DNA from: an uncultured Candidatus Rokubacteria bacterium
Lineage (GTDB): Bacteria > Methylomirabilota > Methylomirabilia > Rokubacteriales > CSP1-6
Direction of reading: 5' to 3'
Assembly: GCA_963789955.1 (NCBI GenBank)
Contig: CAWBMV010000034.1
Location: 416,001-480,000, forward strand
DNA: 64,000 nt
The position numbers and the translations under genes are program-made. Under the pieces are notes generated by a model. The model did not search any database and was not told where the DNA came from. It worked only from the letters and a program-made list of their open reading frames with translations. The number at the start of each line of letters is the position of its first letter. The stretch's first letter is position 1. Shown in pieces: positions 1 through 64,000 of the stretch.

Positions 1-2
1 CC

Positions 3-467
3 CGGCGCGGCGATATCGTGCGCGAGCACGATCAGATCAAGAAAGCGCTGGCCGCGGTCGGGATCACCGCGGAGATTCGTTATCAGACGGACTGGCGTGC
101 CTACGTCAAGCTCCTCGAGGAAGGCAAGCTGCCGGTCTTCCTCTACGCCTGGTATGCGGACGTCCCGGACCCCGATGACTTCCTCGCGAAGCTCTTCCAC
201 TCGCGAGGCCCACGGAACTTCTTCCGATACTCCAATCCGGTCGTCGACGATCTGCTGGCGACCGCTCGGAACACGATCGACGCCAACCAGCGGATCGATC
301 TGTATCGCAAGGCCGAGCAAGCGATCCTCGGCGACGCGCCGCTCATTCCGTTCTTCCACCACACGTACGAACGGCTGTTCCAGCCGTACGTGCGCAGCGT
401 CGAGGTGAACGGACTCGGCGACCCGTACATTCCGCTGCGGAAGATCTGGCTGGAGCGCGAACGTTGA
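3..467 (+). CDS. ABC transporter substrate-binding protein, family 5 (peptide/nickel type), C-terminal part; 5' end outside window
   Basis: Motifs 'WYADVPDPDDFL', 'NFFRYSNPVVDDLL' and 'RIDLYRKAEQAILGDAPLIP' are typical of the SBP_bac_5 C-terminus. Confidence 0.85.
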   Translation, partial: RRGDIVREHDQIKKALAAVGITAEIRYQTDWRAYVKLLEEGKLPVFLYAWYADVPDPDDFLAKLFHSRGPRNFFRYSNPVVDDLLATARNTIDANQRIDLYRKAEQAILGDAPLIPFFHHTYERLFQPYVRSVEVNGLGDPYIPLRKIWLERER

Positions 468-2357
468 GGCCACGCTCGCTCCGCGCGCAGCTGCTCCTCG
501 GCACGTTCCTGGTCAGCGCGCTCGTGATGACCGCGGTCATCGTGGTGGTCGACCACCGCCAGCGCGTGGCGATCGTCGAGGAGGTCCAACGCCGCGGCGA
601 CGCCCTCGCCCGGAACCTGGCCGCCATCTCCTACCCGTCGCTGGTTCTCTACGACTACACGGCGCTGGAGCAGAACGTCGACCAGGTGGCGACCGAAGCC
701 GACGTCGTGTACGCGATCGTGTTCGACGCCGACGGCATTGTGGCGGCGCACAGCCAGCATCCCGAGCGCGTCGGACAGCGCTCTCCAGGGCGTCGTGCCC
801 GAGCGGGCGGCTGATGCCGATGAGCCGCTGACCCAAGAGACGGTCAGCGGCGGCGTGGCCGTGTACGATTTCGCGATTCCGGTCTTCGTCGAGAGCCGCA
901 GGTGGGCCACCATCCGGCTCGGCCTGTCCAAACGGCGGATGGATGCCGAGATCCGTCGGACCCGACTGGAGCTCGGGGCGCTGACCCTGGTGACCTTGCT
1001 GCTCGGCGGCATGGCGGCGGCGCTGGTGGCGCGACGGATCGCGCGGCCGGTCCAGCGGCTCGCCGAGGGGGCCGCCGCCATCTCTCGCGGCGAGCTGAAT
1101 CAGCGGTTCGAGCCCTCGACTGCGGACGAGATCGGGCGTCTGGCTACCGCCTTCAACGACATGGCCGCGCAGCTTCTCCACCAGCGGACGGCGCTCGAGG
1201 AAGCTCACGGAGGGCTCCGGCGGCAGTTCGAGGAGCTGGCCGACCTCAAGAGCTACACCGACAACATCCTCGGGTCGCTCACGAGCGGCATCGTGACGAT
1301 CGACCTCGACGGCCGGGTGGTCACGCTCAACCCGGCGGCCGAGCTGCTCACGGGGTTCTTCCGCGGCGAGGCCTCCGGGCGGTACTGCACGGAGCTGTTC
1401 GCCCACACGCCCGACATCAGCGACCTCCTGACCGAGACCCTCGCGAGCCACGCGCCGATCACCAGCGTGCCGCTCACGCTCCGGCGCCGGAACGGCTCCG
1501 CGCTGCCGATCGAGTTCAGCACGGCGCCGCTCAAGGGCGGCGAGGGCAAGGACCTCGGTGCCATCGGCGTGTTCCGCGACGTGACGCTCGTGCGCCAGCT
1601 CGAGAGTGATCTGCGGCGGTCGGATCGGCTGGCGGCGCTGGGCACGCTCGCGGCCGGGCTCGCCCACGAGATCAAGAATCCATTGACCTCGCTCCTCACC
1701 TTCAGCCGGCATCTGGACCGGAAGGTCGACGACCCGAATTTTCGCGAGCGCTTCAGAAACGTCGTCCCGCGCGAGCTGGAGCGGATCAACGGGATCGTCG
1801 AGCGGCTCCTCGAGCTGGCGCGGCCGTCGCGGATGAGCTTTACCCTCACGAGGCTCCCGGAGCTTCTCGAGCGCGCGCTCGAGCTCCACGTCGAGCAGCT
1901 CGACGAGCAGCACGTCGAGGTCGCGCGCGAGTACGCGCGGGACGTGCCGTCGATCCAGGCGGACAAGGACGCGCTCTACCGTGTCTTCGTCAACCTGATC
2001 GCCAACGCGCTCGACGCGATGCCGCGCGGCGGCCGGCTGACGGTACGGGCCGGCTGGGCCGGCACGCGCGATCCGGTGCGCGCCGCCCGTCGGCAGGCCG
2101 CGAACCGGGTGAAGATCGAGATCGAGGACACCGGCGTCGGGATCCAGCCGTCGGATACCGACCGCGTCTTCAATCCCTTCTACACCACGCGCGACAGCGG
2201 AACGGGCCTCGGCCTTGCCCTCGCGCACAAGATCATCGAGGACCACGGTGGGGTGATCAGCTTCGAGAGCGTTCCCGGCCGCGGGACGACGTTCAAGATC
2301 GTCTTGTCGTTGATCCCGGATCCGCCGAGCCTGCTCGGCGACGAGGCGTCGCGATGA
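464..2357 (+). CDS. Membrane sensor histidine kinase (TM-periplasmic-TM-HAMP-PAS-HisKA-HATPase); frameshift near 780
   Basis: ORFs 464..814 and 738..2357 join. H-box 'LAHEIKNPL', N-box 'NLIANALDAM', G-boxes 'DTGVGI' and 'GTGLGL'. TTG start overlaps the upstream TGA. Confidence 0.9.
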
Positions 2358-3502
2358 GCGAGGGCGGCGCGGTGTCCGCCCGCGATCCGTCCGCCCGGCT
2401 CGAGGAAGCGCTCGCCGACAACGCGAACCTGCGCCGGCACGCGAGCAGCGTCGCCCACGACTTCAACAACCTGCTCGCGGTCATCACCGGCTACACCGAG
2501 ATGATGCTCAAGCGTCTGCGCGCCGACGATCCCTTGCGGCGAAACGCGGAGGCGATCAAGCGGGCGACCGAGTGGGGGTCGGCGCTGGCGCAGCAGATCC
2601 TCTCGGGGAGTCGCCGCGCGGCCCCCGCGCCGGTGCCGGTCGATCTCAACCAGCTGGTGGGCAACGTGACCCGCGTGCTCCAGCCGCTGCTCGGCGAGGC
2701 CATCGAGCTGGTGACGCGGCTCAGCCCGAGCCTGGCGCGGGTGAGCGCGAACCCGCACCGGATCGGCCAGGTGATCATGAATCTCGTGGTGAACGCGCGC
2801 GACGCCATGCCGAGCGGCGGCCGCCTCACCATCGAGACCAGCAACGTCGGCCAGACCGTGATGCTGGCGGTGGGTGACACCGGATCCGGAATGGACGACG
2901 AGACGCGCGCGCGTCTGTTCGAGCCGTATTTCACGACCAAGGAGCCCGGACGGGGTAGCGGGCTCGGGCTCGCGACCGTCTACGACGTCGTCACGCAGTG
3001 CGGCGGCCAGATCAGCGTGACGAGCGATGCGGGCGCCGGGTCGACGTTCAAGATCTATCTGCCGCGGGTCTCCGAGACGACAGCTCCCGCCGAGACACCG
3101 GCCGCGCCGGCCATGCCGGCCGCGCCGGTGCCCGAAGTCCGGACCGTGCTCGTGGTCGAGAACGAGCGCGAGGTGCGCGACCTGATCCGCGAGATTCTCC
3201 AGCTCCAGAACTACGTGGTGCTCGAAGCGGGCGATCGCGACGAGGCACTCGCGTTCAGTGAGCAGCACGCCGGCCGGATCGACCTGATGGTGGTCGACGT
3301 CGGGATTCCGCCGTCGTTCGCCGACGAATGGGTTGTACGCGTCAGGGCCTCTCGTCCGGAGATCAAGGTTCTCTACGTCTCGGGCTATCTGAGCGAAACC
3401 GCGTCGGTCGACGCGCCCAAGCTCGGTCCGCTGCTCCAGAAGCCGTTCACGGTGGGAGCGTTCACGAAAGCGATAGGCTTGGTGCTAGGCCGCCCGAAGT
3501 AG
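2354..3502 (+). CDS. Soluble hybrid histidine kinase/response regulator (HisKA-HATPase-REC) with no input domain
   Basis: 'VAHDFNNLL', 'NLVVNARDAMP', 'FTTKEPGRGSGLGL' and a C-terminal receiver ('VLVVENE...MVVDVG...LQKPF'). Confidence 0.9.
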   Translation: MSEGGAVSARDPSARLEEALADNANLRRHASSVAHDFNNLLAVITGYTEMMLKRLRADDPLRRNAEAIKRATEWGSALAQQILSGSRRAAPAPVPVDLNQLVGNVTRVLQPLLGEAIELVTRLSPSLARVSANPHRIGQVIMNLVVNARDAMPSGGRLTIETSNVGQTVMLAVGDTGSGMDDETRARLFEPYFTTKEPGRGSGLGLATVYDVVTQCGGQISVTSDAGAGSTFKIYLPRVSETTAPAETPAAPAMPAAPVPEVRTVLVVENEREVRDLIREILQLQNYVVLEAGDRDEALAFSEQHAGRIDLMVVDVGIPPSFADEWVVRVRASRPEIKVLYVSGYLSETASVDAPKLGPLLQKPFTVGAFTKAIGLVLGRPK

Positions 3503-3515
3503 TAAGAAGTACTGG

Positions 3516-3768
3516 ATGGAATATCTGATCGTGCGGTTTCCCGGGACGCGGGAGGTCCGAGTCGATGGCGTTCCGCACGGCCGGACCAACATCGTCATGC
3601 AGTTCGAGAGCCGGGATCCACGTCGTGACGCTCGGGCCTCCCTGGAACTTCGCGCCGCTCGAACAGAAGGTCCTCCTGTACAACACCGCGGCGCTCGATC
3701 CCTACCGGATCGAGTTTCGTATCCTGCCGCCTGCCTCGATCCCGATCTCGCCTGGAAGCCCCCCGTGA
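3516..3768 (+). CDS. Small (~83 aa) PEGA-like beta protein; frameshift near 3610
   Basis: 'REVRVDGVPHGRTN' continues in another frame as 'AGIHVVTLGPP...'. Its stop overlaps the patatin GTG (GTGA at 3765-3768). Confidence 0.55.
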
Positions 3769-5210
3769 CGAGCCGGGCGCGGCTCGGTGCCCTTGTCCTT
3801 CTGTCGATCGTCGCCGTCGGCTGCGCCCACTACCCGCTCAATGCGCCGCTTCCGCCGACCGGCGACACCGGGGCGGGCTACCGGTTCCCGGCCATGGTCG
3901 TCGACAAGCCGGATCCGGCCGACGAGATCTTCGTGTGTCTCTCGTTCTCGGGCGGAGGCACTCGCGCCGCGGCCTTCGCGTACGGGGCGCTCCTGCGGCT
4001 GAAGGACATCGAGATCGGGCGAGCCGGGAGCCGCCGAAGCCTCCTGGACGAAGTCGACTGCGTCGCCGGGATCTCCGGCGGGGCGTTCACGGCGGCGTAC
4101 TACGGCCTGAATGGCCCCGACACCTTCAAGAGCTTCTACGATCGATTCCTGGTGCGGGACATCCAGCGGGAGCTGGTCCTGAGCACCTTGAATCCGGTCA
4201 ACCTCGCGCGCCTCGCCTCGCCGTACTTCAGCCGCATCGACCTCGCGGCCGAGCTCTACGACACCTCGGTGTTCGAGGGCGCGACGTATGCCGCGCTGAT
4301 GACGCGCCGGCGGCCGTTCATCATGCTGCACGCGACCAGTATGGCGAACGGGGCGCCGTTCGAGTTCACGCAGGACGAGTTCGATTTCCTCGGGTCCGAC
4401 CTCGGGGCGTTCCACGTCGGTCGCGCCGCGGCCGCGTCGTCGGCGTTCCCGTTCCTGCTCAGCCCGGTGAGCCTCAAGAGCTATCCGCCCGCTGCCGGCT
4501 TCGGCATCCCGCCCGCCGTCAGCGCCGCGCTCGAGACGCGGGAGATGAATCCGTCCCGCTATGCCTGGGCGCGCCAGCGCCTCGATCTCATGGCGGGCCA
4601 GGAAGAGAAGTGGCTCCATCTGCTCGACGGCGGTCTCGCGGACAACATCGGCCTGCGCTCGATTCTGAGAGCCTACGATCGGTCCGACGGCTTCATCGCT
4701 CAGCGCATCAACGCGGGGCACATCAAGCGACTGATCGTCATCGCGGTGAACGCGCGCACCGATCCGCCCGAGCAGCTCAGCCGGCAGGAGCGATCGCCCG
4801 GACTCACCGACGTGTTCATGAAGACCGCGACCGTGAGCATGGAGAGCCTGAGCGCCGACACGATCGACTACGCGATCAACCGGCAGAGCGAGCGCGAGCA
4901 GGCGCAGACGAACGTGCGCCTCTGCAACCAGCGGCTGACCGACTGCGGCGCCGAGCCTTTCCCGACCTTCGCCCAGGAGATCCGCACCTGCTTCGTGGAG
5001 ATCTCGTTCGAAGGTCTGCCGTCACCGGCGCGCGAGAAGTTTCTGGCGCTGCCGACGACGTTCGCGCTTCCCGAGGAGACGGTGAAGCGACTGATCGCCG
5101 TGGCGGGAACGCTTCTCGATTCGTCGCCGAGCTTTCAGAAGCTGCTGCGGGCGCTGCGGGGCGAGGCCTCGCCGGGCGCCGGGGTGGGGGAGCGCGGCAA
5201 TTGCTCGTGA
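3765..5210 (+). CDS. Patatin-like phospholipase, predicted lipoprotein
   Basis: Signal peptide with lipobox 'VAVGC', 'SGGGTRAA', nucleophile 'GISGG' and 'LDGG' motif. Confidence 0.9.
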   Translation: MTSRARLGALVLLSIVAVGCAHYPLNAPLPPTGDTGAGYRFPAMVVDKPDPADEIFVCLSFSGGGTRAAAFAYGALLRLKDIEIGRAGSRRSLLDEVDCVAGISGGAFTAAYYGLNGPDTFKSFYDRFLVRDIQRELVLSTLNPVNLARLASPYFSRIDLAAELYDTSVFEGATYAALMTRRRPFIMLHATSMANGAPFEFTQDEFDFLGSDLGAFHVGRAAAASSAFPFLLSPVSLKSYPPAAGFGIPPAVSAALETREMNPSRYAWARQRLDLMAGQEEKWLHLLDGGLADNIGLRSILRAYDRSDGFIAQRINAGHIKRLIVIAVNARTDPPEQLSRQERSPGLTDVFMKTATVSMESLSADTIDYAINRQSEREQAQTNVRLCNQRLTDCGAEPFPTFAQEIRTCFVEISFEGLPSPAREKFLALPTTFALPEETVKRLIAVAGTLLDSSPSFQKLLRALRGEASPGAGVGERGNCS

Positions 5211-5215
5211 GCGTG

Positions 5216-6277
5216 TCAGCGGAAGCGGGGGATGACCTCGCGGGCGAAGAGCTCCATCGAGCGGCGAACGCGATCCTGAGGTAAGCCGCCGAAGTTCATC
5301 CAGCAGAGCATCTCGCCGACGCCGAGCCGCCGGAATTCCTCGACCCGCGCGGCCACCGTGTCGGGGGATCCGAAGGCGACGCTCTCCGCCACGAGCTGTT
5401 CGTACGACACGTGCGCGAATCGTTCCTCGAGCGCCCGGAACCCCGGCTGGAGCAGCGGGTGCACCCGATCGATCCGCTCGGGAATGAGGAATCGCCGCAG
5501 CGACTCCTGGTACCACATCTCCGCGTCCTTCGCCTCGGCGAGCGCCTGGGCATCGGTCGGCGCCACGTAGACGTGTCGCGAAACGCCCCAGCGGCCCAGC
5601 AGGCTCGCGATCTCGTCGGCGCTTCGGCCCCCCTTCTCGCACGCCTTGACGTACGTGTCGCGACTTTTGGCGAGCTGCTCGGGTCCGCCGCGCAAGAGTG
5701 AGTTCAGCATCGGCGCGCCGCGGAGCGCGGTGGCCTCGATGGTGTCGGGGCTCGTGCACACGACGTACACCGGCGGGTGCGGCCGCTGGAGCGGCTTGGG
5801 AATCACCCGGACCTCGGGGATCTTGAAGTGGCGTCCCTCGAACGCGAAGCGCTCCAGGGTCCACGCCTTGAGCATGATCGCGAGACATTCCTCGAAGCGC
5901 TCGCGGTTCTCGATCTGGGGCACACGGTAGCCCTCGAACTCGACGGGGCGATTCCCGCGACCGACCCCGACGTCGAGGCGTCCTTCGCTCAGGATGTCCA
6001 CGATCGCGAGCTCCTCGGCGAGCCGAATCGGATCGTGGAACGGAAGGATCGCGGCCGCCAGGCCGATACGCACCCGCCGCGTCCGCGTCGCGGCGGCCGC
6101 CGCCAGGACGGCCGGCGAGACGGACAGGCCGTAGTCGATGAAGTGATGCTCCGTCAGCCAGATGCTGTCGAAGCCGAGCTCCTCCGTCCACACCATCTGC
6201 TCGATCTCGCGACGGATGACGTCGGGATGACCGACTGAGGGCGGAGCTTGCAGGAAGTAGTAGGTTCCGAAGCGCAT
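5216..6277 (-). CDS. LLM-class (luciferase-like) flavin-dependent oxidoreductase
   Basis: 'GFDSIWLTEHHF', 'LAEELAIVDILSEGRLDVGVGRG' and 'PKPLQRPHPP'. Confidence 0.92.
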   Translation of the reverse strand: MRFGTYYFLQAPPSVGHPDVIRREIEQMVWTEELGFDSIWLTEHHFIDYGLSVSPAVLAAAAATRTRRVRIGLAAAILPFHDPIRLAEELAIVDILSEGRLDVGVGRGNRPVEFEGYRVPQIENRERFEECLAIMLKAWTLERFAFEGRHFKIPEVRVIPKPLQRPHPPVYVVCTSPDTIEATALRGAPMLNSLLRGGPEQLAKSRDTYVKACEKGGRSADEIASLLGRWGVSRHVYVAPTDAQALAEAKDAEMWYQESLRRFLIPERIDRVHPLLQPGFRALEERFAHVSYEQLVAESVAFGSPDTVAARVEEFRRLGVGEMLCWMNFGGLPQDRVRRSMELFAREVIPRFR

Positions 6278-6299
6278 CGGACGCTCGACTCTACCTCAT

Positions 6300-7040
6300 C
6301 TAGCTATGGAGATCGACCAGGAGCGCGGCGTGATCGCTGAGCTGCCGCGCCGGGCGCCCCGCCCGCCGACCCCAGTCGTAGCGCACGTCGCGCAGACGAG
6401 GTCGCAGTTGAGGATTCACGAACGCTTGATCGAGCCGGAAGCCGTTGCCGCCGTTGGGCGAGTACCAGGTGTAGGCGCGTTCCGGCCCTCGGAGGAGGCG
6501 AAACGCGTCGTGCCAGCCCGATTGCTCGAGCCCCGACAGCCACGCGTCCTCGCGCCGTCCGAAGACCGGTGTCTCTTCGTCGATGCCCGGGCGGCCGGAA
6601 TTCGTGTCACCGAGTAGCATGGTGGGCCCGCGCCGCCATAGGCCGAGCACCGCGAGCACGGCGGCGTAGAAGAGATCCTTCCGCCCGGTCACTCGATTCG
6701 GGACGTGCATCGCGCCCAGGGTCAACGGCTCGGGCGCGTCGATCGAGGCGAGCAGCAGCAGACGACCGGGATCGCCCGGCCCGACTCGGAGCCGCAGGCG
6801 GCGCATCGGGAACCGTGTCGCGATGAATAGGCGATTGGCGTTCGGCTGCGACGGCTCCGCGGTCGTGCACTGGTAGGCGAGGCCGAGCGCAGCGAGCGCG
6901 CGCGCCAGCTCGACGCTGGGGGGAGTCGCTCGGAACTCGCAGAGGGCCACGGCATCCGGAGCCCAGCGCTGGAGCTGGGCGGCGATCCGGACGGCGCGCA
7001 TGCCGCCGCCGGCGCGGATGTTCCAGAAGACGATTCGCAT
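6300..7040 (-). CDS. Endonuclease/exonuclease/phosphatase (EEP, ExoIII-like) family protein
   Basis: 'WNI', 'ALCE', 'GDTN', 'YTWYS...GFRLDQAF' and terminal 'SDHA'. Confidence 0.85.
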   Translation of the reverse strand: MRIVFWNIRAGGGMRAVRIAAQLQRWAPDAVALCEFRATPPSVELARALAALGLAYQCTTAEPSQPNANRLFIATRFPMRRLRLRVGPGDPGRLLLLASIDAPEPLTLGAMHVPNRVTGRKDLFYAAVLAVLGLWRRGPTMLLGDTNSGRPGIDEETPVFGRREDAWLSGLEQSGWHDAFRLLRGPERAYTWYSPNGGNGFRLDQAFVNPQLRPRLRDVRYDWGRRAGRPARQLSDHAALLVDLHS

Positions 7041-7049
7041 CCGCCCGTC

Positions 7050-7535
7050 CTATCGCTTGCTAAGCGCGGTCTCCAGGAGCTCGAGGGCGCGCTTCGCGAA
7101 GGCCCACATGTTCTTCTCGCGGTCGTCGTGGCCCGTCTCGAGGGTGATCACGCGTTCGACGGGACCGGCGACTGCGATACAGGCGTGGCCCGCGGCGTCG
7201 CCGTAGCGATTGCCCGTCGGGCCGGTGGCCCCGGTTTCGGCAAGTCCCCATGTCGTGCCGAGCAGCTCGCGAATCGTCCGGGCTTTGAGCACCGCGTAGG
7301 GCTCGCTGCTGGAACGGATACCTTTGACCGACTCGTCTGGAAGCCGCAGCAGCGCGCGTCGCGCGGCCTGCGTGTAGATGACGCCGCCACCCAGGAAATA
7401 GGCCGAGGCGCCGGGCACGGAGAGGAGCGCCGCGGAGATCAGGCCGCCGGCGGAGGACTCCGCGACGGCGATCGTTTCTTTGCGATCCTTCAGGATCGTT
7501 GCGAGCGATCTGGCGAGCGCATCGAGCTCGTTCAT
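7050..7535 (-). CDS. CinA C-terminal / PncC-like protein
   Basis: 'AVAESSAGGLISAAL..VPGASAYFLGG' and 'ETGATGPTG'. Confidence 0.88.
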   Translation of the reverse strand: MNELDALARSLATILKDRKETIAVAESSAGGLISAALLSVPGASAYFLGGGVIYTQAARRALLRLPDESVKGIRSSSEPYAVLKARTIRELLGTTWGLAETGATGPTGNRYGDAAGHACIAVAGPVERVITLETGHDDREKNMWAFAKRALELLETALSKR

Positions 7536-7544
7536 AGGGCTGCG

Positions 7545-7573
7545 ACGTTAGGGGCGCGCCCGCAGCTTGTCAA
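7545..7573 (-). promoter_or_regulatory. Sigma70-type promoter of the cinA-EEP-LLM unit
   Basis: TTGACA (7573-7568), 17 nt, TAACGT (7550-7545); the ATG is 9 nt downstream. Confidence 0.6.
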
Positions 7574-7594
7574 GTCGACCCGGTGCGACCGGAC

Positions 7595-8602
7595 CTAGGA
7601 GAGTCGACGCTCGGGCGCCGTCAGCTCACACTCGGCGATCTTGTTGAGCAGGGTCTTGTAGCTGACTTTGAGAATGCGCGACGCCTCGGCGCGATTCCAG
7701 CGCACGCGCGCCAGCACCTCCGAGAGGGCGTGGCGCTCGGCCTCACGGGCGCCGCGCCGGGCGATCTCGCGCAGGCTCTCGGTGACCGACGCCGCGGGCT
7801 GCGAAGGCACGGCGCGCAACGGGTTGACGCGCGACGCCTGCGCCGCGAAGTCCCGCTCGCCGTCGGCCAGCACGACCATGCGCCGGATGATGTTCTCCAG
7901 CTCCCGGATGTTCCCCGACCACGGGTGCTCCGAGAGGCGGGTCAGCGTCTCGGGCGCGAGGGTCTTGTGCCGTCCGTACTGCGCGTTGAACTTGGCGAGA
8001 AACCATGTGACCAGCGCCGGGATTTCTTCCCGCCGCTCCCGCAGGGGCGGCACCTGGATCTCGACCACGTTGAGGCGGTAGTAGAGATCTTCGCGGAACT
8101 CGCCGCGCGCCATCGCTTCCTCGAGGCGCCGGTTGGTGGCGGCGATGACCCGCGCGTCGACGTCGATGGGGGCGTGCCCGCCGACCCGCGAGAACCGGAA
8201 GTCCTGCAGCACGTGGAGGAGCTTGGCCTGCAGGGCGAGCGGCAGCTCGCCGATCTCATCGAGGTAGATCGTGCCCTGGTTCGCGTATTCGAACTGTCCG
8301 GGCTTGCGGCGATGGGCGCCGGTGAAGGCGCCCTTCTCGTGACCGAAGAGCTCGGACTCGAGGAGCTCCTGAGGGATCGCCGCGCAGTTGACCTTGACGA
8401 ACGGCCCCTCACGGCGAGCCGACGCCGCATGGACCGCTCTGGCGATGAGGTCCTTGCCGACCCCGCTCTCGCCACGGATCAACACCGTGGTGTCGGTGTC
8501 GGCGATGCTCTCGACGATGGAGCGGATGGCGCGCATCCGGGGATGACCGTCGAAGAGCGGGGGCTCGGACATCGGTACGGGCTCGGCCAGTTCAGTTCGC
8601 AC
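7595..8602 (-). CDS. Sigma54-dependent enhancer-binding protein (AAA+ plus Fis HTH) without an N-terminal regulatory domain
   Basis: Walker A 'GESGVGKD', 'ESELFGHEKGAFTGA', 'FREDLYYRLNV', 'WSGNIRELEN' and a C-terminal HTH. GGAGG SD precedes the GTG. Confidence 0.92.
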   Translation of the reverse strand: MRTELAEPVPMSEPPLFDGHPRMRAIRSIVESIADTDTTVLIRGESGVGKDLIARAVHAASARREGPFVKVNCAAIPQELLESELFGHEKGAFTGAHRRKPGQFEYANQGTIYLDEIGELPLALQAKLLHVLQDFRFSRVGGHAPIDVDARVIAATNRRLEEAMARGEFREDLYYRLNVVEIQVPPLRERREEIPALVTWFLAKFNAQYGRHKTLAPETLTRLSEHPWSGNIRELENIIRRMVVLADGERDFAAQASRVNPLRAVPSQPAASVTESLREIARRGAREAERHALSEVLARVRWNRAEASRILKVSYKTLLNKIAECELTAPERRLS

Positions 8603-8838
8603 TCTATTTCCCCTCCCGGATGGAGTATCAGCCGGCGGAAACGGTATGCAAGGAAAGTGCTAGCCTCGGCATACGAGAATCCAGGTACTTACGGACCTTC
8701 CGAGGGCGCCAAAAGTTGGCCAGTGGTAAGAAACTGATTGATCAACTGGCTTGATCCTTACCGCTGATGGTAGTGAGGGGGTGTGACACCCCCCGTACAG
8801 GGCGGTTAAGACTCGGCGACGGCGCCCGGGTGCGGCGC

Positions 8839-10272
8839 CTACGCGCGCGGCAAAAGTACCGTGAAGCGGCTGCCCTTTCCCTCTCGTGACTCGACGGTCA
8901 CGCGGCCCCCGTGAGCTTCCGCGATACCTCGCACGATGGCCAGACCGAGACCCGTGCCGCCGCGTTCGCGATGCGCCTGACGATAGGCGTCGAAGATGTG
9001 GGGCAACGCGTCGGCCGGGATGCCGACACCCGTGTCCTCGACCTGCAGCTCGAACTCCGGCCCCGCGTCGATCACGCGCGCGACGACGCGGCCGCCGGGC
9101 TGGGTGAAGCGGATCGCGTTGGCGCCCAGGTTCACGAGAACCTGGTGGAGGCGCTCGAGATCGCCGCAGTACGAGAAATCCGAGCCGATCCGCTCGCACT
9201 CGAGCGTGACGGTTGCCTCCGACGCCAGCGGATGAAGCTCCTCGACGGCCCGATCGACCAGCTCCGCGAGGTCGAGCGAGCTCCGCTCGAGATCCAGGAG
9301 CCCGGCCTGCAGGCGCGACATCTCGAGGATCTGGTTCACGAGCCGCAGCAGGCGCCCGGAGCTGACCGTGACGATGTCGGTGAGCCGCTTCTGCCTGTCG
9401 TTGAGCGGCCCGGGAACGCCCTCGCGAAGCAGCTCGGCGGCGCCGCGGATCGACGTGAGGGGCGAGCGGAGCTCGTGCGAGACGGTCGCGAAGAAATCCC
9501 GTCGCGTTTCCTCGACCCGGCGCAGCTGACCGACCATCGAGTTGAACGACCGCGCGAGAGAGCCGATTTCGTCGCGGCTCTTGATCGCGATCGGCTCACG
9601 GAACTTGCCGGACGCCACCGCCGCCGCCGCGCCGGACAGCACGTTGAGCGATCGCGTCATCCGGTGGGCCTGGAATGCGGCGCCGATCAGCGCCAGGCCG
9701 ACGGCGGCGCCGAGCGCGCAGAACACCGAGGTCCACATGCGGCTCTCGACCCGGGCGGCGTCGGCCTCGACCGCGAGCACGCGCGTGTGAGTCGCCGACA
9801 TCAGCGCGCCGAGTCGTTCCTCGACCCGTTCGGCCAGCACCCGCGCCTCGATGTCGGTCAGACGTACCGCGCCCCGGTGGTCACCCATCTGAACGAGGGC
9901 GCGCTCCTGGGCCACGACGCGACGATAGCCGTCGAAGGCGGCGCTCGCCTCGCGCAGGTACAGTCTCTCGGCGCCGCTCTGCGCGTATTCGCCGAGGCGC
10001 TCGAGATCGTCGGCGACCTGTGCCGCCCGCTCGGTCCATGCCGTCGTGTAGTGCGGATCGCCGATCGCGACCGCGCGCGCCTCGAGGCGCATGAGCGGCT
10101 CGATCGCCTCGCGGGCGGCCGCGGTGAGGCGCAGCGCTGGAACCGTACGCGTCACGATGTCCCGGTTGGCCGAAACGAGCCGATCGATCGCGCGCAGGCT
10201 CAGGGCCGCTACGCCTGCGAGCACGACGATGACGAGTGCCGAGGTCAAAAAGATTTTCGACGCCAGCCGCAT
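8839..10272 (-). CDS. HAMP-domain sensor histidine kinase (four-helix periplasmic sensor)
   Basis: Two TM segments, HAMP, 'VSHELRSPL', 'NLGANAIRFT' and 'GTGLGL'. Confidence 0.92.
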   Translation of the reverse strand: MRLASKIFLTSALVIVVLAGVAALSLRAIDRLVSANRDIVTRTVPALRLTAAAREAIEPLMRLEARAVAIGDPHYTTAWTERAAQVADDLERLGEYAQSGAERLYLREASAAFDGYRRVVAQERALVQMGDHRGAVRLTDIEARVLAERVEERLGALMSATHTRVLAVEADAARVESRMWTSVFCALGAAVGLALIGAAFQAHRMTRSLNVLSGAAAAVASGKFREPIAIKSRDEIGSLARSFNSMVGQLRRVEETRRDFFATVSHELRSPLTSIRGAAELLREGVPGPLNDRQKRLTDIVTVSSGRLLRLVNQILEMSRLQAGLLDLERSSLDLAELVDRAVEELHPLASEATVTLECERIGSDFSYCGDLERLHQVLVNLGANAIRFTQPGGRVVARVIDAGPEFELQVEDTGVGIPADALPHIFDAYRQAHRERGGTGLGLAIVRGIAEAHGGRVTVESREGKGSRFTVLLPRA

Positions 10273-10493
10273 GCGTTCTCTCCCCGAGCCCCGGCCGTGA
10301 CGATCGCCGAGTGCGATCGACAGAGGTTCGGTGGCTCAGTCGGTGATTGCGCGAGGCCCTTGCGGGATCCCGCGTGGTTCGGGGCGCCTACCGGAACGAG
10401 CTAGGGGGAGGCTGGAGCGTCGGTCAGAAAACGCCGCGACCGAGGAGCCGGAACGCCGGAGGAATGCTTGCTGCAGGCTTTCCACGAGAGGGG

Positions 10494-10522
10494 AGTCTAT
10501 TAAACCGGCTCGCACGTGTCAA
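10494..10522 (-). promoter_or_regulatory. Strong sigma70-type promoter about 220 nt upstream of the kinase gene
   Basis: TTGACA (10522-10517), 17 nt, TAGACT (10499-10494). Confidence 0.65.
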
Positions 10523-10530
10523 CTCTGGCG

Positions 10531-12025
10531 TTAGAGATACACCCGCTCGGCCCGGCGAAGGGCGCGGTAGCGCTCGAACGATTTGCGCTCGTCCTCGAGG
10601 CCCAGGATCGACCGAAGGCTGGTTCCCCTGAACGTGTGCCGTAACATCTTGATCCCGTTACGAAGTGCGAACAGCGGTGTGTGGACCAGGGCCACCGGCA
10701 GGTGCTTCAGCTTGATCCAGCGGTCGGCCCGCCAGCGCAGGAACTCGATCTCGTCGGGCTCGAGGTACGCCGTCCGCACCACGGCGGTCGTCCCGTCGTA
10801 GTCCTCGAGCCGCTCGTTGATGATCAGCCCCTGCTCCCGGAAGGTCTTCGTCATCGGCGTCCGCGGGTAGGGCGTCGGATGCTGGATGTACGGCACGTCG
10901 ACGTAGCGCCGGACGAAGTCCAGATTGGTCTCGATCGACTCACGCGTGTCCTGGGGGTTGCCGACGATCAATCCGCCGACCACGTACATCTTGTTCTCGT
11001 GAAGATAGTCGATCGCCGCCACCGCCGCGTTGCCGCCGCGGGCGCCCTCGCCCCGCTGCGCGGTTCTTCGCCTCCGCGCGGAGGAATTCGAGATCTTCCT
11101 CGAGAATGTTCTCGATCCCGAGGAACACGTACCGAAAGCCCGCCTGCCGCATCAGCGGCGCCAGGGTCCGGCCGTGATTGGCGATGGCCGAGGTCATCGC
11201 CTGCACCGTGTAGTCGAGATCGTTGAGCCCGGCGTCGATGATGGCGCGACAGAGACCCTCGAATCGCTGCACGTTCAGGGTGATGTTGTCGTCGACCAGG
11301 AAGATCGCCTGAGCGCCGTGCGCCCGCGCGTCGCGGATGTCCGCCAGGACGCGGTCGAAGTTGAACGTGTGGAAGTTGCGCCCGCGCATCTCGATGATCG
11401 AGCAGAAGCTGCAGTCGAACGTGCACCCGCGCGAGGTCTCCACGACGTCGACTTGCCGGCCGACCATCGTGTATCCCGTCAAGACTCGCGCCCCGCGATT
11501 GGGCAGCCGCACCTCGCCCGCGTCGAGATCGCTGACCGCACGGTCAGGATTGTGCGTGAAGCTCTCGCCACACCGGAACGAGAGGCCGGGAACACCCGAG
11601 AAATCCTCGCCCCGCTCGATGGCCCTCACGAGCTCGCGAAACGTCAGCTCGCCCTCGCCGCGCACGATGAAGTCGACCCCCGCGCTCGGATCCGTGTAGG
11701 CGTCGGGCGCGAGGCTCGCGTCGTAGCCGCCGACCACCACACGCGCCGTCGGCCGCAGACGCCTGACCAGCTGGATGACTCGGAGCGCGGTATGCCGCTG
11801 GAAGGTCATCACCGAGAGGCCCACCACGTCCGGCTGGATCTCGCGGACCAGTCGCTCGAGCGTCTCGCGGACCCGGCGCTGGACCAGGATCAGGTCGGCG
11901 ACGGCGACACGATGGTGGGGATCGACGTTCCCGGCCAGCGAGGCCAGCGCCCCGTTGGGCATGCGAATCGCGACGGACGGCATGTGCTCGAACGAGTCCG
12001 GCATCGACAGCAACAAGATGTTCAT
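10531..12025 (-). CDS. Cobalamin-binding radical SAM protein; frameshift near 11040
   Basis: N-terminal B12 domain ('PDVVGLSVMT','VVVGGYDA','RGEGE') and 'SRGCTFDCSFC'. The C-terminal part is ORF 10531..11022. Confidence 0.9.
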
Positions 12026-12037
12026 CGGGTATTCGTC

Positions 12038-13156
12038 CTACGCGCGGCCCTCGAGCCCGATCGCGCGCGCCACGGTCTCCAGGTGAAGCTGCGCGTCGCC
12101 GAAATCGAGACTCGCCGCCTGGATGTGTTTGTGCAACAGGTGGAGCGGATGCTCCTCGCAATAGCTGATGGCTCCGAAGATCTGATGGCCGCGGCGCGCC
12201 ACCGCCAGGCACGCCTCGCCCGCGTAGGCCTTGGCGAGCGCCGCGTCGGCTTCGGCCGCGCGGCCCTCCGCGGCCTTCCACGCCGCCACGTACAGGAGCG
12301 CGCGCGCCGCATCCACGTCGCGTACGAGATCCGCGCAGGAGTGCTGGATGGCCTGGTAGCCGCCGATCGGACGCCCGCCCTGGACACGCGTCTTGGCGTG
12401 CTCGACCGCCAGCTCGAGCACGCGCTGGGCTCCGCCGACCATCTCGGCCGTCCGCGCGAGCGCGCCCGCTCGCAGGGCCGGCGCGAGCAAGCCGTCGCCG
12501 TCGCCGACGGCGCCGAGCAGGTCGTCCGGGCGAATCTCCACCCGATCGAATGTCACCTCGAAGAGCTTCTCGCCGCTGATCGCGTCGAGCGGCAGCCGCG
12601 CGATGCCGGATCGGTCCGTCGGCACGACGATCAGGGCCGGCGCGGCGCCGACCCGCACGGCCACGATGAGATCGTCGGCGATGTGCGCGTCCTTGACGAA
12701 GAGCTTTCGGCCGCTCAGCCGTCCGGGTACGGCGCACTCGAGCGCGACGGCGGCGGGATCGAACGACCCGCTCTCTTCCACGAGGGCGAGGCTCGCGATC
12801 CGCTCGCCGGCGGCCAGCGCCGGGAGCAGCCGTTTCTGCTGAGCCGGGCTACCGGCCGCGAGCACGAGTGACGTCGCCACCACCGCGCTCGCCACGAACG
12901 GGCCGGGCAAACCGGCTCGTCCCATCTCCTCGACGAGCACGATGACGTCGAGCAGGGAGCCGTCGCTGCCGCCGAGCTCGGCCGGGATCAAGAGCCCCGG
13001 CCATCCCAGCTCGGCCATGCGGCGCCACAGTGCCTCATCGAAGCCGCGCGCGTCGAGCGCCAGGCGCTGCACGAGCTCGGGCGGGCAGTGCTGGCGGAGG
13101 AACGCGCGGGCCGTCGTGGTCAGGATCTGCTGAGACGGGGACAGACGGAAATCCAT
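12038..13156 (-). CDS. Acyl-CoA dehydrogenase family protein (likely non-catalytic beta-type partner)
   Basis: 'MDFRLSPSQQ', 'LWRRMAELGWPGL..P..LGG', 'RVQGGRPIGGYQAIQH' and 'QIFGAISY'. Confidence 0.88.
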   Translation of the reverse strand: MDFRLSPSQQILTTTARAFLRQHCPPELVQRLALDARGFDEALWRRMAELGWPGLLIPAELGGSDGSLLDVIVLVEEMGRAGLPGPFVASAVVATSLVLAAGSPAQQKRLLPALAAGERIASLALVEESGSFDPAAVALECAVPGRLSGRKLFVKDAHIADDLIVAVRVGAAPALIVVPTDRSGIARLPLDAISGEKLFEVTFDRVEIRPDDLLGAVGDGDGLLAPALRAGALARTAEMVGGAQRVLELAVEHAKTRVQGGRPIGGYQAIQHSCADLVRDVDAARALLYVAAWKAAEGRAAEADAALAKAYAGEACLAVARRGHQIFGAISYCEEHPLHLLHKHIQAASLDFGDAQLHLETVARAIGLEGRA

Positions 13157-13157
13157 C

Positions 13158-14371
13158 TCAACGCGCCTTCGATTCGACGGCGACCTTCGGCTCGGCCGCG
13201 AGGCCGAGGCCGCGCACGGCAACGGTGGTGCGGAGGACCTCGGCGGTGCCGCCGGCGATCGTGTGGCCGAGGGTCGTCTGATAGAGGTGCGAGATCTGTC
13301 CGCCGAGCTTCGCCCACCGCGAGCCCTCGCGCAGCGGCCCCCAGAGCCCGAGCAGGTCCATGCCCAGGCGCGCCAGCTTCTGCCCGGTCTCGTCCGCGTA
13401 CACCTTCGCCATCGCGGTCTCGTAGGTGAGGGGCGCGCCGTCGCGGATGAGACAGCCGGCGCGATAGAAGATGAGGCGCAGCGCCGCGATGTCCGCGGCG
13501 ATCGCGGCCAGCCGGCGGCGCACGAACGGATCGCGCGCGAGCGGCGCGCCGCCGACGAGCGTCGTGTTGGCGTAGTCCACGAGCTGGCCGAGCACCCGCG
13601 CGAGCGCCGGCGCCTTGTAGAAGCGCCCCCAGAACCGGTCGGCGTCGAGCCCGTTCAGGAGCGCCTGGAAGCCTTCGCCGGGAGGTCCGAGCATGAGGTC
13701 CGCGGACACGCGCACGTCGTCCAGGAACACCTCGTGGTGATAGACCTCGCCGGTCATGCTGCGGATCGGCCGGATGTCCATGCCCGGCGTGCCGTTCGCG
13801 ACGACGAACATGCTGAATCCGCGGCTGCGCCGCGCCTCGCGGCTCGTTCGCGCGAACACGAGCCCGTGCGACGCGATGCCGGCGTGGCTCGACCAGATCT
13901 TGTGGCCGCGGATCACGTAGTGATCGCCGTCGCGGCGTGCCTCGGTCTTCAGCGCGAGCAGATCGGAGCCCGCGTCGGGCTCGCTGTAACCCTGCCAGAA
14001 CGTCGCCTCGCCGCGCGCGATCGCGGGCAGGACCTCGCGCCGCAGGCGCTCGGTCCCGAGCTCGATGACGGCGTCGGCCGTTTGCCAGACGCCGGCGAGC
14101 GGCCCGAACGGCGCGCCGGCGAGCGCCAGCTCCTCCATGAGGACGAGCTTCATGAACATCGGCTGCTCGCGGCCGCCCAGGCGTCTGTCGGCCAGCACAT
14201 GCTGATCCAGCCCTGGGCGCCGAGCGCCTTCATGAACGCTCGCGAGTTGGCGCCCGAGCCGTAGCCCGCGTCCATGCCGTCGACGGCGAACGTCTCGGGC
14301 GGGTTCGCGCGGAGGAATCGGCGAACCTCGTCGGCGAACGCCTGCTCGGCCTCGGTGAAGTCGAAATTCAT
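13158..14371 (-). CDS. Acyl-CoA dehydrogenase family protein; frameshift near 14200
   Basis: 'MNFDFTEAEQAF', 'FWQGYSEPDAGSDL', 'GHKIWSS' and 'TIAGGTAEV'. Confidence 0.9.
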
Positions 14372-14443
14372 CGAACGCGCCGGTCAGGATAACGCGTCCG
14401 CCGGGCGACCACCAGCGACCGCCTGATGATGTATGGTGTGGCC

Positions 14444-15383
14444 ATGCGCTACGGGTTCTATCTTCCGACTCGCGGTCAGACGGCGACGCCGGAGGCGCTC
14501 GAGACGCTCGTCCAGCGCGGCGAGAGCCTGGGCTTCGCCTCGGTGATGATCGCCGACCATCTGGTGTTCCCGGTCACGATCAAGTCGCGCTATCCCTACA
14601 CGGTCTCGGGCGATTTCCCGGGCAAGGGCGACGTCCTCGATCAGCTCTCGCTGATGACCTTCGTCGCCGCCAAGACCACGCGCCTGCGCCTGGTCACGAG
14701 CGTGATGATCGTGCCCTACCGCAATCCGGTGCTGACGGCCAAGGCGCTCGCGACGATCGACGTGCTCTCGAAGGGACGCGTCACGCTCGGCGTCGGCGTG
14801 GGATGGATGCGCGAGGAGTTCGAGGCGCTCGGCGCGCCGGAGTTCGAGCGGCGGGGCGCGGTGACCGACGAGTACATCCGCATCTTCAAGACGCTGTGGA
14901 CGCAGAGTCCCGCGTCCTTCTCGGGCGAGTTCTATCGATTCGAGGCGCTCCACTGTCGGCCGCAGCCCGTTCAGAAGCCGCACCCGCCGATCTGGATCGG
15001 CGGCCACAGCAAGGCCGCCCTGCGGCGGGCGGCGCGCCTCGGCGACGGCTGGCATCCGGTCGGCGCCAACGCGGCGGTCCCGCTGCCGCCCGTCGGAGCT
15101 GCGGCAGCTCCTCGACGAGCTCTACCGGCTCACCGAGGCCGAGGGGCGCGACCCCAAGTCGCTGACGATTTCGTACAAGGCTCCCGTGTACGACCTGAGT
15201 CAACGACAGCTCCCGGGCGGCGAGCGACGGCCGTTCTCCGGAGGCCCGGCGCAGATCGCGGAGGACATCGCGGCGTTCGCGCGGCTGGGCGTGAGCGAGA
15301 TCGTCTTCGACTTCCGCAGCGAAAGCCTCGCCGAGAGCCTCGAGCGGATGGAGAGCTTCGGCCCGGTGATCCGCCAGGGCTAG
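14444..15383 (+). CDS. LLM-class (probably F420-dependent type) oxidoreductase; frameshift near 15095
   Basis: 'ADHLVFP...YPY', '[25 protein letters not shown]' and 'PPIWIGGHS'. The C-terminus is ORF 15186..15383. Confidence 0.88.
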
Positions 15384-16115
15384 GCCGGCGGCTTCACGCG
15401 TCCGCGATACTGCAGATAGCGCGCGACCAGCCAGCACGGCAGCGCCCACGCGAGTCCCGCGGACCAGCCGGCGAGGACGTCGGTCGGGTAGTGGACGCCG
15501 AGATAGACGCGGCTGAGCGCCGATGAGCACCGCGAGCAGGAGCGAGACGACGATGCAGTACGTCCGGCTTCGTCGCCGCGGCACGAACCGCGCGAGGACC
15601 GCGCCGAGGGTGAGGTAGGTCACGACCGCGAGCAGCGAGTGACCGCTCGGGAAGCTGGCGCTGCCGACATTGACCAGGTGCGGCACGATCTCCGGCCGCT
15701 TGCGGGCGAACCACCACTTCAGAAGCTCGCTGAGCACGCCGCCCCCGGCGGTGGCGACGACGATCAGCGCGATCGCGTCGTACCGGCGCTCGAGCGCCAG
15801 GTAGCCCAACACGACCACGAGGAAGATCGCAAGGACCGCAGTGCCGCCGAGGGCGGTCACGTCGATCGCCACCTGGACGAGCCACGCCGGGCCGATCGGC
15901 ACGCTCGGATCGGCGGCGGAGCGCATCATGCGGAGCACGCCGTCGTCGAACTCGCGGAGATCGCCTTCCATCATCTCGCCGGCGGTTTTCGAGAAGGCGA
16001 GGAGAGCAAGGACGATCGCGAGCGACGCCAGCAGCACGCCGGCCTCCTGGCCGGTGAGCCAGCGGACGGCGAGCCGGAAGGCCCTGGTCGACGCGTGAAC
16101 CATTGTTCGCGACAT
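15380..16115 (-). CDS. PAP2 family membrane phosphatase; frameshift near 15520
   Basis: 'KWWFARKRP', 'SFPSGHS' and, in the next frame, '[17 protein letters not shown]'. Confidence 0.88.
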
Positions 16116-16198
16116 CCTCTCTCCATCGTACGTCCGACTACCAAGAGGCCGACGGTGCGGCGCACCTGTGGTACGCTCTCGCCGGCCATGAGGACGGC

Positions 16199-16919
16199 GT
16201 GACCCGACGCGCACAGATCGCCATCGTCGGTGACTTCACGCCGGCGAACGTCACCCACCAGCTCACGAACGCGGCGCTCGAGCACGTCGGACTCGGATTC
16301 ACGTGGGTGCCGACCGACGCTCCCGGCGACTGGGACGAGCGCCTGGCGGCGTACGACGGCGTCTGGATCGCGCCGGCGAGCCCCTACCGGAGCATGGACG
16401 GCGCGCTCGCGGCGGTGCGGTACGCGCGCGAGCGCGGAGTCCCGCTGGTCGGTACCTGAGGCGGTTTCCAGCACGCGATCGTCGAGTTCGCGCGCAACGT
16501 CCTCGGGTACCGAGACGCCGACCACGCTGAAACGAGCCCCGACGCCCCTCGACTGGTGATCACCGCGCTGGCCTGTTCACTCGTCGGGCAAGAGCAGCGG
16601 GTGGTGCTGGTCCCGCGCACGCGCGCCGCGCGTCTCTACGGCGTGGCCGAGGCGACCGAGCCGTACTACTGCAACTACGGCGTGAACCCGGACTATCGCC
16701 TGCAGTTCGAGGCGTGCGGCCTTCGGGTGAGCGGAGTCGGCGCCGAGGGTGAGATCCGGATCGTCGAGCTTCCCGGAGCATCCGTTCTTCGTCGCCACGC
16801 TGTTTCTCCCGCAGGCCCGCTCCACGGCGGCGAGCCCCCACCCGCTGCTCGTCGGCTACGCGGCCGCGGTCGACGCCTGCCGCGAAGCCCGCGCCCGCCT
16901 CTCGCTCGCCAAACCCTGA
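16199..16919 (+). CDS. Stand-alone CTP-synthase C-terminal-like class I glutamine amidotransferase; in-frame TGA at 16457-16459 is probably selenocysteine; frameshift near 16778
   Basis: 'IAIVGDF...YDGVWIAPASPYRSMDGALAAVRYARERGVPLVGT*GGFQHAIVEFARNVLG...YYCNYGVNP...ELP/HPFFVATLF'. The frame stays open and homologous after the TGA. Confidence 0.85.
16471..16495 (+). promoter_or_regulatory. Candidate bacterial SECIS hairpin
   Basis: GC-A-CGCGA (16471-16478) pairs with TCGCG-C-GC (16488-16495). The stem starts 11 nt after the TGA. Confidence 0.45.
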
Positions 16920-16958
16920 CGCGCTAACCTCCGCCGAACGCCGCCAGGCGTAGCGTTG

Positions 16959-17074
16959 CCAGGGCCAAGACGGCCTAGCTGCGAGGCGGCGCCGAAGGCG
17001 CACGCGAGCCGTACTTCGAGTACGGTGAGCGCGCGCCGAGGGCGCCGACGAAGCAGATGGCCTCGGCCGCCTGG
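16959..17074. repeat. ~115-bp nested palindromic intergenic element (REP/MITE-like or structured RNA) between convergent genes
   Basis: Nested pairings ccagg/cctgg, ggcc/ggcc, ctgc/gcag, cggcgcc/ggcgccg, ggcgcacgc/gcgcgcgcc and apex ccgtac-ttcga-gtacgg. Confidence 0.65.
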
Positions 17075-18050
17075 TTAGGTGTTGAGGCGGCGGCGCAGGA
17101 AGCCGAGCAGCCCCTGCGGCAGGAAGATGATCATGATGATGAAGATGATGCCGACGGGGATGAGGTAGTACTCGGTCAGGAAGCGCGAGAGCCCCTCGCG
17201 GAGCAGCAGGAAGAACGCGGCGCCCGCGAACGGGCCCACCAGGGTGCCCATCCCGCCCATCACGTTGAAGATCACGACCTCACCCGAGACCACGAAGAAG
17301 ACGAAGTCGGGCGCGGCGAACTTGTTCTGCATGGCGTAGAGCACGCCCGCGAGCCCGGCGAAGAGCCCGGAGAGCATCACCGCCACGATCTTGTACCGCT
17401 CGACGTGATAGCCGATCGCCCGCGTGCGCGGCTCGTTCTCGCGAATCGACTGGAGCACCATGCCGAACGGCGACTGCGTGATCCGCCGGACCAGCAGGTA
17501 GGAGAGCACCACGACCGCCAGCACGAACCAGTGAAAGGTCGTGGGCGTGAAGCGGTCGCTCCAGAGGCCCAGGATCGACAGCCGCGGCTGGCTGAACGTG
17601 AGGCCGTTCTCGCCGCCGGTGACCTCGGTCCAGGTGAAGATGATCACGTAGAAGATCTGCGAGAACACCAGGGTCGAGATCGCGAAGTAGATGTCGCGCA
17701 GACGCGTCGCGAAGTACGCGACGAACACGGCGGCGCCGCCGGCGGCGACCAGGCCGTAGAGCAGCGCCAGCGACAGGCTCGGCGGCTTCACGGTGAGGAG
17801 CGCGGCGGCCGCGCCGTACATGCCGAGGCCGAAGAACGCCGAGTGGCCGAACGAGACCATGCCGGTGTAGCCGATCAGGATGTCGGACGACATCGCCAGC
17901 AGCCCCCAGATCAGGATCTCCGTGACGAATCGCTGCCAGAACGGCGGGAGCACGAGCGGCGCCACCAGGAGGAGCCCGACCAGCAACGCGAAGGTGGTCC
18001 AGTAGCCGGCGGAGCGCGGCCTCCGGCCGAGCGGCGACCGTCGCGGTCAT
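17075..18050 (-). CDS. Branched-chain amino acid ABC transporter permease (LivM-like); probable frameshift near the 5' end
   Basis: 'GYTGMVSFGHSAFFGLG', 'VTGGENGL', 'SIRENEPR..AIGY' and 'GGMGTLVGP'. Confidence 0.9.
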
Positions 18051-18907
18051 TTCGGCGTCGGGACGAACAGGCCGGTGGGCCGGAAGAGCATCGTGAGCAC
18101 CAGGACCACGAACGAGACGATCACCGCCTGAGCCGGGCTCACGATGATCGCGGCGTAGCTCTCCAGGAGGCTGACGAAGATCGAGGCCAGGATCGACCCG
18201 CCGAGGTTCCCCATCCCGCCGACGACCACCACGATGAACGCGCGCAGGGTGAAGTCGAATCCCATCGTCTGGGTCACACCGGCGAACGGACCGAACAGCA
18301 CGCCGCTGGCCGCCGCCATCGCCGAGCCGATCGCGAACACCGCGGTGTAGACCAGCGGCACCGGGATGCCCATCGCCTGCGCCATCACGCGATCCTGGGT
18401 CGTCGCGCGAATCCAGATGCCGTACTTGCCGTACTTCAGGAAGAGCCAGAGCGCGGCGATGATCAGCCCGGCCAGCACCGCCGTGGCGATCCGGTACCAG
18501 GGGTACTGCAGATAGAAGAGGTTGAAATCCCCGGGGACCGGCGCGCTGATCTGGCGCACCGACGGGCCCCACTGCCAGAGCGCGTACTTCTGGATCACGA
18601 GCGAGACGCCGAACGTGGCCAGGATGGTCGTCAGCGGATCGCGGCCGATCAGCGGCCGCAACGTCGTGATCTGCAGCAGGGCGCCGAGGATGGCGATGAC
18701 GACCATCGCGACGATCAGCGCCAGCCAGTAGCTGCCGGTGACACCCAGCACGCTGGCGCCGACGAACGCGCCGAGCATCAGCAGATCGCCGTGCGCGAAG
18801 TTGACGATGTCCATGATGCCGAAGATGAGCGTGAGCCCCGAGGCGACCATCGCCAGGACCATGCCGTTCACGAGGCCGTGGAGGGTTTGGATGATGATCT
18901 GGTCCAT
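18047..18907 (-). CDS. Branched-chain amino acid ABC transporter permease (LivH-like)
   Basis: 'GLTLIFGIMDIVNFAHGD' and 'AFIVVVVGGMG'. Confidence 0.92.
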   Translation of the reverse strand: MDQIIIQTLHGLVNGMVLAMVASGLTLIFGIMDIVNFAHGDLLMLGAFVGASVLGVTGSYWLALIVAMVVIAILGALLQITTLRPLIGRDPLTTILATFGVSLVIQKYALWQWGPSVRQISAPVPGDFNLFYLQYPWYRIATAVLAGLIIAALWLFLKYGKYGIWIRATTQDRVMAQAMGIPVPLVYTAVFAIGSAMAAASGVLFGPFAGVTQTMGFDFTLRAFIVVVVGGMGNLGGSILASIFVSLLESYAAIIVSPAQAVIVSFVVLVLTMLFRPTGLFVPTPK

Positions 18908-18908
18908 C

Positions 18909-19616
18909 TCAGACCCCCAGGTACTCGTGGATGACGCGTTGATCGGCGCGCAGCTCGGCGGCCGAGGCGTGGTGGCGCACGGTGCCCTTCTCCATGATGT
19001 AGACGCGCCCGGCGGCGTCGAGCGTCAGCGGCACGTTCTGCTCGACCAGGAGAATGGCCACGCCCTCGCGGTGGAGCGCGTGCACGATCTCCTGGATCTG
19101 CCCGACCATGCGAGGCATGAGCCCTTCGGTCGGCTCGTCGAGCAGGATGATCTTCGGCTCGAGCACCATCGCGCGGGCAATCGCGAGCATCTGCTGCTCG
19201 CCGCCCGACAAGGTGCCGCCGGCCTGGTTGCGCCGCTCCCTCAGGATCGGAAAGTACGCGTAGACTTTGTCGAGCAGCGCATTGCGCCGGGCGGGTGTCA
19301 TGCCGGCGCGGTCGAGCCCGGTGCGCAGATTCTCGAGCACGGTGAGCAGGCGGAAGATCCGCCGTTCCTCGGGCACCCAGGCGATGCCGAGGCCGGCGAG
19401 CCCGTGTGGCGGCACGCCGTGGAGATCCCGGCCCTCGAAGGTGATGCGACCGCCGGTGCGGCGCGCCATGCCCATGATGGTCTTGAGCGTCGTGGTCTTG
19501 CCGACACCGTTGCGCCCGAGCAGGCCGACCACCTCGCCGGCGCGCACCTCGATCGACACGCCGTGGAGCACGTGGGACTTGCCGTAGTGGGCGTCGACGT
19601 TCTCGAGGACCAGCAT
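18909..19616 (-). CDS. ABC transporter ATP-binding protein (LivF-like)
   Basis: 'GRNGVGKTT', 'LSGGEQQMLAIARA', 'LLDEPTEG' and 'LLVEQN'. Confidence 0.92.
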   Translation of the reverse strand: MLVLENVDAHYGKSHVLHGVSIEVRAGEVVGLLGRNGVGKTTTLKTIMGMARRTGGRITFEGRDLHGVPPHGLAGLGIAWVPEERRIFRLLTVLENLRTGLDRAGMTPARRNALLDKVYAYFPILRERRNQAGGTLSGGEQQMLAIARAMVLEPKIILLDEPTEGLMPRMVGQIQEIVHALHREGVAILLVEQNVPLTLDAAGRVYIMEKGTVRHHASAAELRADQRVIHEYLGV

Positions 19617-20371
19617 CAGATCTTGAGGTAGACCTCTTGAACCCGCGGGTTGGCCTGGATCTCGGCGGGTCGGCCCTCGGCCAGCACCTCGCCGTAGTTC
19701 AGCACCGTGATCGTGTGGGCGAGCCCCATCACGACTTCCATGTCGTGCTCGACGATGAGGATCGTCAGGCCGCGGGCGATCCGACGGATCAGATCGACCG
19801 TGGCGTGCGTCTCGGTCACGCTCATCCCGGCCGTCGGCTCGTCGAGGCACAGGAGCTTCGGCTCCGTCGCGAGCGCGATGCCGATCTCGAGGTTGCGCTG
19901 CTCGCCGTGCGAGAGATTCGACGCGAGCTCGTCCTCCTTGCCGGCCAGACCCACGTCGGCCAGGACGGCGCGCGCCCGGGCGATGACGTCCGTGTACGCC
20001 CGGTGGTGGCGCAGCATGCTCCAGTTGTGATGGCGGGACTGGCTGGCGATCCGCACGTTCTCGAGCACGGTCGCGCCCGGCAGGATGTTGGTGATCTGGT
20101 AGGAGCGCGCGATCGCCTTGCGCGAGATCGCGTGGGGCGGCAATCCCGCGATGTCCTCGCCGTTGAACTCGATCCGGCCGCTCGTCGGGCGGAGCACACC
20201 CGTCAGGCAGTTGAAGAAGGTGGATTTGCCGGCGCCGTTGGGGCCGATGATCCCGCGGATCTCACCCCGCGGGACGGAAATGCTCACGTTGTTGACGGCG
20301 GCCAGACCGCCGAACCGCACGGTCAGAGCTTCCGTCTTGAGGATCGGAGCGGATTCGGTCAGTGCGGACAC
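19616..20371 (-). CDS. ABC transporter ATP-binding protein (LivG-like)
   Basis: 'GPNGAGKST', 'LSHGEQR', 'LDEPTAGM' and 'VEHDM'. Confidence 0.92.
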   Translation of the reverse strand: MSALTESAPILKTEALTVRFGGLAAVNNVSISVPRGEIRGIIGPNGAGKSTFFNCLTGVLRPTSGRIEFNGEDIAGLPPHAISRKAIARSYQITNILPGATVLENVRIASQSRHHNWSMLRHHRAYTDVIARARAVLADVGLAGKEDELASNLSHGEQRNLEIGIALATEPKLLCLDEPTAGMSVTETHATVDLIRRIARGLTILIVEHDMEVVMGLAHTITVLNYGEVLAEGRPAEIQANPRVQEVYLKI

Positions 20372-20385
20372 GCTCTAGCGAATGA

Positions 20386-20420
20386 CTCGGAGCGTCCCAT
20401 CGACCGCGGGACGCTCCGAG
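20386..20420 (-). terminator. 13-bp stem-loop between the SBP and ATPase genes (mRNA-stabilising hairpin or partial terminator)
   Basis: ctcggagcgtccc - 9 nt - gggacgctccgag. Confidence 0.55.
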
Positions 20421-20432
20421 CCCCCATGGCCT

Positions 20433-21737
20433 CTACGCGAACTTGCAGGCCGGCGGGACGATCGTCTTCTCCTTGGCAATCGTCTCCAGGAGCTTGTGCT
20501 TGTTGTTCTGGATCGTGAAGATGAACTCGCGCAGGAACGCCTGGTGATCTTCCTTCCGGAGTCGTCTTGTCGCCCTGCGGGAAGTCGTCGCTTTCCTTGA
20601 CCTCCATGCCCTCCAGGGCCTCGATCAGGTTCATCGTGTCCTCGCGGCCGCGGAACCGGGACTTCTGCATGCCGAGCTTCAGGAAGTTCATCGCCTCGAA
20701 GTTCGACTGCACGTAGCGGTCCGGCAGCGGGCCGGACGGGTCGATCTTCTTGAGCTCGACGACGGCCTGATCGAAGAACTTCTTGTGGTACGGCGTGTTC
20801 AGCGGCGGGTCCATCACCGGGATGTACCGGTTGATGCCGACGAACCCCTCGATCTTCTGGCCCAGCGCGGCCAGGTGCGTCGACTCCGCGATGGCGCCGT
20901 CACCCGCGTACTTGTACTTCTTGGTGAGCCCGAGGTCGGCGATCGCGCTGGTGAAGCTGACGGCGTTGGCCCCGAAGAAGATGCCGAAGAGCCCGTCGAA
21001 GTTGCCGCTGATCTTCGAGACGAACGGCGCCATGTCGGCCGTGCCCAGCGGCACGCCGGTGGTGCCGACGACCTCGCCGCCGTTCTTCTTGATCTGCTCG
21101 ATGAACGCGTCCTGGTCGACTGCCCCCAGGCGTAGTCGAGGTACGCGATGTGCCACTTCTTGCCGAGCTTCGAGGTGAGGTACGGGGCGAACGCGACGGC
21201 CTGGGCCGGCGCATAGTCGAACGGTCGGAAGACGTAGCGGCTGCACTTGCTGGTCGTGATGGTGGTGTCCAGGCACACGCCGATCATCCACGCGGTCTTG
21301 TTCTCCTCGAAGACCGGCATGCACGCCAGGCACACGTTCGAGAGATAGCCGCCCTCGGCGACGTCGACCTTGTCCTCGAGCACGAGCTTCTCGGCCTTGC
21401 GCCGGCCGACGTCGGGCTTCGACTCGTAGTCCGCGACGACCAGCTCGATCGGCCGGCCGTTGACGCCGCCCGAATGGTTGATGCGGTCGACGGCCATCTG
21501 CGTACCGACCAGCGCCGTCTTGCCGCCGGCCGCGCCGGTGCCGGAGAGCGGCTGGAGCACGCCGACCTTGTACGGCTTGGCCTGACCGAAGGCGTCTCGC
21601 CACGGCGCTGGGACCAGCATCGTCGCGCCCAGCGCGCCGGCGGTCGCCGACGTCAGCGCGAGGAACTTGCGCCGCGTCGTCTTGCCGCTCCACCACATGT
21701 GCTTCGCCCAGGCTTCGTCGTGCCAACGTTCATGCAT
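20433..21737 (-). CDS. Tat-exported ABC substrate-binding protein (LivK/periplasmic binding protein type 1); two frameshifts (~21115, ~20560)
   Basis: Twin-arginine 'TRRKFL', 'VGVLQPLSG', 'GGVNGRPIELVVAD' and 'YLDYAWGQS'. Confidence 0.85.
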
Positions 21738-21878
21738 CGGAGTTCCTCCTTGCGGCGCCGCGCTACGCCAATGCCTATGCGGCGGGCACCGTAATGGCCG
21801 GTAAGAGAGTTGCCCCTACTTACACTAACCGCCTACGCCGCGCAAGCGTTCACCCATAGGGGTGTCGCGACGGGATGT

Positions 21879-22047
21879 CGGGCCGACGCGGGCAGGCGGT
21901 GGTGCGGGAGGGGTCGACCGGACCCGTTCCCTCGAGGCGAAATCGGATGACGCGCGCCCAGATGGAGCCCAGCCGCCGAGGAGCAGCGCACGCGCGCCGC
22001 GTGGTCCGGCGACCCCTCCCGCACCACCGCCTGCCCGCGTCGGCCCG
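21879..22047 (-). repeat. Structured element copy 1: 45-bp inverted arms around a conserved ~80-bp core
   Basis: 21879-21924 is the reverse complement of 22003-22047 with one bulged base. The core matches 41741-41907 in reverse orientation. Confidence 0.85.
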
Positions 22048-22064
22048 TCGCCCCGCTCCGAGAG

Positions 22065-22845
22065 CTAGAGGGTGCCCGGGTAAGCGCCCCCGTCGAGCAC
22101 GAAGTTCTGCCCGGTGATGTACCCGGCCTGAGCGCTGCAGACGAACGCGCACACCTCGCCGAACTCGGCGGCGGTGCCGAAGCGCCCCGCCGGGTTCTGA
22201 GCCTGCCGCTCGCGGGTCGACGTCCTCGATCGATCTCCCGGTCGCCTTCGCGACGGTCGCGATCGTCGAGCGGAGCCGGTCGGTGTCGAAGGGCCCGGGC
22301 AGGATGTTGTTGATCGTGACGTTGTGCGCGACGGTCTTGCGGGCCAGGCCGGCGACGAAGCCGGTGAGCCCGGCGCGCGCGCCGTTCGAGAGACCGAGGA
22401 TATCGATCGGCGACTTCACCGAGACCGACGTGATGTTGACGATGCGGCCGAAGCGCCGCGCTGATCATCCCGTCGACGGTGGCCTTGATCAGGAAGATCG
22501 GCGTGAGCATGTTGGCGTCGAGCGCGCGCAGCCACGCCTCGCGATCCCACTCGCGGAAATCTCCGGGCGGCGGGCCGCCCGCGTTGTTCACCAGGATGTC
22601 GGGTTGGGGCACGCCTGGAGCAGCGCCGCCCGCACCGCCTCGGTCGTGATGTCGCCGGCCACGGTCGTCACCCGCGCGCCGGTCGCGTCGCGAATCTCCT
22701 TCGCGGCCGCTTCGAGCGCGTCCTTGGTGCGCGCGTTGATCGTGAGATTGACGCCCTCACGGGCGAGCGACATGGCGCAGCCCTTGCCGAGCCCCTTGCT
22801 GGCGGCGCAGACGATCGCGTTCTTGCCCTTGATTCCGAGATCCAT
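22065..22845 (-). CDS. SDR family oxidoreductase (3-oxoacyl-ACP reductase-like); several frameshifts
   Basis: 'MDLGIKGKNAIVCAASKGLG', 'DILVNNAGGPPPG', 'NNILPGPFDTDR' and 'YITGQNFVLDGG'. Confidence 0.85.
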
Positions 22846-22862
22846 GGTTTGCTCGCTCCCTT

Positions 22863-23787
22863 TCAGAGACCGGCTGCGGTGAGCGCCCGGCGGATCGCCG
22901 CTCGCTCCGCGCCGCTGACCGGCGTCAGCGGAGGCCGGACGTACGCGGCCGGGATCCGCCCGAGAAGGACGAGCGCTTCCTTCATCCGGTTGTGCATGTC
23001 CACGAACGGCGGCGCGTAGAACACGGACACGAGCGGCGCGAGCCGATCGTTGATCCGTCTCGCCCCGTCGAGATCACCCTTGCCGCACGCCTCGAACAGC
23101 TCGGCCTGCAGGTCGGCCGTGACGCTTCCCATGCCGGAGATCGCGCCGTCGGCGCCGAGCAGGAAGCTCGCCATCAGCGACATCGTGAAGGCCGAGAGCA
23201 TCGCCACGGGCCGGCCCGTGGCGCGCAGCGCCCGGAGATTCGATTCGAAGGCGACGATCTCGTTCGACCAGTCCTTCACCGCGGCCACCTGGGGGATCTC
23301 GGCGAGCCGCGCGAGGGTCTCCGGCGAATAGCCGATGCCCGACGCCGGCGGATACTCGAACACCACGATCGGAAGATCGGCGCCGGCCGCGATCTCGGAG
23401 AAGTGCCGCAGCACCATGTCGGGTTTGAGCTGGGCGCCCCACATGAAGAGCGTCGGCGGGAAGACGAGCACGCCCGCCGCACCCTCGCGCGCGCGCGTCG
23501 CGCGCGAGATCGACCGCGTCCTGCGTGCCGTCCGAGTAGACGCCGGCGATCACCGGACACGCGCTGCCGACCTCGTCCAGCGCGATCGCCAGCGAGCGCT
23601 TGCGCTCCTCACGGTTGAGCGACGAGACCTCGGACGCGTGGCCGTTGGCGACGATCCCGGTGACCCCGCGGGTGTCGGCGAGCCAGCGCAGATGACGGCG
23701 ATACGCCGGCTCGTCGATCGCGAGATCCGACGTGAACGGAAGCACGTTGGCGGGCATGACGCCCGAGAAGCGCAGCGGTTCTTTCAT
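22863..23787 (-). CDS. Dihydrodipicolinate synthase (class I aldolase) family protein; frameshift near 23490
   Basis: 'GVMPANVLPF..DLAIDE', 'NGHASE', 'LPIVVFEY' and Schiff-base Lys in 'AVKDWS'. Confidence 0.85.
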
Positions 23788-23815
23788 CGCGACCTCCCCA
23801 TGCATCGCGGCACGA

Positions 23816-24469
23816 CTACCACCTCGAGATCTGATCGGCGACTTCCTTGCCGGTCGCGATTCGCCCGTAGGCCCGTCCGATGATGTCGAGCGCCGCGCGC
23901 TGGATCTCGGGCCAGAGCGTGGCCACGCCGTCCTCCACCACCGTCACGCGGTACTCCCGATGGAGCGCGGCCGTCACCGTGGCCAGCACACAGATGTCGG
24001 TCATCGTACCGGTCACCACGAGCGATGTCACGTTCCGCGCCCGCAGCGCCCGGTCGAGGAGCGTGCCGGCGAACGCGTCGTAGCCGCGCTTGCGCACGAC
24101 GATCTCGCCGGGCCGCGGCGCCAGATCGGGAACGGTCTCGGCGCTCGGCGTTCCCTCCAGGCACGAAGAAGACGGCAGACCGAAGCCTCGCGGGGCTCCG
24201 GGCTCGGCCGGCTTGTGCTCGGGATGGAGGCTTCCGATGAGGACCGGCACGCTCTCGGAGTAGACGAACTCGGTGAACACGACCGGCAGCCGCTTGGCGC
24301 GAAAGACGTTCAGGAGCTCCTGGATCACGGGAACGATCTCCCGCGCCGGCGGCACCGCCATCGCCTCACCCGCGTCGAGAAAGCCGCGCTGCATGTCGAC
24401 CACGACCAGCGCCGTCCGCCCGGGCTCGGGCGCCAGCGCTCGCTCGAACGCGTCGCGGCGGTCGGCCAT
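23816..24469 (-). CDS. Isochorismatase/cysteine hydrolase family amidase
   Basis: Asp-Lys-Cys triad in 'VVVDMQ', 'VRKRGYDAF' and 'TMTDICV'. Confidence 0.88.
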   Translation of the reverse strand: MADRRDAFERALAPEPGRTALVVVDMQRGFLDAGEAMAVPPAREIVPVIQELLNVFRAKRLPVVFTEFVYSESVPVLIGSLHPEHKPAEPGAPRGFGLPSSSCLEGTPSAETVPDLAPRPGEIVVRKRGYDAFAGTLLDRALRARNVTSLVVTGTMTDICVLATVTAALHREYRVTVVEDGVATLWPEIQRAALDIIGRAYGRIATGKEVADQISRW

Positions 24470-25414
24470 CAGCGCGGCGTCAGGCGGGGCAGGATGTCGC
24501 GGGCGATCAGCTCGACCTGCTCGGGCTCGTAGCGATAGGGAATGAGGATGAGGCGGTCGACGCCCGAGTCGACATGGGCGCGAAGCTGCGCCACGCACTC
24601 GTCGGCGCTGCCGCGGATCGCGTGCTCGATCGTCGACTCGCTCCAGGCCGCGACGTCCCACTCGGTCTCGAGCCAGCGCCGCATCGGCGCCTCGGTCGCC
24701 TCGCGCGAGCGCCCGATGTAGATCGCGAGCTGGTTGGTGCCGCTGAGCGTCTTCGGGTCGCGCCCGGCCTCGCGCGCGAAGCCGACGATCTTGTCCCACG
24801 AGCGCCGGTAGCTCTCGGGCGTGTAGAAATACGTGAGCCACCCGTCGCCGCTCGTGGCCACGCGCTTGAGCACGGCGTCGACGTAGCCGCCGATCAGGAT
24901 CGGCGGACGCGGCTTCTGGAACGGGCGCGGCCGCATCACGGCCTCGCGCAGGTTGTGCTCGTCGACCTGCAAGCGTGACGCGGTCCTCCGTCCACAGCCG
25001 GGCGAGGATGTCGAGGTTCCGCTCGAAGAGCCGGCCGCGCCGCTTGAACGGCACGCCGACCGCGTCGAACTCCCGCGCGTACCAGCCGGCCGCGACCCCC
25101 AGGATCAGGCGGCCCTTGGAGATCACGTCGAGGGTGCCGAGGGCCTTGGCGGCCACGGTCGGATTCCGCAGCGGGAGCACGAGCACGCCGGTGCCGAGCT
25201 TGATCCGGCTCGTCCGCGCCGCGATGGCGGTCAGGGTGCCGACGGCGTCGAGGATCGGGAACGACGGCTCGACGCCGAGGATCACGTGATCCCACGCCCA
25301 GAGCGATTCGAAGCCCAGCGCCTCGGCGCGCTGCGCATAGGTATAGAGCGCGTCGATGTCGGGGGTCTCGGCCGGCCCCACGAAGTTCTTGATCGCGAGC
25401 CCGAAGGTCGTCAT
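24469..25414 (-). CDS. LLM-class oxidoreductase; frameshift near 24972
   Basis: 'GFESLWAWDH', 'LGTLDVISKGRLILGVAAGW' and 'PRPPILIGG'. Confidence 0.88.
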
Positions 25415-25417
25415 CGG

Positions 25418-26188
25418 TCAGCCCAGGAAGCGCCGCTCCGGATCGAGCGCGCGGAGCATCTCGAGCTCGTCGTCGGAAGGCGGCTCGGTGGTTTCGATCC
25501 GCGGCGCCTCGAGGAGCGTGAAGCCCGTGTTCTGGCGCAACGTGTCCGTGGAGACCCCGGGATGCGTGGCTTCGATCCGCATGCGCTTGGACTCGGGGTC
25601 GAAGCCGAGGATTCCCAGGGTCGTGACGACGCGGGAGACGCCGCCGAAGAGTAGCCCGGCCGCCTTGCGCGACCCGTCGCCTCGGATCCAGGACGGGCTC
25701 GTGACGAAGTCGACGCGCTCGACGAAGCGCCGCTTCTCGTGCGCCGTGACGATGATGACCTCGCGGCACAGTGACGCGATGTCGTTGGCGCCGCCGGTTC
25801 CGGGCAGGCGCACTTTCGGGTGCCAGTAGTCGCTGCCGAGCACGCTCGTGTTGATGTTCCCGTACTGATCGATCTGCGCCCCGCCCATGAAGCCGACGTC
25901 CACGAAGCCGCGCTGGGCGAAGAGGAACGCGTCGGTGATCCCCGGCAGCATCGTCGCGCGGTGGCCGGCGCGCATCTCGTTGGTCGACACCGGCAGCCGC
26001 CCCGGCGCGATCTGCGGGCCGATGATGCCGCCCTCGATGACCATCGTCAGCCGCGGCGCGTGCCGCCGCTTGGCGAGCGCCGCGGCCAGGAGCGGCACGC
26101 CGACACCCGCGAAGACCGTCGTGTCGTCGCGGAGCTGGCGCGCGGCGATCACGGCGAGCAGCTCCGACGCGTTGAAACGCTCGGTCAT
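25418..26188 (-). CDS. CoA-transferase beta subunit (glutaconate/3-oxoadipate CoA-transferase type)
   Basis: 'FAGVGVP', 'IEGG', 'GGAQIDQYGNIN', 'LPGTGGANDI' and 'FVERVDFVTS'. Confidence 0.88.
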   Translation of the reverse strand: MTERFNASELLAVIAARQLRDDTTVFAGVGVPLLAAALAKRRHAPRLTMVIEGGIIGPQIAPGRLPVSTNEMRAGHRATMLPGITDAFLFAQRGFVDVGFMGGAQIDQYGNINTSVLGSDYWHPKVRLPGTGGANDIASLCREVIIVTAHEKRRFVERVDFVTSPSWIRGDGSRKAAGLLFGGVSRVVTTLGILGFDPESKRMRIEATHPGVSTDTLRQNTGFTLLEAPRIETTEPPSDDELEMLRALDPERRFLG

Positions 26189-26248
26189 TGTATCGGGCGC
26201 GCGCGCCCGGCTCCGACCGAGGGTGGCCTGAGACAGGCGCGTGGCTGG

Positions 26249-27220
26249 TCATCGCGTCAGTTCCTTGGCGCGCTTGACCTGAAGGGCCATGCGCTCGCCG
26301 CCGAACAGATCGAGGTAGTCGCTCCACGTGGGCGGCCCGTAGACGTAGCGCTCGAGATAGTCACCGACGGCCGCGGGGCCGCTCCGGTCGATCGCCGCGC
26401 AGTACTCGGCGAAGTGATCGTAGTCGGCCTCGTAGAGGCCGTAGCACTCGTGCGGGAACGAGCCGAACGGCACGTGCACGAGCGCGTCGACGACGAAGCC
26501 CGGAACGACGGTGCGGTCGGGATAACGACGCGTCTCTTCCTCGGAGATGATCTCTTCGGTCGTCACCAGGACCGTCGTCGCGGCCCGCGCGATGTCGGCG
26601 TCCATGTGCGGGTAGCCGTCGATCTGGCAGTTGCCGAACCGATCCGCGCGGTGCACGTGCAGCACCGCCACGTCCGGGAAGAGCGCCGGCACCGCCGCGA
26701 GCGTCTCGCCGGTGTAGGGATCCTGCATCGTCTTGAGGCCGCCGACGCCGACGAGATCCGAGCCGAGCATCGTGAGCGCGGGCAGGAACGGCACGCCCAT
26801 CGCGCCGGCGCGGAAGCGGAGCCCGAGCGCGAGATGGCTCCATTCTTCCAGCGCGACCGCGCCCGTCTCGACGTAGTGGCGCAGGATCTTCGACACGCCC
26901 CACGGCAGCCCGATGGACATCCAGGCGGTCATGACGCGGCTGGCGGCGCCCGCCGCCATGAACAGCTCGCCCTCGTTGCAGGTGAGGTTGCGCGCGAGCG
27001 TGAGCCCGCGGCGGCGCTGGCGCAGGATCTCGCGCATGAGGGCCATCGGCGTGCGCGAGAACAGGCACCCGCCGACGCCGATGTGATCGCCGTCCTTCAC
27101 GCGGCCGACGGCGTCCTCGAGGCTCGTGAGCTTCTCGGCCGCCGACTTGGCCTTGGCTTCCGTTCGCCGGCGCGCGGCGATGAAGTCGTATTCGGCCGGG
27201 TTCAGGCGAGGATCTCCCAC
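26249..27220 (-). CDS. CoA-transferase alpha subunit (GctA/PcaI type)
   Basis: 'VKDGDHIGVGG', 'EEWSH...RFRAGAMGVPFLP' and 'PDVAVLHVHRADRFGN'. Confidence 0.88.
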   Translation of the reverse strand: MGDPRLNPAEYDFIAARRRTEAKAKSAAEKLTSLEDAVGRVKDGDHIGVGGCLFSRTPMALMREILRQRRRGLTLARNLTCNEGELFMAAGAASRVMTAWMSIGLPWGVSKILRHYVETGAVALEEWSHLALGLRFRAGAMGVPFLPALTMLGSDLVGVGGLKTMQDPYTGETLAAVPALFPDVAVLHVHRADRFGNCQIDGYPHMDADIARAATTVLVTTEEIISEEETRRYPDRTVVPGFVVDALVHVPFGSFPHECYGLYEADYDHFAEYCAAIDRSGPAAVGDYLERYVYGPPTWSDYLDLFGGERMALQVKRAKELTR

Positions 27221-28251
27221 TTCGGCTGATACTGATCGAGCTCGCGCCGCGTCCGCGGATCCATCGGATGCTCCCGCTCCGGGACCTCGACGTGCTTGTC
27301 CTCGCCGCAGAGCGCCGTCGTGAAGTAGCGCTGGCCCGTGTCGTTCGCCATCGTCACGATCGACGGCAGGTCCGGGCGATGCCGCGCCAGCTTGAGCGCG
27401 GCGGCGACGTTGCAGCCGGTGGAGATGCCGCAGAAGATGCCCCTCCTCGGCCGCGAGGCGCCGCGCCATGACCAGGCTCTCGTCCGTGGTGGTGGTGATG
27501 ACGCCGGAGAGAATCGCGACGTCGAGGTTCTCGGGGATGAAGCCGTCGCCGATGCCCTCGATGCCGTGCGGTCCCCACTCGCGCCGCGCGAGCAGCGCGC
27601 ACTCCTCGGGCTCGACGGCGTAGAGCCGCACGCGCGTGTCCTGCTCGCGCAGGAAGCGCCCGACGCCGGTGAGCGTGCCGCCGCTGCCCTGCGAGGCGAC
27701 GAACGCGCCGACGATGCCGCCGGCCTGCTCCCAGATCTCGGGGCCGGTCGTCCGGTAGTGCGCCTCGACGTTGTCGGCGTTGTCGAACTGACCGGGCACC
27801 CAGTAGCCGGTCGCGGTCGCCCGCGCGGATCTCCTCGAGGCGCTGCAGCGACAGATCGACGTCGCTCTCGCCGCCCGGTGTGAAGACGAGATCGGCGCCG
27901 TAGGCGCGCATGATCTTCTTGCGCTCGTCGCTCATGCCCTCGGGCATCACGATCGTGCAGCGGTAGCCCTTGACCGCCGCCACGAAGGCGCAGGCGATCC
28001 CGGCGTTGCCGGTCGAGCACTCGAGCACACGCATGCCCGGGCGCAGGTCGCCGCGCGCCTCGGCGCGCTCGAACATGTGCAGGTAGATGCGGTCCTTGAG
28101 GCTGCCGGTCGCGCCGTACCACTCGAGCTTCAGGTGGATCGGCGGCGTGACGCCCGGCGGTGACGCGGTTCAGCGTGACGAGCGGTGTGCGCCCGACCGC
28201 CTGGGCGATCGATCCGAGCGCGCTACGGTACGCATCCCACAGAATCGTCAC
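27202..28251 (-). CDS. PLP-dependent cysteine synthase family protein; several frameshifts
   Basis: 'VGRTPLVTL', PLP lysine in 'TGSLKDR', 'STGNAG', 'TTGPEIWEQ', 'GSGGTLTG' and 'IEGIGDG'. Confidence 0.85.
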   Translation of the reverse strand: MTILWDAYRSALGSIAQAVGRTPLVTLNRVTAGRHAADPPEARVVRRDRQPQGPHLPAHVRARRGARRPAPGHACARVLDRQRRDRLRLRGGGQGLPLHDRDARGHERRAQEDHARLRRRSRLHTGRRERRRSVAAAPRGDPRGRPRPATGCPVSSTTPTTSRRTTGRPAPRSGSRPAASSARSSPRRAAAARSPASGASCASRTRACGSTPSSPRSARCSRGASGDRTASRASATASSPRTSTSRFSPASSPPPRTRAWSWRGASRPRRGIFCGISTGCNVAAALKLARHRPDLPSIVTMANDTGQRYFTTALCGEDKHVEVPEREHPMDPRTRRELDQYQPKWEILA

Positions 28252-28289
28252 GGGAGCGTGATTGTACCCGAAATCTCAAGCGACCGGCC

Positions 28290-28667
28290 TCACACGGTCC
28301 CGGTCGCGTCGAACGCCGCGGGGATGTGCCGAATCTCGAAGCGGCCGTCGCCGCGGGGCGTCACCGCCACGACGTCGAACCGGCAGTGCGCCTCCGCGAT
28401 CCGCATCCATTTCAGATAGCCTTGCGCGAGCCGAACGAGTCGCCTCCGCTTGAACCACGACACGGCCGCACCGGGCCCGTCGTCCCAGCGCTCCTGCCGG
28501 CACTTCACCTCGACGAAGACCCACACCTCGCCATCGCGGCACACCAGATCGATCTCGCCGTTGCGAAGCTTCACGTTGCGCGCGACGATGCGCAGCCCCG
28601 ACCGCTCGAGGAGCTTCGCCGCCGCTTCTTCAGCCGCGCGCCCGAGGACGTGCCGCGGATCGCCCAT
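28290..28667 (-). CDS. yraN: YraN family protein (UPF0102)
   Basis: 'G..AEEAAAKLL..SGLRIVARN', 'GEIDLV', 'FVEVK' and 'RFDVV'. Confidence 0.88.
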   Translation of the reverse strand: MGDPRHVLGRAAEEAAAKLLERSGLRIVARNVKLRNGEIDLVCRDGEVWVFVEVKCRQERWDDGPGAAVSWFKRRRLVRLAQGYLKWMRIAEAHCRFDVVAVTPRGDGRFEIRHIPAAFDATGTV

Positions 28668-28809
28668 GCCTGGCATCGTGGACGAGCCGGCAGCCGGTGA
28701 AAATGCCCAATGTTCGATACGGACACGGCGCACCGGACGGTCCGGGGCGTACGCTTGAATCGGCCGTATGCGGCGTTTGCATCTTTAGAAGTGGAAGGGG
28801 AGGGCAAGC

Positions 28810-29684
28810 ATGAGCCAGTCGTCACGCCCGGTCTCACACGTCATCACGCCCGAGCCCGTCGTCGAGGGGGCGGGCGTCCATCTGCGCCGCAGCATCGGCA
28901 CCCGCCGGCTCGATCACCTGGATCCGTTCCTGCTGCTCGATCACTTCGAGTCGGTCAAGCGCCAGCCGACTACGAGGCGGGCTTTCCGTACCACCCGCAC
29001 CGCGGCATCGAGACGGTCACGCTCGTTCGGAAGGGCGAGGTCAAGCACAGCGACTCGCTCGGCCACAAGGGCTCGATCGGCGCCGGTGACATCCAGTGGA
29101 TGACGTCCGGCAGCGGCATCCTCCACGAAGAGATGCCGCAGGTGCGTCCCGAGGGCATCGCCGGCTTGCAGATCTGGCTCAACCTGCCGGCGCGCGACAA
29201 GATGAGCCGGCCGAAGTATCGCGATCTGCAGGGCGATCGGCTGGCCGAGACGAAGACCGAGGACGGCGCGAGCATCCGCGTGATCGCGGGTGAGGCGCAG
29301 GGCGGAAAGTTCGCGGGGCCGGTCGAAGGGCTCGCGGTCGCGCCCAAGTTCATCGATGTCACCTTGCCGCCGGGCGCCACGTTCCGCGAGGAAGTGCCGC
29401 GCGGCCACACGGCGTTCGCCTACGTCGACCACGGCGACGTCCACTTCGGCGCCGAGAAGAAGACCGCGCACGCGCCGTCGCTCGTCATCTTCGGCGAGGG
29501 TGACGTCGTCGAAGCGTCGGCGGGAGCGGCGGGGGGGCGGTTTCTTCTCGCCGCGGCGCGGCCGCTCAACGAGCCGATCGCGCGCTATGGTCCCTTCGTG
29601 ATGAACACCCGCGCGGAGATCGAGCAGACGCTCGAGGATCTTCGCAGCGGGCGCTTCGCGCGCACGGAGCCTCGGGACGAATAG
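28810..29684 (+). CDS. Pirin family protein; frameshift near 28960
   Basis: 'EGAGV', 'DPFLLLDHF', 'GFPYHPHRGIETVT', 'QWMTSGSGILHEE' and 'YGPFVMNT'. Confidence 0.9.
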
Positions 29685-29694
29685 GCCGCCGTCT

Positions 29695-30733
29695 TCACGG
29701 TGCTCGACGGAGCGTGTCGAGCACCGCGAAGACGATCTGTTCCGCGATGGCGTCTGCCTCGAGCGCACACATCGCGCACACCGAGGCTCCGAGGTCGGGC
29801 GCGTGAAACGCGCTGGTCGTGTAGCCCGGCCCGCCGCCGTTGTGACCCCATAGTCGACCCCACGACGATTCCGGATCGCCCATGATCCCAAGGCCGTAGC
29901 CCGGCCGGCGCCAGCGTGACGCCGACGCGGCCGCCGCCTCGGCCGATCGGTACGAGCGTGGTCATCTCGTGAAGAGACTGCGCGGAGAGAAGCCCGCCGC
30001 AGAAGAGCGCATCGAAAAAGCGCGCGATGTCTGAAGGCGTCGACGCCACCACGCCGTGAGAGACCCATCCCGGATGGTAGTGATCGCGCACCTCACGAGT
30101 CGCGCCGTCACTCGCCAGAGCTCGAGACGCGGCCGGTGCGAGCGTCGAAAGATCACTCACCGATTCGGGGACGAACGTGCGAAGGAGCCCAAGCGGCCGC
30201 GCGATTCGTTCGCGGATCATCGCGCCGTAGGAGCTTCCGGCGACGTCCTCGGCGATTCGCTTGAGCAGCATGTAGCCCGGGTTCGAATAGGCCCAGCTCG
30301 ATCCGGGATCGAAGAGCAGCCCCTTCTCGAACGTCTCGGCCGCGAAGCGCTCGAACGACCACGGCGACGAGGGCGCAGGTGCGGACCGCGTCGTGGTACG
30401 AGTCCAGCCAGCCGTAGTCCGGAATGCCGGCGGTGTGGTTGAGCAGCTGGCCGAGCGAGATTCGATCAGACCGGTCGATGCGCGGGAACCACCGCGCGAG
30501 CCGATCGTCGAGGGTCAGCCGCTGCTCGTCCCGCAGCTGAAGGATCAGGACCGCGGTGAATGTCTTCGTGATGCTGTAGGCGAGATAGGCCGGCTCGTCG
30601 AGCAGCGGATGCCGGCACCCAGACGGCCTCGGGGCGTGCTCCGGCGCCGCTGACGACGGCGATGCCGGCGGCGGCGCGCCCCTCGATCGTCCGGTCGATG
30701 ATCTCGATGAGCGCGGTGCGTCGATACCGCCAT
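29695..30733 (-). CDS. Serine hydrolase (beta-lactamase/D-Ala-D-Ala carboxypeptidase-like); multiple frameshifts
   Basis: SxxK 'SITK', 'LLNHTAGI', 'AYSNPGY' and 'WGHNGGGPGY' spread across frames. Confidence 0.75.
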
Positions 30734-30748
30734 CGGCGACTCCGGCGG

Positions 30749-31291
30749 CTACGCCGAAGGGAACGGGACGCCCAGCGCCTCCGGCGACAGCTTGAGGCCG
30801 TTGGCGAAGAACGAGACGGAGTGGTAGAAGCCGACCAGCGCGATCAGCTCGAGGATCTGCTCGACATTGAAGATCGCCGCGAGCGCGCCCCAGGTCTCGT
30901 CGGAGAGGCTCGCCGAGTCGTGGAGCTCGTCGACCATGCGGATCAGCAGCCGTTCCTCGTCGCTCCACGCGGGATCGTTCGAATCTCCGTGCACCGTCGC
31001 GCGGAGCTGTTCCTGCGTCAGCGCCACGCGCTGAGCGAAGAACGCGACGTGCACACCCCATTCGTAGGCGCAGCCGCAGCGCGCGCAGGTGCGGTCGATC
31101 ACGATCTCGCGGTGGCGGAGCGAGACCGGGCCGCGATCGAGCAGGCTGCCGGCTCGAAAGCGATCCCAGATGCGCGGAACGCGCGCCAATGTCGTGAAGA
31201 GCGTCAGCGGGGGCACGCCGGGCGGCATGATCGCGTCGAGCACTTTCTGAAGCTCGGGATATGGCGCCGGTACCGGCTCCACGCGGCTCAT
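30749..31291 (-). CDS. Carboxymuconolactone decarboxylase/AhpD-like protein
   Basis: 'REIVIDRTCARCGCAYEWGVH' and 'ELIALVGFY'. Confidence 0.85.
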   Translation of the reverse strand: MSRVEPVPAPYPELQKVLDAIMPPGVPPLTLFTTLARVPRIWDRFRAGSLLDRGPVSLRHREIVIDRTCARCGCAYEWGVHVAFFAQRVALTQEQLRATVHGDSNDPAWSDEERLLIRMVDELHDSASLSDETWGALAAIFNVEQILELIALVGFYHSVSFFANGLKLSPEALGVPFPSA

Positions 31292-31428
31292 CGCTTTGCC
31301 GCCTTCGCCGGCGCCGGCGTCAGCAGGGCGAGATCGATCGTCGTGCCCATGGCGACGTAGCCGAGGCGATTTGGATGCAGATGATCGCCGGCGCCGCCGA
31401 GCAGGCCGCTGTTGACCGGTGACGTCAC
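31288..31428 (-). pseudogene. C-terminal remnant (46 codons) of an SGNH/GDSL hydrolase
   Basis: 'GGAGDHLHPNRLGYVAMG' is the SGNH block V DxxH motif; the N-terminal blocks are absent. Confidence 0.55.
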
Positions 31429-31676
31429 TTCTTGCCCCACCGCCATCTCGGCGGCTCGCCCGTGAGGTAGCACACCGCGATGAGCAGCACGACCAGAAAG
31501 GCCGTGTAGATGACGAAGGAACCGGGCTGCTGCTTCGGCAGGAACACCAGCGCGCCGACGGCCAGCAACGCGAAGAAGGCCACCAGCACGAGCCAGCCTT
31601 GCCACGTCCGCGGCGGCCCCCATCCCCAGCCGTAGCGCTTCGCGGGGAACCAGTACTTCGATTCGAGGGCGCTCAC
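31425..31676 (-). CDS. Small conserved Trp-rich membrane protein
   Basis: 'YWFPAKRYGWGWGPP..WQGW', two TM segments and 'GEPPRWRWG'. Confidence 0.7.
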   Translation of the reverse strand: MSALESKYWFPAKRYGWGWGPPRTWQGWLVLVAFFALLAVGALVFLPKQQPGSFVIYTAFLVVLLIAVCYLTGEPPRWRWGKK

Positions 31677-32095
31677 TTCACGGTGACCGTGTACGTGGCC
31701 ACCCTGGACGGCGCGACGTCCTGCTCCCATGGACGCCGATACTCGAAACGCAGCTGCTGCTGGCCCGGCTTGAGCGGCGCGAGCTTCCAGATCTCCGTAC
31801 CCCCGGCGCCGGCGGCGCCTCCGGCACTCTGCGCTTCATAGCTCGACGGGCCGTCGACTCTGAGCACCGCGTCCTTCGGCTCGACGTAGATCCAGCGATA
31901 GCCCGTGGTCGGGTTGCTGGGGAGACGTACGACCAGATCCTGCCCCGACGCGAGCGCGACGCTCGTCCCCGACTGATCGGCGTTGACCGTCACGGGCTCG
32001 GGCGGCGGCTTCGGACTACCCTGGAACAGGGTGCACGCCGCGACGGTCACGACCACGGTCGCCAGGGCACCCGCCACCACGATTCGCTGAAGCAC
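31673..32095 (-). CDS. Protease inhibitor I42 (chagasin/ICP) family lipoprotein
   Basis: 'LPSNPTTGYRW', 'GAGG', 'YRRPWE' and lipobox 'VAAC'. Confidence 0.88.
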   Translation of the reverse strand: MLQRIVVAGALATVVVTVAACTLFQGSPKPPPEPVTVNADQSGTSVALASGQDLVVRLPSNPTTGYRWIYVEPKDAVLRVDGPSSYEAQSAGGAAGAGGTEIWKLAPLKPGQQQLRFEYRRPWEQDVAPSRVATYTVTVK

Positions 32096-32158
32096 GCTCG
32101 GCCTCCTCGTTCGTCAGAGTGTACGCCCGGCAAGGTGCCGGTCGATGTGCGGCGCGTT

Positions 32159-32885
32159 CTACCCACCGAGGTATGCGCGGCGCACGTGGTCGTCGTCGAG
32201 CAGATCGCGGGCGCGCCCTTCGAGCACGATGCGCCCGGTTTCCATCACGTACGCCCGGTCGGCCATGCCGGAGCGCGGCGTACGCGTTCTGCTCGACCAT
32301 GAGCACGGTCGTCCCGCGGCGCCGGATGTCGGCGATGATCGCGAAGGTCATCTCCACGACCGTCGGCGCCAGGCCCAGCGACGGCTCGTCGAACATGATG
32401 AGCCGCGGGCGCGCCATCAGCGCGCGGGCGATCGCGAGCATCTGCTGCTCGCCACCCGACAGGGTGCCGGCCATCTGTCGGCGGCGCTCGACCAGGATCG
32501 GGAAGTGGCGGCCGACCTCGTCGAAGTCGGCGGCCACCGCGCTCCGATCGGTCCGGACGTACGCGCCCATCGCGAGATTCTCCTCGACGGTCATGTAGGG
32601 AAAGACCCGCCGACCTTCGGGGCAGTGCGCGATGCCGATCTTGAGCACGGCGGCCGGCGACTGGCCGTGGATCTCGCGGCCGTCGAACACGATGCGCCCC
32701 TGCGACGGCGAGACCAGACCCGAGATCGTGCGCAAGGTCGAGCTCTTCCCGGCGCCGTTGGCGCCGATCAGGCAGACGAGCTCGCCCGGCGCGATCGTGA
32801 GGTCGAGCCCCCGCAGCGCCGCGATCGGTCCGTAGCCGGCGTGGACGTTCTCGAGGCGGAGGAGCGCCGGCGATTCAGGCGGAGG
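32159..32885 (-). CDS. ABC transporter ATP-binding protein (LivF-like); frameshift near 32270; start approximate
   Basis: 'LIGANGAGKSS', 'PEGRRVF', 'LSGGEQQMLAIARA', 'DEPSLGLAP' and 'VRRAYLGG'. Confidence 0.85.
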
Positions 32886-33639
32886 CAGCGGAGCCTCCGA
32901 GGTACGCGCGGATCACTTCGGGATGGGCCTGGATCGCCGCCGGCGCGCCCTCGGCGATCACGCGCCCGCCGTTCAGAACGATCACGGTATCCGAGATGCC
33001 CATCACCATGCGCATGTCGTGCTCGACCAGCAGGACGGTCACGCCCTGCTCGCGAACCCGGCGGATCAGACCGCTGACGACGAGCTTCTCGGAGCCGGTC
33101 ATGCCGGCGCCCGGCTCGTCGAGCAGGAGCAGCCGCGGCCGCGCCGCGAGGGCGACGCCCAGCTCGACCAGCCGCTGCTCGCCGTAGGGCAGCGCGCTGG
33201 CGAGCTCGCGGCGACGATGGGCGAGGCCGACGAACTCGATGATGTCCGCGGCCTCGGCGGTGAGCGCCCGCTCCTCGGCGGCGAGCCGGCGGCGACCGGC
33301 AAGGACGGCGAGGAAGCCCGCGGTGCCACGCAGGTGAAGCCCGGTCAGCACGTTGTCCTCGACGCTCAGCGCCGGAAAGACGCTCGTCTTCTGGAACGTG
33401 CGGACGATCCCGCGCCGCGCGATCGACGAGGGGCGGAGCCCGGTCAGCCCGACGCCGTCGTACGTGATGCGCCCGCCGGTCGGCCGAAGGTAGCCGGTGA
33501 TCGCGTTGAACGCGGTCGTCTTGCCGGCGCCGTTCGGGCCGATGACGCTCGTGATCGAGCCGGGTCGAACCTCGAACGAGACGCGTTCGAGCGCGGTCAC
33601 GCCGCCGAACCTCACGGCGAGATCCTGGACGGCGAGCAT
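32875..33639 (-). CDS. ABC transporter ATP-binding protein (LivG-like)
   Basis: 'GPNGAGKTT', 'LPYGEQR', 'LLDEPGAG' and 'VEHDM'. Confidence 0.9.
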   Translation of the reverse strand: MLAVQDLAVRFGGVTALERVSFEVRPGSITSVIGPNGAGKTTAFNAITGYLRPTGGRITYDGVGLTGLRPSSIARRGIVRTFQKTSVFPALSVEDNVLTGLHLRGTAGFLAVLAGRRRLAAEERALTAEAADIIEFVGLAHRRRELASALPYGEQRLVELGVALAARPRLLLLDEPGAGMTGSEKLVVSGLIRRVREQGVTVLLVEHDMRMVMGISDTVIVLNGGRVIAEGAPAAIQAHPEVIRAYLGGSAASA

Positions 33640-34571
33640 TACCGTCGGCCTGGAAACGCCGCGACGAGCCGCGGCACGATGCCGCGAGGCAGGAAGAACA
33701 CGAGCAGCACCAGGAGCAGGCCGTACGCGAGCATCTGCCATTGCCACGACGCGGCGGCGCGCAGCGCTTCCGGGAGCACGGTGAAGAGCACCGCGCCGAC
33801 GAGCGGGCCCGCGAGCGTGCCCTTGCCGCCGGCGACGACCATGATGACCATCGTCACCGTGTAGGTGAACAGGAACACCTCCGGGCTCACGAACCGCGTG
33901 TAGTGGGCGTAGAGGCTTCCGCCCAGTCCCGCCATCGCCGCGCTGACCACCGTGGCCAGGACGAGATAGTGGGTCACGTCGACGCCGACCGACTCGGCCA
34001 GCGGCTCGTTCTCCCGGAGCGCCACGAGGGCCCGGCCGATTCGCGACCGGACGAGCCGCCGGCACACGACGTACGAGAGCGCGACCGCCGCGAGGACCAG
34101 ATAGTAGTAGGCGGTCTTCGTGCGGAGCGACCACGGTCCAAGCTCGGGCGCCGGCACGCCCGGAAGCCCGAGGGGGCCGTTCGTCAGCTCGATCCAGTTG
34201 ACGCTGACGAGCGAGACGACACCCGCGAAGCTGATCGTGACCAGCACGAAATAGGCGCCGCGCAGCTTCAGCGCGAGACGACCGATGAAAAGGCCGGCCG
34301 CCCCGGCGAGCGCGACGGCGGCCGCGAGCGCCGGCCAGAACGACCAGTCGAGCCTGAGCGTGAGCAGCGCCGACGTGTAGGCGCCGATGCCGAAGAACGC
34401 GGCGTGGCCGAGCGAGAGCTGGCCCGTGTAGCCGAGCAAGAGGTTGAGCGACATCGCGAGCACGCCGAAGATGCCGGCCATGATGGCGACGTGCACGTGA
34501 TAGGGGCTCTGGAGCCAGAGCGGCAGGGTGAGCGCGCCCACCGCCAGGAAGAAGCCGCCGGCCCGCGTCAT
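33639..34571 (-). CDS. Branched-chain amino acid ABC permease (LivM-like)
   Basis: 'GYTGQLSLGHAAFFGIGAY', 'LRGAYF' and 'LRENE..AESVGV'. Confidence 0.9.
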   Translation of the reverse strand: MTRAGGFFLAVGALTLPLWLQSPYHVHVAIMAGIFGVLAMSLNLLLGYTGQLSLGHAAFFGIGAYTSALLTLRLDWSFWPALAAAVALAGAAGLFIGRLALKLRGAYFVLVTISFAGVVSLVSVNWIELTNGPLGLPGVPAPELGPWSLRTKTAYYYLVLAAVALSYVVCRRLVRSRIGRALVALRENEPLAESVGVDVTHYLVLATVVSAAMAGLGGSLYAHYTRFVSPEVFLFTYTVTMVIMVVAGGKGTLAGPLVGAVLFTVLPEALRAAASWQWQMLAYGLLLVLLVFFLPRGIVPRLVAAFPGRR

Positions 34572-35442
34572 GCGATGCGTTCTTGGCGCGCGAAGAGCCC
34601 GGACGGGCGGAACAGCAGCACGAGGATGATGATGACGAAGCCGACCGCGTCGCGGTAGCCGGACGAGATGTACCCGGCGCCGAGCTCCTCGGCGATGCCG
34701 AGCAGCAGTCCGCCGAGGGTCGCGCCCGGCAGGTTGCCGAGCCCGCCGAGGATCACGACCGAGAACGCCTTCAGCGAGGCGAGATCGCCCATCGAGGGGT
34801 AGACCAGAAAGATCGGCCCGAGCAGCGCGCCCGCCGCCGCCGCGAGCCCCGACCCGAAGGCGAACGTCGCGGCGTGAATGCGACCGATGCCGACGCCCAT
34901 GAGCGCGGCGGTGTCGCGGTCCTGGAACGTGGCGCGCATGGCGCGACCGAGCTTCGTCTTCTGGATCGTGAGCCATGAGGCGGCGATGAGGCCCGCGGCC
35001 AGGACGAGCACGAAGAGGCGCACGGGCGCGATCGCGACCGGACCGAACACGAGCGGTGCCGTCGGAAACGGATGCGGGATCGACTTGGCGACGCCGCCCC
35101 AGCCGAGCAGCTCGGCATTCTGCATCGCGATCCAGACGCCGATCATCACCAGCATCGTCGTGTCGATCGATTCGTTGCGGAGCGGGCGCAGGAGCGTGAC
35201 CTCGCAGAGCCAGCCGAGCGCCGCGCCGGCCGACGATCGCCACCAGCAGCGCGGCGAAGAAATCGATCGCCGGCGAGCGCCAGCGCGGCGAACGAGACGT
35301 ACGCGCCCAGAGTGTAGAACTCGCCGTGGGCGAAGTTCACGACGTTCATGAGCCCGAAGATCAAGGTGAGGCCGATGCCCAGCAAGGCGTACGTGCCGCC
35401 GAGCACCAGGCCGTTCAGCAGGTGCTGAAGAAGCTCAGCCAT
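34568..35442 (-). CDS. Branched-chain amino acid ABC permease (LivH-like); frameshifts near 35230-35270
   Basis: 'GLTLIFGLMNVVNFAHGE', 'KAFSVVILGGLG' and 'FRPSGLF'. Confidence 0.88.
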
Positions 35443-35470
35443 CCGGGCCGCGCGCTACGTGTTCGCCGCG

Positions 35471-36643
35471 CTACTTCTTCGCGAGAAAGTCCGGCAGCGC
35501 CACCTTGCCGTCGCGAATCTGGACGACGAAGATGCTCGGCTTGCTCTGACCGCTCTCCTTGCCGGCGGGCCCGTCCTTCTCGAACTTGATCGGACCGTTC
35601 ACGCCCATGAGGCTCACCTTCCAGAGCGCCTCGCGCACGGCCTTGGGATCGTCCTTGCCGGCGACCCGGATCGCTTCGGCGATCGTGGCGATGCCGTCGT
35701 GCCCGCGGAATCCCTCGGTGAGCCCCTCGAACGGATGGCCGCGCTTGGCCCACTCGTCGACGAACGCCTTGGCGAGCTTGCCGTCCGGCATCGCCTCGGG
35801 GAACCACGGCATGAAGAACACGATGTGATAGCTGCCCTCGGCGGCGGCGCCCGCCTGCTTGATGAGCTGGGTCGGCGACGAGCTGCCGCCGGTCGTGACG
35901 ACCTTGCGCGTGAGCCGCTGCTCCTGCGCCTGCTTCATCACGAGCGTGATCTGCTCGACGGCCGTCGTCAGGAAGAGCGTGTCGCCGCCGGTCGCCTTGA
36001 TCTTGGTGAGCTGGGCGTTCATGTCGGTCGCGGACTGCTCCATGTACTCCGCCACGCCGACCGCGGCGCCCTTCTTCTTCAGCATGTCGCCGAAGGCGGT
36101 GATCGAGCCGCGACCCCAGTCGGTGTTGACGGCCAGGAAGTCGACGCGCTTGACGCCGAGCTTGTCGACGTACTGCTCGAGGCCGAGCGCCTCCATCTCG
36201 GAGGGCGGGCTGATGCGGAAGATCCACGGGTTGCCGCGCTTGGTGATCGATGCGGCGCTCGAGGTCTCGACCACCATCGGCACGCCGTACTCCTCGAGCT
36301 TCGGCATCGCCGCCAGGGTCATCGAGCTGCCCCAGGCGCCCATGATGGCCGGGACCTTGTCGCGCACGATCAGCTTCTCGGCGGCGCTGGCCGCCTCTTT
36401 CGGGTCGGACTTGTTGTCCTCGATGAGCAGCTCGACCTTCCGGCCACCGATCCCGCCCTTCGCGTTCAGCCAGTCGCGCGCGATCTCGGCGCCCATCCGG
36501 ACGTAGTTGCCGGACGCCGCCACGGGGCCGGAGAGCGGCTCGATGACGCCGATCTTGATCGGCGACTGCGATTCGCCGGGGACCGCCAGCGCGGCGAGCG
36601 CGACCAGGACGAGAGCGAGCAGCACGATCGAACGGTTGCCCAT
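35471..36643 (-). CDS. ABC transporter substrate-binding protein (LivK-like)
   Basis: Sec signal peptide, 'IKIGVIEPLSG', 'GGIGGRKVELLIEDN' and 'NTDWGR'. Confidence 0.92.
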   Translation of the reverse strand: MGNRSIVLLALVLVALAALAVPGESQSPIKIGVIEPLSGPVAASGNYVRMGAEIARDWLNAKGGIGGRKVELLIEDNKSDPKEAASAAEKLIVRDKVPAIMGAWGSSMTLAAMPKLEEYGVPMVVETSSAASITKRGNPWIFRISPPSEMEALGLEQYVDKLGVKRVDFLAVNTDWGRGSITAFGDMLKKKGAAVGVAEYMEQSATDMNAQLTKIKATGGDTLFLTTAVEQITLVMKQAQEQRLTRKVVTTGGSSSPTQLIKQAGAAAEGSYHIVFFMPWFPEAMPDGKLAKAFVDEWAKRGHPFEGLTEGFRGHDGIATIAEAIRVAGKDDPKAVREALWKVSLMGVNGPIKFEKDGPAGKESGQSKPSIFVVQIRDGKVALPDFLAKK

Positions 36644-36722
36644 CGAAGGCCTCCTGCGGGATCAGGGATGTGGCAGCGAGAATAGCGCACGATTCCAGCC
36701 GCGGGAAGCGGTCCTATCGGGG

Positions 36723-37322
36723 TCAGCGGACGACGGCGTTGGAGCGGGGTCGGCCCGTCGCAGAGGGCAGCTTGCACATCATGCTGTACTTCGACAACGG
36801 TGTCTCATCCCAGTTGAATCTCTTGTTCAGGTCATCGATCGTCAGCTCGATGTTCGGTCCTTTTGCCGGATCATGAATCGTCACGGTGTTGGCGCTCGTC
36901 TTCGCTCCGACCAGGACGAGGATATGTCCACCAACGCACTGCCCGTCGGCGCCATACAGCTTGGTCCGCATGTAGCATGGCCCGCAGTCTCGGAGGAGCT
37001 CCGCCAACTTCCCGCACGACCACGTCTTGTTCTCCGGGAGCAGAACGAGGGTCAGTCTCTCGTTCGCGACGAGCGCCGGATAGTTCGCACCCATCCCGAG
37101 CGGCTGAACGTTGCCCCTGAAGTCGACCTGAAGAGGCCTGCCGTCAGGCCGCACATACTGCGCCGGCACTCCGAGCCGGGGGCCGGCTTCGCGGAAGTAC
37201 CCGAGCATCGACACGGCCGCGTACCAGCAGCCCATGTTCTCAGTACGACCGAGGCCGATGCCCACGTGGCCCCCAATGTTGACCTGGGTGACGTACGGCA
37301 CGCTGAGGCGGATGTCAGCCGT
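36723..37322 (-). CDS. Papain-like cysteine protease, AvrRpt2/peptidase C70-like; probable start is ACG at 37322 (GTG at 37301 is the alternative)
   Basis: 'VPYVTQ', 'MGCWYA', 'EAGPRLGVP', 'GHILVLVG' and 'IHDPAKGP' give a Cys-His-Asp triad. AGGAGG SD at 37333-37328. Confidence 0.8.
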
Positions 37323-37411
37323 GGAGACCTCCTCGTCGCTGCGGCCCGAGCTGTGACACTACCACGCTTCCGGCCGCGAGAAGCGGGTGTATAGTCGCGG
37401 GCTGGACGAGC

Positions 37412-39769
37412 ATGGGCGCGAAATACTTCGGCGCGGCGGTGAAGCGGCGCGAAGATCCGCGTTTCCTCCGCGGCGAGGGGCGGTTCGTCGACGACGTGAT
37501 CGTCCCGGGCATGCTCCACGCGGCGTTTCTCCGCTCGCCCCACGCGCACGCGCGCATCGTCAGGATCGACACGGCCGCCGCCGCGGCGTGCTCCGGGCGT
37601 CGTGCGCGTGTTCACGTTCACGGACCTCGAGCGCTGGATGAAGCCGCTGCCGCTCTTCGGCGCCGTGCCCCCCGGCCTCGCGGCCGTCGTCAAGTTCGAC
37701 ATCCGCCAGGCGCCCCAGTGGGCGCTCTGCCGCGACCGCGCGCGCCACGTCGGCGAGATCGTCGCGATGGTGGTGGCCGACAGCCCGGAGCGCGCCGAGG
37801 ACGCGGTCGAGCTGATCGAGGTCGAATGGGAGCTGCTGCCGCCGGTCGTCGACATGACCCGCGCCGCGCGAGCCCGGCGCGCCGCTCCTGCACCCGGAGT
37901 GGGGCAGCAACGTCGGCGGTCGGCTTCACGCATCGCATCGGCGACGCCGACGGCGCGTTCGCGCGGGCGCGACGTCACCGTCACGCGAGACCTTCCACAT
38001 CCAGCGCTACGTCGGCATGCCGCTCGAGAACCGCGGCGTGGTCGCGGTGTGGGACCGTCGCGACGGGACGATGACGACCTGGAACGCACGCAGGTCTCGC
38101 ACTTCGTGCAGCAGGGGCTCACCGGCGCGCTCGGGCTGCCGCCGCACAAGATCCGCGTCATCGCCCCGGACCTGGGCGGCGGCTTCGGCACGAAGGCCTC
38201 GGGCTACGCCGAGGACGCGCTGATCCCGATCGCGGCGGTCGCGCTCGGCCGGCCCGTGAAGTGGATCGAGAGCCGGCGCGAGCACATGATCCGGCGCCGC
38301 GCACGCGCGCCATCAGGTCGCACGCGATCTCGCCTCGCCGCCACGCGCGACGGCACGATCCTCGGCGTGCGCGACCGGATCTGGCTCGACCTCGGCGCCT
38401 ACAACGTCTGGGGCGTGGTGCTGCCCGTACAACACGGTCGCGCACCTGATCGGGCCCGCACCGGATCAAGCACATGCGGGTCGACGTGCAGGCGGTCGTG
38501 ACGAACAAGACGCCGAACGCGCCGTATCGCGGCGCGGGCCGCCCCGAGACGGTGTTCGCGATGGATCGCATCGTCGATTGTCTCGCGCGCGAGCTACGGA
38601 TGGACCCGGCGGAGCTTCGGCGGCGCAACTACATCCGGCCCGACGAGCTGCCCGTACGACTTCGGCATGCCCTATCGCGACGGCAATCCGCTCGTGTACG
38701 ACACCGGCGATTTTCCCGAGGCGCTCGAGAAGGCGCTGGAGGCCGCGGGCTACCGGACGTTCCGGGCCGAGCAGCCGCGCTGGCGGGCGCGCGGGATCCA
38801 CCGCGGCATCGGCATCTCCGGCTACGTCGAGGGCACCGCGATCGGCCCGTTCGAGGGCGCGACGGTCAAGCTCGATCTGGCCGGCCGCGTGCTCGTGGCG
38901 ACGGGCGCGATCAACTCGGGCCAGGGCCACGAGACCAGCTTCGCCCAGGTCGCCGCCGACGCCCTCGGCGTTCCGATCGACTGGGTGACCGTGATCGGCG
39001 GCGACACCGCGGCGGTGCCGTTCGGCGTCGGGACCTTCGCGAGCCGCAGCGCGGTCACGGCCGGCAGCTCGATCGTCGACGCGTGTCGCGAGGTGCGGAC
39101 GAAGCTGGTCGCGCGCCGCGGCGGCGCTGCTCGAGGCGGCGCCGGACGACATCGAGATCGAGGACGGCCAGGTCTTCGTCAAGGGCGCGCCGGCCTCGGC
39201 GGTCGACTCTGGCGCGGGTCATCCAGGCGTCGATCCCGACCTTCGCGAAGCCCGGCGTGGCGCCACCGGACTTCGAGGCGACGCGCCTATCACCACGTGC
39301 CGACCGTGACCTATGCCAGCGCCGTCCACGTGGCCCAGGTCGAGGTCGACGTCGCGACCGGCCGGGTGACGCTGCTCAGGTACGTCGTCGCCCACGACTG
39401 CGGTCGAGGTCATCAATCCGATCATCGTCGAGGGGCAGGTGCACGGCGGCGTCGCGCAGGGTGTCGGCGGCGCGCTCTTCGAGGAGATGGTCTACGACGA
39501 GACGGGCCAGCTCCTGACGGGCTCGCTGATGGACTACGTGGTGCCCAAGGCGGACGATCTGCCGCTGATCGAGACGCGTGCACCTCGAGTTCCCGTCGCC
39601 GCGCAACCCGCTCGGCGTCAAGGGCCTCGGCGAGGGCGGCGCCATCTCGCCGCCGGCGGCCATCGCCAATGCGATCGAGGACGCGCTGGCTCCGTTCGGC
39701 GTGCGCGTCACCGAGACGCCGGTCACGCCGGCGCGCATCGTGGCGCTGCTCGAACGCGCGCGTTCTTGA
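37412..39769 (+). CDS. Xanthine dehydrogenase/CoxL-like molybdopterin-binding large subunit; many frameshifts
   Basis: '[17 protein letters not shown]', 'LGGGFGTK', 'PYRGAGRPE', 'GQGHET', 'GTFASRS' and 'GVKGLGEGG'. Confidence 0.88.
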
Positions 39770-39786
39770 TATAGTCCGGATCGACT

Positions 39787-40586
39787 ATGGCGACCAATGT
39801 GACTCAGACCGGCTGGGTGACCGTGCATGGTGTTCGGCTGGAGGTCGTCGAGCGTGGTCAGGGGCGGCCGATCCTGTGGCTCCACGGCGAGGACGGCCTC
39901 GACCCGGGCGCGCAGTTTCTCGACCTGCTCGGCGCGCACGGCAGCGTGCTCGCGCCCTCGCATCCCGGTTTCGGCCACTCGCCCGACGTGGCGAGCATCG
40001 ACACCGTCGACGATCTCTCCTATCTGTATCTCGACCTGCTCGCCGACCGGAACCTCCGCGACGTCACCGTGGTCGGCTCCTCGCTCGGCGGCTGGATCGC
40101 GGCGGAGATGGCGGTGAAGTGCAGCGACCGCTTCAGCGGGCTCGTCCTCGTCGCGCCGCTCGGCATCAAGGTGGGTGATCGGGAAACGCGTGACATCCCC
40201 GACATCTTCGCGCTCCCGCCGGACGAGGTCGCGCGTCTGCAGTACCGCGATCCGGCCAAGGTGGCCGTCGACCACGGCCGCTCTCGGACGACCAGCTCAC
40301 GGTGATCGCGCGCAATCGCGAGGCGACGGCGCTCTACGCCTGGGAGCCGTACTTCCACAACCCGAAGCTCCGCCAGTGGCTGCACCGGATCAAGCTGCCG
40401 ACCTTGCTCCTGTGGGGCGCGGACGATCGGTTCGTCACCGCGGCGTACTACGGCGACGCGTTCCGCACGGCCATCCCGGGCTCGCGCTTCGAGACGATCG
40501 CCGGAGCCGGCCACTTCCCCCACATCGAGGCGCCGGCGGCGCTCGTCGAGCGCGTCAGCGGATTCATCGGCGAGCGAAAGGCGTAG
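39787..40586 (+). CDS. Alpha/beta fold hydrolase; frameshift near 40275
   Basis: 'LHGEDG', 'PGFGHS', nucleophile 'GSSLGG' and 'AGHFPH'. Confidence 0.88.
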
Positions 40587-40593
40587 ATCGGCC

Positions 40594-41739
40594 GTGAGCA
40601 TGCGGGCGTGGTTCTTCAGCGAGAACGCGTATCACCTCTTGCCCGATTCCAAGGAATACGACTCGATCCGGGTGAAGCTCCCCAACCGCTACTACGATCC
40701 CAAGATCGGCGCCGACCTCTATCACCGCTTCATCGACGAGTGGAAGATCGCCGAGGATCTCGGTCTCGAGATCATGGTGAACGAGCATCACCAGACGGCG
40801 ACCAACCTGAACCCGTCGGCGGCGGTCGTCATGGGCGCGCTCGCGCGCGACACGCGCAAGGCGCGTCTCCTGATCCTCGGCAACCCGATCGCGAACCGGC
40901 GCGAGCCGGTCCGCGTGGCCGAAGAGATGGCGATGGTCGACGTCTACTCGCGCGGGCGTCTGGAGTGCGGCTTCGTGCGCGGCGTGCCGTACGAGATGTC
41001 GGCCGGCAATCATCGGCCGACCCGGATGATGGACCGCTTCTGGGAGGCCCACGACCTGATCGTCAAGGCGTGGACCAGCCACGACGGGCCCTTCAACTGG
41101 GAGGGCAAGTACTTTCATCATCGCCAGGTGAACATCTGGCCGCGCCCGTACCAGGAGCCGCATCCGCCGATCTGGATCACCGCGCTCAGCCCCTCGAGCG
41201 CGCGCGCCGTGGGCGAGCGGGGCTACATCGTCGCGTGCTTCCTGACGGGTTTCGAGGGCACGAAGAGCGTGTTCGACTCCTATCGCGAGCGGCGCGCCGA
41301 GCTCGCGCTCTCGACCCCGGCCCTCGATCGCTTCGCCTACGCCGCGCTCGTCTACGTGGGCGACACCGACGAAGAGGGGTACGCCGGCGCGCGCAAGCTG
41401 ATGTGGTATCTCGAGTCCAACAAGGTGCCGCCGCAGTTCACGAGCCCGCCGGGGTACCACCCGCCGGCGTCCGCGGTGAACGCGATGAAAGGGACCAACC
41501 CGGGCATCTTCAAGATGTTCCAGAATCCGGCGCTCGGGCCGCTCATGGAAAACGGCCTCGTCTTCGCCGGCAACCCGGACTCGGTCTACCGCCAGATCAT
41601 GCGGATGTACGACCACGTCGGCGGCTTCGGCCACCTGCTCATCATGGGCCAGGCCGGATTCCTCGACCACGACGAGACGGTCAAGGGTATGCAGATGTTC
41701 GTCCGCGAGGTTTATCCGCGCCTCAAAGAGCTCGCGTAA
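40594..41739 (+). CDS. LLM-class flavin-dependent monooxygenase
   Basis: 'VNEHHQ', 'VAEEMAMVDVYSRGRLECGFVRG' and 'PRPYQEPHPPIW'. Confidence 0.92.
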   Translation: MSMRAWFFSENAYHLLPDSKEYDSIRVKLPNRYYDPKIGADLYHRFIDEWKIAEDLGLEIMVNEHHQTATNLNPSAAVVMGALARDTRKARLLILGNPIANRREPVRVAEEMAMVDVYSRGRLECGFVRGVPYEMSAGNHRPTRMMDRFWEAHDLIVKAWTSHDGPFNWEGKYFHHRQVNIWPRPYQEPHPPIWITALSPSSARAVGERGYIVACFLTGFEGTKSVFDSYRERRAELALSTPALDRFAYAALVYVGDTDEEGYAGARKLMWYLESNKVPPQFTSPPGYHPPASAVNAMKGTNPGIFKMFQNPALGPLMENGLVFAGNPDSVYRQIMRMYDHVGGFGHLLIMGQAGFLDHDETVKGMQMFVREVYPRLKELA

Positions 41740-41740
41740 C

Positions 41741-41907
41741 GGCGGGGCCTGAGGGGGCGGGACGCCGGGAGGGGTCGCCGCCACCACGCGGCACGCGTGC
41801 GCTGCCCCGCCTCGGCTGGGCTCCATCCCGGCGCGCGACTTCCGATGGAACTTTTCGGGAACGGGTGCGGCGACCCCTCCCGGCGTCCCGCCCCCTCAGG
41901 CCCCGCC
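41741..41907 (+). repeat. Structured element copy 2: perfect 41-bp inverted arms around the same conserved core
   Basis: 41741-41781 is the exact reverse complement of 41867-41907. The core is shared with 21879-22047. Confidence 0.85.
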
Positions 41908-41948
41908 TCCCCTCGGCGATTGAGGCAGAGCAGCTCAGGACGAGCAGC

Positions 41949-42994
41949 TCAGGACGATCTGTTCTGGAAGGCGGGCATTACTTTCTCGGCGAAGAGGTCC
42001 GAGGGAGCGGCGGGATTGGTCCTGGGTGAGGTCGCCCCAGGCGAAGGAGCAGATTACGTAGTTGGCGCCGGTGGTGTCGAGCAGGCGCGCGACCTGATCG
42101 CGCACGCGCTCCGGTGAGCCCACCAGGATCGTCTCGTGGCTGCAGCGCCGCGTCGAGGTTCACGCGCTGAGCGTAGGTCGTGTCCCCGTGGTCGGCCCAG
42201 AGCTTCACGAAGCTCGCCGCCCAGCGCGGATGCGCCGCACGGGCGATCGCGTCCGCTTCCTTGTCCGTCTCGGCGACGACCACCTGCCGGTTGATGCCGA
42301 TACGCGGGGTCGGCACGTGCGCGTTGAGCCGCCTCGGATCGTCGCGATGCGCCGGCCAGACCGCCCGGTATTTCTCCACGAAGGGGCGATAGGCCTCGGC
42401 CGGGCCGAGCCCGACGAAGTTCATGCCCTGCGACGCGGCCCAGGGCACGCTGTCGACGTTGCTCGTCGCGTACCAGAGCGGCGGATACGGGCGCTGGAGC
42501 GGCGCCAGCTCCATCGGCACGTCGTCGTAGCGGTAGTGCTCGCCACGATAGGTCAGCCGCGGGCTCGTCAGCCCCGTCACGATCACCTCGAGCGCTTCCT
42601 GGAACATCGCGCGCGTGCGCGCCGGATCGAAGCCGTGATAGCCGACCTCGTAGGGCGACACGCCGCGGCCCACGCCGAGCTCGAGCCGCCCGCCGCTCAG
42701 GTTGTCGAGCATGCAGATCTCGCCGATCAACCGGAGGGGTGAGTACAGGGGCAGCAGATAGACGAGCGGGCCCAGGCGAATGCGGCGCGTGCGCTGGGCC
42801 GCGGCGGCGAGGAACACCGACGGTGAGGGCGCCATGCCGAGCGGCGTGGCGTGATGCTCGGCCAGGTGATAGCAGAAGAACCCCGCCGCTTCCGCCTGCT
42901 CCAGGAGCTGCAGCCGATCTTCGTAGAGCTGGCCGAGCGGCCCCTGCTGCCGCCGATCGATCCAGTCGAACATGCCGAACTCTGCGGTCGCCAT
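41949..42994 (-). CDS. LLM-class flavin-dependent oxidoreductase; frameshifts near the 3' end
   Basis: 'YHLAEHHATPLG' and 'LDNLSGGRLELGVGRG'; ends 'LFAEKVMPAFQNRSS*'. Confidence 0.88.
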
Positions 42995-43043
42995 CGTTCC
43001 CTCCGGTCGGGCATTGTCGCACCGGACGGGGAGATCGTGCGGG

Positions 43044-43724
43044 TCAGCGCGTGGTCACGGCCTCGGCGCGTGCGCCCGCGGCGCCGCGGAAGCGGATCTT
43101 GTAGTAGGTGATCCAGGCCGTGATCAGGGGGACGCCGAGGGCGGTGGGCCAGAGCCAGCGTACGGTGGTCGGCAGAAAGGTGAAGTTGACGACGGAGAAG
43201 GCCGAGACCGCCGCGATGTACGAGCCCAGCATCCCGCCCATGTGCGCGAACCACCACGCACGCGGATCCGCCGGAGGCCGCGCGAACCTCGCGAGGTCGA
43301 GCCCGGCCAGCACCATGCCGAGCACGCCGAAGACCACCGGGACAACGCCGAGACGCTGCCAGCTCGGACCGGGCCGGAGGAGTCCGAGGACCGCCAGCGC
43401 CGCGCTCGCCCCAAACGTCACCAGGGCGGCCGCCCAGTCGTAGGCCGTGGCCGCGTCCCCCTGTGTCGGACGCTTGCGCGAAAGCACGCGATAGCCGGTA
43501 AACGCCAGGTAGAAGCTGAAGACCGCCAGCAGCGCCAGGAAGATCTGCGGGCGCCAGAGGGCGAGCACGACGGCGGTCGACGCGACCACCGCCATCGACC
43601 AGAAGTAGATCGTGCCCCAGCGCCGGTGCGCGCGGCCGCCCTTCACGGTGAGCATGGCCAGCGGGGCCAGCACGAGCGCGAGCATCCCGGCCGAGATGTG
43701 GATCCAGCGCAGCGCCGTGATCAA
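43044..43724 (-). CDS. Multi-pass membrane protein (DUF2306-like)
   Basis: 'WIHISAG', 'KGGRAHRRWG..Y' and 'HMGGMLGSYIAAVSAF'; 6-7 TM segments. Confidence 0.7.
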   Translation of the reverse strand: MITALRWIHISAGMLALVLAPLAMLTVKGGRAHRRWGTIYFWSMAVVASTAVVLALWRPQIFLALLAVFSFYLAFTGYRVLSRKRPTQGDAATAYDWAAALVTFGASAALAVLGLLRPGPSWQRLGVVPVVFGVLGMVLAGLDLARFARPPADPRAWWFAHMGGMLGSYIAAVSAFSVVNFTFLPTTVRWLWPTALGVPLITAWITYYKIRFRGAAGARAEAVTTR

Positions 43725-43744
43725 GGCTTCACTCGGGCGGCCGG

Positions 43745-44389
43745 CTAGTCGTCCTTTTCCAGCACGAACAGCTCACCCTGACGCCAGACGCCGGCGAAGG
43801 TGCGCCGGTGCAGCGGGCACGGCCCCCAGCGGTCGAGGGCGGCGAGATGCTCCGGGGTCGCGTAGCCCTTGTGGCGGGCGAAGCCGTACTCGGGGAAGGT
43901 GCGATCGGCCTCGAGCATGAGGCGGTCGCGCGTCACCTTCGCGATGATCGAGGCGGCCGCGACGCTCGCGCAGCGCGCGTCGCCGTCGACGAGGTTGCGC
44001 TGCGGGCAGGTGAGGTCGCGCAGCGCGACGAAGTCGGTGATGACCAGATCGGGCTCGACCGCGAGTCGGGCGACCGCCTCGGTCATCGCGAGGCGAGTCG
44101 CCTGCAGGATGTTGATGCGGTCGATCGTCTGGTGATCGACGATGCCGACGCCGACCGCGACGGCGCGCTCGCTGATGACGTGGAACAACGCCTCGCGCTG
44201 TTCGGCCGTGAGGAGCTTCGAGTCGGCCAGGCCCTTGATACGCCGTTCCGGCCCGATGATGACGGCGGCCGCGACGACCGGCCCGGCCAGCGGCCCGCGC
44301 CCCGCCTCGTCGATGCCCGCCAGCCGAGTGACGCCTGTCTTCCAGGCTCGAGCCTCGTAGTGGTAGGGCGCCGACGGGGGCGGCGTCAC
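43745..44389 (-). CDS. rnhB: Ribonuclease HII
   Basis: 'AGIDEAGRGPLAGPVV', 'DSKLL', 'AASIIAKVTRD' and 'HKGY'. Confidence 0.96.
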   Translation of the reverse strand: MTPPPSAPYHYEARAWKTGVTRLAGIDEAGRGPLAGPVVAAAVIIGPERRIKGLADSKLLTAEQREALFHVISERAVAVGVGIVDHQTIDRINILQATRLAMTEAVARLAVEPDLVITDFVALRDLTCPQRNLVDGDARCASVAAASIIAKVTRDRLMLEADRTFPEYGFARHKGYATPEHLAALDRWGPCPLHRRTFAGVWRQGELFVLEKDD

Positions 44390-44402
44390 GAGGACTCGTC
44401 GG

Positions 44403-44783
44403 TTATTCTTCGGTGGCGCCGGTGGTGGGAATGAGGGGCATGCGCTTCTCCTTGAGGCGCGCGGCCTTGCCGGCGAGCCCGCGGAGATAGTAGAGCTTCG
44501 AGCGCCGCACCCGGCTTCGCCGCGCGACCTCGACCCGCTCGATCCGGGGCGAGTGCAGCGGGAAGGTGCGCTCCACGCCGACGCCGTACGAGATGCGCCG
44601 CACCGTGAACGAAGCCCGGCCGCCCTCGCCGCGGCGCCGGATGACGATGCCTTCGAACAGCTGCAGCCGCTCCTTCTCGCCCTCGACGACCTTGACGTGC
44701 ACGCGCACGGTGTCGCCGGGCGCGAACCCCGCGCGATCTTTCTTCAGCTGAGCGGCCTCGATCAGTGCAATCGCGTCCATCAC
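44403..44783 (-). CDS. rplS: 50S ribosomal protein L19
   Basis: '[24 protein letters not shown]', '[13 protein letters not shown]' and 'KLYYLR'. Confidence 0.97.
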
Positions 44784-44811
44784 TGCAGTCCTTTCATCGC
44801 CTCGTACCGCG

Positions 44812-45564
44812 TCATGCCGGAGAATCCATCTGCTCCGGCGTTTCCCCGCGCTCGAATCGCTCCACCAGCTTCCGCTCGTCGTCCGTCAAGCGCGCGGTCG
44901 CCAGAAGATCCGGCCGCTCGCGCCACGTGACCCAGATCGCCTGCACGCGCCGCCACCGCGCGATCCGCGCGTGGTCGCCCGAGAGCAGGACCGCCGGCAC
45001 GCGCGCGCCCCGGTAGGCCTCGGGCCGCGTGTACTGCGGCGGCTCCAGCAACCCGTCCGCGAACGACTCGCGCTCCGCGGCCCCCTCGGCGCCGAGCACA
45101 CCCGGTAACAGTCGCGTCACCGCGTCGGTCACCACCAGCGCCGGCAGCTCGCCGCCGGTCACCACGTAGTCGCCGATCGAGATCGCGTCGTCCGCGAGCT
45201 CCTCACCGACGCGCGCGTCCACGCCCTCGTAGCGTCCCGCCAGCAAGATCAGGTGCGATTCGCGCGCGAGCGCGCCCGCCACCTCGTGCGTGAACGCTCG
45301 GCCTCGCGGGTCCATGAGCACCACGCGCGCGCCCGGCGTGCGCAGCGCCTCCACTGCGGCGAAGAGCGGCTCCGGCTTCAGCACCATGCCGCCGCCACCG
45401 CCGAACTGATAGTCGTCGGTGACCCGGTGCCGACCCCCCGCGTAGTCTCGGAGATTGACCACCCGGATGTCAACGAGTCCGCGCGTCTGCGCGCGCCCGA
45501 GCATCGACTCGGCGAGCACCGGGGTGACCATCCCGGGAAACAAGGTCACGATGTCGATGCGCAT
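44812..45564 (-). CDS. trmD: tRNA (guanine37-N1)-methyltransferase
   Basis: '[12 protein letters not shown]', 'GRYEGVD', '[11 protein letters not shown]' and 'PQYTRP'. Confidence 0.97.
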
Positions 45565-45576
45565 GTGCCGCGCGTC

Positions 45577-46095
45577 CTACAGCTCGAGCAGGCCGTCCGG
45601 CGGACGGATCACGACGCGGCCCGCCGCCACGTCGACCTCGAGCACGATCTCGGCCACCGCCGGGATCAGACGCTCGCGAGCGCCGTCGCTCACCACCCAC
45701 AGGTCCTGGGCCCCCGAGTGCTCGATCCGGGTCACCCGTCCGACCTCTCGCCCGTCCTCGGTCACCACGCGGCAGCCCTCGAGCTGCCACGGATAGAACT
45801 GACCCGGCGGCAGCGGCAATGCCTCCGCCTCCGGCACCGCCAGCAGCCGCCCCACCAGCGCGCTGGCCGCGTCGACCGTGTCGCATCCCGCCAGCGAGAG
45901 CAGGACCGCGGCGCCCTGCCGGCGCGCCCCGGTGATACGACAGGGCTCGCGCGTGTCCCGCACGTGATCCCACAGGACACACTCGGTGAGCGCCTCGAAC
46001 CGCTCGGGGTGATCCGTGAGTGGCGTCACCCGCATCTCGCCGTGCAGGCCGTGGGCCCGTGTGATCTCACCGATCACCACGAGACGTTCGCCCAC
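45577..46095 (-). CDS. rimM: Ribosome maturation factor RimM
   Basis: 'IGEITRAHGLHGE', 'FY..QLEGC', 'LIPAV' and 'PPDGLL'; lies between rpsP and trmD. Confidence 0.93.
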   Translation of the reverse strand: MGERLVVIGEITRAHGLHGEMRVTPLTDHPERFEALTECVLWDHVRDTREPCRITGARRQGAAVLLSLAGCDTVDAASALVGRLLAVPEAEALPLPPGQFYPWQLEGCRVVTEDGREVGRVTRIEHSGAQDLWVVSDGARERLIPAVAEIVLEVDVAAGRVVIRPPDGLLEL

Positions 46096-46103
46096 CGCGG
46101 CCT

Positions 46104-46373
46104 CTACTTCTTGTCGGGCGCGCTCGCGATCGGCGTGTTCGGCGCGTTCGCGATCAGCCTTCGAACCGTGTTCGACGGCTGAGCGCCCTTCTTGATCCAC
46201 TCGTCCACCTTCGCCCGGTCGATCGACACCGTCGGCGGCTCGGTCAGCGGGCTGTAGTGCCCGAGCACCTCGATGAACCGGCCGTCGCGCGGTGAACGCG
46301 AGTCCGCCACCACCACGCGATAGGCCGGGCGCTTCGTCGTCCCGGTCCGTCTCAGTCGAATCGTCACTGGCAC
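46104..46373 (-). CDS. rpsP: 30S ribosomal protein S16
   Basis: 'IRLRRTG...[20 protein letters not shown]' and 'GAQPS'. Confidence 0.97.
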
Positions 46374-46394
46374 GTGCTCACCCCCTTCTAGTTA

Positions 46395-46447
46395 GGCTCG
46401 CCTCGGACGGCGGGGCCCCAGCCCCGCGACGTCCTGCGGCTCGCCTC
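46395..46447. repeat. Small REP-like hairpin flanked by 10-bp direct repeats between ffh and rpsP
   Basis: ggctcgcctc at 46395-46404 and 46438-46447 around ggacg-gcggggc-ccca-gccccgc-ga-cgtcc. Confidence 0.5.
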
Positions 46448-46448
46448 A

Positions 46449-47792
46449 CTACCGTGGAAATCCCGGAAGATTCTTCATGCTGCGGGGAAGTTTCCCCTCC
46501 ATGCCCTTGAACTGCCTCATGACCTTGCGGAGCTGCGCGTATTGCTTCAGGAGCCGATTCACGTCCTGCACGTTGGTGCCGCTGCCCCGTGCGATGCGCT
46601 GGCGTCGGCTGCCGTTGATGACCTCGGGATTGTGCCGCTCGCCCGGCGTCATCGAGCCGATGATCGCGTCGAACCGATCGAGATCGGCCGATTCGCCGTC
46701 GAGGTCCTTCGGCGCGCCCTTCAGCATCTTGCCGAACGGCAGCATGCCGAGGATCTGATCGAGCGGGCCCATCTGGCGGAGCTGCTTGAGCTGGTCGCGA
46801 AAATCTTCGAGCGAGAACGTGTCCTCGCGCAGCTTCTTGGCCAGCGCCTCGGCCTTGGTCTGATCGACCACCGCCTGCGCCTTCTCGACCAGCGAGAGCA
46901 CGTCGCCCATGCCGAGGATCCGCGAGGCCAGGCGATCGGGATGGAACGGCTCGAGCGCGTCGGTCTTCTCGCCCACGCCGACGAACGCGATCGGTCGCCC
47001 GGTGACGTGGCGGACGGAGAGCGCGGCGCCGCCGCGCGAGTCGCCGTCCATCTTGGTGAGGACGACCGCGTCGATCCCGACCGCCTGGTTGAACTTGTCG
47101 GCGACCGTGACGGCGTCCTGGCCGGTCATCGCGTCCACGACGAGGAGCACGTGATGCGGCGCGACCTCGCGCCGGATCGCCTGCAGCTCGCCCAGCAGCG
47201 CCTCGTCGATGTGGAGCCGGCCGGCGGTGTCGAGGATCAGCGGCGTCAGACCGCGGCTCGCCGCTTCTTCGCGCGCGGCGCGACAGATCTCGAGCGGCGT
47301 CTGCCCGGGCTCGCCGGTCACCGGAACACCGAGCTGCGCGCCGAGGGTGCGGAGCTGATCCATGGCGGCCGGCCGCTGGGTGTCGGCGGCCGCGAGCAGC
47401 GGGTGCTGTCCCTGCTTGGTGTAGAGACGCGCGAGCTTCGCCGCGGTCGTCGTCTTGCCGGAGCCCTGCAGCCCCATGAGCATGATGACCGTCGGCGGGT
47501 GGGGCGCCGTCGCCAGGCGATGCCCGCTGCCGCCGAGCAGCTCGACCAGCTCGTCGTGGACGACCTTCACGACCTGCTGCGCCGGCGTCAGCGATGTCAG
47601 GACGTCCTGCCCCACCGCCTTGTCCTTGACGCGGTCGATGAAGGCGCGGACGACCTTGAAGTTGACGTCGGCTTCGAGCAGCGCCACGCGAACCTCGCGG
47701 AGCGCCTCCTGGATGTTCTCCTCCGACAGCCGGCCGCGGCCGCCCAGCTTGTCGAAGATGGTTTGCAGTCTCGTACTCAGGGAATCGAGCAT
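46449..47792 (-). CDS. ffh: Signal recognition particle protein
   Basis: 'ALLEADVN', 'GLQGSGKTT', 'DTAGR', 'TKMDGDSRGG' and an M domain. Confidence 0.97.
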   Translation of the reverse strand: MLDSLSTRLQTIFDKLGGRGRLSEENIQEALREVRVALLEADVNFKVVRAFIDRVKDKAVGQDVLTSLTPAQQVVKVVHDELVELLGGSGHRLATAPHPPTVIMLMGLQGSGKTTTAAKLARLYTKQGQHPLLAAADTQRPAAMDQLRTLGAQLGVPVTGEPGQTPLEICRAAREEAASRGLTPLILDTAGRLHIDEALLGELQAIRREVAPHHVLLVVDAMTGQDAVTVADKFNQAVGIDAVVLTKMDGDSRGGAALSVRHVTGRPIAFVGVGEKTDALEPFHPDRLASRILGMGDVLSLVEKAQAVVDQTKAEALAKKLREDTFSLEDFRDQLKQLRQMGPLDQILGMLPFGKMLKGAPKDLDGESADLDRFDAIIGSMTPGERHNPEVINGSRRQRIARGSGTNVQDVNRLLKQYAQLRKVMRQFKGMEGKLPRSMKNLPGFPR

Positions 47793-47857
47793 GGGAACGC
47801 CCTACTTTACGGGAACATCAGGCGAAGATCAACGAGACGGCTGCGGGGGTTTGGGGA

Positions 47858-48362
47858 CTACCGGCTGCCGTTCGGGACGAACTGCATCGGCGCGACGCGC
47901 CACTGATAGATGCCGACGTTGACCTGGTCGAGGACCCAGCGCTCGGGAAGCCAGACCCCCGTCGCCGTCTGCGCGACGAAGAACCCCGGCACCTCGGCGA
48001 ACATCGTCTGGTATCGGGCGGGCACGCCTTCCGGCGTCGGCACGTATACCTGCATCGCCACGGGTTGCGGCTGCATCCAGATGAAGCGCGCGGCGTACCC
48101 GAGACCCGCGTTGGGCAGCATCGGGTGGGGGTTGTTGAAGGCGTGGGGCTCGTCGCGTGAAGGGGATCGACTCTCGCGAGCACATGGTGCCCTGCGGCAC
48201 GACCGCGAACGGCCCAGTGGGGTTCGGCCGGACGACGAACACCGGGCCCTGAGGATTGGGGATACCCAGAGACCCGGTCGTGCCGCCCACCTGCTGGGCA
48301 GCGGCCGGGCCAACCGTCCCGATCAGGAGCAGCAACAGGGTGGACACCACCACGGTCCGCAT
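47858..48362 (-). CDS. Hypothetical secreted Pro-rich protein; frameshift near 48160
   Basis: Signal peptide 'MRTVVVSTLLLLLIG...AAA' joins ORF 47858..48313. A TATACT box lies 8 nt upstream. Confidence 0.55.
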
Positions 48363-48405
48363 AGGGGTTCAGTATACCCCAACCAGGCGGCTCGGCTCCG
48401 CGACC

Positions 48406-48712
48406 TCAGTAGGCCGGGGGAGCGTACACGCGTCACGAAGAACAGCGGGGTGGGCCCCGGATTCTTCACGTAGTGGCGGGTCCGCGCGGGGATCATGACC
48501 AGCGATCCCGCCTTCGCGCGGTGCTCCTTGTCGGCGATGCGCACGAGCGCTTCACCCTCGACGACGTAGACGACCTGATCGCCCGCGTGCTCCTCCTCAG
48601 GGCCGCCGTCTTCGCCCGGCGCGATCGTCATGACCGCGGTCTGGCTGCGCTCGGTCTGCTGGAGCACCTCGAAGAACCGGCCGCGATGCGCGGGCGCGTA
48701 GACGACGTCCAT
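48406..48712 (-). CDS. Cupin domain protein; frameshift near the 3' end
   Basis: '[14 protein letters not shown]', '[11 protein letters not shown]' and 'VYAPPAY*'. Confidence 0.82.
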
Positions 48713-48716
48713 CGCG

Positions 48717-49368
48717 CTACGCTGTCGCGGCGGCGCGGATCGCACGGACCGCGGCCGCCGGATCGGCGGCGCCGAACACGGCCGAGCCGGCGACCAGGGT
48801 CGAGGCGCCGTCCTCGGCGAGCGACTTCGCGAGACCCGCCTTCACGCCGCCGTCGACCGAGACGTCGACGGGCCGGGCGCCCAGGAGCTTTCTGAGCTCG
48901 CGGATCTTCCGGTGCGCGCTCGGGATGAACGACTGGCCGCCGAAGCCGGGGTTGACCGACATCACCAGCACGAGATCGAGGTCGTCGAGGATGTACTCCA
49001 GGGCCGAGGGCGGCGTCGACCGGGTTCAGCGCGACGCCGGCTCGCGCGCCGAGCTCGCGGATGTGAGCGAGCGTGCGCTGCAGGTGCGTGCAGGCTTCGA
49101 CGTGCACCGTGACCATGTCGGCGCCGGCCGCGACGAACTCTGCGACGTAGCGCTCGGGCTCCACGATCATCAGGTGAACGTCGAGCGGGAGCCGCGTGCG
49201 CTTGCGGATCGCCGCGACCACGAGGGGCCCGATCGTGATGTTCGGCACGAATCGCCCGTCCATGACGTCGACGTGGAGCTGATCGGCGCCGCCCGCCTCG
49301 ACGCGCGCGATGTCGCTGGCGAGCGCGGCGAAGTCGGCCGAGAGGATCGACGGCGCGATCTTGATCAC
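48717..49368 (-). CDS. rpe: Ribulose-phosphate 3-epimerase; frameshift near 49020
   Basis: '[10 protein letters not shown]', '[12 protein letters not shown]', 'DVHLM', '[10 protein letters not shown]' and 'VDGG'. Confidence 0.93.
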
Positions 49369-50789
49369 GGAGTTGTTATACCCGAAACCTCGGAGCGGCG
49401 GAAGCGGACGGCGGAGAAGCCGTCCGTGCCGTGCCGGTGCGGCAGGCAGCGGAGCCAGCCGGCGGCGTCGAGCGGCAGCGGGAAGTCGTCGGGCGGATCG
49501 AGCCGGAACTCCGGCTTCGCGGCCAGGAACGCCCGCGCGACATCGTCGTTCTCCTCGGGCTCGAGTGAGCACGTGGCGTAGACGAGGCGCCCGCCGGGCC
49601 GAACCATCGCAGCCGCGGAGCCCAGGATCTCTCGCTGGCGCTGGCTCGCCAGCGCGATGTCGGACGGTTGGCGCCGCCACTTCACCTCGGGATTGCGGCG
49701 CAGCACGCCCAGGTTCGAGCACGGCGCGTCGACGAGAACGCCGTCGCACGCGGCGGAAAAATTCGGCGCCAGGCTCTCGACGGGTCCCTCGCGCGCGTCG
49801 ATGATCGAGATCCCGAGCCTGGCCGCCGCCTCGCCGACTCGCGCCAGACGCGTGGGCTCGCGATCGAACGCCAGGATACGGCCGCGGTTGTCCATGAGCT
49901 CGGCCAGATGCGTGGTCTTGGTTCCCGGTGCCGCGCAGACGTCGGCCACGGTCGCGCCGGGCTCGGGGGCCAGCAGCCGCGCGATCAGCATCGAGGCTTC
50001 GTCCTGCACGGCGAAGCCGCCGTCGACGAACGCGCGCCATTCACCCGGTGCGCCGCCCGGGCCCACGACGAGTCCCTCGGGAGCCAGGCGCGTCGGCCGT
50101 GAGTCGAGACCGTCCTCGTCCGCCAGACGCCGGCCGAGCTCGTCGCGGGTGATTCGCAGGCGGTTCGCGCGAAGGGTCAGCGGCGGGCGCTCGTTCAGCG
50201 CGCGCATCAGCGACTCGGCCTCGTCGCGGCCGTAGCGAACGACCCAGCGCTCGACGATCCACGTGGGGAAGGAACAGCGCGCCGCCAGCGCGTCGATCGG
50301 GTTGCGGGGCGGGGCCGGCTCGCGCTCGCGCGCGCCGCGGCGCGCGAACGACCGAAGGACGGCGTTGACGAAGGCGCTCACACCGGGTGATCGCGGCGCC
50401 AACGTGACCGCGTCGTTGACCGCCGCGAACGCCGGCACGCGCTCGAGGAAGGCGATCTGGTACGCGGTCATCCGTAAAAGGACGCGGACCCGCGGATCGA
50501 GCGACGGGAGCCGTCGGCGGGAGTGCGGCGCCAGGATCCAGTCGAGATAGCCCTGCCAGCGAAGCGCGCCATACACGAGCTCCGTGGCCAGCGCCGCGTC
50601 GCGAGGCTCCAGACGCCGCGAGGTCAGCTCGGCGTCCAGCGCGCTGTCGGCAAAGCTCGCGTCGGTCTCGACACGCTCGAGCACGCGCGCGGCGACGTCG
50701 CGAGCGGCCGAAGCCGGAACGGGCGCAGGGTGCGCGGTATCCGGGCGGCGGCTCCCGCTCGGCTTGCGTCCCGGGCGCGGTGCGCTCAT
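49365..50789 (-). CDS. rsmB: 16S rRNA (cytosine967-C5)-methyltransferase
   Basis: NusB-like N-terminus, 'VQDEAS', '[10 protein letters not shown]', 'DAPCS' and 'YATCS'. Confidence 0.93.
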
Positions 50790-51752
50790 GACGCGGGCCG
50801 ACCAGCGTCCGGCAGCGCGAACACGGCGCCCGCCGCGATGCGCGCGCCGCGGAGATAGTCCGACCAGGACATCGCGCGCCGATTCTCGGGCTGGACCTCG
50901 ACCGGTTGCAGCCACCCGTTGGACGTGGCGATGGCGAGCTCGTCGCTTGCCGTGGTTGGACGCTCCAGGGTACCGGGCGCGTGCGTCCGGCCCGCGTCGA
51001 GCGCGGTCGCCCGCCAGATCGTGAGCGCGCCGGAGGGCCCGCGCGTGAGGCCGCCCGGCCACGGATTGCAGCCGCGGACGACGTCGACCAGCTCGCGTGC
51101 CGAGCGATTCCAGTCGAGATATCCGTCGGTCCGCTTGAGTCGTGGCGCCAGGGTCGCGTCCTCGTGGCGCTGTGGCCTCGGCGTCAGCGCGTCGAGCCGC
51201 GCGAGCGTGTCGATCAGGACCTCGGCGCCGAGCGCGGCGAGCCGGATGCCCAGGTCTCCAGCGGTTTCTTCGGGGCCGATCGGCGTCGACGCCGAGAGCA
51301 GCATCGGGCCCGTGTCCATGCCCGCGTCCATCTGGAACGTCGTGATCCCGGTCACGGTCTCGCCGCGCATGATCGCCCACTGGATCGGCGCGGCGCCGCG
51401 GTAGCGCGGCAGCAGCGAGCCGTGGACGTTGATCGAGCCGCGCCGGGGTGCGTCGAGCACGGCCTGCGGCAGGATCTGGCCGAACGCGGCGACGACCGCC
51501 ACGTCGGCGCCGAGCGCGCGCAGGCGTTCGGGCCACTCGGGATCGCGCAGGCGCGGCGGCTGCACGATCGGGAGCCCGGATTCCAGGGCGCGCGTCTTCA
51601 CCGGCGGCGGGGTCAGACGCTGTCCGCGATGGGCCGGACGGTCAGGCTGCGTGACGACCGCGACGACGTCATGGTGACGCAGGAGCGGCCTCGAGAGTGG
51701 GCAGCGCGAATGCGGGAGTTCCGTAGAAGAGAACCTTCAGGCGAGTCGTCAC
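50786..51752 (-). CDS. fmt: Methionyl-tRNA formyltransferase; frameshift near 51690
   Basis: 'VLFYGTPAFA', 'VVTQPDRP', 'NVHGSLLPRYRGAAPIQW' and 'MDAGMDTG'. Confidence 0.93.
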
Positions 51753-51896
51753 GACGACCCAAAGCTACCAACTCGTCACATCAGAGGGAAGCAGTTAGGC
51801 CCTAAGGACCATTTACACCGAGAAGGCAGCCTGCGAGGCTGCCGCGGACGGATCTCAAGCGCTGACGTACCGACGTCACGATACGGGGGAAAAGCC

Positions 51897-52996
51897 ATGA
51901 ACGAGGTGAACACGCTGCGCGCGGCTGGGACCTGACTCGGATCGTTCTCGGCGTGATGACCATCGCGACGTTGACGATCGCGAGCTTCTGGGTGCTCCGG
52001 CCGTTCCTGCTCGCGGGGATCTGGGCCACGATGATCGTGATCGCGACGTGGCCCATGCTGCGCGCCGCCCAGGCGAGCCTCTGGGGCAGTCGCGCTCTCG
52101 CGGTGACGGTGCATGACGCTCGTCATGGTTCTCATCATCGCCGCGCCGCTGACGACGACCGTCATCGGCATCGCCGACCGGACCGACGACGATCGTCGCG
52201 TGGTCCAAAGTCACTCACTCGATTCTCGGTGCCACCTCCACCCGATTGGGTGTCGCAGATTCCGCTGATCGGTCGGAAGATCGCGAAGGAGTGGGTCGTG
52301 TTCGCGGCGTTGCCCTCCGAGGATCTCTTGGCGCGCGCGGCCCCGTACCTGACGGCGATCGCGCGATGGGTGCTCGTCGCAGCTCGGGGCGATCGGGACG
52401 CTGCTGGTGCAGATCGTGCTCGCCGTGTCGATCTCGGCGATCCTGTACGCGAACGGAGAGACGGTCGCCGCCGGCGTCCTGGCCTTTACGCGTCGGCTGG
52501 CCGGACCAGGCAGGGCGAACGCGTCACGGTGCTCGCGGCCAGCGCCATTCGCGCGGTCGCCCTCGGCATCGTGCTCACCGCGCTGCTTCAGGCCATCGTC
52601 GGCGGCATCGGCCTCGCTGATCGTCGGCGTTCCCTACGCGTTGCTCCTGACGTCGGTCATGTTCGTGCTCGGCATCGCTCAGATCGGCGCGCTGCCGGTG
52701 CTTCTGGGCGCCGTGATCTGGACCTACTGGAGCAGCGGGACGTTCTGGGGCACGGTGATGCTCGTGTGGTCGATCGGCACCGGGAGCATCGACAACATCC
52801 TGCGGCCGATCCTCATCAAGCGGGGCGCGAACCTGCCGTTCCTCCTGATCTTCGCGGGCGTGATCGGAGGCCTGCTGGCGTTCGGCCTCGTCGGCCTGTT
52901 CGTCGGCCCGGTGGTGCTCGCGGTTACCTACACCCTGCTCGAGGCGTGGGTGGCCCAGCGGGGCGGCGCCGACTCGGGAGCGGACGCGAACTTTAG
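51897..52996 (+). CDS. AI-2E family transporter (YdiK-like); several frameshifts; 3' end approximate
   Basis: 'WATMIVIATWP', 'PPPDWVSQIPLIG', 'IDNILRPILI..GANLP' and 'GLFVGPVVLA'. Confidence 0.82.
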
Positions 52997-53517
52997 AGCG
53001 CGAAGGCGTGGCGGGAAGCGTCCTCGCGGAGACCTTCCTTCTTGATCTTCCGCTTGATGCGGTCGCGCAGCATCGGCTCGACCCGGTCGATGAAGAGCAC
53101 GCCGTCGAGATGGTCGATCTCGTGTTGCAGGACTCGCGCGCGCAGCCCACGAGCGTTGATCGCCAGGGGCTTGCCGTCGACCGAGCGCGCCTCGACCTTG
53201 ACCCACGCGGCGCGCGTGACGGGCGCGAAGACGCCCGGGATCGAGAGGCAGCCTTCTTCTCCCGTCACTTCGCCGCCGCGGTCGACGATCGTCGGGTTCA
53301 GGAGCGCCTGCACGCCACGGCCCTCCTCGTCGGCGATGACGATGAGCCGCTTCGAGATGCCCACCTGCGGCGCCGCGAGGCCGATCCCGACCTCGTCGTA
53401 CATCGTCTCGATCATGTCCGCGATGATCAGACGGACCTCGGGTGTCACTTCGCCGACGGGCTCGGCGCTGCGCCGGAGCGCGGGATCGCCGTATTTTCTG
53501 ACTTTCAGAACGGCCAT
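52993..53517 (-). CDS. def: Peptide deformylase
   Basis: 'GIGLAAPQVG', 'EGCLSIP' and 'QHEIDHLDG'. Confidence 0.97.
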   Translation of the reverse strand: MAVLKVRKYGDPALRRSAEPVGEVTPEVRLIIADMIETMYDEVGIGLAAPQVGISKRLIVIADEEGRGVQALLNPTIVDRGGEVTGEEGCLSIPGVFAPVTRAAWVKVEARSVDGKPLAINARGLRARVLQHEIDHLDGVLFIDRVEPMLRDRIKRKIKKEGLREDASRHAFAL

Positions 53518-55322
53518 TCGACCGGATCGACCTCCACATCAATAATACCGCGACCGGCGCTCGGTGATTTGATGTCCCGGAGCGCCTCGTCGAGCAGGCG
53601 CGGCAAGTCGCCGTCGCCCTTGACGACGATCCGTCGCGTGCGGTCGGTTCGATCAGGGACCGGCGGATAGACCGTGAGCCTCTTGATTCCCCGCAGCGCC
53701 GCGCCGACGGCTTCCGCCAGCCCGCGCGTCTGATCCGGCTGACCGCCGCGCGTGGTGACGACCGCGAGGCGACGGAAGGGCGGGTAGCCGAGCTCGGCGC
53801 GGAACTTCAGCTCCTGGCGGTAGAACTCGCCGAGGTTCTGCCGCGCGACGGCCTCGAACGCATAGTGGCCGGGGTTCTGCGACTGGATGATCACGGCGCC
53901 GTCGGCCGCGACCCGCTCCGCCGCGGCCCATGCGAGCGCGAGCGTGCGCTCGCCGGCGCGGAAATCGGGCGCGCGCAGGAGCTGGTCCGGCGCCACGAAC
54001 GCGGCCAGCCCGAGCGCGGCCGGCCCGAAGAGCCGGAGCGCGCCGCGCGTGCCGATCACGACGTCGGCGGCGGCCGCGGCCGCGCGCTGCGCTTCGCCCT
54101 TGGCCCCGCGCGCCGACTCGGGATCCCAGCGCGCGATGCGTGTGTCGGGGAAGCGGCGGCGTACGGCGTGCTCCACGCGCTCGGCGCCCCAGCCGAACGG
54201 CGTGAGCCGCCGACCCCGGCACGCCGCGCAGGTATCGGGCAGCGGGTGCGACGCGCCGCAGACGCGGCACACCAGCCGGGCCGCGGCGCGCGAGTAGGCG
54301 AACGCGATCGCGCACTCCGCGCAGCGGACGACCGCCCCGCACTCGTCGCACGCGAGCGACGACGTGAGCCGGCTGACCACGAGGAAGACGCGTCGCTTCG
54401 CCGCCAGGGTTTCGCGAATCGCCCGCGAGAGCGGCGGGGTGAGCGGCTCGCGCCTGAGAATGCCGCGCGTGTCCGCGATGCTGACGGCCGGCCACGGCCC
54501 CGGCTCCCGGGCCGGCATGTCGACGAGCCCGGACTCGGCGCGCCACCACGCCTCGGCGCTCGGGGTCGCCGCCGTGAGCAGAAGCGCCAGCGGCTCGCGC
54601 GCGGCGCGCTCGAGCGCGACGTCACGCGAGTGCATGCGCGGCGCGCCCGGCGGCTTGTGCGCCGCTTCGTGCTCGTCGATCAGAACCAGGATGGCGGACG
54701 GCGGGAGCGGAGCCAGCAGCGCCGATCGCGTGCCGGCAGCCAGACGCGCCGACCCGTCGCGGAGCGCGCCCCACGCCGCGGCGCGCTCCTCGTCGGGTAC
54801 ACCCGAATCGAGCCTCACCACGCGATCGATCTTCGCCAGCCGCTGCGCCCAGCGTGCCGCGGTCTCGACGTCGGCGGCGATCACCAGCGCCGTCCGCCCG
54901 GCGGTCTCCAGACGCTCGAGCACTCGCTTCTCCCGGCCCGCGCCGATCAGGAGCTCGGGCTTGGGCGATGCGGGGCGGTCCGCGGCGGCGTGGCCGCGCG
55001 CCGCGGATCCCCCGACGTCGGTGATCACGGGCGGCGGCAAGAGGGCGGCGCAGGTCGAGCCGACGGACGAGAGACTCTGCGCCGCGATCCACCCGACGAG
55101 ATCGAGCTGCGCCTTGGACAGCACGGGCTCGGTGTCGACCAGCCGGGCGAGCGGCTTGAGCTCCGTGTCCGCGCCGTCGCGCACTGCCACGACCATCCCG
55201 ACCCGCGCGGCGCCGCGCAGGGGCGCCCGCGCGCGCTGACCGGGAACCAGCGCCCAGCCGTCGGGGATGCGATACGAGAACGAATGACGGACCGGAGCGT
55301 CGAAGGCGACGTCCGCGATCAT
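53505..55322 (-). CDS. priA: Primosomal protein N' (PriA) with degenerate helicase motifs
   Basis: 3'-binding N-terminus, 'GTRSALLAP', four CxxC pairs, 'GAERVE', 'PDFRAGER' and 'YPPF'; located upstream of def. Confidence 0.85.
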   Translation of the reverse strand: MIADVAFDAPVRHSFSYRIPDGWALVPGQRARAPLRGAARVGMVVAVRDGADTELKPLARLVDTEPVLSKAQLDLVGWIAAQSLSSVGSTCAALLPPPVITDVGGSAARGHAAADRPASPKPELLIGAGREKRVLERLETAGRTALVIAADVETAARWAQRLAKIDRVVRLDSGVPDEERAAAWGALRDGSARLAAGTRSALLAPLPPSAILVLIDEHEAAHKPPGAPRMHSRDVALERAAREPLALLLTAATPSAEAWWRAESGLVDMPAREPGPWPAVSIADTRGILRREPLTPPLSRAIRETLAAKRRVFLVVSRLTSSLACDECGAVVRCAECAIAFAYSRAAARLVCRVCGASHPLPDTCAACRGRRLTPFGWGAERVEHAVRRRFPDTRIARWDPESARGAKGEAQRAAAAAADVVIGTRGALRLFGPAALGLAAFVAPDQLLRAPDFRAGERTLALAWAAAERVAADGAVIIQSQNPGHYAFEAVARQNLGEFYRQELKFRAELGYPPFRRLAVVTTRGGQPDQTRGLAEAVGAALRGIKRLTVYPPVPDRTDRTRRIVVKGDGDLPRLLDEALRDIKSPSAGRGIIDVEVDPVEWPF

Positions 55323-55434
55323 TTATCTGAGCCTGAGGCCGGTGCTACCGAGGGTGGCCTGATATAGATGCGAGCCGGCTCCGTACTTGCGGACAACCCG
55401 TGCGGTGGCGTCCACGGTGGCGTCCGACCGGCCG

Positions 55435-56133
55435 TCATCGAGTCTTGCGGCGGTCGTACTCCCGTCGGGCGAGCTGGAGGTCCTCCCACGCCATGCGCTT
55501 GTACTCCTCGCCGGGATTGCGCAGGAGGAAGGCCGGGTGGAAGGTCGGGATCAACACCGCGGAGCCGTATGGATGCACGCGGCCGCGCAGCTTGCCGATC
55601 GGCTCGCGCGTGCCGAGGAGACTCTGGGTCGCGACGCTGCCGAGCGCCAGAACCACCTTGGGCTGGAGCACCGCGAGCTTGGCGGCCAGGAACGGCGCGC
55701 ACGCGGCGAGCTCGTCGGCCTCGGGATTCCGGTTGCCGGGCGGCCGGCACATCACCGCGTTGCAGATGTAGACCTCGTCGCGCGAGAGCTCGACCTTGCG
55801 GGCTTCGAGCATCTTCGTCAGGAGCTGCCCGGCGCGCCCGACGAAGGGCAGCCCCTGCGCGTCTTCGTCCGCGCCCGGGCCTTCGCCGATGACGACGAGC
55901 TCCGCGCGCGGATTGCCGGAGCCGAACACGACCGTCGAGCGCGCCTCGCAGAGCTTGCACTTGCGGCAACCCTGGACGGCTTGCTCCTGGGCGCGCAGCG
56001 CTTCGGCGGGGCCGAGCAGATAGTCGCCGCCGACCGGAAGGTCCGTGAACCCGAGATCGCGATGATGGCGGAGCGTCTCGCCGAGCGCCCCGAGCGCGTC
56101 GGCGAGCAGGGCGCGCGGATCGCCGGTCGCCAT
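55435..56133 (-). CDS. Uracil-DNA glycosylase family 4 ([4Fe-4S])
   Basis: 'CRKCKLC', 'GEGPGADED..G.PFVGRAG', 'CRPPGNRNP' and 'TFHPAFLLR'. Confidence 0.92.
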   Translation of the reverse strand: MATGDPRALLADALGALGETLRHHRDLGFTDLPVGGDYLLGPAEALRAQEQAVQGCRKCKLCEARSTVVFGSGNPRAELVVIGEGPGADEDAQGLPFVGRAGQLLTKMLEARKVELSRDEVYICNAVMCRPPGNRNPEADELAACAPFLAAKLAVLQPKVVLALGSVATQSLLGTREPIGKLRGRVHPYGSAVLIPTFHPAFLLRNPGEEYKRMAWEDLQLARREYDRRKTR

Positions 56134-56138
56134 ACCGG

Positions 56139-57359
56139 CTAGGCGGGCGTCTTTCGCGTGACGGCGGCGGTGCGGAGTGAGAGCACGTGCGAGAGGATCG
56201 CGTCGGCGACGTCGGACTTCGGCATCCGCGGCAACGGGCGCACGCCGCCCCAGCGGTCGAGCAGGAGCACCTCGTTGTCCTCCGCCTCGAAGCCGATGCC
56301 CTGCTGGCTCACGTCGTTCGCCACCAGGAGGTCGATCCCCTTGCGTTCGAGCTTGGCGCGCGCGTTCTCGGCGACGTCGTTGGTCTCGGCGGCGAAGCCG
56401 ACGACGAAGGCGTTCGGCCGCCGGGCCGCTACCTCCGCGAGGATATCCGGGTTCGGCGTCAGCTCGAGCGTGAGATCGCGCTTGCCCTTGATCTTCGTGC
56501 TCGAGGCCTGCTTGGCGCGATAGTCGGCGACCGCCGCGGCCTTGATGACGATCGTCGCGCGCTCGAGGTGGTGGAGCACCGCTTCGCGCATCTCCTCGGC
56601 GGTCTGCACCGGGACGAACACCGCGCCGGGCGGCGGCGTCAGCGCGGTGGGGCCGGACACCAGGGTCACCTCGGCCCCGCGTCGGAGCGCGGCCGTCGCC
56701 AGCCCGTAGCCCATTTTCCCCGACGAGCGGTTCGAGATGTAGCGGACCGGGTCGATCGGCTCGCGCGTCGGACCGGCGGTGACGAGCAGGCGCTCACCGG
56801 TCAGGTCGCGCGTCGGCACCAGGAGCCGCCGCAGCGCCTCGACGATCTCGTCGATCTCGGGGAACCGGCCCTTGCCGCGGAGCCCCGAGGCGAGCGCGCC
56901 GGTGTCGGGCTCGAGCACGGCGACGCCGCGGCGGCGCAAGGTCGCGACGTTGGCGGTGACCGCCGCGTGGTCCCACATGCCGCCGTCCATCGCCGGCACC
57001 ATCAGGACGGGCGCCCGCGCCGCGAGCAGGAGCGTCGTCAGGAAGTCGTCGGCGATGCCGTGCGCAGCTTTCGCGAGCAGGTTGGCGGTGGCCGGCGCGA
57101 CGACGACGGCGTCGGCGCGCTCGGCGAGCGCGACGTGCTCGACGGCGTCGTCGCTCTGCGGATCGAAGAGGCTCGAGAGCACGGGGCGCCCGGACAGAGT
57201 CCGGAACGTGAGCGGGCCCACGAACTCCCGCGCGTGCTCGGAGAGGCAGACCGTGACCGAGGCGCCGAGCCGGGTCAGCTCGCGCAGCAGGTAGACCGCC
57301 TTGTACGCGGCGATCGACCCCGTGACGCCCAGGATCAGCTCACGGCCGGCGAGACTCAT
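56139..57359 (-). CDS. coaBC: Bifunctional phosphopantothenoylcysteine decarboxylase/synthase
   Basis: 'GVTGSIAAYKA', 'APATAN', 'TAGPTREPIDPVRYISNRSSGKMG' and 'GFAAET'. Confidence 0.96.
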   Translation of the reverse strand: MSLAGRELILGVTGSIAAYKAVYLLRELTRLGASVTVCLSEHAREFVGPLTFRTLSGRPVLSSLFDPQSDDAVEHVALAERADAVVVAPATANLLAKAAHGIADDFLTTLLLAARAPVLMVPAMDGGMWDHAAVTANVATLRRRGVAVLEPDTGALASGLRGKGRFPEIDEIVEALRRLLVPTRDLTGERLLVTAGPTREPIDPVRYISNRSSGKMGYGLATAALRRGAEVTLVSGPTALTPPPGAVFVPVQTAEEMREAVLHHLERATIVIKAAAVADYRAKQASSTKIKGKRDLTLELTPNPDILAEVAARRPNAFVVGFAAETNDVAENARAKLERKGIDLLVANDVSQQGIGFEAEDNEVLLLDRWGGVRPLPRMPKSDVADAILSHVLSLRTAAVTRKTPA

Positions 57360-57366
57360 GTCCGGC

Positions 57367-57582
57367 TCAGGCCTTGGGCGTGTCGCCCTCTTCCTTCACC
57401 CGGTATTCGACCTTGGCCGCCGCGATCTCCTCCAGCGCGCCGCTCGTGGGCTTCTTGTGCCGGCTTTCGACGCGCGCCGCGGCGCCGCGGTTGAGCTGAC
57501 GCGACCGCTTCGCGGCCAGCACGACGAGCAGATACCGGTTCGAGACTTTGTTCAGGGCACTTTCGAGCGAGGGGAATGCCAT
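57367..57582 (-). CDS. rpoZ: RNA polymerase omega subunit
   Basis: 'NRYLLVVLAAKRSRQL' and 'KPTSGALEEI'; lies between gmk and coaBC. Confidence 0.93.
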   Translation of the reverse strand: MAFPSLESALNKVSNRYLLVVLAAKRSRQLNRGAAARVESRHKKPTSGALEEIAAAKVEYRVKEEGDTPKA

Positions 57583-58196
57583 CAATTTTGTACCTCCAGG
57601 TCGCGCAGGGTGAGGTCGATGCGCGCCGTCCGGCAGCGCTCGGCCATGATGATCGACTCGAGCTGGTCCAGGGCCTCTTTCACGTCACGGTTCACGATCA
57701 AGTAGTCGTAGCGCCGCCACAGCGCGATCTCCTCGCGCGCGCGCACCAGCCGCCGCTCGATCTCCACTTCGGCGTCGGAGCGCCGTTCGCGCAGGCGATG
57801 CTCCAGGTCCTTCACCGACGGCGCCAGGATGAAGATCAGCACCGCATCCGGATAGCGCTCCCGCAGCTGCGCGGCGCCCTGCGTGTCGATGTCCAGCAGC
57901 ACGTCGCGCCCGACGGCCAGGGCGTCCTCGAGCGAGCGCGCGCGCGTCCCGTAGAGGTTGCCGTGCACGGTCGCCCACTCCGCGAGCTCGCGGCGGTCGA
58001 GCATCGCGCGAAACTCGTCGACGCCGACGAAGCGGAAATCGATCCCGTCCATCTCGCCCGGGCGCGGCGGCCGCGTCGTCACCGAGACCGAGTACGCCAG
58101 ATCGGGGACCCGCAGCCGGATCTCGCGGCACAGCGTCGTCTTGCCGGCGCCCGACGGCGCCGAGACGACGAACAGCGTGCCGCGACGTCTAATCAC
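57582..58196 (-). CDS. gmk: Guanylate kinase
   Basis: 'SAPSGAGKTT', 'TTRPPRPGE', 'VHGNLYGT' and 'DIDTQG'. Confidence 0.96.
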   Translation of the reverse strand: MIRRRGTLFVVSAPSGAGKTTLCREIRLRVPDLAYSVSVTTRPPRPGEMDGIDFRFVGVDEFRAMLDRRELAEWATVHGNLYGTRARSLEDALAVGRDVLLDIDTQGAAQLRERYPDAVLIFILAPSVKDLEHRLRERRSDAEVEIERRLVRAREEIALWRRYDYLIVNRDVKEALDQLESIIMAERCRTARIDLTLRDLEVQN

Positions 58197-58446
58197 CCGG
58201 CGTGCCTCGGTCCGTGACGAGGCGCTGGGCGAGCGTGGCCGGCTCGAGCGACGAGAGGATCAGATGATCGCTCCCGGTCACGATGACCGCCCGCGTGCGA
58301 CGCCCGTTGGTGGCGTCGACCAGCTTGGTGCTGCCCTTGGCGCTCTCGATGAGCCGTTTCACCGGCAAGGAATCCAGCGCGACGATCGCCACGATCTGAT
58401 CGGCGACGACGACGTTGCCATGCCCCACGTTCACCAGCTGCGTCAC
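58189..58446 (-). CDS. DUF370/RemA family protein
   Basis: 'LVNVGHGNVV', 'LVDATNGRRTRAVIVTGSDHLILS'; canonical yicC-DUF370-gmk synteny. Confidence 0.9.
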   Translation of the reverse strand: MTQLVNVGHGNVVVADQIVAIVALDSLPVKRLIESAKGSTKLVDATNGRRTRAVIVTGSDHLILSSLEPATLAQRLVTDRGTPGD

Positions 58447-58471
58447 CGACCGACTCCCGCCGTTCGCCCGG

Positions 58472-59344
58472 CTACTCAAGGTTCTGCGCCTGCTCGCGCA
58501 TCTTTTCGATGATCCCCTTGGCGGCGAGCGCCGACTGGCTCAGCTCGAGATCGTCCGCCTTCGAGGCGATGGTGTTGACCTCGCGATTCAGCTCCTGGAT
58601 CAGGAAGTCGAGCGGCCGGCCCACGGAGCCGCCACGGTCGAGGAGCGCCGCGAGCTGTTCGAGGTGCGCGGCGAGCCGCGTCAGCTCTTCCCGGACGTCC
58701 GTCTTCTCGGCCCAGATCGCCACCTCGGTGAGGATGCGCCCCTCGTCGACCACGACGTCGCCGAGCAGGGCGCCGATGCGCTCGCGCAGCCGCTCCTGAT
58801 ACCGCGCCAGCGCCGCCGGCGTGCGCGCCGCGATCATGTCCACCTGCGCCCGCAGCGCGGCGTGCTGCGCGGAGAGCTCGGCGCCGAGCGCATCGCCTTC
58901 GGTCGCGCGACAGGCCACCAGCTCGTCGAGAGCGCGCCCCAGCACCTCCGCGACCGGCGGCCACGTGAGCGCGCTCGCGGACGTCTCGGACTCTTCGGTG
59001 CGCACGACACCCGGGCGCTCGAGCACCCACGTGAGCGAGACGTCCTCGGCCAGCCCGGCCGCGCGGCCAAGTGCCCGCGCCTGCTCGACGTACTGGGCGG
59101 CGAGCGCCGCGTCGACCCGGATCTGCTGCGTGGATTGCCCCGGCGCCGGCCCGACCTGCACGGCGACGTCGATCCGTCCACGCTCGAGACGCGACTGGAT
59201 CAGCCGGCGCGCATCCATCTCGAACACGCTGAGCGTCCGCGGAAGGCGCAGCGCGATGTCGAGGTGCCGATGGTTGACCGAGCGTGCTTCGACGGTCACG
59301 GCGAATCCGTCGGTGAGGGCCTCGGCCCGGCCGAATCCCGTCAT
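58472..59344 (-). CDS. yicC: YicC/YloC family endoribonuclease (true start may be the ATG at 59387, with an indel)
   Basis: 'SMTGFGR', 'SVNHRHLD', 'GRPLDFLIQELNREVNTIASK' and 'EKMREQAQNLE'. Confidence 0.93.
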   Translation of the reverse strand: MTGFGRAEALTDGFAVTVEARSVNHRHLDIALRLPRTLSVFEMDARRLIQSRLERGRIDVAVQVGPAPGQSTQQIRVDAALAAQYVEQARALGRAAGLAEDVSLTWVLERPGVVRTEESETSASALTWPPVAEVLGRALDELVACRATEGDALGAELSAQHAALRAQVDMIAARTPAALARYQERLRERIGALLGDVVVDEGRILTEVAIWAEKTDVREELTRLAAHLEQLAALLDRGGSVGRPLDFLIQELNREVNTIASKADDLELSQSALAAKGIIEKMREQAQNLE

Positions 59345-59393
59345 GCTGCGAAGAGACGGGTTCGTCGGAGAGCCGGGTGGGTGGCATCCAGTG

Positions 59394-59462
59394 ATGATAG
59401 GGCGAAATTGCCTGTAGTGTCAATACGTTGCGGTTGACAGGCGCTGAGCCGGCGGATAGACT
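59394..59462. promoter_or_regulatory. Back-to-back divergent sigma70 promoters
   Basis: Minus strand: TTGACA (59423-59418), 18 nt, TATCAT (59399-59394). Plus strand: TTGACA (59434-59439), 17 nt, TAGACT (59457-59462). Confidence 0.7.
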
Positions 59463-59490
59463 CGCCCGCGGACGAATCCCCCGCACGCGC

Positions 59491-59853
59491 ATGAGCCGCT
59501 GGGCCCTCGCGACCTTGGTGGTGCTCTTCCTGCTCGGAGCCGGGGCGGTCGCGCTCGCTCGGCTGTTCGGCAAGTCAGGCTCTCGCGCCTCGATCGGCGT
59601 TTCCATCATCGCTCACTGGCTCGGTGCGTATGTCCTCTGGAGCTTCGCGGCCGGCCTGGCCGTGACGGCCGGGCTCCTCACGACGTATCAATCGGCGGCG
59701 TTCGCCGCGATCTGTCTGCTCGGCGCCGTCTTCCAGTATCGCGCGCACCTGCAAGCCGGGCGCGATCGCGGGCTCGCGATCTTCGTGGGCGTGCAGCTGG
59801 CGTGGCTGGTCTTCGTGCTGTTCCAGAACGGCATGCTCACTGCCGGGTGGTGA
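59491..59853 (+). CDS. Hypothetical four-TM membrane protein
   Basis: Hydrophobic ORF downstream of a strong promoter and upstream of the kinase gene. Confidence 0.65.
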   Translation: MSRWALATLVVLFLLGAGAVALARLFGKSGSRASIGVSIIAHWLGAYVLWSFAAGLAVTAGLLTTYQSAAFAAICLLGAVFQYRAHLQAGRDRGLAIFVGVQLAWLVFVLFQNGMLTAGW

Positions 59854-59866
59854 TAGGCTCAGAAGG

Positions 59867-62800
59867 ATGGGCGAGCAGGACGCCATCCTGGTCATCGACC
59901 ATGACCCCGACGCCGCCCTCCTCCTGAGCGACTTCCTCGAGCGCGAAGGGTACGCGGTCGCCGTGGCGCGCACGGGCGCCGAGGGGCTGCGGCTGATCCG
60001 TCGAAACACGTTCGCGCTGGTGCTGCTCGAGCTCGATCTGCCCGACGCCGACGGCGCGAGCCTCATGCGCGAGGCCGGGCAGGGGGATACGCCGCCGGAG
60101 ATCATCGTCGTGACCGGCCGCGCGACGCTCGACTCGGCGATCCAGGCCGTCGAGAGCCGGAGCGCCGGCTACATCTTGAAGCCGATCGATCTCCCGCGCC
60201 TCGGCGGAATCGTCGCGCGGGTCTTCGACCGGCGGCGGCTGGCCCAGGACAACGCGCGGCTCCAGGCCGAGCTCGCCGAGCGGCTCGGCGAGAGCGAGGC
60301 GCTGGCCGCGATCTCGGCCACGGTCAGCTCCACCCTCGACGTCCGCGAGGCGCTTCGGCGGATTTGCCGGGAGCTGGTCCGCCTGCTCGGTGCGGACACC
60401 GCGGCCGTCTACCTGCAAGATCTCGGCAGCGGCCGGCTGGTGCCGACCGCGGCGTACCACGTGCCCCGCGAATACATGGAGACGTTGTCCTCGATGCCGC
60501 TGCCCCTCAAGGAGCAGGGCTTCTTCCTGCCGCTCTGGCAGGAGCGGCGCCCGGTGTTCTCGGACGACGTCGCGCGCGATCCGCGATTCACGCACGCGAT
60601 GTTCCGGAGCTTTCCGCATCAGTCCGGCCTTCTGCTGCCGCTGATCGTCGAGGACGAGGTGATCGGCGGCTTCTACATCGTGTGGTGGACCACGCGCCGG
60701 AGCTTCTCGGAGCGCGAGCTGCGCGGACTCGACCACGTCTGCGAGCAGGTGGGGTTCTTCCTGCGCAACGCCCGTCTCTACGAGCAGGCGGAGCGAAATC
60801 AGCATCGGCTCGAGGTGCTCAACGACGTGTCGCGCCGGCTGGCGGCCGTCCACGATCCGGAAGAGGTGCTCACGGTCATCGTCAACGAGGCGGCCCGGCT
60901 CGTCGGCGCCGAAGCGGCGGGCCTGCGCTTGATCGAGGGCGACGATCTCGTCGTCGGCGCCCGGACCGAATCGGCGGCCGGCGTGATGGCGCGGCCCCGG
61001 CTCAGGGTCGGCGAGAGCTTGAGCGGCGTGATCGTCGCCGCCGGCGCGCCGCTCGTGGTCGAGGACCTGGCCGAGGACACACGCTACGATCCCGCGCACA
61101 AGCGTGTCGCGCTCGAGCAGGGCTTTCGTGGCTTCGCCGGGGTCCCGCTCCGCGCCCACGGGCGCGCCATCGGCACCCTCAACGTGTTCACCAAGGGGGT
61201 GCGTCACTTCTTGCCGGACGAGGTCGCGCTGCTCTCGGCGCTGGCCGACCAGGCCTCCCTGGCGATCGACAAGGCGCGGCTCCTCCGGGAAGCCGAGGAG
61301 GGGCGCGCGCTGCTCGAGCGGCTCTCTCACGCCGCGATGGCGATGCAGAGCTCGTGGGAGCGCGCCGATCGCCTCGCCGCGTTCGTCCGCGCGGCGCGCG
61401 ATGTCGTCGGCTTCGACCGCGTCAACGTCTTGCTCCTGACGGCCGACGGCTCGGAGCTCGAGCCGGTGACGACCGGCGACGACGACGAGCCCGCGGGGCT
61501 GCGGCTGCCGGTGACCGCCGCCGCGGGCCCGTTCCACGAGGCGCTCCGGAGCCGCCGGCCGATCGCGGTGCTGTCCGACGCGGATCTCGCCCGCGTGCTG
61601 CCGCTCGATCGCGCCCACCTCGGTCAGCCGTATCTGCGGTCGCGGCGCTTCGTCATCGCGCCGCTCGTCGTCGGTGACCGCGTGATCGGCGTCGTGAGCG
61701 CGGACAACAAGCCGAGCCGCCGGCCGATCAGTCCCCGCAGCGTCGAGCCGTTCAGCTCGCTCTGCCAGAACCTCGCGATGGCCCTCGAGGAGAGCCGGCT
61801 CTACGCCCAGGCCCGCGCCCGTGAGGCGGAGACGACGCGGCTCTATGGCGAGGCCAAGACCCTGTCCGATGGTCTGGGGCTCTTGAACCAGGCGGCGCGG
61901 GCGTTGCACCGCACGCTCGACGTGGACGCGATGCTCGACGACGCGCTGAAGGAGCTCGCGAAGGCGTTCGCGGCCAGCGGCGCGCTCCTGCACCTGCTGG
62001 CCGACGACGGGAGCTTGAGCCGGAGCGTCGGCCATTGGGTGTCGACCGGCCAGCGCCCGGGTGATCCAAGCCGCCTCGGCGGGCTGAGCGACCACGTGCG
62101 CCGCACGCGCGCGCCGCTGCTCATCCGCGACGTCACGAAGCAGCCCGAGCTGGTGCATCCCGCGAACCTGGACCACGGCGTGTGCTCGATCGCTGCGTAC
62201 CCGATCGTGGGCCAGAACGAGCGCGTGCTGGGCGTGCTCGTCCTCTACTACACGACGGCGCAGGCATTCGGCGAGACCGCGACGCGGCTGCTGGCCTCCT
62301 ATGCCGATCAGCTCGCGAAGGCGCTCGAGAACGCGGGGCTCTACGAGGAGACGCAGACGCAGCGGGTACGGCTCGCGCAGATCTTCGACTCGACCTCCGA
62401 CGGGATCCTGCTCGTCAACCGCGACGGGGAGATCCAGGCGGCGAACCGGCAGGCCGGGGAATTGCTGGGATTCGACGCGAGCTCCGTGATCGGCGTCCGC
62501 CTCTCTCAGCTCGCGGCCGGCCGCCGCTCGGATCAGGACCGTGTCTTCGACGACCTCGGCGCCATCCTCCAGAAGCCGGATCAGGGCGCTGACGGCGACC
62601 TCGACCTCCAGCGGAGCGGCCGGACCGTCCACTGGATCGGGCGTCCGATCAAGGACCCGGCCGGCGCAACGGTCGGCTTCACCTTGACCTTGCACGACGT
62701 GACGCACGAGCGGCAGGTGAGTCAGATGAAGACCGATTTCGTCTCGTTCGTGACGCATCAGCTGCGCACGCCGCTGGCCGGCATCAAGTGGATGCTGGAG

Positions 62801-63406
62801 CTCGCGGCCCAGGCGCCGCAGGTTCCCGACGAGGCGAGCAGCTACGTCGAGGACGCGCGCACCGCCGCCGAGCGGTTGATCGGCCTCGTCAACGACCTGC
62901 TGGACATCTCACGCCTCGAGAGCGGCAAGCTGACCGTGACGCTTCAGCCGACGGACCTCGGCGCGCTCACGCGGAGCTCCGTGGACGACCTGGGCGCGCT
63001 CATCCGCGACAAGGGCCTGCGGCTCACGATGATCGGCGTGAACGACGCGCCGACGGTGATGGCCGAGCCGCAGCTGCTCCGGCAAGTGATCGTGAATCTC
63101 ACATCGAACGCGCTCAAGTACACGCCGAGCGGCGGCGACATCTCGATCCGCATCGACCGCGAGGCCGATCGCCGGGTGCGGTGGACGATCACCGACAGCG
63201 GGATCGGCATTCCCAAGTCGGCGCTGGGCCGGCTCTTCGAGAAGTTCTACCGGGCCGAGAACGTCCACACGGTGGAGACGGAAGGCACCGGGCTGGGCCT
63301 CTATCTGGTTCGGCTCATCGTCGAACGGCTTGCTGGCGAGGTCTGGTGCGAGTCCGAGGAAGGCCGGGGCTCGATGTTCATCTTCACGCTGCCAATCAGC
63401 GGGTGA
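59867..63406 (+). CDS. Cytoplasmic multi-domain kinase: (pseudo)REC-GAF-GAF-GAF-GAF-PAS-HisKA-HATPase
   Basis: Repeated GAF ends ('NARLYE','DKARLL','ESRLYA','NAGLYE'), 'VTHQLRTPL', 'NALKYTP' and 'GTGLGL'. Confidence 0.92.
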   Translation: MGEQDAILVIDHDPDAALLLSDFLEREGYAVAVARTGAEGLRLIRRNTFALVLLELDLPDADGASLMREAGQGDTPPEIIVVTGRATLDSAIQAVESRSAGYILKPIDLPRLGGIVARVFDRRRLAQDNARLQAELAERLGESEALAAISATVSSTLDVREALRRICRELVRLLGADTAAVYLQDLGSGRLVPTAAYHVPREYMETLSSMPLPLKEQGFFLPLWQERRPVFSDDVARDPRFTHAMFRSFPHQSGLLLPLIVEDEVIGGFYIVWWTTRRSFSERELRGLDHVCEQVGFFLRNARLYEQAERNQHRLEVLNDVSRRLAAVHDPEEVLTVIVNEAARLVGAEAAGLRLIEGDDLVVGARTESAAGVMARPRLRVGESLSGVIVAAGAPLVVEDLAEDTRYDPAHKRVALEQGFRGFAGVPLRAHGRAIGTLNVFTKGVRHFLPDEVALLSALADQASLAIDKARLLREAEEGRALLERLSHAAMAMQSSWERADRLAAFVRAARDVVGFDRVNVLLLTADGSELEPVTTGDDDEPAGLRLPVTAAAGPFHEALRSRRPIAVLSDADLARVLPLDRAHLGQPYLRSRRFVIAPLVVGDRVIGVVSADNKPSRRPISPRSVEPFSSLCQNLAMALEESRLYAQARAREAETTRLYGEAKTLSDGLGLLNQAARALHRTLDVDAMLDDALKELAKAFAASGALLHLLADDGSLSRSVGHWVSTGQRPGDPSRLGGLSDHVRRTRAPLLIRDVTKQPELVHPANLDHGVCSIAAYPIVGQNERVLGVLVLYYTTAQAFGETATRLLASYADQLAKALENAGLYEETQTQRVRLAQIFDSTSDGILLVNRDGEIQAANRQAGELLGFDASSVIGVRLSQLAAGRRSDQDRVFDDLGAILQKPDQGADGDLDLQRSGRTVHWIGRPIKDPAGATVGFTLTLHDVTHERQVSQMKTDFVSFVTHQLRTPLAGIKWMLELAAQAPQVPDEASSYVEDARTAAERLIGLVNDLLDISRLESGKLTVTLQPTDLGALTRSSVDDLGALIRDKGLRLTMIGVNDAPTVMAEPQLLRQVIVNLTSNALKYTPSGGDISIRIDREADRRVRWTITDSGIGIPKSALGRLFEKFYRAENVHTVETEGTGLGLYLVRLIVERLAGEVWCESEEGRGSMFIFTLPISG

Positions 63407-63411
63407 GGCCG

Positions 63412-63801
63412 ATGGAGACTACGGGGAAACGGGTCTTGCTGGTCGAGGACGATCGGTTCCTGCGGCGCGCGTGCGAGGCGAGCCTGCGGCAGCGCGGGCT
63501 CGCGGTCACGACCGCCGCCGACGGCGAGGAAGGGCTCCGCCTGGCCCGAAGCGAGCAGCCGGACCTCATTCTGCTGGACATGCTGATGCCGAAGCTCTCG
63601 GGCCTGGAGGTGCTCCGCGCGCTCCGCGGCGACGAGGCGACGCGCGCGATGAAGGTCCTCATCCTCTCCAACTCCTCTCGCGAGCAGGACATCGCCGAGG
63701 TCAGCAATCTGGGGATCTCCGGCTACTTCGTGAAATCGAACCTGTCGCTTCAAGAGCTCGGCGAGCTGGTCGGCCGCTTGCTGGCGGGTCAGAGTGCCTG
63801 A
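63412..63801 (+). CDS. Single-domain response regulator
   Basis: 'VLLVEDD', 'PDLILLDMLMP', 'ILSN' and 'YFVKS'. Confidence 0.9.
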   Translation: METTGKRVLLVEDDRFLRRACEASLRQRGLAVTTAADGEEGLRLARSEQPDLILLDMLMPKLSGLEVLRALRGDEATRAMKVLILSNSSREQDIAEVSNLGISGYFVKSNLSLQELGELVGRLLAGQSA

Positions 63802-64000
63802 GGGAGCGCGGCGCGTCCTCCTCGCGGAGGACGATCGGTTCCTGCGGCGGGCGGCGGAAGCCCGGCTGCGGCGTCACGGCCTCGAGGTGCTCACGGCCGT
63901 CGACGGCGAGGAAGCGCTGCGCATCGCGCGCGCCGAGCGGCTGGACCTCGTCCTCCTCGACGTGGTCATGCCCAAGCTCGAGGGGTTCGAAGTCTTGAAA
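63794..64000 (+). CDS. Second response regulator (partial; runs off the window)
   Basis: GTG at 63794: 'RRVLLAEDDRFLRR...LDLVLLDVVMPKLEGFEVLK'. Confidence 0.85.
   Translation, partial: MPEGARRVLLAEDDRFLRRAAEARLRRHGLEVLTAVDGEEALRIARAERLDLVLLDVVMPKLEGFEVLK

Follow-up and report, generated by a model that had tools for sequence, protein, structure and literature searches.

Introduction

The closest described structures to the gene analysed here are the glutaminase domains of CTP synthase, PyrG (PDB 5n29, 1s1m and 3nva). They have the same fold (Z 30.5, TM about 0.85–0.9) and share with the gene product the nucleophile elbow and the Gln and Glu of the substrate pocket. The family of our gene differs from them in lacking the synthetase domain and in three active-site stretches: the triad His-x-Glu is replaced by Leu-x-Gln, RHRYE by YCNYG, and the GGFG oxyanion strand by ASPY. 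The numbering of the E. coli CTP synthase triad and oxyanion strand is confirmed by PMC9138612. According to PMC5413811, on the T. brucei enzyme, His499 lies near the nucleophile Cys419, and another rotamer of this residue could reach the thiol, while Glu502 keeps it away. The same paper places Gln423, Arg500 and Tyr501 in the pocket.

A selenoprotein of this kind has already been predicted. The deep-Sep report (PMC12013277), in its passage on the family, presents as a newly predicted selenoprotein a "glutamine amidotransferase (COG0504, PyrG)" that has both TGA and Cys homologues together with a SECIS-like structure. A 2026 review (PMC13188914) lists NF004836, with the motif GxUxG, among predicted selenoprotein families in its Table 1, and mentions one Methylomirabilota genome with 63 predicted selenoprotein genes. 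As far as the deep-Sep passage goes, our gene has the same Sec position, motif, stand-alone form and SECIS-like hairpin, and no difference at the family level; its example comes from Desulfosediminicola, while the orthologues of our gene cluster with Rokuibacteriota and Methylomirabilota loci in the tree, which makes a host from among these likely. The passages on the family in the two sources give no function and mention neither the loss of the triad His nor the second cysteine. A search of the open literature, which left subscription journals and the NCBIfam comment text outside its scope, found no paper on the function of NF004836. The review draws here on Deng et al. 2026. The gene call itself is ordinary, a split gene correctly rescued in a family already predicted to hold selenoproteins, and the added value lies in a mechanism, open to test, for a family that is widespread and frequently annotated by mistake as "CTP synthase".

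Gene structure and family assignment

The window, that is, the whole analysed stretch of 64,000 nucleotides from an uncultured Candidatus Rokubacteria bacterium, contains the following features of the gene.

16199..16919, + strand: NF004836/PRK06186 family gene, 239 aa with Sec87 in the frame of its relatives; a 1-base insertion breaks the frame
16256..16258, + strand: His20, conserved and specific to the family, where helix 1 begins; the genome's own PyrG has Tyr here
16457..16459, + strand: in-frame TGA, codon 87, predicted Sec87 in the nucleophile elbow (G-T-U-G-G-F-Q)
16471..16495, + strand: SECIS-like hairpin, 11 nt after the UGA, with GU in the loop region at +25/+26 (U of UGA = 1)
16574..16576, + strand: Cys126, third conserved Cys (75/76 Sec rows, 176/188 Cys rows)
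16670..16672, + strand: Cys158, invariant second Cys (264/264) at the His of CTP synthase RHRYE; predicted resolving Cys
16770..16771, + strand: extra T (frameshift) in the alignment with two related genes, likely an assembly error
16806..16814, + strand: Leu203-Pro-Gln205, replacing the class I GATase triad His-Pro-Glu, from the alignment

The earlier note had described one gene split by an in-frame TGA that falls on the nucleophile Cys, and both the ORF frames and the CTP synthase alignment agree with it. The two ORF pieces (16103..16459 and 16556..16927) share one frame, which from the GTG start at 16199 reads VPLVGT*GGFQHAIVEFARNVLG, the asterisk being the TGA at 16457-16459. A GAGGA stands upstream of the start at 16190-16194; a scan for promoters and terminators found none. 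The TGA codon aligns with the nucleophile Cys of CTP synthase, and the surrounding residues, G-T-U-G-G, form the GxUxG motif. The protein stands alone, its 239 codons holding no synthetase domain, and a separate intact pyrG is located on contig C17.

The gene is a member of NF004836 (NCBIfam), an already catalogued family, in line with the remark in the earlier note that curated names include seleno-variants. With the family HMM, whose curated cut-off is 260, the 194 aa ahead of the frameshift scored 246.5 bits and the two pieces in the window 238.2 (profile 2-196) and 32.2 (profile 194-227); intact orthologues scored 266-303 bits. Searches of Pfam and NCBIfam returned only GATase matches and no MsrA or fRMsr family motifs, and a search of the Atlas returned the same family name only. 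The predicted structure of an intact orthologue (pLDDT 95.4) has the class I glutamine amidotransferase fold with its nucleophile elbow. Its best matches were the CTP synthase glutaminase domains (rmsd 1.9 over 222 residues); the next fold family followed at Z 23.2, with the gamma-glutamyl hydrolases 7d50 (Z 23.2) and 3fij (Z 21.8).

Frameshift and selection on the downstream half

The ORF 16556..16927 enters the wrong frame beyond residue 191. On account of the extra T at 16770-16771, the last 48 residues, with the FLPQ that the earlier note had read at the triad position, are encoded one frame on from the TGA, as is the stop at 16917-16919. The gene end at 16919 holds in the frame of the relatives, but the change of frame had gone unmentioned.

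The insertion is likely an assembly error. It is quite improbable that the extra base is real and that this copy is a recent pseudogene of the strain, a possibility that is independent of the chemistry of the protein. The frameshift is present in the assembly, and the public runs compared come from near relatives and not from the source sample, the best of them holding a 0.34 share of the words. But three independent public runs of these near relatives each yielded one contig without the extra base, and five single-base insertions are private to the window within 8 kb in comparison with three named relatives. selD and one EF-Tu-like match are likewise split in the same assembly. Moreover, dN/dS against two relatives, with small counts, was 0.04-0.06 after the break, 0.06-0.09 from the UGA to the break and 0.12-0.28 before the UGA. 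Relaxed selection downstream of the UGA, which the earlier note had named as a refuting sign, was looked for in this way; the values of 0.04-0.09 indicate that the downstream half is under purifying selection.

The private insertions in the window region 12400-20500 are located near 14180, 14420, 15090, 15520 and 16770, and they split neighbouring acyl-CoA dehydrogenase-like, LLM-like and PAP2 genes. Other apparent splits within this region should be read with care.

Probable reading of the internal UGA as selenocysteine

The genome encodes the full set of genes for selenocysteine insertion, for which the earlier note had proposed a search: selC, selA and selB share a 5-kb stretch of contig C1, and selD is located on contig C6. 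The selD gene (about 164,400-165,326 of C6) is itself a predicted selenoprotein gene with an in-frame TGA in a Cys-Ala-Gly-Sec motif. It has a strong hairpin after the TGA, different in sequence from that of the amidotransferase-fold gene.

In the proposed comparison of TGA with Cys codons in homologues, TGA was present in 26 of the 26 NF004836 orthologues over the cut-off from 61 related genomes; one of them also has a TAG, the copies of the source genome and of G011 are split by frameshifts with the TGA present in both, and one of the 61 genomes has an extra Cys paralogue. A pattern scan of GTDB for the TGA form gave 118 loci, spread over 26 of the 64 parts into which the collection is divided; of these loci 88 are family members and 30 are chance matches below 100 bits that were left out. 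The 88 loci include Rokuibacteriota, Chloroflexota, Actinomycetota, Acidobacteriota, Dormiibacterota, Bacillota, deltaproteobacteria and others. Some of them come from genomes already among the relatives, and duplicate sequences were merged ahead of the column and folding counts. Two rows in the Sec counts (L072 and L115) come from the unpublished genomes G079 and G101. Among the rows listed, contigs from the runs of near relatives had no other letter at the TGA.

selA was over the cut-off in 44 of the 50 TGA-form genomes tested, which cover 50 of the 88 loci. This co-occurrence is a weak test because the background in one sampled phylum, around G084, is 191 of 251 genomes (76%, including the unpublished G148, G255, G283 and G337). 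In that phylum selA was found in five of six Cys-form genomes, and one of four TGA-form genomes showed none. The share of 191/251 is in itself a very high proportion of Sec users.

The UGA aligned to a conserved Cys, the UGA homologues elsewhere and the presence of selA, selB, selC and selD are the features expected of a bacterial selenoprotein, and they uphold the earlier reading of the UGA as Sec in a stand-alone CTP-synthase-like GATase fold. The internal UGA very likely encodes the predicted Sec87 at the reactive site, and it is almost certain in our judgement that SelB and tRNA-Sec would read it by means of the downstream hairpin. In the RNA run X15, a few short contigs covered 16471-16630 and none spanned the UGA, so that expression is unsupported by this run; several of the short pieces were CTP synthase fragments of other organisms. 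One protein record (P0003), near the Sec-form L042, has Trp at the nucleophile, which is likely a TGA called as Trp.

The downstream hairpin

The hairpin at 16471-16495 does begin 11 nt after the UGA as first described. Its role as a SECIS element is supported across homologues, but folded alone it was not above chance (z -1.21; 26 of 200 shuffles folded equally well). In the 30 bases compared under synonymous resampling, the mean folding z was -1.52 in 71 distinct Sec sequences versus -0.41 in 109 Cys sequences from the metagenome scan. A stem in one of three registers was found in 65 of the 71 Sec and 17 of the 109 Cys sequences, a contrast that is overstated because the registers were read from the Sec set itself and related, non-independent sequences are included. 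Some stem pairs show changes on both sides among the Sec sequences. Furthermore, the four 4/6-fold codons of the hairpin are invariant in 25 close orthologues, compared with a top-codon share of 66% at 93 codons elsewhere. These comparisons indicate that the hairpin directly 3' of the UGA is under selection, which is evident only by comparison across homologues.

In the loci L039-L156, the three stem registers lie 12-45 bases past the TGA, two bases apart, and differ by lineage over the same peptide. All three have a G or GU near +24 to +26.

Loss of the triad histidine

The Cys-His-Glu triad of class I GATases is incomplete in this protein, in which the His and Glu columns are occupied by Leu and Gln. 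In the 78 Sec rows the triad His column is nearly always Leu, Gln, Val or Ile and never His. The Cys-codon forms likewise have Leu, Val or Gln in this column; His occurs in none of the 119 Cys proteins and in one of the 70 Cys-codon loci, that is, in 1 of 189 Cys rows. The sole His-bearing row, L236, is a metagenome contig and likely an assembly chimera, since its sequence changes from this family to CTP synthase at the FQH motif common to both.

The earlier note proposed an amidase or glutaminase in which a Sec nucleophile needs no activation by His. The absence of the triad His from all 78 Sec rows and the lower pKa of a selenol fit this proposal, but 188 of the 189 Cys rows are also without His and the exception is likely chimeric. 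Sec does not replace the triad His because the His is absent from the Cys forms too (0/119 proteins have it, and 69/70 Cys-codon loci lack it). In a FastTree tree of 202 rows, built without the frameshifted rows L035 and L036, all 200 His-less rows fall on one long branch. Within this branch the Sec/Cys state changes 7 times, at least 5 of the changes being forced by well supported branches. The His loss thus lies at the base of the family and the Sec/Cys switches came later; the loss predates the Sec/Cys state and does not depend on it. The tree thereby contradicts the proposal as an explanation of the His loss, and we consider an enzyme of that kind very improbable. From alignment and tree, Sec is best described as an optional upgrade of the nucleophile, gained or lost repeatedly, and not as a fix for the lost His.

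Conserved residues and the second cysteine

The conservation counts were made on 76 Sec and 188 Cys rows, without L035, L036 and L236. All 264 rows have Cys158 and 251 of them have Cys126, while His20 is present in 247 of 257 (65 of 71 Sec rows and 182 of 186 Cys rows). Ser61-Pro62-Tyr63, Gln91, His92, His109 and Glu111 are also kept in the family. The GT-GFQH columns are fixed by the search pattern in the DNA-derived rows, and Gln91 and His92 are invariant in the 119-row protein alignment as well. In the alignment with the genome's own PyrG and the CTP synthases of the PDB, Cys158 takes the position of the His of RHRYE and Gly161 that of its Glu, while Gln91 and Glu111 coincide with their PyrG counterparts. 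In E. coli CTP synthase, Gln383 and Glu403 bind the amino acid end of glutamine.

The new feature that the alignment brings out is the invariance of Cys158 at the position of CTP synthase His499. From the alignment and the remark in PMC5413811 on the alternative rotamer of this His, Cys158 is predicted to lie beside the reactive site. The position of Glu502 is Gly in most of the NF004836 family (85-100% by group). The earlier note had judged the protein a hydrolase rather than a redox enzyme; this is doubtful because of the invariant second Cys at an active-site position.

Proposed redox chemistry and its alternatives

At slightly less than an even chance, we suggest that the protein uses the CTP synthase glutaminase fold for selenol/thiol redox catalysis and is not a glutaminase. 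A small, glutamine-shaped amino acid would occupy the former glutamine pocket, anchored by its alpha-amino acid end. Sec87, or Cys in other members, would attack the group at the delta position and become oxidised. Cys158, at a position able to swing to the nucleophile in CTP synthase, would resolve the product, giving a selenenyl-sulfide, and the enzyme would be recycled by Cys126 or by a thiol of the cell. If Cys158 does resolve in this way, a hydrolase fold has been converted to redox chemistry, which would explain the selenium in the NF004836 family. Section 7 of PMC13188914 judges that most uncharacterised selenoproteins are likely redox proteins.

The single best guess for the substrate, a speculative one, is free methionine sulfoxide. 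This compound is isosteric with glutamine, and its S-methyl would face the residue (Leu, Val or Gln) that replaces the triad His. The full proposal is that NF004836 is a GATase fold turned oxidoreductase whose pocket takes an oxidised amino acid such as free methionine sulfoxide, with attack by Sec/Cys87 and resolution by Cys158; in this specific form it is tentative and rather unlikely. If true, it would be a structurally new family of sulfoxide reductases, extending from enterobacteria and streptomycetes (Cys forms) to soil Rokubacteria and Chloroflexota (Sec forms). MsrA and free methionine-R-sulfoxide reductase use a catalytic Cys or Sec together with resolving cysteines. The likeness of the NF004836 protein to them is confined to this proposed chemistry on an amino acid sulfoxide, whereas its fold and sequence are unrelated to theirs. 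A Sec-containing MsrA appears in Table 1 of PMC13188914.

In another reading, the protein remains a hydrolase or transfers acyl groups, and does so with a rearranged dyad. The acyl group of a substrate, gamma-glutamyl or a comparable one, would be bound covalently to Sec/Cys87 as an acyl-enzyme, with help from His20 or another conserved His in the role of the triad His. The conservation of His20 (247/257 rows), which arises on the same branch as the loss of the triad His, is consistent with this, as are the retained Gln91 and Glu111 and the gamma-glutamyl hydrolases as the nearest folds other than CTP synthase. The GNAT fusions and the nearby LysR regulators and LysE exporters described below suggest small-molecule turnover, which also suits it. 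A rearranged dyad, however, leaves the invariance of Cys158 and the retention of Cys126 unexplained, and we regard it as possible but on balance unlikely.

His20, His92, His109 and Ser61-Pro-Tyr63 fit a rearranged hydrolase dyad and a metal site equally well. The protein might bind a metal through three Cys/Sec and three His residues (U/C87, C126, C158, H20, H92 and H109), or act as a covalent trap, a decoy for electrophilic glutamine analogues, without turnover. For this reading speak the conservation of these six residues, the divergent LysR regulators by 7 Cys-form loci, the GNAT fusions and the modification of the CTP synthase nucleophile by acivicin (PMC5413811). Against it, the flanking ORFs scanned include no recurrent metal transporter or resistance cluster, and the residues that bind the substrate are retained, as expected of an enzyme. 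A metal-binding or trapping role is in our view improbable.

Genomic context and fusions

We scanned 173 flanking ORFs, 84 of them from Sec loci and 89 from Cys loci, with close relatives thinned, and found no conserved partner, thioredoxin or Msr. LysR regulators, GNATs, ABM proteins and LysE and MFS transporters recur a few times, and there are single cases of an OsmC-like gene and of a gene for a Cys/Met PLP enzyme. Neither these ORFs nor 17 longer forms of the protein include a neighbour or fusion that points to redox or methionine metabolism, or a recurring synthase. A conserved operon was considered and rejected, as the liv-type ABC and PAP2/LLM neighbours hold only among close relatives.

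MsrA is present in 52 of the 61 related genomes, including the source genome (the unpublished G025 counts only in this tally and in the denominator of 61), and so leaves no gap for the NF004836 gene to fill. Complementarity with MsrA was not seen across these genomes.

GNAT acetyltransferase fusions make up 9 of the 17 longer forms. They are Cys forms (P0130-P0138) in at least three arrangements, both N- and C-terminal. At 7 Cys-form loci in the scan, a divergent LysR regulator gene is adjacent. Among the bacteria with Cys forms are culturable ones.

In an Ardenticatenaceae genome (L039:2051-4500), pyrG is directly followed by the Sec-form gene, to which it is structurally closest. At eight loci (L159, L163, L165, L169, L171, L186, L208 and L217), a Cys form is located between a DUF488 gene and an MFS transporter in a context of enterobacterial type, and the plasmid records there call it "CTP synthase", apparently a mislabel.
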